Source of the DNA: Escherichia coli
GTDB taxonomy: Bacteria > Pseudomonadota > Gammaproteobacteria > Enterobacterales > Enterobacteriaceae
Assembly: GCF_022846255.1 (NCBI RefSeq)
Contig: NZ_AP025682.1
Length of the DNA stretch: 64,000 nucleotides
Direction: 5' to 3' (one strand)
The notes beneath the pieces were generated by a model, which worked only from the letters and a program-made list of their open reading frames with translations, did not search any database and was not told where the DNA came from. This document shows positions 1 through 64,000 of the stretch, piece after piece (position 1 is the first letter of the stretch; every line of letters begins with the position of its first letter). The translations under genes and the position numbers were made by a program.

Positions 1-150
1 CTGCTGTACCGACTGTAACCTTATGGACGGATTATCAGCTAGTCCCTGTGTTATGGGTACGGCATCACCATATTTCAAGCATAACAATCTTTTGTTGTTA
101 CGCTAACACCGAAAGAGGCTTTTCGCACGGTTCCATGCAAAATTCATGAC

Positions 151-182
151 AAAAAAAAGCCCACCACCTGGCGGTGACGGGC
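151..182 (-). terminator. Putative rho-independent terminator downstream of tig
   Basis: GC-rich hairpin (gcccaccacctggcggtgacgggc on + strand) followed on the minus strand by a run of 8 T; lies ~35 nt past the tig stop at 217-219. Confidence 0.6.
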
Positions 183-216
183 CTTTGTGCGAATTTAGCG
201 CGTTATGCTGCGTAAA

Positions 217-1524
<1,308 letters not shown>

Positions 1525-1783
1525 TCAAAAAATCACAGTGCTCGGTCAACTCTTACCCCGCAAGCACAGGTTGTTGGCTTCGCGGAACCGGGATGTTCTT
1601 ATAATCAATCACATTCCCTGTTACCAGAATCATCCCGAAAGCATTCAAATAGGACGCGGCATTATAGCGGCATCACTTTTATGAGTCGAGAACGGTTATT
1701 GCGCGCTGTCGCGTATTTTTTCACAATTCCCGGGCGATTTTCGTCTGAATGCTGGGCAAAAAGCGCAAAATCCAGACAAAACA

Positions 1784-1806
1784 AAACGGCCCGCAGGCCG
1801 TTTTTC
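1784..1806 (-). terminator. Putative terminator downstream of bolA
   Basis: Hairpin aaaacggcccgcaggccgttttt flanked by A-run and T-run, ~55 nt past the bolA stop. Confidence 0.5.
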
Positions 1807-1858
1807 ATAAAATCTTTAGCAACATACTGGAAAAGCGCCGACAGTTGCAAATGCGTTT

Positions 1859-2176
1859 TTACGCGATGCTTCCTGCTCCACGACAGGGAGGAGAGGCAAA
1901 GACGGTGTCCTGCAACCCTTCCCACTCCTTAATAGTGTAAGTATGCAGAGCCAGCGCATGAACGGTAGTAGAGAGTTCCTCCGCTAAAGTACTGTAAATC
2001 ATTCGATGACGATTCAGAAAACGTTCACCCGTAAAACGATCGCTGACCAGCACAACTTTAAAATGGCTTTCAGAGCCGGCTGGGACATTGTGACGATAGC
2101 TTTCATCCACTACTTCGAGGAATACGGGTTGGAACGCCGCCCTTAATTTTTCTTCTATCCGCTCACGTATCATCAT
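1859..2176 (-). CDS. bolA: BolA, stress-induced morphogene/transcriptional regulator
   Basis: ORF track gives 116 aa; true start taken at [11 protein letters not shown] (105 aa) as in E. coli BolA. Confidence 0.93.
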
Positions 2177-2480
2177 GAAATATCTCCTCCGACAACGCTG
2201 AGATGTCATCCATCCCTTTAAATACTAGCCGCTTTTACCGTTTCCATTGCAGCTTAACAACAAATATTTAGGTTTCGTCCTGGTTTTTCCGTCAAGCGTA
2301 TGAAGTTTACTGATTTAAAGATTGAAACACAGGCCTCGCATCAGCGTTTCTTTTACCAGGGGCGATTATTTCGTCAACATGATGAATTTACATGCCTTAC
2401 CCACTTCCCCTCGCCGTTGGCAATGTTATGATGGCGGGAATTTTTACCAAACACGCTTAAGAGTCTCTGAGAGCCCGAAC

Positions 2481-3059
2481 ATGTTCAAAAAAATCCTCTT
2501 CCCGTTAGTTGCTCTGTTTATGCTTGCAGGATGCGCAAAACCGCCAACAACTATCGAAGTTTCCCCGACGATTACACTGCCACAGCAGGATCCAAGCCTG
2601 ATGGGCGTCACCGTAAGCATTAATGGTGCCGATCAGCGTACCGATCAGGCGCTGGCAAAAGTCACCCGCGATAATCAAATCGTTACCCTGACCGCCTCCC
2701 GCGATCTGCGTTTCCTGCTGCAAGAAGTGCTGGAAAAACAGATGACCGCCCGTGGATACATGGTTGGTCCGAATGGCCCGGTTAATCTGCAAATCATCGT
2801 TAGCCAACTGTATGCTGACGTGTCCCAGGGCAACGTGCGCTACAACATCGCGACCAAAGCGGATATCGCCATCATCGCTACCGCGCAGAATGGCAACAAA
2901 ATGACCAAAAACTATCGTGCCAGCTACAACGTTGAAGGTGCATTCCAGGCCTCCAACAAAAATATCGCCGATGCGGTTAACAGTGTGCTGACTGATACCA
3001 TCGCTGATATGTCTCAGGACACCAGCATCCACGAATTCATCAAGCAGAACGCGCGTTAA
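2481..3059 (+). CDS. yajG: Lipoprotein YajG
   Basis: Start re-derived at MFKKILFPLVALFMLAGC (lipobox LAGC) inside the 245-aa track ORF; 192 aa. Confidence 0.9.
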   Translation: MFKKILFPLVALFMLAGCAKPPTTIEVSPTITLPQQDPSLMGVTVSINGADQRTDQALAKVTRDNQIVTLTASRDLRFLLQEVLEKQMTARGYMVGPNGPVNLQIIVSQLYADVSQGNVRYNIATKADIAIIATAQNGNKMTKNYRASYNVEGAFQASNKNIADAVNSVLTDTIADMSQDTSIHEFIKQNAR

Positions 3060-3102
3060 TTTCTGCCCTCTGGCCCGGTGCAAGCCGGGCCTGTAGACAC
3101 CC

Positions 3103-4578
3103 ATGTCCAGTCAATATTTACGTATTTTTCAACAGCCGCGTTCAGCCATATTGCTGATCCTGGGTTTTGCTTCCGGGCTACCGCTCGCCCTGACGTCCGG
3201 CACCTTACAGGCCTGGATGACGGTCGAGAATATCGATCTCAAAACCATTGGTTTCTTCTCTCTGGTAGGCCAGGCTTACGTTTTTAAATTCCTCTGGTCA
3301 CCACTGATGGACCGCTACACGCCCCCATTTTTCGGGCGGCGGCGCGGTTGGCTGCTCGCCACGCAAATTCTGTTATTAGTCGCCATTGCGGCGATGGGTT
3401 TTCTCGAACCAGGCACCCAGCTCCGCTGGATGGCGGCACTGGCGGTGGTGATCGCTTTTTGCTCTGCCTCCCAGGATATTGTCTTCGATGCGTGGAAAAC
3501 CGATGTGCTCCCGGCAGAAGAACGTGGTGCGGGCGCGGCAATCAGCGTGCTGGGTTACCGTTTAGGGATGCTGGTTTCCGGCGGCTTAGCCCTGTGGCTG
3601 GCAGATAAATGGCTGGGCTGGCAGGGCATGTACTGGTTGATGGCGGCGCTGTTGATCCCCTGTATTATCGCGACGTTGCTTGCACCAGAACCCACCGACA
3701 CCATTCCTGTGCCCAAAACGCTGGAACAAGCGGTTGTTGCACCTCTGCGAGATTTCTTTGGTCGCAATAATGCCTGGCTTATTTTGCTTCTTATCGTGCT
3801 GTATAAGCTGGGCGACGCATTCGCTATGAGCCTGACAACCACGTTTTTGATTCGCGGCGTCGGGTTTGATGCGGGTGAAGTAGGCGTGGTTAACAAAACG
3901 CTTGGCTTACTGGCGACCATTGTTGGCGCATTGTACGGTGGGATTTTGATGCAGCGCCTGTCGCTGTTCCGTGCACTGCTGATTTTCGGCATTTTACAAG
4001 GTGCATCTAACGCCGGTTACTGGCTGCTGTCGATTACTGATAAGCATCTCTACAGCATGGGTGCAGCCGTCTTTTTCGAAAACCTCTGTGGCGGGATGGG
4101 TACATCAGCCTTTGTCGCGCTGTTAATGACGCTGTGTAATAAGTCATTTTCCGCTACTCAATTTGCCCTGCTCTCAGCGCTTTCTGCTGTAGGGCGAGTT
4201 TATGTCGGCCCCGTGGCGGGTTGGTTTGTTGAAGCACATGGCTGGTCGACATTCTATCTATTCTCCGTCGCCGCTGCCGTACCAGGGCTTATTTTGCTGC
4301 TGGTTTGCCGCCAGACGCTTGAATATACACGAGTAAATGGCAACTTTATCTCCCGTACCGAATATCCTGCAGGTTATGCCTTTGCCATGTGGACACTGGC
4401 GGCGGGTATCAGCCTGTTGGCCGTGTGGTTACTGCTGTTGACAATGGACGCGCTGGATTTGACGCACTTCTCTTTCCTGCCTGCGCTGCTGGAAGTCGGG
4501 GTTTTAGTCGCCCTTTCTGGCGTTGTGCTTGGTGGTTTGCTGGATTATCTGGCGCTACGAAAAACACATCTGACGTAA
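3103..4578 (+). CDS. ampG: Muropeptide (anhydromuropeptide) permease AmpG, MFS
   Basis: 491-aa ORF MSSQYLRIFQQPRSAILLILGFASGLPLAL...; matches AmpG. Confidence 0.95.
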   Translation: MSSQYLRIFQQPRSAILLILGFASGLPLALTSGTLQAWMTVENIDLKTIGFFSLVGQAYVFKFLWSPLMDRYTPPFFGRRRGWLLATQILLLVAIAAMGFLEPGTQLRWMAALAVVIAFCSASQDIVFDAWKTDVLPAEERGAGAAISVLGYRLGMLVSGGLALWLADKWLGWQGMYWLMAALLIPCIIATLLAPEPTDTIPVPKTLEQAVVAPLRDFFGRNNAWLILLLIVLYKLGDAFAMSLTTTFLIRGVGFDAGEVGVVNKTLGLLATIVGALYGGILMQRLSLFRALLIFGILQGASNAGYWLLSITDKHLYSMGAAVFFENLCGGMGTSAFVALLMTLCNKSFSATQFALLSALSAVGRVYVGPVAGWFVEAHGWSTFYLFSVAAAVPGLILLLVCRQTLEYTRVNGNFISRTEYPAGYAFAMWTLAAGISLLAVWLLLLTMDALDLTHFSFLPALLEVGVLVALSGVVLGGLLDYLALRKTHLT

Positions 4579-5036
4579 TCTGTAATATTATTTAGCTGTA
4601 GTAATCACTCGCCGTAATTATTACGGCTAAATAAACATCAGCATCGCTTATTAATATTTGTTCTTTTGTGCGGCTTAGCGTTTGGAAATTATTGACGAAA
4701 TTTATGAATTCTATTTTTCTTACACGATTCAGCTAATGAGTCCTTATTTTCTCACCACCCAGTTGTCACCTCAATGATAATTATTTGTTAAATAATTGTT
4801 TTATTTTATATTGATTATACCAATTGCCCACCCAAACTCCTTCTGCACTCCCCTTTCGTTATAACGCCCTTTTGCAACAGCTTCTTAAAATCAACTTGAT
4901 ATGTTTTGCAACATATGTGACCTGACAGCCAAATCCAAGTAACAGGAATTTAATCATGTTTACAGTAATGTAACCTTCCCGTAAAATGCCCACACACTTT
5001 AAACGCCACCAGATCCCGTGGAATTGAGGTCGTTAA
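4579..5036 (+). promoter_or_regulatory. AT-rich upstream control region of the cyoABCDE operon
   Basis: 458-bp strongly AT-rich non-coding region immediately upstream of cyoA; the cyo promoter is known to be under ArcA/Fnr/CRP control in E. coli; individual sites not resolved here. Confidence 0.4.
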
Positions 5037-5984
<948 letters not shown>

Positions 5985-5993
5985 AGGGGTTGA

Positions 5994-8930
<2,937 letters not shown>

Positions 8931-8941
8931 GAGCGGCGGTT

Positions 8942-9832
8942 ATGATATTTAAGCAATACCTGCAAGTAACGAAACCAGGCATCATCTTTGGCAACCTGAT
9001 CTCGGTGATTGGGGGATTCCTGTTGGCCTCAAAGGGCAGCATTGATTATCCCCTGTTTATCTACACGCTGGTTGGGGTGTCACTGGTTGTGGCGTCGGGT
9101 TGTGTGTTTAACAACTACATCGACAGGGATATCGACAGAAAGATGGAAAGGACGAAGAATCGGGTGCTGGTTAAAGGCCTGATCTCTCCTGCTGTCTCGC
9201 TGGTGTACGCCACCTTGCTGGGTATTGCTGGCTTTATGCTGCTGTGGTTTGGCGCGAATCCGCTGGCCTGCTGGCTGGGGGTGATGGGCTTTGTGGTTTA
9301 TGTCGGCGTTTATAGCCTGTACATGAAACGTCATTCTGTCTACGGCACATTGATTGGTTCGCTCTCCGGCGCTGCGCCTCCGGTGATCGGTTACTGTGCG
9401 GTAACCGGCGAGTTCGATAGCGGCGCAGCGATCCTGCTGGCTATCTTCAGCCTGTGGCAGATGCCTCACTCTTATGCCATCGCCATTTTCCGCTTTAAGG
9501 ATTATCAGGCGGCAAACATTCCGGTACTGCCGGTGGTGAAAGGCATTTCGGTGGCGAAGAATCACATCACGCTGTATATCATCGCCTTTGCCGTTGCCAC
9601 GCTGATGCTCTCTCTTGGCGGCTACGCTGGGTATAAATATCTGGTGGTCGCCGCTGCGGTGAGCGTCTGGTGGTTAGGCATGGCTCTGCGCGGCTATAAA
9701 GTTGCTGATGACAGAATCTGGGCGCGCAAGCTGTTCGGTTTCTCTATCATCGCCATCACTGCCCTCTCGGTGATGATGTCCGTTGATTTTATGGTGCCGG
9801 ACTCGCATACGCTGCTGGCTGCTGTGTGGTAA
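8942..9832 (+). CDS. cyoE: Protoheme IX farnesyltransferase (heme O synthase)
   Basis: Start re-derived at [19 protein letters not shown] (296 aa) within the 314-aa track ORF. Confidence 0.93.
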
Positions 9833-9846
9833 CACAACCTCTCAGT

Positions 9847-9873
9847 TAAAAAGGTGCTACGGCACCTTTTTTC
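9847..9873 (+). terminator. Putative rho-independent terminator of the cyo operon
   Basis: Hairpin aaaaaggtgctacggcacc followed by tttttt, 15 nt after the cyoE stop. Confidence 0.65.
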
Positions 9874-9980
9874 TTAGCATTAGAATCATATCCCTCTCGA
9901 AATATTTACTAAAAAATCCACATGTTTACCCCATTCGTTTGCCGCTTTACACTAGTCGCGAATTTAAAACAGAGGTGGTA

Positions 9981-11345
9981 ATGAACGATTATAAAATGAC
10001 GCCAGGTGAGCGGCGCGCGACCTGGGGTTTAGGGACCGTATTTTCATTACGCATGCTGGGCATGTTCATGGTTCTGCCGGTTCTGACCACGTACGGCATG
10101 GCTCTGCAAGGTGCCAGCGAAGCATTAATCGGTATTGCCATTGGTATTTATGGTCTGACTCAGGCCGTTTTTCAGATTCCGTTTGGCCTGCTTTCAGACC
10201 GCATTGGTCGCAAACCATTAATTGTCGGTGGGCTGGCGGTGTTTGCCGCCGGTAGCGTTATCGCTGCGCTCTCTGACTCCATCTGGGGAATTATTCTGGG
10301 CCGGGCGCTACAAGGCTCCGGTGCGATTGCCGCTGCCGTTATGGCGCTGCTTTCCGATCTCACGCGCGAACAAAACCGCACCAAAGCGATGGCGTTTATC
10401 GGCGTGAGCTTTGGCATTACCTTTGCCATTGCGATGGTGCTTGGCCCGATCATCACTCACAAACTTGGGCTGCACGTGCTGTTCTGGATGATCGCTATTC
10501 TGGCAACAACCGGCATTGCGTTGACCATTTGGGTTGTGCCCAACAGTAGCACTCACGTACTTAATCGTGAGTCCGGAATGGTGAAAGGCAGTTTCAGTAA
10601 AGTGCTGGCGGAACCGCGGCTGCTGAAACTCAACTTTGGCATTATGTGTCTGCATATTTTGCTGATGTCGACCTTTGTTGCCCTGCCCGGACAGATGGCT
10701 GATGCGGGGTTACCGGCGGCTGAACACTGGAAGGTCTACCTGGCAACGATGTTAATCGCCTTTGGCTCGGTCGTGCCTTTCATTATCTACGCTGAAGTTA
10801 AGCGCAAAATGAAGCAAGTCTTTGTCTTCTGCGTCGGGTTGATCGTGGTTGCGGAAATTGTGTTGTGGAACGCACAAACGCAGTTCTGGCAACTGGTGGT
10901 CGGCGTGCAGCTTTTCTTTGTGGCGTTTAATTTGATGGAAGCCCTTCTGCCTTCACTTATCAGTAAAGAATCGCCAGCAGGTTACAAAGGTACGGCGATG
11001 GGTGTTTACTCCACCAGCCAGTTTCTTGGCGTGGCGATTGGCGGTTCGCTGGGCGGCTGGATTGACGGCATGTTTGACGGTCAGGGAGTATTTCTCGCTG
11101 GCGCAATGCTGGCCGCAGTGTGGCTGGCAGTCGCCAGTACCATGAAAGAACCGCCGTATGTCAGCAGCTTGCGCATTGAAATCCCGGCGAACATTGCCGC
11201 AAACGAGGCGTTAAAAGTGCGTTTGCTGGAAACTGAAGGCATCAAAGAAGTGTTGATTGCAGAAGAAGAACATTCAGCGTATGTGAAAATCGACAGCAAA
11301 GTGACGAATCGCTTTGAGGTTGAACAGGCAATTCGCCAGGCATAA
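9981..11345 (+). CDS. yajR: MFS transporter YajR
   Basis: Start re-derived at MNDYKMTPGERRATWGLGTV (454 aa) within the 520-aa track ORF. Confidence 0.92.
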   Translation: MNDYKMTPGERRATWGLGTVFSLRMLGMFMVLPVLTTYGMALQGASEALIGIAIGIYGLTQAVFQIPFGLLSDRIGRKPLIVGGLAVFAAGSVIAALSDSIWGIILGRALQGSGAIAAAVMALLSDLTREQNRTKAMAFIGVSFGITFAIAMVLGPIITHKLGLHVLFWMIAILATTGIALTIWVVPNSSTHVLNRESGMVKGSFSKVLAEPRLLKLNFGIMCLHILLMSTFVALPGQMADAGLPAAEHWKVYLATMLIAFGSVVPFIIYAEVKRKMKQVFVFCVGLIVVAEIVLWNAQTQFWQLVVGVQLFFVAFNLMEALLPSLISKESPAGYKGTAMGVYSTSQFLGVAIGGSLGGWIDGMFDGQGVFLAGAMLAAVWLAVASTMKEPPYVSSLRIEIPANIAANEALKVRLLETEGIKEVLIAEEEHSAYVKIDSKVTNRFEVEQAIRQA

Positions 11346-11365
11346 AAGCGAGGCGAAATTGCTTG

Positions 11366-11450
11366 CTGCGCTACGCTTATCAGGCCTACTAAGTTCCTGA
11401 GTTACAAACCTTTGTAGGCCGAATCAGGCGTTCATGCCGCATCTGACATG
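11366..11450. repeat. REP/BIME-like palindromic intergenic element
   Basis: Imperfect palindromic units (cttatcaggcctac ... gtaggccgaatcaggcg ... gccgcatctgacatg) between convergent yajR and yajQ. Confidence 0.55.
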
Positions 11451-11472
11451 AACAAAGCACAGGTTGTCGCGA

Positions 11473-11964
11473 TTAATCGCGGAAGTTTTTGAACTGGAAC
11501 GGCTGACCCAGATCGCCACCACGTACCATCGCCATGACAGCCTGTAAATCATCACGAGATTTACCCGTTACGCGGATCTCATCGCCCTGAATTTGCGCCT
11601 GCACTTTCAGTTTGCTGTCTTTGATCATTTTGACGATTTTCTTCTGAGTCGCGCTCTCAATGCCCTGTTTCAGTTTCGCTTCCACAAACCAGGTTTTACC
11701 GCTATGAACGATATTTTCCGGTACATCCAGTGAACTGCCTTCAATGCCGCGCTTCAACAACTTGGCACGCAGAATATCCAGCAACTGATTGACCTGGAAG
11801 TCGGACTCGCTCAACACTTTGATGGTTTTGCTGGCGTCATTCAGCTCAAATGAGGCTTCAACGTTACGGAAGTCAAAACGGGACTCCACTTCGCGGCTCG
11901 CGTTATCGACCGCGTTACGTGCTTCCTGAAGATCAACTTCAGAGACAATATCGAAAGATGGCAT
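11473..11964 (-). CDS. yajQ: Nucleotide-binding protein YajQ (UPF0234)
   Basis: Start re-derived at [19 protein letters not shown] (163 aa) within the 219-aa track ORF. Confidence 0.92.
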
Positions 11965-12131
11965 CTTTTCCTCTCCCTTCATTTTTGATGCGAAGCATAA
12001 TACCTGCAAAGTTAAATAACCAACAGTCCTGCACCAGGACGTATCCCTTAATTGTGCATAGTCGCAACAGCATGCACAATTAAGGGATAGCCTTATTGAA
12101 CACCCGGAGTGGTTGCGGGTGAGGAGGAACA

Positions 12132-13596
<1,465 letters not shown>

Positions 13597-13597
13597 T

Positions 13598-13625
13598 GTC
13601 AGATGCGGTAAACGTCGCATCTGAC
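13598..13625. terminator. Palindromic hairpin between convergent yajL and thiI (likely bidirectional terminator)
   Basis: Perfect inverted repeat gtcagatgcg-gtaaac-cgcatctgac. Confidence 0.5.
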
Positions 13626-13649
13626 CAGATGCGACGTTACAACCACATA

Positions 13650-15098
13650 TTACGGGCGATACACCTTCACATTGTTAAAGCCCTGCTCGCGCAGATAGAG
13701 CGCCTGCAGGCGGCTCATCACCCCGCGCTCACACCACAACAGCCAGGTTTTGCTCTGGTCGAGATCGCCAAATTTGGTGCTCAGTTTATAGAACGGCAGA
13801 GAAACCACATCAATCCCTTCGACTTTCAGTGGCTTATCTTCCTGTTCATCGATAGAACGGATATCGAGGATCACGTCGTTCGGGCCGAAGCCATTGACGG
13901 TTTCCACTTCCACCACTTCCTGCTCGGTCTGCTGGGCGATTTCGCGGATATCAACGTTATTCGCTTCCTCAACCACTTTATCGAGAATGCTGAAGTCAAA
14001 CTTCTCTTCTTCCGCTTCAATCTTCGATTTAACCGCTTTCACCGTCGGGCTTTTGGAAATCACGCCGCAATATTCCGGCATCGTGCGGGCAAAGTCTTCG
14101 GTGCCAATCTGGCGAGCCAGGTTGATGATGTGCTCTTTGTCGTAAGAGATCAGCGGACGCAGGATCAGCGTATCGGAGACGTTATCAATCAGGCGCAGGT
14201 TGGTCAGCGTCTGGCTGGACACCTGGCCGAGCGCTTCACCGGTAACCAGCGCCTGAACGCCGTAACGTTCTGCCACTTTGGACGCGGCACGCACCATCAT
14301 ACGTTTGAGGATAACGCCCATCTGACCGTCGTCGATTTTCTCGAGAATTTCCCCGACGACCGGTTCGAAATTAATAGCGACAAAACGCACGCGGTGGGAG
14401 CTGCCAAAGCGGTTCCACAGATAATGCGCTACCTGACGCACGCCAATTTCATGCGCCGCGCCGCCAAGGTTAAAGAAGCAGTAATGCACACGACATCCGC
14501 GACGCATCAACATATAACTGGAAACGCCGGAGTCGAAACCACCAGAAATGAGCGACAGCACATCTTCCTGGGTACCAATCGGGAAACCGCCAATACCTTC
14601 GTAGCGGCCTTTAATCAGCAGAAGACGATCGTCTTCCACTTCCAGATGGACAGTCACATCCGGATTGGTCAACTTCACGCGCGCGGATTCAATATGCTGA
14701 TTTAAACCGCCGCCGACGTAACGTTCCACATCAATCGAGCTAAAATCATGTTTGCCACGGCGCTTCACGCGTACGCAAAAGGTTTTCCCTTCCAGCTGAT
14801 CGCGATACTGAACCAACGCTTTTTCGAAAATATCGTGCATGTCGGTAAACGGCACGTCTTCGACTTCGAGAATATGGTGGATACCCGGAATACGGGTCAG
14901 GGCGTCGCGAATGGCCAGACGCTGGTTTTCATCTTTTGCGCGAACTTCGATGTTATCCCAGTGGCGGACGACAGCGAGCGTCTCATCATAGTGCTTTAAA
15001 ACGTTACGAATGTTCCCGGTAAGGATTTTTATAAAGCGCAAGCGCACAGATTGGCTTTTGATGGTGATTTCCGGGAACAATTTAATGATAAACTTCAT
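13650..15098 (-). CDS. thiI: tRNA 4-thiouridine synthase / thiazole biosynthesis sulfurtransferase ThiI
   Basis: Start re-derived at [22 protein letters not shown] (482 aa); includes the SGGFDS PP-loop motif. Confidence 0.95.
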
Positions 15099-15304
15099 GG
15101 CGGCAATGGTTCGTTGGCAAGCCTTAAGCGACTTGTATAAGGGAAAAATACAGCAGCCCACACCTGCGGCTGCATCCAGGCGCGGAAGTATACCACTAAC
15201 ATCGCTTTGCTGCGCACATCACCTTACCATTGCGCGTTATTTGCTATTTGCCCTGAGTCCGTTACCATGACGGGGCGAAAAATATTGAGAGTCAGACATT
15301 CATT

Positions 15305-15547
15305 ATGCCGAAGAAAAATGAGGCGCCCGCCAGCTTTGAAAAGGCGCTGAGCGAGCTGGAACAGATTGTAACCCGTCTGGAAAGTGGCGACCTGCCGCTG
15401 GAAGAGGCGCTGAACGAGTTCGAACGCGGCGTGCAGCTGGCACGTCAGGGGCAGGCCAAATTACAACAAGCCGAACAGCGCGTACAAATTCTGCTGTCTG
15501 ACAATGAAGATGCCTCTCTAACCCCTTTTACACCGGACAATGAGTAA
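15305..15547 (+). CDS. xseB: Exodeoxyribonuclease VII small subunit
   Basis: 80-aa [33 protein letters not shown]... Confidence 0.95.
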
Positions 15548-16446
15548 TGGACTTTCCGCAGCAACTCGAAGCCTGCGTTAAGCAGGCCAACCAGGCGCTG
15601 AGCCGTTTTATCGCCCCACTGCCCTTTCAGAACACTCCTGTGGTCGAAACCATGCAGTATGGCGCATTATTAGGTGGTAAGCGTCTGCGACCTTTCCTGG
15701 TTTATGCCACCGGTCATATGTTTGGCGTTAGCACAAACACGCTGGACGCACCCGCTGCCGCCGTTGAGTGTATCCACGCTTACTCATTAATTCATGATGA
15801 TTTACCGGCGATGGATGATGACGATCTGCGTCGCGGTTTGCCGACCTGCCATGTGAAGTTTGGCGAAGCGAACGCGATTCTCGCTGGCGATGCTTTACAA
15901 ACGCTGGCGTTCTCGATTTTAAGCGATGCTGATATGCCGGAAGTGTCGGATCGCGACAGAATTTCGATGATTTCTGAACTGGCGAGCGCCAGCGGTATTG
16001 CCGGAATGTGCGGTGGTCAGGCATTAGATTTAGACGCGGAAGGCAAACACGTACCTCTGGAGGCGCTTGAGCGTATTCATCGTCATAAAACCGGCGCATT
16101 GATTCGCGCCGCCGTTCGCCTTGGTGCATTAAGCGCCGGAGATAAAGGACGTCGTGCTCTGCCTGTACTCGACAAGTACGCAGAGAGCATCGGCCTTGCC
16201 TTCCAGGTTCAGGATGACATCCTGGATGTGGTGGGAGATACTGCAACGTTGGGAAAACGCCAGGGTGCCGACCAGCAACTTGGTAAAAGTACCTACCCTG
16301 CACTTCTGGGTCTTGAGCAAGCCCGGAAGAAAGCCCGGGATCTGATCGACGATGCCCGTCAGTCGCTGAAACAACTGACTGAACAGTCACTCGATACCTC
16401 GGCACTGGAAGCGCTAGCGGACTACATCATCCAGCGTAATAAATAA
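15547..16446 (+). CDS. ispA: Farnesyl diphosphate synthase (geranyltranstransferase)
   Basis: 299-aa ORF with the two Asp-rich prenyltransferase motifs (LIHDDLPAMDDDDLRRG and FQVQDDILD); start overlaps the xseB stop. Confidence 0.96.
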   Translation: MDFPQQLEACVKQANQALSRFIAPLPFQNTPVVETMQYGALLGGKRLRPFLVYATGHMFGVSTNTLDAPAAAVECIHAYSLIHDDLPAMDDDDLRRGLPTCHVKFGEANAILAGDALQTLAFSILSDADMPEVSDRDRISMISELASASGIAGMCGGQALDLDAEGKHVPLEALERIHRHKTGALIRAAVRLGALSAGDKGRRALPVLDKYAESIGLAFQVQDDILDVVGDTATLGKRQGADQQLGKSTYPALLGLEQARKKARDLIDDARQSLKQLTEQSLDTSALEALADYIIQRNK

Positions 16447-16470
16447 ACAATAAGTATTAATAGGCCCCTG

Positions 16471-18333
16471 ATGAGTTTTGATATTGCCAAATACCCGACC
16501 CTGGCACTGGTCGACTCCACCCAGGAGTTACGACTGTTGCCGAAAGAGAGTTTACCGAAACTCTGCGACGAACTGCGCCGCTATTTACTCGACAGCGTGA
16601 GCCGTTCCAGCGGGCACTTCGCCTCCGGGCTGGGCACGGTCGAACTGACCGTGGCGCTGCACTATGTCTACAACACCCCGTTTGACCAATTGATTTGGGA
16701 TGTAGGGCATCAGGCTTATCCGCATAAAATTTTGACCGGACGCCGCGACAAAATCGGCACCATCCGTCAGAAAGGTGGCCTGCACCCGTTCCCGTGGCGC
16801 GGCGAAAGCGAATATGACGTATTAAGCGTCGGGCATTCATCAACCTCCATCAGTGCCGGAATTGGTATTGCGGTTGCTGCCGAGAAAGAAGGCAAAAATC
16901 GCCGTACCGTCTGTGTCATTGGCGATGGCGCTATTACCGCTGGCATGGCGTTTGAAGCGATGAATCACGCGGGCGATATCCGTCCTGATATGCTGGTGGT
17001 TCTCAACGACAATGAAATGTCGATTTCCGAAAATGTTGGCGCGCTCAACAACCATCTGGCGCAACTGCTTTCCGGTAAGCTTTACTCTTCACTGCGCGAA
17101 GGCGGGAAAAAAGTTTTCTCTGGCGTGCCCCCCATTAAAGAGCTGCTCAAACGCACCGAAGAACATATTAAAGGCATGGTAGTGCCTGGCACGTTGTTTG
17201 AAGAGCTGGGCTTTAACTACATCGGCCCGGTGGACGGTCACGATGTGCTGGGGCTTATCACCACGCTTAAGAACATGCGCGACCTGAAAGGCCCGCAGTT
17301 CCTGCATATCATGACTAAAAAAGGTCGTGGTTATGAACCGGCAGAAAAAGACCCAATCACCTTCCACGCCGTGCCTAAATTTGATCCCTCCAGCGGTTGC
17401 CTGCCGAAAAGTAGCGGCGGTTTACCAAGCTATTCAAAAATCTTTGGCGACTGGTTGTGCGAAACCGCAGCGAAAGATAACAAGCTGATGGCGATTACTC
17501 CAGCGATGCGTGAAGGTTCCGGCATGGTCGAGTTTTCACGTAAATTCCCGGATCGCTATTTCGACGTGGCAATTGCCGAGCAACACGCAGTGACCTTTGC
17601 TGCGGGTCTGGCGATTGGAGGCTACAAACCCATTGTCGCGATCTACTCCACCTTCCTGCAACGCGCCTATGATCAGGTGCTGCATGACGTGGCGATTCAA
17701 AAGCTTCCGGTCCTGTTCGCCATCGACCGCGCGGGCATTGTTGGTGCTGACGGTCAAACCCACCAGGGCGCTTTTGATCTCTCTTACCTGCGCTGCATAC
17801 CGGAAATGGTCATTATGACCCCGAGCGATGAAAACGAATGTCGCCAGATGCTCTATACCGGTTATCACTATAACGATGGCCCGTCCGCGGTGCGCTACCC
17901 GCGCGGCAACGCGGTTGGCGTGGAACTGACGCCGCTGGAAAAACTGCCAATTGGCAAAGGCATTGTGAAGCGTCGTGGTGAGAAACTGGCGATCCTTAAC
18001 TTTGGTACGCTGATGCCAGAAGCGGCGAAAGTCGCTGAATCGCTGAACGCTACGCTGGTCGATATGCGTTTCGTGAAACCGCTTGATGAAGCGTTAATTC
18101 TGGAAATGGCCGCCAGCCATGAAGCGCTGGTTACCGTAGAAGAAAACGCCATTATGGGCGGTGCAGGCAGCGGCGTGAACGAAGTGTTGATGGCCCATCG
18201 TAAACCAGTACCCGTACTGAACATTGGCCTGCCGGACTTCTTTATTCCACAAGGAACTCAGGAAGAAATGCGCGCCGAACTCGGCCTCGATGCCACTGGT
18301 ATGGAAGCCAAAATCAAAGCCTGGCTGGCATAA
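16471..18333 (+). CDS. dxs: 1-deoxy-D-xylulose-5-phosphate synthase
   Basis: 620-aa [39 protein letters not shown]... Confidence 0.97.
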
Positions 18334-18387
18334 TCCCTACTCTACTCCTGCTATGCTTAAGAAATTATTCATGGCAGGAGTGGCAGC

Positions 18388-19362
18388 ATGCAATACAACC
18401 CCTTAGGAAAAACCGACCTTCGCGTTTCCCGACTTTGCCTCGGCTGTATGACCTTTGGCGAGCCAGATCGCGGTAATCACGCATGGACACTGCCGGAAGA
18501 GAGCAGCCGTCCCATCATTAAACGCGCACTGGAAGGCGGCATAAATTTCTTTGATACCGCCAATAGCTATTCCGATGGCAGCAGCGAAGAGATCGTCGGT
18601 CGCGCACTGCGGGATTTTGCCCGTCGTGAAGACGTGGTCGTTGCCACCAAAGTGTTCCATCGCGTTGGTGATTTACCGGAAGGATTATCCCGTGCGCAAA
18701 TTCTACGTTCTATTGACGACAGCCTGCGCCGTCTCGGCATGGATTATGTCGATATCCTGCAAATTCATCGCTGGGATTACAACACGCCGATCGAAGAGAC
18801 GCTGGAAGCCCTCAACGACGTGGTAAAAGCCGGGAAAGCGCGTTATATCGGCGCGTCATCCATGCACGCTTCGCAGTTTGCTCAAGCACTGGAACTACAA
18901 AAACAGCACGGCTGGGCGCAGTTTGTCAGTATGCAGGATCACTACAATCTGATTTATCGTGAAGAAGAGCGCGAGATGCTGCCGCTGTGTTATCAGGAAG
19001 GCGTGGCGGTGATTCCATGGAGCCCGCTGGCGCGGGGCCGTCTGACGCGTCCTTGGGGAGAAACCACCGCACGGCTGGTGTCGGATGAAGTGGGGAAAAA
19101 TCTCTACCAAGAAAGCGATGAAAATGACGCACAAATTGCAGAACGCTTAACGGGCGTCAGTGAAGAACTTGGTGCAACACGAGCACAAGTTGCGCTGGCC
19201 TGGTTGTTGAGTAAACCGGGCATTGCCGCACCGATTATCGGAACTTCGCGGGAAGAACAGCTTGATGAGCTGCTGAACGCGGTGGATATCACTTTAAAGC
19301 CGGAACAGATTGCTGAACTGGAAACGCCGTATAAACCGCATCCGGTAGTAGGATTTAAATAG
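18388..19362 (+). CDS. yajO: Aldo-keto reductase family protein YajO
   Basis: 324-aa ORF MQYNPLGKTDLRVSRLCLGCMTFGEPDRG... Confidence 0.93.
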   Translation: MQYNPLGKTDLRVSRLCLGCMTFGEPDRGNHAWTLPEESSRPIIKRALEGGINFFDTANSYSDGSSEEIVGRALRDFARREDVVVATKVFHRVGDLPEGLSRAQILRSIDDSLRRLGMDYVDILQIHRWDYNTPIEETLEALNDVVKAGKARYIGASSMHASQFAQALELQKQHGWAQFVSMQDHYNLIYREEEREMLPLCYQEGVAVIPWSPLARGRLTRPWGETTARLVSDEVGKNLYQESDENDAQIAERLTGVSEELGATRAQVALAWLLSKPGIAAPIIGTSREEQLDELLNAVDITLKPEQIAELETPYKPHPVVGFK

Positions 19363-19370
19363 GTATGCAG

Positions 19371-19403
19371 GCCTGATGAGACGTGACAAGCGTCACATCA
19401 GGC
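19371..19403. repeat. REP-like palindromic element
   Basis: gcctgatgagacgtgacaagcgtcacatcaggc, a near-perfect palindrome between convergent yajO and pgpA. Confidence 0.6.
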
Positions 19404-19415
19404 ATCGGTGCACAA

Positions 19416-19934
19416 CTACGACAGAATACCCAGCGGCCAGTGATGACCGATAAAGTACAGGATGCCTGCGGAAATCACCCCGGCGACAATATCGTCGATC
19501 ATGATCCCCATGCCGCCATGTACATTGCGATCAAACCAACGGATCGGCCACGGCTTCCACATATCCAGGATACGGAAAATCACAAACCCGGCGGCAACCC
19601 ACTGCCAGTCATTGGTCGGCAGCGCCATGAGCGTGATCCACATACCGATAAATTCGTCCCAGACAATGCTGCCGTGATCGTGCACGCCCATGTCTTTCGC
19701 CGTTTGATGACAAAGATAGACGCCGATACAGATCCCCAGCATCACCACCAGCGAATAGAGCTGCCAGGGCAAAAAGGTCATCAGATACCAGAACGGAATC
19801 GCCGCCAGCGATCCCATCGTGCCAGGAACGATTGGGCTTAATCCACTTCCGAATCCGACAGCAAGCAGATGCCACGGATTACTCATCTTCAGGCGACTTT
19901 TCGCGACATCTTTATGGCGTGGCAAAATGGTCAT
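19416..19934 (-). CDS. pgpA: Phosphatidylglycerophosphatase A
   Basis: 172-aa [35 protein letters not shown]... Confidence 0.95.
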
Positions 19935-20889
19935 ATCCTTTCCAGTCTAACGTGACAGGTTCGCCGTCACGAATAAAACAAAGCCCTTCGATATCGGCGG
20001 TCATTTGCCCGATACAGGTAAACGGTACGCCCAGGTGTCCGAGAGCCACATCCAGCGCGCCACGGTTCAGTTCCGGCACCGTGAAACACAACTCGTAATC
20101 TTCACCGCCAGAGAGCGCCCAGCGCAACGCCTGTTCAGGTTCAACATGGCGAGAAAGCGCATCAGAAAACGGCAGCAATGCCAGGTCAATACGTGCGCCG
20201 CAGTCGCTGGCTTTCACGATATGCCCGAGATCGGAAATCAGACCGTCAGAGAGATCGATAGCTGAATTTGCCAGATCGCGCAGTGCCTGCCCCTGTAAAA
20301 TACGCGGCGATGGACGGAGATGACGTTTGATCAAGTAGTCCGCATCTTTAGCATCGGCAACCTGCAAACGGTTTTGCAAAATCGCCAGCCCGGCGGCGCT
20401 ATCGCCCGGTGTACCGGTCACATAGATCCAGTCACCCGGTTTCGCCCCAGCGCGCGTTAAGGCTCGTCCCATCGGAACAAAGCCGTGGATACCCAGCGTC
20501 ATTGATAATGGCCCACGCGTGGTATCGCCGCCAATGAGTTGCATATCGTAATAATTGAGAAGATCAAACAAACTGTCGCTGAAGGACTCAAGCCACGCTT
20601 CGTCGACGTCCGGTAAGGTTAATGCCAGCGTCAGCCAGGCCGGATCGGCCCCCATCGCTGCCAGATCGCTTAGGTTCACCGCCAGTGCTTTATACGCCAG
20701 ATCAGCAGGATCGATATCAGGGAGGAAGTGGTTGCCCGCCACCAGCGTATCAGTGCTGATCGCCAGGGTCTGCTTCTCGGGGATATTGAGAAGTGCGCAA
20801 TCGTCGCCAATGCCCAGTTCGACATCAAGACGAGAACTTCTTACACGGTCAAAATAACGGGCAATCAGGGAGAACTCGCCACATGCCAT
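19912..20889 (-). CDS. thiL: Thiamine-monophosphate kinase
   Basis: 325-aa [37 protein letters not shown]...; 3' end overlaps the pgpA start by 23 nt. Confidence 0.95.
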
Positions 20890-20966
20890 ACGTTATGCCT
20901 CAGCAGGTAAAAAAGAAAAGGCCGGCGATCGCGGAACGGTCTTCCGTGAATCTACCGGCCTGGATA

Positions 20967-21386
20967 TCACTTTTTGTTAGGGCGAATCACAGGTGCTGCT
21001 TTATCGAGTACGCCGTTGACGAACTTATGGCTGTCTTCTGCGCCGAACGATTTCGCCAGTTCGATCGCTTCGTTAATGGCCACTTTGTATGGCACATCGC
21101 TACGTTTAGACAGCTCGTACAGCGCAATGCGCAGTACTGCTTTTTCTACCTGGCCCAGTTCTTCCAGCAGGCGGGACAGGTATGGCTTCATCAGTCCGTC
21201 GAGGTATGCGGTGTTAGTCGCCACCCCGGCCAGCAGCTCACGGAAGTACAGGACGTCAACGTCTTTTACATCCTGTTCAGCCAGGAACTGGTATTCAACA
21301 TCAGCGATGTCGTTCTGGGACAACTGCCAGGAGTAGAGCGCCTGGACGGCACACTCACGAGCGCGGCGACGAGCAGCAGGTTTCAC
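20967..21386 (-). CDS. nusB: Transcription antitermination factor NusB
   Basis: 139-aa [38 protein letters not shown]... Confidence 0.96.
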
Positions 21387-21405
21387 GGATTTCCCCTTAC
21401 TAATT

Positions 21406-21876
21406 TCAGGCCTTGATGGCTTTCAATACATTAATCATTTCAAGCGCGGTCAGTGCAGCTTCTGCACCTTTGTTGCCAGCTTTGGTGCCAGCACGTTCGA
21501 TCGCTTGTTCAATGCTTTCAGTGGTCAGAACCCCAAAAGCAACCGGAATTTCGCTGTCCTGGGCAACATGCGCCAGGCCGTTGCTTGCACCACCAGCGAC
21601 ATATTCAAAGTGGGCAGTGCCACCACGAATAACCGTACCCAGCGCAATCACCGCGTCGTATTTACCGGTTTTAGCCAGTGCACCCGCCGCCAGCGGCAGC
21701 TCATAGGCACCAGGCACCCAAACAACGGTAATGTTTTCATCTTTTACCTGACCGATACGTTTCAGTGCGTCAATTGCACCTTCCAGCAGGCTGTCATTGA
21801 TAAAGTTGTTGAAACGCGCGATGGTGATGGCGACGCGAGCGTCCGGGGTAGCAACGTTAGCTTCAATAATGTTCAT
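21406..21876 (-). CDS. ribE: 6,7-dimethyl-8-ribityllumazine synthase
   Basis: Start re-derived at [23 protein letters not shown] (156 aa); called ribE in E. coli and ribH elsewhere. Confidence 0.94.
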
Positions 21877-21964
21877 TTTCTTCCTTCGGGTTCGAGTATG
21901 GCCCCGCAGGGGGGCGGATTTTAGCATAATATTTCGTGCGCTGCTTCCCTTTCGAGCCGGGAGA

Positions 21965-23068
21965 TCATGCACCCACTAAATGCAGGCAAACATCCGGGCC
22001 TACATGACGTATCTCTTTGAATTTAAATTGGGGAGCGTCGGCTAATTTCTCAAGCCCTGGCAGCGTGCATAATCCACGGGCGTCGTTGCCTAATAGTTTA
22101 GGTGCGATATAGACAATCAGCTCATCGACTAAACCCGCCTGTAGCAATGCGCCAGCGAGCGTTGGCCCCGCTTCCACCCAGATGCTGTTAATTTGCTGTT
22201 TACCCAGTTGCATCATCAGTACAACCAGATCCAGATGACCTTTATGCTCTGGAATCAGCAAGGTACGCACCGTTTCCGGCCACTCACGAGAATCATCCTG
22301 CGTACGCGCGAACCAGGTTTCGCCGGGCTGCTGCACAATGCGATGTTCCGGCGTCACGCGATTTTGGCTATCAATCACAATACGTATCGGCTGACGGAGA
22401 TTTTGTTGCGGATAGAGCGCCTGAGTTTGTTCATCCAGTTCAGACCAACGCACTGTTAAGGCTGGATCATCCGCCAGCACCGTGGCGCTGCTGGTTAAAA
22501 TGGCATGACTTTGCGCGCGCAGTCGTTGTACGTCGCGTCGCGCCTGAGGTGAAGTGATCCACTGGCTTTCGCCACTCGCCATCGCCGTGCGACCATCAAG
22601 CGATGCGCCAAGTTTTAACTGAATATAAGGAAAGCCGGTGCGCATCCGCTTGAGAAAGCCTTTATTCAATTGCTCAGCTTCACTCATCATCAGCCCGTGG
22701 CTGACGTCAATGCCAGCCTGTTGCAGACGGTAAAGTCCACGTCCAGCGACCTGCGGATTGGGGTCTTGCATTGCAGCAACCACGCGCGCCACGCCCGCAG
22801 CAACTAATGCATCACAACACGGTGGCGTACGACCATGATGGCTACAGGGTTCGAGTGTGACATACGCCGTTGCGCCTTTGGCTTTTTCGCCGGCCATGCG
22901 CAACGCGTGTACCTCGGCATGAGGTTCACCCGCGCGTTGATGGTAACCTTCACCGACAATTTCGCCATCTTTGACAATGACGCACCCGACATTCGGGTTG
23001 GGATGCGTGGTAAAACGTCCTCGTTGCGCCAGCTTTAGCGCCCGCGCCATGTAATACTCGTCCTGCAC
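21965..23068 (-). CDS. ribD: Bifunctional riboflavin biosynthesis deaminase/reductase RibD
   Basis: 367-aa [38 protein letters not shown]... with the cytidine/dCMP-deaminase zinc motif (HAE...PCSHHG). Confidence 0.95.
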
Positions 23069-23071
23069 GGC

Positions 23072-23557
<486 letters not shown>

Positions 23558-23671
23558 TTACCCTGAACTGACGATACAACAAAGGCGCAACGCTTTTGAG
23601 ATAAAGGATCGATGCTTTCACTGCTTTTACCCTCTACCATTAGGCTAATTGCGACGAGAAAGGGACGACCT

Positions 23672-24211
23672 ATGAATACTAACGTTTTTCGACTGCTCCT
23701 GCTGGGAAGTCTGTTCAGCCTTAGCGCCTGTGTGCAGCAAAGTGAAGTGCGACAGATGAAACACAGCGTCAGCACGCTGAACCAGGAGATGACGCAGCTC
23801 AATAAAGAAACGGTCAAAATCACTCAGCAAAACAGGCTGAATGCAAAATCCAGCAGTGGGGTTTACCTTCTGCCTGGAGCAAAAACACCAGCAAGACTGG
23901 AAAGCCAGATCGGTACTTTACGTATGTCGCTGGTGAATATTACGCCTGATACAGATGGCACCACCCTGACGCTACGTATTCAGGGCGAATCCAATGACCC
24001 TTTACCCGCATTCAGCGGAACCGTTGAATATGGGCAAATTCAGGGAACAATAGACAACTTTCAGGAAATCAATGTGCAGAATCAATTGATTAACGCACCT
24101 GCCAGCGTCCTCGCCCCCAGCGATGTTGATATTCCGTTACAGTTAAAGGGTATTTCTGTGGATCAGTTAGGCTTTGTACGTATCCACGACATTCAACCTG
24201 TTATGCAGTAA
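23672..24211 (+). CDS. yajI: Lipoprotein YajI
   Basis: Start re-derived at MNTNVFRLLLLGSLFSLSAC (179 aa) with lipobox LSAC. Confidence 0.9.
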   Translation: MNTNVFRLLLLGSLFSLSACVQQSEVRQMKHSVSTLNQEMTQLNKETVKITQQNRLNAKSSSGVYLLPGAKTPARLESQIGTLRMSLVNITPDTDGTTLTLRIQGESNDPLPAFSGTVEYGQIQGTIDNFQEINVQNQLINAPASVLAPSDVDIPLQLKGISVDQLGFVRIHDIQPVMQ

Positions 24212-24509
24212 ACGTATTGCGGGGCGATATTGTGCGTCCCGCAACATCTTTCTCCGTCATTTTGTTACTCCGCTTACATCACCTGGATTGATAGTAAAAG
24301 TTTGCAACAAGGGTGAAAGTCAGTACAATCCCCGCCCGAATGTGTGTAAACGTGAACGCAATCGATTACGTAAATGATAGAACTGTGAAACGAAACATAT
24401 TTTTGTGAGCAATGATTTCTATAATAGGCTCCTCTGTATACGAAATATTTAGAAACGCAATTTGCGCCTTTTTCACTCCCGCAAGGGATTTTCAAACAGT
24501 GGCATACAT

Positions 24510-25394
24510 ATGAAAAAAACATTACTGGCAGCCGGTGCGGTACTGGCGCTCTCTTCGTCTTTTACTGTCAACGCAGCTGAAAACGACAAACCGCAGTATC
24601 TTTCCGACTGGTGGCACCAGAGCGTTAACGTTGTCGGAAGCTATCACACCCGTTTCGGACCGCAGCTCCGCAACGATACCTACCTTGAGTACGAAGCATT
24701 CGCTAAAAAAGACTGGTTCGACTTCTATGGTTATGCGGATGCGCCGGTATTCTTCGGCGGTAACTCCGATGCAAAAGGTATCTGGAACCACGGTTCTCCG
24801 CTGTTTATGGAAATCGAACCGCGTTTCTCCATTGACAAGCTGACCAATACTGACCTTAGCTTCGGTCCGTTCAAAGAGTGGTACTTCGCGAACAACTACA
24901 TTTACGACATGGGTCGTAATAAAGATGGTCGCCAGAGCACCTGGTACATGGGTCTGGGTACCGATATCGATACTGGCCTGCCGATGAGCCTGTCCATGAA
25001 CGTCTATGCGAAATACCAGTGGCAGAACTATGGCGCAGCGAATGAAAACGAGTGGGACGGTTACCGTTTCAAAATTAAATACTTTGTGCCGATTACCGAT
25101 CTGTGGGGCGGTCAGCTGAGCTACATCGGCTTCACCAACTTCGACTGGGGTTCCGATTTAGGGGATGACAGCGGTAACGCAATCAACGGTATTAAGACCC
25201 GTACCAATAACTCCATCGCTTCCAGCCATATTCTGGCTCTGAACTACGATCACTGGCACTACTCTGTCGTAGCTCGTTACTGGCACGACGGTGGTCAGTG
25301 GAACGACGATGCAGAACTGAACTTCGGCAACGGCAACTTCAACGTTCGCTCTACCGGCTGGGGTGGTTACCTGGTAGTAGGTTACAATTTCTAA
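24510..25394 (+). CDS. tsx: Nucleoside-specific outer-membrane channel Tsx
   Basis: Start re-derived at [22 protein letters not shown] (294 aa) within the 310-aa track ORF. Confidence 0.95.
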
Positions 25395-25402
25395 TTGTGA
25401 GA

Positions 25403-25431
25403 ATGCCGGATTTCATATCCGGCATTTTTTA
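25403..25431. terminator. Bidirectional rho-independent terminator between convergent tsx and yajD
   Basis: Hairpin aatgccggatttcatatccggcatt followed by ttttt. Confidence 0.7.
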
Positions 25432-25779
25432 TCACTTCTTCTTGTTCATCATCGCTTTCAAATCAGCGAATGGGTTGTACTTCGCTTCACCGACATCTTT
25501 CTGCGCATCTTCCCCTGCGATAACGGTCGTACCATACTGATCTGCTTCGGTATATTTTGAATGCTCGTGATCGTGGCAATAAAGACACAATAACTCCCAG
25601 TTACTGCCGTCTTCCGGGTTATTGGTATGGTCGTGATCAATGTGGTGAACGGTAAGTTCACGCAGGTTGGAATAAACAAACTCGCGAGAACAACGACCGC
25701 AGACCCACGGATAGATTTTTAATGCTTTTTCGCGATAGCCGCTTTCTAACCGCGCATAGTTTTTTGGGATTATAGCCAT
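25432..25779 (-). CDS. yajD: HNH endonuclease family protein YajD
   Basis: 115-aa ORF MAIIPKNYARLESGYREKALKIYPWVCGRCSREF...HHIDHDHTNN... Confidence 0.93.
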   Translation of the reverse strand: MAIIPKNYARLESGYREKALKIYPWVCGRCSREFVYSNLRELTVHHIDHDHTNNPEDGSNWELLCLYCHDHEHSKYTEADQYGTTVIAGEDAQKDVGEAKYNPFADLKAMMNKKK

Positions 25780-25866
25780 GAAAAGTTACCTGGATGAAAT
25801 GTAGGGTTACGCGCAGTTTCCCAAGATGCGGGGATTTTCGCAATCCTGAGTCAAGAAATTCTCACA

Positions 25867-26148
25867 TTACCAGTGACGGCGAGGTTCCATCAGCTGATGA
25901 AGAATGCGCGCAATGAGAATGTCATCGACTCTTATAACGTAATAAACAGTGTGAAACCTAAATGCGATCTTCTTTACCTCTGGAATCGCATCATAGTCTT
26001 GCCCTATCTCGGGCATTTGAGAGAGTGTATCCAGAAAAATGCCGAGAGAGTCGGTATAGCGATCCGCCTGCTCCTCACCAAACTTTCCCAGCGTGTAGTC
26101 ATAGATCCCTCTGAAATCTTCAACAGCTTTTCCGCTAAGCTTATACAC
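25867..26148 (-). CDS. ParE/RelE-superfamily type II toxin (putative)
   Basis: Track ORF 25867..26181 (104 aa); composition resembles ParE-family toxins (N-terminal YKLSGKAVEDF..., C-terminal ...YYVIRVDDILIARILHQLMEP). A GTG at 26148 overlapping the antitoxin stop is the more likely start; the 26181 GTG is the alternative. Confidence 0.7.
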   Translation of the reverse strand: MYKLSGKAVEDFRGIYDYTLGKFGEEQADRYTDSLGIFLDTLSQMPEIGQDYDAIPEVKKIAFRFHTVYYVIRVDDILIARILHQLMEPRRHW

Positions 26149-26383
26149 GATGTTTTTGCTTCCTTTCTGCTGCGATATCACGAAGCGTCATCGAACTTTC
26201 ACCGCTCTCAAGACCTTCAATAACTGCATTTCTGACAGCTTCATCCCTGGATTCTTGTTGTTCCAATAGACGAAGCGCTGAACGCATCACTTCACTGGCC
26301 GAGCCATAACGACCAGACTGGACCATCCGGGTAATAAAACTATCTAATTGTTCGCCAACGCTTACTGAGGTAATTTTGCGCAT
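26141..26383 (-). CDS. ParD-family (ribbon-helix-helix) type II antitoxin (putative)
   Basis: 80-aa ORF MRKITSVSVGEQLDSFITRMVQSGRYGSASEVMRSALRLLEQQESRDE...; the GRY.SASEV.R.ALRLL pattern is typical of ParD/COG3609 antitoxins; GGAG ~9 nt upstream of the ATG; sits directly upstream of and overlapping the toxin ORF. Confidence 0.75.
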   Translation of the reverse strand: MRKITSVSVGEQLDSFITRMVQSGRYGSASEVMRSALRLLEQQESRDEAVRNAVIEGLESGESSMTLRDIAAERKQKHRV

Positions 26384-26533
26384 AAGCGATCTCCATGTAT
26401 TAACTATTAATACAAAGTATATGTCAGAACTCTTTCTACAACCAAACCGTATTCAGTTGCATGTGAAACAGGCAAAAAAAACCGCAGCGCAAATACGCCA
26501 CGGTTTTTTTAACAGAACGGATTTAAAACACCC

Positions 26534-27505
26534 TTAAGGCAGAATTGACGGCTGATCCGCCCCTTCTTTTTCCACTTTCTGCTGCAACATGTGTTCGCGC
26601 TTCATACCCAGTTTCAGAGCCAGCGCCGATGCCACATAGATGGAAGATGCAGTACCGATGGAAACACCGATAAGCATGGTCAGCGAGAAGCCTTCCAGTA
26701 CCGGACCACCGAAGAGGTACAGCATCAGGATAACCATCAAGGTAGTACCGGATGTGATCAAGGTACGGTGCAGCGTCTGGGTCAAGGACACGTTAAAGAT
26801 TTCGTAAGGCGTACCGCGACGGATCTTGCGGAAGTTTTCACGAATACGGTCCGATACCACGATACTGTCGTTAAGCGAGTAACCGATAACTGACATCAAC
26901 GATGCCACAATGGTCAGGTCAATCTCGATATGGAATAACGACAAAATACCCAGCGTAATGATAACGTCGTGCGCCAGCGCAATAACAACCCCTGCCGCCA
27001 GTCGCCACTCAAAGCGGAAACCTACGTACACGAGGATAGACAGCAGCGCCGCCATCAACGCCATCGCACCGGTTTGCGCAAGGTCTGCCCCCACGCTCGG
27101 ACCGACGAACTCAATACGCTTCACTGCCGCATTCTGATTGGTGGATTCGTTAATCACCTTCAGAACCTGGCTGCCCAGCACCTGACCGCCGGTTTCGCCT
27201 TCAGCAGGCGGCATACGGACCATGATGTCGTGGCTGCTACCAAAGTTTTGCAGCATCGGCTCTTCAAAACCGGCTTTTTGCAATGCATCACGCATTACGT
27301 CAATTTCAGCCGGTTTTTCGAGCGTAATTTCAATAACCGTACCACCGGTAAAATCCAGCCCCCAGTTAAAGCCGCGCACGCCCATAATAACGATAGCGGC
27401 GATTAACAGCAGACCAGAGATGCCGAAAGCCCAGTAGTCCCAGCGCATAAAGTCATAGACTTTACGGCCGTGGTTTAGTTGTTCAACAGTATATTCCTGT
27501 GCCAC
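26534..27505 (-). CDS. secF: Protein translocase subunit SecF
   Basis: GTG start at 27505 giving (M)[24 protein letters not shown]... (323 aa); the track ORF extends 15 codons upstream to an ATG. Confidence 0.94.
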
Positions 27506-27515
27506 ATCGCACTCC

Positions 27516-29363
27516 TCAGATTGACAGCTTCTTGACGCGCTTGCCGCCATATAGCAGGTTTACGATGGCACGCGTACCGACAATCGCGGTAAACATCGAC
27601 GTCGCCACACCGATACCGGTAGTAATCGCGAACCCTTTAATTGCCCCGGTACCCACTGCATACAGGATGATGACTTTAATCAGCGTGGTGATGTTCGCAT
27701 CGAAGATAGAACTGAATGCGCCACGATAACCTTCATCAATTGCCTGTTGAACAGTACGTCCGTTGCTCAACTCTTCTTTAATACGTTCGTTGATCAGTAC
27801 GTTCGCATCGACCGCTACCGCAAGGGTTAAGACGATACCCGCGATACCTGGCATACTCAGCGTTGCGCCTGGCAACAGCGACATAATACCGACAATCAAG
27901 ATCAAGTTGGCAATCAGAGCACTGGTCGCAATCAGACCAAACTTCTTATAGAAGATGATCATGAACAGAATAGAAACCAGCAGACCGGCAAGGCAAGCCT
28001 CCAGCCCCTGCTCAATGTTCTGCATACCCAGGGTTGGGCCAATGGTACGTTCTTCAACAATCTGAATCGGCGCGATCAACGCACCGGCACGCAGCAGCAG
28101 TGAAAGCTGACGCGCTTCGCTTGGGTTATTGATGCCAGTAATACGGAAGCTGTTACCCAGACGAGACTGGATGTTGGCGATATTAATCACCTCTTCCTGT
28201 TTCACCAGAACCGCACGACCGTTTGCATCTTTCTTACCGCTGTCTTTGTACTCCACAAACAGGGTTGCCATCGGTTTGCCGATGTTGTCCTTGGTGAAGT
28301 TAGACATGATGTTACCACCCGCGCTATCGAGCGAGATGTTAACCTGCGGCTGGTTGTATTCGTCCTGGCTGGAAGTGGAGTCGGTGATATGGTCACCGGT
28401 CAGAATTACGCGTTTGTACAGCACAACCGGCTGACCTTCGCGGGTCTGTTTCACTTCAGAGTCGCCCGGTACGCGACCGGATGCCGCAGCGGCCTGATCA
28501 ACGTTGGTGTTTACCAGACGGAATTCCAGCGTTGCCGTTGCACCCAGAATCTCTTTCGCACGCGCAGTGTCCTGAATACCTGGCAGTTCAACAACGATAC
28601 GGTCAGCACCCTGACGCTGAACCACCGGCTCCGCCACGCCAAGTTGGTTTACACGGTTACGCAGGATATTGATGTTCTGCTGCACCGCATATTCACGCGC
28701 TTCACTCAGACGAGCATCGCTCATTACCGCACGCAGCTGGTTGCTGCCCTGGCTGCTAATCACCAGGTCCGGATGGCGCTTGCTCAGATACGCAATGGCT
28801 TCATCACGAGCTTTAGCATCGCGGAAAGTGATGCTCAGGCCGTAGTTGTTTTCTTTACGAACGGTGGTATACGGGATGCCCTTTTCACGCAGGTCGCTGC
28901 GCAGGCTATCGATATTTTGTTCCTGGAGTTTGCCAAGCGCGGTGTCCATATCCACTTCCATCAGGAAGTGAACGCCGCCACGCAGGTCAAGGCCGAGCTT
29001 CATCGGCTCAGCATGAATGGCTGCCAGCCAGCGCGGCGTTGCCGGGGCAAGGTTAAGCGCCACGACGTATTTGTCACCCATAACGCCCATTAATGCTTCA
29101 CGAGCGCGCAGCTGGGTGTCAGTGGAGTCGAAGCGCGCAAGAATAGCGCCCTCTTCCAGTGCCACAGACTTAGCAGTTATTTTTTCTTCTTGTAACGTTT
29201 TCTGGACCTGGATCAGCGTTTGCTCACTGGCGGCGACTCCGCGCGCACCAGTGATCTGAACAGCCGGATCCTCACCAAACAGGTTGGGAAGCGCATACAG
29301 CAGACCGATGACAATCACCACGATCAGCATGACGTACTTCCACAAAGGATAACGGTTTAACAC
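27516..29363 (-). CDS. secD: Protein translocase subunit SecD
   Basis: 615-aa [42 protein letters not shown]... Confidence 0.96.
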
Positions 29364-29390
29364 GGCAATTCCCTTAGGGAAAAATTTTAA

Positions 29391-29723
29391 TTACAGCGCC
29401 TTCATGGTGCCTTTCGGCAGAACGGCAGCTACGAAGTCACGTTTAATAACTACTTCAGTGGTGTCATTCAGTGCGATAGCAATGTAGCCGTTTTCCGCTA
29501 CTTTGGTTACGCGACCGACCAGGCCACCGTTCGTCAGCACTTCATCACCTTTAGCGATGGAGTCCATCAGCTTTTTGTGTTCTTTGGTGCGCTTCTGCTG
29601 TGGACGCAGGATCATGAAATAGAAAATCAGACCGAATACCACCAGCATCAAAATCAAAGACATCGGGCTACCTTGCGCCGGTGCACCCGTTGCCGCTACC
29701 GCATCAGAAATAAAAAAGCTCAT
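29391..29723 (-). CDS. yajC: Sec translocon accessory subunit YajC
   Basis: Start re-derived at MSFFISDAVAATGAPAQGSPMSLILMLVVFG (110 aa). Confidence 0.94.
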   Translation of the reverse strand: MSFFISDAVAATGAPAQGSPMSLILMLVVFGLIFYFMILRPQQKRTKEHKKLMDSIAKGDEVLTNGGLVGRVTKVAENGYIAIALNDTTEVVIKRDFVAAVLPKGTMKAL

Positions 29724-29745
29724 TAAATTTCCCTCATTATTAATA

Positions 29746-30888
<1,143 letters not shown>

Positions 30889-30927
30889 TCAGAAAAACAG
30901 TCCAACGTTTAAACCAGCGCCGCGGAA

Positions 30928-41027: not shown

Positions 41028-41717
41028 TTAAAAGCGGGTTGAAAAACGATATCCTGTACCGCGCACGGTCTGCACCATGCGGTCATGCCCGCCGGGCTCC
41101 AGTGCTTTACGCAGGCGACGAATGTGGACATCGACTGTACGATCTTCCACATACACGTTGGTTCCCCAGACGTGGTTTAACAGCTGCTCGCGGCTGTACA
41201 CGCGCTCAGGATGCGTCATAAAAAAGTGCAGCAGTTTAAATTCTGTCGGCCCCATCTCCAGCGGCTCTTCGCCCGCCATCACCCGGTGAGATGTCGGGTC
41301 GAGGCTTAGCCCCTGCATCTCAATCACCTCTTCCACCGCCATCGGCGAAATACGGCGCATTACCGCTTTGATTCGCGCCACCAGCTCCTTCGGCGAAAAC
41401 GGCTTGGTGATATAGTCATCCGCACCGGTTTCAAGGCCGCGCACGCGATCTTCTTCTTCCCCTCTGGCGGTCAACATCACCACTGGAATATCCCGGGTCA
41501 TCGACTCGCGCTTGAGGTGTTTGATGAACTGGATACCGGAGCCGCCAGGTAACATCCAGTCAAGGAGAATTAAATCCGGCCAGGGTTCATTCAGTTGATT
41601 CACAGCACTGTCATAATCTTCCGCTTCGACCGGCTGAAAGCCATTTTGTTCGAGCACGAAGCAGACCATTTCGCGAATTGGTGCTTCATCTTCTACGACC
41701 AGAATACGTCTCGCCAT
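41028..41717 (-). CDS. phoB: Phosphate regulon response regulator PhoB
   Basis: 229-aa [42 protein letters not shown]... Confidence 0.97.
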
Positions 41718-41770
41718 GATTTGCCCTGTTGTAATAAATAGGTTGCGATCATTAATGCGACGTCATTATG

Positions 41771-41798
41771 CGTCAGATTTATGACAGATTTATGAAAA
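41771..41798 (-). promoter_or_regulatory. Pho box (PhoB binding site) of the phoB promoter
   Basis: Minus strand reads ttttcataaatctgtcataaatctgacg, i.e. tandem CTGTCAT-type 7-bp repeats with 4-bp AT spacers, ~55-80 nt upstream of the phoB ATG. Confidence 0.85.
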
Positions 41799-41906
41799 GC
41801 TCGTCGCACATATCTTCAGGTTATTGATTTCCGTGGCGCAGAAAAAAGCAAATGGCACATCTGTTTGGGTATAATCGCGCCCATGCTTTTTCGCCAGGGA
41901 ACCGTT

Positions 41907-43109
41907 ATGCGCATCCTTCACACCTCAGACTGGCATCTCGGCCAGAACTTCTACAGTAAAAGCCGCGAAGCTGAACATCAGGCTTTTCTTGACTGGCTGC
42001 TGGAGACAGCACAAACCCATCAGGTGGATGCGATTATTGTTGCCGGTGATGTTTTCGATACCGGCTCGCCCCCCAGTTACGCCCGCACGTTATACAACCG
42101 TTTTGTTGTCAATTTACAGCAAACTGGCTGTCATCTGGTGGTACTGGCAGGAAACCATGACTCGGTCGCCACGCTGAATGAATCGCGCGATATCATGGCG
42201 TTCCTCAATACTACCGTGGTCGCCAGCGCCGGACATGCGCCGCAAATCTTGCCTCGTCGCGACGGGACGCCAGGCGCAGTGCTGTGCCCCATTCCGTTTT
42301 TACGCCCACGTGACATTATTACCAGCCAGGCGGGGCTTAACGGTATTGAAAAACAGCAGCATTTGCTGGCGGCTATTACTGATTATTATCAACAACACTA
42401 TGCCGATGCCTGCAAACTGCGCGGCGATCAGCCTCTGCCCATCATCGCCACGGGACATTTAACAACTGTGGGTGCCAGTAAAAGTGATGCCGTGCGTGAC
42501 ATCTATATTGGCACGCTGGACGCGTTTCCGGCACAAAACTTTCCACCAGCCGACTACATCGCGCTCGGGCATATTCACCGCGCACAGATTATTGGCGGCA
42601 TGGAACATGTTCGCTATTGCGGTTCCCCCATTCCACTGAGTTTTGATGAATGCGGTAAGAGTAAATATGTCCATCTGGTGACATTTTCAAACGGCAAATT
42701 AGAGAGCGTGGAAAACCTGAACGTACCGGTAACGCAACCCATGGCGGTGCTGAAAGGCGATCTGGCGTCGATTACCGAACAGCTGGAACAGTGGCGCGAT
42801 GTATCACAGGAGCCACCTGTCTGGCTGGATATCGAAATCACTACTGATGAGTATCTGCATGATATTCAGCGCAAAATCCAGGCATTAACCGAATCATTGC
42901 CTGTCGAAGTATTGCTGGTACGCCGGAGTCGTGAACAGCGCGAGCGTGTGTTAGCCAGCCAACAGCGTGAAACCCTCAGCGAACTCAGCGTCGAAGAGGT
43001 GTTCAATCGCCGTCTGGCACTGGAAGAACTGGATGAATCGCAGCAGCAACGTCTGCAGTATCTTTTCACCACGACGTTGCATACCCTCGCCGGAGAACAC
43101 GAAGTATGA
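41907..43109 (+). CDS. sbcD: Nuclease SbcCD subunit D
   Basis: Start re-derived at [27 protein letters not shown] (400 aa). Confidence 0.95.
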
Positions 43110-46100
43110 AAATTCTCAGCCTGCGCCTGAAAAACCTGAACTCATTAAAAGGCGAATGGAAGATTGATTTCACCCGCGAGCCGTTCGCCAGCAACGGGCT
43201 GTTTGCCATTACCGGCCCAACCGGTGCGGGGAAAACCACCCTGCTGGACGCCATTTGTCTGGCGCTGTATCACGAAACTCCGCGCCTTTCTAACGTTTCA
43301 CAATCGCAAAATGATCTCATGACCCGCGATACCGCCGAATGTCTGGCGGAGGTGGAGTTTGAAGTGAAAGGTGAAGCGTATCGTGCGTTCTGGAGCCAGA
43401 ATCGGGCGCGTAACCAGCCCGACGGTAATTTGCAGGTGCCACGCGTTGAGCTGGCGCGCTGTGCCGATGGCAAAATTCTCGCCGACAAAGTGAAAGATAA
43501 GCAGGAACTGACGGCGACGTTAACCGGACTGGATTACGGGCGCTTCACCCGTTCGATGCTGCTTTCGCAGGGGCAATTTGCTGCCTTCCTGAATGCCAAA
43601 CCCAAAGAACGCGCGGAATTGCTCGAGGAGTTAACCGGCACTGAAATCTACGGACAAATCTCGTCGATGGTGTTTGAGCAGCACAAATCGGCCCGCACAG
43701 AGCTGGAGAAGCTGCAAGCGCAGGCCAGCGGCGTCGCGTTGCTCACGCCGGAACAAGTGCAATCGCTGACAGCGAGTTTGCAGGTACTTACTGACGAAGA
43801 AAAACAGTTAATTACCGCGCAGCAGCAAGAACAACAATCACTAAACTGGTTAACGCGTCTGGACGAATTGCAGCAAGAAGCCAGCCGCCGTCAGCAGGCC
43901 TTGCAACAGGCGTTAGCCGAAGAAGAAAAAGCGCAACCTCAACTGGCGGCGCTCAGTCTGGCACAACCGGCACGAAATCTTCGTCCGCACTGGGAACGCA
44001 TCGCAGAACACAGCGCGGCGCTGGCGCATACTCGCCAGCAGATTGAAGAAGTAAATACTCGCTTACAGAGCACAATGGCGCTTCGCGCGAGCATTCGCCA
44101 CCACGCGGCGAAGCAGTCAGCAGAATTACAGCAGCAGCAACAAAGCCTGAATACCTGGTTACAGGAACACGACCGCTTCCGTCAGTGGAACAACGAACTG
44201 GCGGGTTGGCGTGCGCAGTTCTCCCAACAAACCAGCGATCGCGAGCATCTGCGGCAATGGCAGCAACAGTTAACCCATGCTGAGCAAAAACTTAATACGC
44301 TTGCGGCGATCACGTTGACGTTAACCGCCGATGAAGTTGCTAGCGCCCTGGCGCAACATGCCGAGCAACGCCCACTGCGTCAGCGCCTGGTCGCGCTGCA
44401 TGGGCAGATTGTTCCCCAACAAAAACGTCTGGCGCAGTTAATGGTCACTATCCAGAATGTCACTCTGGAACAGACGCAACGTAATGCCGCACTTAACGAA
44501 ATGCGCCAGCGTTATAAAGAAAAGACGCAGCAACTTGCCGATGTGAAAACCATTTGCGAGCAGGAAGCGCGCATCAAAACGCTGGAAGCCCAGCGCGCGC
44601 AGTTACAGGCGGGTCAGCCTTGTCCACTTTGTGGTTCCACCAGCCATCCAGCGGTCGAGGCGTATCAGGCGCTGGAACCGGGTGTTAATCAGGCCCGGCT
44701 ATTAACGCTGGAAAAAGAAGTGAAAAAGCTCGGCGAAGAAGGTGCGGCGCTGCGCGGGCAACTGGATGCATTAACGAAGCAGCTTCAGCGCGATGAAAAC
44801 GAAGCGCAAAGCCTCCGACAAGATGAGCAAGCACTTACTCAACAATGGCAAGCCGTCACGGCCAGCCTCAATATCACCTTGCAGCCACAGGACGATATTC
44901 AACCGTGGCTGGATGCACAAGATGAGCACGAACGCCAGCTGCGGTTACTCAGCCAACGACATGAATTACAAGGGCAGATTGCCGCACATAATCAGCAAAT
45001 TATCCAGTATCAACAGCAAATTGAACAACGCCAGCAGCAACTCTTAACGGCATTGGCGGGTTATGCACTGACATTGCCACAGGAAGATGAAGAAGAGAGC
45101 TGGTTGGCGACACGTCAGCAAGAAGCGCAGAGCTGGCAGCAACGCCAGAACGAATTAACCGCGCTGCAAAACCGTATTCAGCAGCTGACGCCGATTCTGG
45201 AAACGTTGCCGCAAAGTGATGAGCTCCCGCACAGCGAAGAAACTGTGGCGCTGGAAAACTGGCGGCAGGTTCATGAACAATGTCTCGCATTACACAGCCA
45301 GCAGCAGACGTTACAGCAACAGGATGTTCTGGCGGTGCAAAGTCTGCAAAAAGCCCAGGCGCAGTTTGACACCGCGCTACAGGCGAGCGTCTTTGACGAT
45401 CAGCAGGCGTTCCTTGCGGCGCTAATGGATGAACAAACACTAACGCAGCTGGAACAGCTCAAGCAGAATCTGGAAAACCAGCGCCGTCAGGCGCAAACGC
45501 TGGTCACTCAGACAGCAGAAACGCTGACACAGCATCAGCAACACCGACCTGGCGGGTTGTCTCTCACTGTGACGATGGAGCAGATTCAGCAAGAGCTAGC
45601 GCAAACTCACCAAAAGTTGCGTGAAAACACCACGAGTCAAGGCGAGATTCGCCAGCAGCTGAAGCAGGATGCAGATAACCGTCAGCAACAACAAACCTTA
45701 ATGCAGCAAATTGCTCAAATGACGCAGCAGGTTGAGGACTGGGGATATCTGAATTCGCTAATAGGTTCCAAAGAGGGCGATAAATTCCGCAAGTTTGCCC
45801 AAGGGCTGACGCTGGATAATTTAGTCCATCTCGCTAATCAGCAACTCACCCGGCTACACGGGCGCTATCTGTTACAGCGCAAAGCCAGCGAAGCGCTGGA
45901 AGTTGAGGTTGTTGATACCTGGCAGGCTGATGCGGTACGCGATACCCGTACCCTTTCCGGCGGCGAAAGTTTCCTCGTCAGTCTGGCGCTGGCACTGGCG
46001 CTTTCAGATCTGGTCAGCCATAAAACGCGTATTGACTCGCTGTTCCTTGATGAAGGTTTTGGCACACTGGATAGCGAAACGCTGGATACCGCCCTTGATG

Positions 46101-46249
46101 CGCTGGATGCCCTGAATGCCAGTGGCAAAACCATCGGGGTGATTAGCCACGTTGAGGCGATGAAAGAGCGTATTCCGGTGCAGATCAAAGTGAAGAAGAT
46201 CAATGGACTGGGCTACAGCAAACTGGAAAGTGCGTTTGCAATGAAATAA
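43106..46249 (+). CDS. sbcC: Nuclease SbcCD subunit C (SMC-like ATPase)
   Basis: 1047-aa ORF with N-terminal Walker A (GPTGAGKTT), long Gln-rich coiled coil, CxxC hook (CPLCGS) and C-terminal signature/Walker B (LSGGESF...[11 protein letters not shown]); 4-nt overlap with sbcD. Confidence 0.96.
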
Positions 46250-46374
46250 CTATTCAGCAGGATAATGAATACAGAGGGGCGAATTATCTCTTGGCCTCGC
46301 TGGTCGTTATCCTGCAAGCTATCACTTTATTGGCTACGGTGATTGGTAGCCGTTCTGGTGGTTGTGATGGTGGT

Positions 46375-47559
46375 ATGAAAAAAGTTATTTTATCTTTGGC
46401 TCTGGGCACGTTTGGTTTGGGGATGGCCGAATTTGGCATTATGGGCGTGCTCACGGAGCTGGCGCATAACGTAGGAATTTCGATTCCTGCCGCCGGGCAT
46501 ATGATCTCGTATTATGCGCTGGGGGTGGTGGTCGGTGCGCCTATAATCGCGCTTTTTTCCAGTCGCTACTCACTCAAACATATCTTGTTGTTTCTGGTGG
46601 CGTTGTGCGTCATTGGCAACGCCATGTTCACGCTCTCTTCGTCTTACCTGATGCTCGCCATTGGTCGGCTGGTTTCCGGCTTTCCGCATGGTGCATTTTT
46701 TGGCGTCGGCGCGATCGTGTTATCAAAAATTATCAAACCCGGCAAAGTCACCGCCGCCGTGGCAGGGATGGTTTCCGGGATGACAGTCGCCAATTTGCTG
46801 GGCATTCCACTGGGAACGTATTTAAGTCAGGAATTTAGTTGGCGTTACACCTTTTTGTTGATCGCTGTTTTTAATATTGCGGTGATGGCATCGGTCTATT
46901 TTTGGGTGCCGGATATTCGCGACGAGGCGAAAGGAAAACTACGCGAACAATTTCACTTTTTACGCAGCCCTGCCCCGTGGTTAATTTTCGCTGCTACGAT
47001 GTTTGGCAACGCAGGTGTGTTTGCCTGGTTCAGCTACGTAAAGCCATACATGATGTTTATTTCCGGTTTTTCGGAAACGGCGATGACCTTTATTATGATG
47101 TTAGTTGGGCTAGGGATGGTGCTGGGGAATATGCTAAGTGGCAGGATTTCAGGACGTTATTCACCACTGCGCATTGCAGCAGTGACTGACTTTATCATTG
47201 TACTGGCACTGCTGATGCTCTTTTTCTTCGGCGGTATGAAAACAACGTCGCTTATTTTTGCTTTTATTTGTTGCGCGGGATTATTTGCCCTATCAGCACC
47301 TCTACAAATATTATTACTGCAAAATGCCAAAGGCGGAGAGTTATTAGGTGCCGCAGGTGGGCAAATAGCGTTTAACCTCGGTAGCGCCGTCGGCGCATAT
47401 TGCGGTGGTATGATGCTGACGCTGGGGCTGGCATATAATTACGTGGCGCTGCCCGCCGCCCTGCTTTCGTTTGCTGCGATGTCGTCGTTGCTGCTGTATG
47501 GTCGCTATAAGCGCCAGCAAGCGGCGGATAGTCCGGTGCTGGCGAAACCACTGGGGTAG
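46375..47559 (+). CDS. araJ: MFS transporter AraJ
   Basis: Start re-derived at MKKVILSLALGTFGLGMAEFGIMGVLTELAHNVG (394 aa). Confidence 0.93.
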   Translation: MKKVILSLALGTFGLGMAEFGIMGVLTELAHNVGISIPAAGHMISYYALGVVVGAPIIALFSSRYSLKHILLFLVALCVIGNAMFTLSSSYLMLAIGRLVSGFPHGAFFGVGAIVLSKIIKPGKVTAAVAGMVSGMTVANLLGIPLGTYLSQEFSWRYTFLLIAVFNIAVMASVYFWVPDIRDEAKGKLREQFHFLRSPAPWLIFAATMFGNAGVFAWFSYVKPYMMFISGFSETAMTFIMMLVGLGMVLGNMLSGRISGRYSPLRIAAVTDFIIVLALLMLFFFGGMKTTSLIFAFICCAGLFALSAPLQILLLQNAKGGELLGAAGGQIAFNLGSAVGAYCGGMMLTLGLAYNYVALPAALLSFAAMSSLLLYGRYKRQQAADSPVLAKPLG

Positions 47560-47585
47560 ATTGCAGTCACGGTGCACGTTGCTTA

Positions 47586-47673
47586 TTGTCGGATGCGGCG
47601 TGAACGCCTTATCGGCCTACGGTTCCGGCACATTTTGCAGGCCTGATAAGACGCGGCAAGCGTCGCATCAGGC
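47586..47673. repeat. REP element cluster (BIME-like)
   Basis: Two REP-type palindromic units: ggatgcggcgtgaacgccttatc and gcctgataagacgcggcaagcgtcgcatcaggc, between convergent araJ and mak. Confidence 0.7.
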
Positions 47674-47698
47674 ATGATACGCCAATTGCCTGGTTTTT

Positions 47699-48607
47699 TT
47701 ACTCTTGTGGCCATAACCATGCAGCGCCGCGTACGCCGCTCGAATCACCATGTTTCGCCTTGCGTACCGGCGTTTCACATTCTCCGCCGAAGACAAATTG
47801 TTTAATCAACTGTGGAACCGTTTGATATAAACGGTCTACATTGCTCATTCCGCCGCCCAGGACAATCACATCCGGATCGAGAATATTCACGACATGTGCC
47901 AGCGATTTTGCCAGCCGCAGCTCGTAGCGACGCAATGCCAGTTCCGCTACCGGATCGCTTTCTTCAACCAGGCGGATAATTTCACTGCCTTTCAGCGCAT
48001 GTCCGCTCAAACGACGATAATCCGTCGCGAATCCCGTGCCTGAAATAAAGGTTTCAATACAACCTTGTTTACCGCAATAACAAGGGACTTCCTCGCGATA
48101 ACGCAGTTCGTCTTCGTCCATCCACGGTAGCGGATTGTGTCCCCACTCGCCTGCCGTGCCATTGCCGCCGATATGCGCCCGCCCATTGAATGCCACGCCC
48201 GCGCCGCATCCCGTGCCGATAATCACGGCAAATACCGTCTGCGCTCCCGCTGCCGCGCCATCTACCGCTTCTGAAACCGCCAGACAGTTGGCGTCATTTG
48301 CCAGCCGCACTTCCCGCTGCAACCGCGCGCTTAAGTCTTTATCGAATGGCTGACCGTTGAGCCAGGTTGAATTGGCATTCTTCACCACGCCGGTGTAGGG
48401 CGAAATCGAACCAGGAATGCCCATACCTACCGTTCCGCGCTGCCCTGTTGCCTGCTCCGCCATATCAACCAACGTGGCGATCGTTTCAATAGTCTGCCGG
48501 TAATCATCACGCGGCGTGGGCAGACGATGGCGGTACAACTGCTCCCCTGCATCGCCCAATGCAATTACTTCAGTTTTGGTGCCGCCTAAATCGATACCTA
48601 TACGCAC
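47699..48607 (-). CDS. mak: Fructokinase / manno(fructo)kinase (ROK family)
   Basis: 302-aa [42 protein letters not shown]... Confidence 0.94.
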
Positions 48608-48730
48608 GGTACTCTCCTTATTTTTTCAATATCAATAGCGTAGAGACGGACAACCGGATTGGCAATGCAAGGCCGCCGACAATTCGTTATCATGCCCGCT
48701 AAATTTAACGACAAGGCCGTGGAAATTATC

Positions 48731-49642
48731 ATGCTGTGGTTCAAAAATTTAATGGTTTACCGTCTTAGCCGCGAGATTTCGCTGCGTGCAGAAGAGATGG
48801 AAAAACAGCTAGCCTCGATGGCATTTACCCCATGCGGCAGCCAGGACATGGCGAAGATGGGCTGGGTACCTCCGATGGGATCGCACAGCGATGCGTTAAC
48901 GCACGTTGCCAATGGTCAAATTGTTATCTGTGCGCGCAAAGAAGAAAAAATCCTCCCGTCCCCGGTGATTAAACAGGCGCTGGAAGCGAAAATCGCCAAA
49001 CTGGAAGCAGAACAGGCGCGTAAGCTGAAGAAAACCGAAAAAGATTCGCTGAAAGACGAAGTGCTGCACTCTCTGCTGCCGCGTGCTTTCAGCCGTTTTA
49101 GCCAGACAATGATGTGGATCGACACGGTTAACGGTTTGATTATGGTGGACTGCGCCAGCGCCAAAAAAGCGGAAGATACGCTGGCACTGCTGCGTAAAAG
49201 CCTGGGGTCGTTACCGGTTGTACCATTGAGCATGGAAAACCCGATTGAACTGACGCTGACCGAATGGGTACGCTCCGGCAGCGCAGCACAGGGCTTCCAG
49301 CTGCTTGATGAAGCCGAGCTGAAATCACTGCTGGAAGATGGCGGCGTGATCCGCGCGAAGAAACAAGATCTGACCAGCGAAGAGATCACCAACCACATTG
49401 AAGCAGGAAAAGTGGTGACTAAACTGGCGCTCGACTGGCAGCAGCGCATTCAGTTTGTGATGTGCGACGATGGTTCACTCAAGCGTCTGAAGTTCTGCGA
49501 CGAGTTGCGCGATCAAAACGAAGATATCGATCGTGAAGATTTCGCCCAGCGCTTTGATGCCGACTTCATCCTGATGACTGGTGAACTGGCAGCGTTAATT
49601 CAAAACCTGATCGAAGGATTAGGTGGCGAAGCACAACGTTAA
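48731..49642 (+). CDS. rdgC: Recombination-associated protein RdgC
   Basis: Start re-derived at [32 protein letters not shown] (303 aa). Confidence 0.94.
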
Positions 49643-49660
49643 TTGCTGATTTACCTTTAA

Positions 49661-49698
49661 TGCCGGATGCGACGCCTGCCGCGTCTTATCCGGCGTAC
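49661..49698. repeat. REP-like palindromic element downstream of rdgC
   Basis: tgccggatgcgacgcctgccgcgtcttatccggcgtac, imperfect palindrome of the REP type. Confidence 0.6.
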
Positions 49699-49799
49699 AA
49701 AGCCACACCAGGCATATAATTATTCGCTACGGCGGGCAATAATTTTTAGCGCAGCAATATTATGCGTTTTACGCTGTAACTTGCTCCAGGGGCGTTGTG

Positions 49800-50078
49800 T
49801 CATTGTTTTTCCTCAAGCCGGTGACGCGCTTCACTGCGAATTTTCCGCGTTGCCCCGATTTTCACTAAATCCCGTAACTGCGAAAGAGCGGGTTGATCGA
49901 CAAATAACAGTAATGATGGCTCCTCTTTTAGCCACGCCGTTTTCACATCGGCAGCCAGCTGTGGATTATTAATAGCCAGCGACCGATCCTGAGACTCAGT
50001 CAATGTCGTTAACAACACCGGGGTATGTGCGTTGCGCAATGCCGTTTGGCGCAAATGAACATTGCGACTTTGCAGCAA
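49800..50078 (-). CDS. Hypothetical 92-aa protein (possibly the ykiA counterpart)
   Basis: 92-aa ORF MLQSRNVHLRQTALRNAHTPVLLTTLTESQDRSLAINNPQ...; lies where K-12 has the small gene ykiA between rdgC and ppnP, but I cannot confirm the sequence from memory. Confidence 0.4.
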   Translation of the reverse strand: MLQSRNVHLRQTALRNAHTPVLLTTLTESQDRSLAINNPQLAADVKTAWLKEEPSLLLFVDQPALSQLRDLVKIGATRKIRSEARHRLEEKQ

Positions 50079-50285
50079 TGCACGCCACCATTCATCATCT
50101 GATTTATCTTTTATCGTCGCCAGTTCCGCAACAATATCTGGAGATCTTCGCTGATATTTATATCAACCTTGACGAATTATGAATATATCGGAAATCGAAA
50201 AAATCCCAGCAAAGGAAATATTATTATGGGTTAAAGAGAGGACATTTCAGAAAAATGCCCTCCCGTTCAAGGGGAAGGCGAGGAA

Positions 50286-50570
50286 TTACAGATAGCGGCA
50301 CAGATAAGAGGTGGGTTCGGCAACTTGCAGATGAAACTCGCTGTGACCGGGAACATTAAACACCGAACCGGCTTCATACACTTGCCAGTCGGTCGCGTCA
50401 GGCAGTAACACATTCAGCGCACCACTGATTACCGTCATCTCTTCAGGCTCAGCGGTGCTGAAGGTGTATTCGCCTTCAACCATAACACCCACGCTGGCGC
50501 GACCAGTGCTGCTGCTGGAAAAGCCGATCGATTTCACTTTGCCGGAAAAGTACTCATTACTTTGAAGCAT
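50286..50570 (-). CDS. ppnP: Pyrimidine/purine nucleoside phosphorylase PpnP (YaiE)
   Basis: 94-aa [40 protein letters not shown]... Confidence 0.93.
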
Positions 50571-50641
50571 AAACTGGCCCTGTCTGGTAGTTGAACATCT
50601 ACTTCACTATAGGGGCCAGAGGCGCTGGCTGTCACGCAAAA

Positions 50642-51319
50642 TTACACCAGTAATTCCGCAGCCAGCCGTGCAATCAATACGTTAGAGAGCAAGACAGGAA
50701 CATCGAGCTGTTTTTGCAGTAAATCGCGATGACGTTGGTGAAATCCTAAACAATCCAGCATGATGACATCAGCCCCTTTTGCCAGTAATTCTTTCCCGGC
50801 ATCAATGATTTTTTGTTCTGAATCATGAATGGGGTTACCCAATGAAAATACTGGCGGTTTCTGCAAAATTTGCCATTTTTGCGCCTGAACGGGCAGCATC
50901 TCCTCAACCGGAACGATAACCCCCACCTGATGATCTTCAACAATAGAAGAAACCAGCGGAGGCAATATTCGCGATGGCTCAAGAAAGATCGTATTACGCG
51001 CAGTCATACTACTAATGTTTGCTGTACTCATTAATAAAATGACGTCATAACCCTGATTATCGAGCACTTCAACCACACCTTGCAGGTCTCGCTCCACTTT
51101 GCGACGCGAAACATGGGCCAGCTGGTTGTCATTTAATAATGTGAGAATTGTGTCTTCGCCTGCTTCTGGCGCGTACTCCGCCATCACTTCTTCGCGGCTT
51201 AACTTCCCCAGCAGGCTATGATGGGAAATATTATCTTCGTCAATGTATTCTGTCAGGAGCGGCAAAACTTCCTGCATAGGTACAATGCCGATAGTCAGGA
51301 TCGCCAACGACGCACTCAT
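50642..51319 (-). CDS. aroM: Protein AroM
   Basis: 225-aa [42 protein letters not shown]... Confidence 0.92.
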
Positions 51320-51576
51320 TGTTCTTCCACCTTACTTTTATTTCGTCGTTAATTACCGGGCAAGTGTTAAGCACCACTGCTGACACTTACTTGTGCTACA
51401 AATGACAAAAAGCGTAGCAGCAGACCTGCACTGCATAATGTAAAGATTCCAAATGATTCCAGTAATGGATTGTTATTGTTTAATATTCTAATTATTTGAA
51501 AAACATGAATTGTGAAAAATGTGACGCAGATCCCTTGTGGCGGCACTCAGAATCCCTTCCGAGCAGTCTGATGCGG

Positions 51577-51777
<201 letters not shown>

Positions 51778-51817
51778 TTATTTCACGGGATGAACGTTAA
51801 GTATAGGCGCTCGAAAA

Positions 51818-52342
51818 TCAACAATTGATCGTCTGTGCCAGAGCGCTGCGAATTTCAGAAATCACCTGGCTGGGTTCGTTTGTTGCGTCGATGATAATAT
51901 GCGCAACTTCGCGATATAGCGCATCGCGTTCTTCCAGCACTTCCTGAACTTCTTCGCTCAGTGGTTTTCCCGTTAAGGTTGGCCGTAAATCTTCTTCCGG
52001 TGCAGCTTGCAGTCGGTTAACCAGGACTGATACTGGCGCACACAAATAAACCACGATCCCGTTATTTTGCATGAAGTGACGATTAAATTCCGTCAGAATA
52101 ATGCCGCCGCCCGTGGCGATAACGGTGGATGGCGCAGTTACCGCTTCCAGCGCCGCCGTTTCTCTGGCGCGGAATCCCGCCCACTCTTCCCTTTCGACGA
52201 TATCCGCGACCGTCATATTGAGCTGTGATTGCAACCACTGGTCGGTATCGACAAACCGACGGTTAAGCGAATCGGCAAGGGCCATTCCGACCGTTGTTTT
52301 ACCACAGCCCCGAGGCCCGATCAGAAAAAGAGGTTGTGTCAT
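51818..52342 (-). CDS. aroL: Shikimate kinase II
   Basis: 174-aa [41 protein letters not shown]... with P-loop GPRGCGKTT. Confidence 0.96.
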
Positions 52343-52399
52343 CGTGGGTTTTCCCCAATAGGTCGCAATGCGGCGAAAGCCGGTGTCATGAGAATAGCG

Positions 52400-52524
52400 A
52401 TCATACCATCAAACTAGTACAATTTCGATTGTAAAGAAAAAATTCCACTTAAGGTGGAAATCTCAATACATCCCTTACTATACCAATAAATATTCAAGAA
52501 TGAAGTGTAAATAATAAATTACAT
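52400..52524 (-). promoter_or_regulatory. aroL upstream operator region with TyrR-box-like and TrpR half-site-like motifs
   Basis: tgtaaataataaattaca (52506-52523) fits the TyrR box TGTAAA-N6-TTTACA with one mismatch; weaker box tgtaaagaaaaaattcca (52430-52447); aactagtac (52412-52420) resembles a trp-operator half-site; aroL is known to be repressed by TyrR and TrpR. Confidence 0.45.
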
Positions 52525-52983
52525 TTAGCCACGACTACGTTGCACTTCCAGCCACCACTTCTCCAGCTCCGCAGCAAAAGCCTGGCGGTCACGTTGTGAA
52601 AGACTATCTGGTCCTCCGGTCTGGATCCCACTGGCACGTAAGGTATCCATAAAATCGCGCATCGTCAGGCGCTCACGAATGGTCGCTGGCGTGTAACGTT
52701 CGCCGCGCGGATTAAGCGCCGCCGCGCCTTTCTCGATGGCTTCAGCAGCCAAAGGTATATCTGCGGTGATCACCAAATCGCCCGCTTCACACTGCCGAAC
52801 AATTTCGTTATCAGCAACGTCGAAACCTGCCGCGACGCGCAGCGTACGAATAAATCGCGATGGCGGCACGCGTAAACTCTGGTTTGCTACCAGTACCAGC
52901 GGCATCTGCATACGTTCCGCCGCGCGATACAAAATCTCTTTAATTACATTGGGACACGCGTCGGCATCCACCCAAATTGTCAT
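52525..52983 (-). CDS. yaiI: UPF0178 protein YaiI
   Basis: Start re-derived at [34 protein letters not shown] (152 aa) within the 192-aa track ORF. Confidence 0.9.
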
Positions 52984-53102
52984 AAAGTCATCCTTTGTTG
53001 GGTAATCCTCTATTGTGTCGCGCTTTTGCCTTCCGGCATAGTTCTGTTTATGCTTCTGCCAGCGATTATCAAAACAATGAATTTCACGGCAGGAGTGAGG
53101 CA

Positions 53103-53912
53103 ATGGAAAAGAAAATCGGTTTTATTGGCTGCGGCAATATGGGAAAAGCCATTCTCGGCGGTCTGATTGCCAGCGGTCAGGTGCTTCCAGGGCAAATCTG
53201 GGTATATACCCCCTCCCCGGATAAAGTCACCGCCCTGCATGACCAGTTCGGCATCAACGCCGCAGAATCGGCGCAAGAAGTAGCGCAAATCGCCGACATC
53301 ATTTTTGCCGCCGTTAAACCAGGCATCATGATTAAAGTGCTTAGCGAAATCACCTCCAGCCTGAATAAAGACTCTCTAGTCGTTTCTATTGCTGCAGGTA
53401 TCACGCTCGACCAGCTTGCCCGCGCGCTGGGCCATGACCGGAAAATTATCCGCGCCATGCCGAACACTCCCGCGCTGGTTAATGCCGGGATGACCTCCGT
53501 AACGCCAAACGCGCTGGTAACCCCAGAAGATACCGCTGATGTGCTGAATATTTTCCGCTGCTTTGGCGAAGCGGAAGTGATTGCTGAGCCGATGATCCAC
53601 CCGGTGGTCGGTGTGAGCGGTTCTTCGCCAGCCTACGTCTTTATGTTTATCGAAGCGATGGCCGACGCCGCCGTGCTGGGCGGGATGCCACGCGCCCAGG
53701 CGTATAAATTTGCCGCTCAGGCGGTAATGGGCTCCGCAAAAATGGTGCTGGAAACGGGAGAACATCCGGGGACACTGAAAGATATGGTCTGCTCACCGGG
53801 AGGCACCACCATTGAGGCGGTACGCGTACTGGAAGAGAAAGGCTTCCGTGCCGCAGTGATCGAAGCGATGACGAAGTGTATGGAAAAATCAGAAAAACTC
53901 AGTAAATCCTGA
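53103..53912 (+). CDS. proC: Pyrroline-5-carboxylate reductase
   Basis: Start re-derived at [35 protein letters not shown] (269 aa). Confidence 0.95.
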
Positions 53913-53928
53913 TGACTTTTGCCGGACG

Positions 53929-64000: not shown

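Follow-up and report, generated by a model that had tools for sequence, protein, structure and literature searches.

The spacer between secF and yajD raises the question of what two small genes represent at a site that carries none in Escherichia coli K-12, and of how they came to be there. In the window, by which the whole 64,000-nucleotide stretch of E. coli DNA analysed here is meant, the interval 25780-26533 exactly fills the gap that the yajD start (25779) and the secF stop (26534) leave between them on the minus strand, and the listing of open reading frames (ORFs) and the sequence place two co-directional minus-strand ORFs inside it. An initial annotation had proposed that these ORFs form a ParD/ParE-like type II toxin-antitoxin module, inserted at a position that is free of genes in K-12. 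The comparison with K-12, which had been named beforehand as a possible refutation, agrees on this last point: the secF-yajD spacer of K-12 MG1655 measures 128 bp and contains no gene, and the parDE pair is absent from this strain. The two small genes are a genuine but ordinary chromosomal ParD/ParE pair, and it is highly probable that the locus is a functional chromosomal type II ParDE operon, a confidence that applies to its identity and is lower for the gyrase target discussed below. The features of the interval are the following:

25780-25845, minus strand: yajD leader, 66 bp, common to K-12 and almost all E. coli
25846-26533, minus strand: haplotype-specific segment, 688 bp, 43.8% GC; the K-12 counterpart is 62 bp
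25867-26148, minus strand: parE, 93 aa, GTG start, RefSeq WP_000277485.1; assigned from Pfam, PDB sequence matches, AlphaFold2 and Foldseek
26141-26383, minus strand: parD, 80 aa, RefSeq WP_001226938.1; assigned from Pfam, TIGR02606 and VcParD2 matches
26391-26394, minus strand: Shine-Dalgarno sequence GGAG, 7 nt upstream of the parD ATG, read from the sequence
26396-26414, no strand: candidate ParD operator, a 19-bp perfect palindrome TGTATTAA-TAG-TTAATACA (inverted repeat I6)
26416-26445, minus strand: candidate parDE promoter, TTGGTT (26440-26445), 18-nt spacer, TATACT (26416-26421)
26475-26510, minus strand: secDF intrinsic terminator with A-run, G+C-rich hairpin and T-run (inverted repeat I1)

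Identity of the antitoxin and the toxin

The product of the upstream gene, which includes the motif GRYGSASEVMRSALRLLEQQE quoted in the initial annotation as evidence of a ribbon-helix-helix antitoxin, matches the Pfam family ParD_antitoxin (PF03693, E=1.9e-22) and the NCBIfam model TIGR02606, the latter at 95.7 bits, the curated cut-off being 46.2. Among solved structures, Vibrio cholerae ParD2 (VcParD2; 7b22/7r5a, E=2.9e-19, residues 1-69 aligned) is nearest to it, followed by ParD1 of Caulobacter and ParD1 of Mycobacterium tuberculosis (E=2e-13 and 3e-10). These matches confirm the proposed ParD antitoxin, with an N-terminal ribbon-helix-helix domain and a C-terminal toxin-binding tail. In a model of the VcParD2 operator complex, the ribbon residues K3, T5 and S6 touch the DNA (PMC10776004), and all three are kept in the aligned ParD of the window, which is presumed by analogy to act as an autorepressor.

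The stop codon of parD and the GTG start of parE at 26148 overlap by 8 nt (GTGTATAA). The pair thus shows the ParDE layout of a bicistronic unit on one strand with the antitoxin gene first, as initially described for the order of the genes and their overlapping stop and start, and the 8-nt overlap is a classic translational-coupling arrangement. The toxin ORF can also be read as a 104-aa protein (25867-26181, minus strand) from a first GTG at 26181. This longer reading was dropped in favor of the 93-aa form, because the Pfam ParE model begins only at residue 13 of the long form, because the homologues are 94 aa in length and because the RefSeq annotation comprises 282 nt.

ParE matches the Pfam family ParE_toxin (PF05016) with E=7.9e-14, the match covering positions 1-88 of the 89 in the model, while NCBIfam has no model for the toxin. 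With the sequence alone, phmmer retrieves four solved ParE toxins (PrpT, M. tuberculosis ParE1, Caulobacter ParE1 and V. cholerae ParE2, VcParE2), and for both proteins the best matches among solved structures are the ParD-ParE complexes 7r5a, 3kxe, 8c24 and 7ycs. Based on 42 homologues, an AlphaFold2 model (pLDDT 90.5) predicts strand 2-4, helices 6-23 and 25-44, and strands 58-63, 66-72 and 77-84, so that the predicted structure would consist of a short strand, two long helices and three strands, as in the ParE fold. When this model was compared with the PDB by Foldseek, the top 23 chains were all of the ParE class (TM 0.66-0.88; for the parE product, the range to ParE toxins is given as TM 0.84-0.88), and RelE, YoeB, HigB and YafQ ranked below them (TM 0.46-0.69). 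The proposal of a ParE/RelE-fold toxin is therefore upheld by Pfam, PDB sequence matches, AlphaFold2 and Foldseek. Within it, the ParE part stands and the RelE RNase part does not, as RelE-type structures reach a TM of at most 0.69 and the antitoxin is a ParD, not a RelB. Because of the sequence matches and the Foldseek ranking over the RNases, the toxin belongs to the ParE class and not to the RelE class.

The pair was already known in the sense that it is annotated in RefSeq, where WP_001226938.1 is named a ParD family antitoxin and WP_000277485.1 and WP_000277484.1 are named RelE/ParE family toxins. A 2020 review lists TAfinder predictions for strain EDL933 and marks the unvalidated ones (PMC7167474); no experimental study of the secF-yajD parDE locus was found in the searchable literature. 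Neither protein matched a PADLOC defence family at E<=0.01, and no phage relative of the pair was detected in 50,697 phage records.

Alternative forms of the secF-yajD interval and their distribution

Alignment with K-12 reveals that the 688 bp of the haplotype-specific segment replace 62 bp, with one break point directly behind the secF stop codon and the other 66 bp upstream of yajD, and that the secF terminator differs between the two versions. The segment comprises the secF terminator, the parDE promoter and operator, parD and parE, and its GC content lies below the 51.1% of the window. Target-site duplications and terminal direct or inverted repeats were looked for at the segment ends and none was found; therefore, no mechanism of transposition or integration can be proposed. 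In the species representatives with adjacent secF and yajD (E. coli, Escherichia sp. MOD1-EC7003, two Salmonella enterica subspecies, Kluyvera, Phytobacter and Kosakonia), the spacer measures about 115-240 bp and lacks parDE, and the parDE genes are therefore to be regarded as a gain. The secF terminator of Salmonella is a hairpin of the K-12 type, while Kosakonia, Phytobacter, Kluyvera and Escherichia sp. MOD1-EC7003 exhibit the window-type hairpin with compensatory changes in the stem. As the terminator types differ and each of them is found in other genera, the K-12 spacer is not the empty site of this insertion. The suggested insertion between yajD and secF is thus retained with respect to the extra genes relative to K-12, but not as a simple insertion into a K-12-like spacer; the two forms of the interval behave as alternative haplotypes that can be exchanged by recombination in the flanking core genes. 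At the sensitivity of megablast, a window-type terminator without parDE was present in no E. coli genome. Both terminator types occur outside E. coli and give conflicting indications as to which haplotype is ancestral.

The site, or the adjacency of secF and yajD, is variable across genera. In Pseudocitrobacter, the spacer extends over about 1.56 kb and contains a 466-aa ORF (1061-2461 of one locus, in which the spacer spans 948-2500), and in many other Enterobacterales secF is not found within 2.5 kb of yajD. YajD was also encountered on short contigs assigned to Firmicutes, namely Alkalicoccobacillus porphyridii (720 bp, 100%) and a metagenome-assembled genome of Candidatus Dorea intestinavium (2.5 kb, 92%), which almost certainly represent enterobacterial contamination of public assemblies.

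The full interval was identified in 424 of 5,426 complete E. coli genomes (about 8%), in every case on the chromosome and at this secF-yajD site, in keeping with the expectation that such pairs are strain-variable. The 66 bp adjoining yajD are found in 5,403 genomes and the remainder of the interval in only 424-426. Among the carriers are the O157:H7/O55:H7 lineage (identity to the window 98.4-98.5%), in whose sampled genomes parDE is present throughout, the O7:K1 strain CE10 (97.1%) and the window's own allele group (92 genomes at an identity of at least 99%). Because O157:H7 is heavily over-sampled, the value of 8% overstates the prevalence across lineages. A scan for ParE in one genome per GTDB species yielded no close relative, and the E. 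coli species representative is without it; accordingly, the exact allele is essentially limited to a subset of E. coli.

Relative to O157:H7 and CE10, parD exhibits five synonymous and no non-synonymous codon differences, and parE four synonymous and two non-synonymous ones (E25D and I37T). The divergence between lineages amounts to 1.5-2.9% for the segment and 1.1-2.6% for the flanking secDF and yajD-tsx DNA. Though the numbers are small, this pattern would fit a long residence at the site under purifying selection. None of the 59 full-length matches that were listed for the 424 carriers has a disrupted reading frame. In strain E105 (NZ_CP071375.1), an IS3-family element is located exactly at the parD/parE junction (locus positions 1398-3228), where it removes the last four ParD residues (KHRV) and leaves parE intact. 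This element cuts parE off from both the promoter of parD and the translational coupling and represents a natural uncoupling in a viable strain; therefore, the expression or the potency of the toxin may be modest. Four shortened toxins of 54-78 aa, 97-100% identical over the remaining part, are rare finds among public sequences, and one lies on an NCBI contig of 5.47 Mb; in a small number of strains, decay of the toxin has therefore taken place.

Several observations concern the surroundings of the locus. In CE10, the neighboring yajI (DUF3251) is truncated beside a degraded IS200/IS605 transposase pseudogene (locus positions 1-866). Over positions 14000-38000 of the window (24 kb), the identity does not exceed 98.5% in any of the 5,426 complete E. 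coli genomes, while the 688-bp parDE segment is 100% identical to that of RM14723 and Z1323HEC0355; RM14723 matches the window at 97.8% on the yajD/tsx side and at 99.6% on the secDF side. Either the lineage of the window is poorly sampled or the region would be a recombination mosaic. The yajI-tsx-yajD side (23346-25845) is also the more diverged one between strains, with 97.4-98.3% identity versus 98.4-99.6% on the secDF side, which we take to fit diversifying pressure on Tsx as a phage and colicin receptor.

Regulatory elements and proposed mode of action

The RNA of the secF terminator folds with -25.1 kcal/mol (z=-5.1). Downstream of it, the candidate parDE promoter is weak, with 8 of 12 consensus matches. 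A consensus scan of positions 25700-26650 for promoters and terminators reported nothing, not even the evident secF terminator, and the promoter assignment consequently rests on the alignment with plasmid homologues: those of Yersinia, Citrobacter and Pectobacterium carry TTGACA-17-TATCAT at the aligned place, just before the palindrome, which suggests the probable promoter of the chromosomal pair.

The palindrome of the window is situated one base upstream of the GGAG ribosome-binding site. The window, O157:H7, CE10 and E105 agree in its core GTATTAA-TAG-TTAATAC, and across these four E. coli lineages only the outermost base of the right arm (26396) varies. The block of about 26446-26397 is unchanged in all four except for an A/C difference in the promoter spacer at 26429, while CE10 is strongly diverged between the terminator and this block. 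In the Yersinia, Citrobacter and Pectobacterium plasmids, the corresponding element reads TGTGTTAA-TAG-TTAACACA, in which an A-to-G change is mirrored by a T-to-C change so that the symmetry is kept; the Salmonella plasmid homologue, one of the four plasmid loci compared, lacks the palindrome. As symmetry is kept in three of four plasmid homologues and the core is invariant in E. coli, the palindrome is likely to be the ParD operator. Residue 3 of ParD (codon region 26375-26383) is Lys in the window, where the operator arm reads GTATTAA, and Arg in the Yersinia, Citrobacter and Pectobacterium plasmids (1266-1274 of the loci), where it reads GTGTTAA. Speculatively, this may reflect a protein-DNA co-variation at a base-contacting ribbon residue.

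No terminator-like fold was found between parE and yajD (fold z=0.14); read-through into yajD is therefore possible. Rfam reported no RNA family at the gathering threshold in the whole 64-kb window (1-64000).

In the proposed model, parD and parE would be co-transcribed from the weak promoter that closely follows the secF terminator, and their translation would be coupled by the 8-nt overlap of stop and start. ParD would dimerise via its N-terminal ribbon-helix-helix domain and bind the 19-bp palindrome, which lies between the candidate -10 element and the ribosome-binding site and over the likely transcription start, thereby repressing the operon, while its C-terminal tail would wrap around ParE and neutralise it. 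Once the labile ParD is degraded or no longer replenished, ParE would be freed and would poison DNA gyrase, resulting in replication arrest. We infer the toxicity, neutralisation and autorepression of this system from its characterised relatives.

For VcParE2, the surface that interacts with gyrase was assigned to the two-helix hairpin, and toxicity was linked to Trp25, together with Phe20, Tyr33, His69 and His88; a W25F exchange reduces toxicity, and the gyrase subunit that is contacted reportedly varies between ParE homologues (2025 preprint, bioRxiv 10.1101/2025.07.24.666505). In a HMMER alignment, F20, W25, Y33, H69 and H88 of VcParE2 correspond to Y18, F23, Y31, H66 and H84 of the ParE studied here, and these five positions are invariant or nearly so in an alignment of 42 subfamily members. 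The Phe at the position of Trp25 is not evidence of decay, because Phe is the norm of the subfamily, plasmid copies included. By analogy, gyrase would also be the target of this ParE.

Relatives, alternative explanations and significance

The next ParE proteins outside E. coli are 57-66% identical and belong to Salmonella, Erwinia, Xenorhabdus, Yersinia and others, and the tblastn hits were plasmid-borne; in PLSDB, 362 plasmid records contain a relative. The closest non-E. coli relatives are enterobacterial plasmid ParDE systems (Salmonella pLG26p2, Yersinia ruckeri, Citrobacter and Pectobacterium), whose ParE is 57-63% and whose ParD is 75-78% identical to the chromosomal proteins. In each of the four plasmid loci opened, parD measures 243 nt and overlaps parE by 8 nt, and a homologous palindromic operator occurs in three of them. 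They differ from the chromosomal pair in being plasmid-borne and, in three of four cases, in exhibiting a strong consensus promoter instead of a weaker one. In the C. freundii plasmid pF1917-3 and in the P. atrosepticum plasmid, parDE is located immediately downstream of repA, which it directly adjoins, and in the Y. ruckeri plasmid a replication initiator gene is found no more than about 1.2 kb away. On pF1917-3 (locus positions 1266-3074), parDE is followed by a gene for a 'reverse transcriptase family protein' and an HTH regulator, possibly a retron-like defence pair. The most economical origin of the chromosomal parDE would be that of a plasmid-derived module captured by the chromosome.

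Among characterised systems, V. cholerae ParD2-ParE2 (7R5A, encoded by parDE2 of the superintegron) provides the closest solved antitoxin and a toxin of similar fold (TM 0.84). In both systems, the antitoxin gene leads a bicistronic operon and the operator consists of short repeats containing GTA; the toxicity-linked residues are conserved or conservatively replaced here. The toxins are, however, only about 28% identical, with Trp25 in VcParE2 and Phe here; the operator of the window is a single 8-3-8 palindrome with one ATAC half-site, whereas that of VcparDE2 comprises three GGTA boxes about 10 bp apart; and VcparDE2 resides in an integron, whereas the E. coli locus lies between housekeeping genes. 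The best match of the toxin in sequence and fold is PrpT of the PrpA-PrpT system on a Pseudoalteromonas rubra plasmid (7YCS; E=8e-8, TM 0.88), which likewise has Phe at the Trp25-equivalent position. It differs by its identity of 28%; moreover, the E. coli pair resides on the chromosome, away from any replicon, so that a function in controlling the copy number of a plasmid cannot apply to it. ParD1-ParE1 of Caulobacter crescentus (3KXE) and of M. tuberculosis (8C24), with toxin E-values of about 1e-7, share the fold, the operon order and a C-terminal LHQxM motif, but the toxins are 31-32% identical and carry Trp in the helix-helix loop. PaaR2-PaaA2-ParE2 from prophages of E. coli O157:H7 (5CW7) is found in the same pathotype and also comprises a ParE-fold toxin (TM 0.78), yet it is 18-20% identical, prophage-borne and composed of three components with another antitoxin and a separate regulator (PMC7167474). 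It is a different system from the secF-yajD parDE.

Three other readings of the locus can be weighed against a functional ParDE operon. That the ORFs are chance open frames or functionless remnants could be argued from their small size and from the rare shortened variants, but this was virtually excluded by Pfam E-values of 1e-14 to 1e-22, by the intact frames of all 59 full-length matches listed, by the bias toward synonymous changes and by the conservation of the candidate operator. A toxin acting as a RelE-like ribosome-dependent mRNA endonuclease instead of a gyrase poison is very improbable. The RefSeq name reads just 'RelE/ParE family', RelE-type structures appear among the weaker fold matches, and PF05016 presumably also takes in RelE-type toxins; against this, all solved relatives detectable by sequence are ParE toxins paired with ParD, the 23 ParE-class chains outrank any RNase, the partner belongs to TIGR02606 and not to RelB, and the long N-terminal hairpin of two predicted helices is a hallmark of ParE.

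An attenuated or domesticated module, in which a weakly toxic ParE would be kept for anti-addiction, i.e., the neutralisation of related plasmid-borne ParE toxins by ParD, or for quinolone tolerance through mild gyrase inhibition, is partly compatible with the operon reading and is considered unlikely. It draws on the Phe that replaces the Trp most important for VcParE2 toxicity, on the viability of E105 with its IS3 element at the gene junction, on the closeness of ParD to the plasmid ParDs, which extends to 25-26 of the 35 C-terminal toxin-binding positions, and on the frequency of plasmid homologues, some of them directly beside repA. Published links of ParE-type toxins to quinolone tolerance and the evolution of resistance point in the same direction: a Pseudomonas aeruginosa ParE is reported to protect against anti-gyrase antibiotics (PMC6368863), and the acquisition of RelE/ParE-type toxins by E. 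coli was linked to later quinolone-resistance mutations (PMC10575684). However, F23 is nearly invariant in the whole subfamily including the plasmid copies, both genes are intact and apparently under purifying selection in divergent lineages, and the gene families of the latter study are not tied to the secF-yajD parDE locus.

Under the preferred reading of a functional ParDE operon, the pair would most likely act as a selfish module that stabilises its locus, and plasmid addiction or quinolone tolerance may be affected as a side-effect. A more far-reaching proposal, which is rather doubtful, holds that parDE is maintained in O157:H7/O55:H7, in CE10-like strains and in the group of the window as an immunity to plasmid ParDE addiction modules, and perhaps also as a mild gyrase modulator shaping quinolone tolerance. 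If this were true, the two secF-yajD haplotypes would represent an ancient polymorphism that selection has preserved, rather than the outcome of a recent insertion. As a textbook module, parDE matters little beyond bookkeeping, and the presence of a chromosomal toxin-antitoxin pair of putative gyrase-poison type across the sampled O157:H7/O55:H7 genomes is one of three modest points of interest. Its closeness to plasmid ParDs makes the chromosomal pair a convenient case for anti-addiction, and the locus illustrates that an apparent toxin-antitoxin "insertion" can be a replacement haplotype with its own terminator, which may be swapped via the flanking core genes.

Follow-up and report, generated by a model that had tools for sequence, protein, structure and literature searches.

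The 92-aa open reading frame between rdgC and ppnP of Escherichia coli is very probably the ykiA pseudogene, a 3′-terminal relic of an ancestral gene

Described counterparts of the locus

The closest described system is the ykiA/ykiD region of E. coli K-12. In MG1655, RefSeq types ykiA (b0392) as a pseudogene, which is followed by ykiD (b4732). According to Salscheider et al. (PMC3950696), the K-12 ppnP-ykiA intergenic fragment is a promoter whose start was mapped by 5′-RACE, and BglJ-RcsB activates it through a mutationally verified binding site centred at −79. Chromosomal epitope tagging has been reported to detect YkiD along with other small proteins (VanOrsdel et al., PMC6001520), and the word "pseudogene" does not occur in that paper. 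The mapped promoter and the detected protein together indicate that, at least in K-12, a transcript is made from the unit and the small ORF at its distal end is translated. A ranked literature search for ykiD returned no paper on this gene, and those for SF0329, DUF2773 and b0392 brought up no relevant paper.

In E. coli O157:H7 (locus L006), the same interval carries an intact 2280-bp gene (L006 2031-4310), which encodes a 759-aa "DUF2773 domain-containing protein" (WP_120795310). Its stop codon overlaps the start of the neighbouring gene, which encodes a 149-151-aa SF0329 family protein. An intact 759-aa gene (WP_180512811) is also present at the ppnP-rdgC locus of PT62. The window, i.e., the whole stretch of 64,000 nucleotides of E. 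coli DNA that was analysed, has the gene order araJ-mak-rdgC-…-ppnP-aroM-yaiA-aroL. In strain 2014C-3599 (L012 1-464), and in that strain alone, the annotation treats mak (fructokinase) as a pseudogene containing an internal stop. The window resembles K-12 in its locus, in the order rdgC-ykiD-ykiA-ppnP and in both deletion junctions described below, with 95.7% nucleotide identity, and its YkiD peptide is identical to that of K-12. However, the ykiA of the window is one codon shorter (TPVLLTTL versus TPALLLTTL) and has several amino-acid substitutions, and its upstream in-frame stop lies at a different position. Compared with the two intact DUF2773 proteins, the ORF of the window is collinear with the last ~112 codons and follows the same promoter and leader.

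Identity of the ORF and content of the spacer

The ORF scan found the 92-aa minus-strand frame, starting with TTG, in the rdgC-ppnP interval where it had been predicted (Table 1). The original prediction saw no recognisable features in it, but the ORF matches Pfam DUF2773 (PF10971) with an E value of 1.4e-38 and 131.3 bits against a cut-off of 25 bits, and the match spans ORF residues 13-92 and profile positions 1-81 of 81. The Pfam model covers no more than the final 81 residues of a protein of ~760 aa. This portion, which survives in ykiA, makes up the terminal helical repeats of an LRV/HEAT-type solenoid. The frame stays open upstream of the TTG until an in-frame stop at 50165-50163, giving a total of 120 codons, and homology to the parent gene extends upstream to 50138. 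The relic thus corresponds to the last 339 nt of the intact 2280-bp gene, about its final seventh, and has no start codon of its own. By blastn, the ORF is collinear with the 3′ end of the intact gene at 96% nucleotide identity. This homology and the DUF2773 match rule out a chance open frame in intergenic DNA with no coding ancestry, an explanation of negligible probability for which the small size and the TTG start speak and nothing else. NCBIfam and PADLOC gave no match for the 92-aa ORF or for the intact large protein.

Table 1. Features of the rdgC-ppnP interval in window coordinates
Feature	Position	Strand	Basis or correspondence
rdgC	ends 49642	+	
Palindromic REP-type element separating the stops of the convergent rdgC and ykiD	49655..49695		read from sequence
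ykiD, 27 aa (MTQRPWSKLQRKTHNIAALKIIARRSE)	49720..49803	-	translations
Deletion 1 junction, 10-bp direct repeat CGCTGTAACT	49772..49781		10-nt overlap of blastn segments, allele alignment
92-aa ORF, distal part of the ykiA relic	49800..50078	-	ORF scan, Pfam DUF2773
Full ykiA relic, 112 codons + stop	49800..50138	-	~residues 647-759 of the 759-aa protein
Deletion 2 junction, 5-nt filler TGGAG (+ strand)	50139..50143		blastn break L006 2372/4312
Promoter and 5′ leader inherited from the large gene (K-12 PykiA)	50144..50256	-	collinear with L006 from 4312
ppnP intrinsic terminator hairpin, then T-run	50257..50279	-	terminator scan
ppnP	50286-50570	-	
Collinear block 1	49401-49781		L006 1259-1640, blastn
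Collinear block 2	49772-50138		L006 2003-2372, blastn
Collinear block 3	50144-50700		L006 4312-4868, blastn

We suggest that the ORF is very probably the ykiA pseudogene, the 3′-terminal relic of an ancestral Escherichia gene lying downstream of a retained promoter. The suggestion that K-12 has a ykiA counterpart here was borne out, but ykiA is not a small gene; it comprises the C-terminal ~112 of the 759 codons of a larger gene, and in K-12 it is a pseudogene. The doubt that had been expressed as to whether the ORF is a real gene was justified, as it is a truncated relic that RefSeq treats as a pseudogene in K-12. PGAP likewise annotates the relic as a pseudogene flagged "incomplete; missing N-terminus" in all ten relic-state genomes sampled, and the next annotated gene after the DUF2773 pseudogene in relic-state genomes is "protein YkiD" or "hypothetical protein".

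The segment between the ORF and ppnP (50079-50285) had been described as AT-rich and unannotated. Its GC content is indeed 31-35% (100-bp windows, 50100-50249) versus ~50% in the flanks, but the segment is not empty. Positions 50079-50138 are still relic coding frame, followed by a deletion junction, the old promoter and leader, and the terminator of ppnP. The leader segment matches the DNA directly upstream of the ATG of the intact gene with 97.5% identity. From the motif and the spacing given in PMC3950696, a candidate −10 element, CATAAT, can be placed at 50181-50176 with a putative start near 50170. Similarly, TTTTCTGA at 50254-50247 is a candidate BglJ-RcsB box, which fits the wwTTCykA core at the spacing of PMC3950696. 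The terminator scan gave an 8-pair stem with 6 G-C pairs, followed by ATTTTTCTGA, for the ppnP terminator.

Rfam gave only sub-threshold matches over the interval, namely to the REP-related naRNA4 and one chance match. The former is a partial match of the REP-type element to this REP-derived family (27.8 bits versus a gathering score of 59.5). A 101-aa ORF on the plus strand (49667-49972), antisense to ykiD and the ykiA relic, is unannotated in all genomes inspected and is most likely a chance frame opposite a former coding sequence.

The parent gene and its stepwise loss

The 759-aa parent protein is predicted to carry a signal peptide ahead of a right-handed beta-helix and a long LRV/HEAT-type alpha-solenoid. 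In its AF2 model (pLDDT 91.5), the beta-helix covers residues 68-176 and the alpha-solenoid residues ~240-758. An exhaustive profile search for the family yielded 169 cluster representatives, ~35 of which are full-length (roughly 750-800 aa) with 25-35% identity. Most full-length homologues have signal-peptide-like N-termini ending in AxA, followed by a conserved Trp, and full-length relatives match the LRV_2, HEAT and LRV models. Judged against this full-length family, the relic lacks its own start codon, the signal peptide and the N-terminal beta-helix.

Among described folds, the nearest to the parent protein are the LRV (PF01816), LRV_2 (PF25591) and HEAT (PF02985) solenoids. The modelled solenoid matches HEAT/ARM structures such as the PP2A A subunit and importin-alpha, eukaryotic scaffolds from which no function is transferable, and the E. 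coli protein itself falls under the Pfam thresholds for LRV, LRV_2 and HEAT. Unlike LRV and HEAT proteins, it has a signal-peptide-like N-terminus and a beta-helix. The beta-helix, a domain absent from the window, matches adhesins, autotransporter passengers and bactofilin (4wa0, 6n2b, 4om9, 3ak5, 2n3d) with 5-11% identity, a likeness of generic fold. Because the fold searches gave generic solenoid and beta-helix matches only, no function was transferred. A PDB sequence search with the large protein gave no match.

It was also considered that the large gene might belong to a dedicated two-gene system (toxin-immunity or defence). However, the neighbourhoods of five homologues of the large protein, distant or moderately distant, show no conserved partner, and SF0329 is not its regular partner, being absent beside the orthologue of Escherichia sp. 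E4930 and beside the homologue P0005. This idea was therefore abandoned.

With the O157:H7 locus as the reference, blastn of the window gives three collinear blocks (Table 1), which define two deletions. Deletion 2 covers L006 2373-4311 (1939 bp) and takes out the ATG (4310-4308) and the first ~646 codons. Its junction is common to the ten relic alleles aligned and is also found in states B and D described below. Deletion 1 is an in-frame loss of 372 bp (124 codons) inside the SF0329-family gene. The intact form of this gene carries the 10-bp direct repeats CGCCGTAACT and CGCTGTAACT, and the window keeps CGCTGTAACT. Both junctions are identical in 10/10 diverse relic alleles aligned against the intact sequence. 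The window thus lacks the DNA encoding the signal peptide and the beta-helix domain (residues ~68-176), together with that for most of the solenoid (~240-646).

Deletion 1 accounts for the composition of ykiD. The peptide reads MTQRPWSKLQR|KTHNIAALKIIARRSE, i.e., residues 1-11 of the 151-aa SF0329-family protein fused to its last 16, so that YkiD does not represent the full-length (~150-aa) family. Between strains, YkiD varies in length (26-27 aa) and by several substitutions. The intact neighbour gene scores 81 bits with Pfam (PF25753) and 94 bits with NCBIfam (NF049912), and a PDB sequence search with SF0329 returned only noise.

The SF0329 family, with 542 homologues, shows unusually strong conservation across distant phyla (55-68% identity), the distant homologues being labelled Prevotellaceae, Bradymonadia, Paenibacillus, Zoogloeaceae and Leminorella. 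Loci of the family were noted at L020 2494-2949, L023 5001-5471 and L024 5001-5483. In two genomes, SF0329 lies within arrays of small unrelated genes, including those for SUKH-3, WGR+DUF4240 and DUF2314 proteins; by analogy, these arrays resemble the immunity-gene arrays of polymorphic toxin systems.

The distribution of the two deletions was followed by megablast of the rdgC-ppnP interval against 5426 complete E. coli genomes, 5424 of which contained it. Population counts refer to genomes holding at least 80% of the window-like interval or at least 80% of the intact cassette. State A, with the intact 759-aa gene and the SF0329 gene, is found in ~444 of the 5426 genomes (~8%). State B, with deletion 2 only (relic and intact SF0329), is found in ~56 of 5426, which is an upper estimate (500 minus 444). 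State C, with both deletions as in the window and K-12, is found in 4543 of 5426 (~84%). State D and rarer forms, in which the relic was lost with SF0329 frameshifted or the locus has IS3 or IS1 lesions, are among the ~380 genomes outside A-C.

The intact gene is syntenic in other lineages. In the sister species Escherichia sp. E4930, the orthologue between ppnP and rdgC is intact (73% aa identity), with no SF0329 gene, and divergent E. coli lineages have the intact gene at the locus with 90% and 98% aa identity. The intact form is therefore ancestral and the relic derived. The reverse, i.e., formation of the 759-aa gene by insertion into an ancestral small gene, is contradicted by this synteny in a species with a 73% identical orthologue.

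The order of the deletions can be read from state D (L004, L016), in which the SF0329 gene is full-length but frameshifted and the relic is gone. Its junction, GTGTCAT|CAGTTCCGCAAAAAATACCTGGAGATCTTC, keeps 19 nt of the 5′ end of the relic and the TGGAG filler, which implies that deletion 2 was the first event, and an intermediate should then exist that combines the relic with an intact SF0329 gene. A synthetic query for this intermediate matched at least 12 genomes along its entire length (100%) as a single uninterrupted block, with 97-99% identity, and one of the intermediate-state genomes is annotated exactly as predicted. Insertion sequences have inactivated the locus independently in two strains: in VE-T9 (L015 3131-4358), an IS3-family element splits an otherwise full-length large gene, and in VL7S7 (L005 2652-3349), an IS1 stands in place of the whole ykiA/ykiD interval.

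Selection, translation and alternative explanations

There is no in-frame ATG across the 120-codon open frame. A moderate Shine-Dalgarno-like match (GGUGG, −6.0 kcal/mol) accompanies the TTG at 50078; it is comparable to that of ykiD (−6.2 kcal/mol), and since the two are equally good, initiation at the TTG is still conceivable. Taken together with the open frames, the omega below 1 and the regulated promoter, this motif suggests that translation from 50078 may yield a low-level product. Any such product would stay in the cytoplasm as a few helical repeats of a protein whose intact form bears an export signal, and it would most likely be non-functional.

Absence of purifying selection had been proposed as a sign of a spurious ORF. 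The relic region shows a pN/pS of 0.62 over 12 alleles (10 relic and 2 intact), compared with 0.02 for rdgC, 0.06 for ppnP and 0.08 for aroM, the pS of these three genes being similar to that of the relic. Among relic-state alleles only, omega is 0.57 (28 nonsynonymous to 15 synonymous changes), whereas it is 0.12-0.32 for the intact gene over its full length and 0.23-0.42 for the same C-terminal segment of the intact gene. The relic value comes from a small sample (10 alleles) and could be blurred by recombination with intact alleles; tested against neutrality it gives p = 0.06 and against 0.25 p = 0.006, and it is inseparable from 0.4. An omega of ~0.57 is not distinguishable from neutral, and a functional protein is thus for the most part disfavoured by this test. 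All ten relic alleles keep the frame open at ~5% divergence, and as the probability of this under neutrality is ~0.13, the open frames are weak evidence for constraint. The nonsynonymous changes among relic alleles include the radical replacements R>C, W>C, R>W and P>S, and frameshifted, decayed and ykiA-ykiD-fused versions occur in public protein collections (P0043, P0044, P0061, P0139). Constraint is probably relaxed in the relic, and the balance of the selection data favours a decaying relic.

These observations also bear on co-option, i.e., the proposal that the BglJ-RcsB-induced transcript encodes a helical-repeat protein of 92 aa, or a longer, non-canonically initiated one, with a cytoplasmic function of its own. 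Such a protein would agree with the frame kept open in all ten alleles, an omega below 1, the Shine-Dalgarno match of the TTG, the regulated promoter and the presence of the relic state in 84% of genomes. However, the frame has no ATG, radical changes and natural frameshifted and fused variants are found, and the relic is wholly deleted in state D and other lineages. Moreover, omega is not significantly different from neutrality and is significantly above the long-term value of the parent gene, and the fragment lacks the signal peptide by which the parent protein would be exported. We consider co-option quite improbable. In our interpretation, the 92/112-codon frame is still open owing to recent descent from a real coding sequence and not to maintenance.

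It is also conceivable that the relic is kept not as a protein but in cis for ykiD, as a transcript leader, as the Shine-Dalgarno sequence and possibly through upstream translation. The ykiD ATG overlaps the ykiA stop (ATGA), the GAGGA Shine-Dalgarno sequence of ykiD lies within the 3′ end of the relic, the sole known promoter of the unit is upstream of the relic, and YkiD is a detected protein in K-12. However, the Shine-Dalgarno sequence needs only the last ~15 nt of the relic, and YkiD is itself a deletion remnant with a variable sequence and length and no known function. Retention of the relic for such a role is therefore rather unlikely.

For the ykiA pseudogene, we propose the following course of events. 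With the 1939-bp deletion, the large gene lost its start codon and signal peptide as well as the beta-helix and most of the solenoid, and the surviving promoter and leader were thereby joined to the coding sequence at about codon 647. Later, an in-frame deletion of 372 bp between 10-bp direct repeats reduced the SF0329-family gene to the 27-aa ykiD. The old BglJ-RcsB-responsive promoter, active according to the K-12 data, would still serve the transcription unit of the relic, and the main role of the relic frame would be that of a leader of ~370 nt in front of ykiD, a gene with a ribosome-binding site of its own. The further possibility that micro-proteins derived from this gene debris (YkiD and possibly the 92-aa fragment) were kept in 84% of E. 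coli through a gained function has a low probability.

The ykiA pseudogene is already known and annotated in K-12, so that the finding is real but ordinary, and the current understanding of the region is unchanged by these results. The ORF should be annotated as a pseudogene fragment and not as a protein-coding small gene. That YkiD, a detected small protein, is the in-frame deletion remnant of a 151-aa gene calls for caution in small-protein catalogues. The locus provides a clean natural series of stepwise decay on a single common deletion junction, from the intact gene through the 5′ deletion, followed by either a second deletion or disappearance of the relic, to IS-mediated loss.
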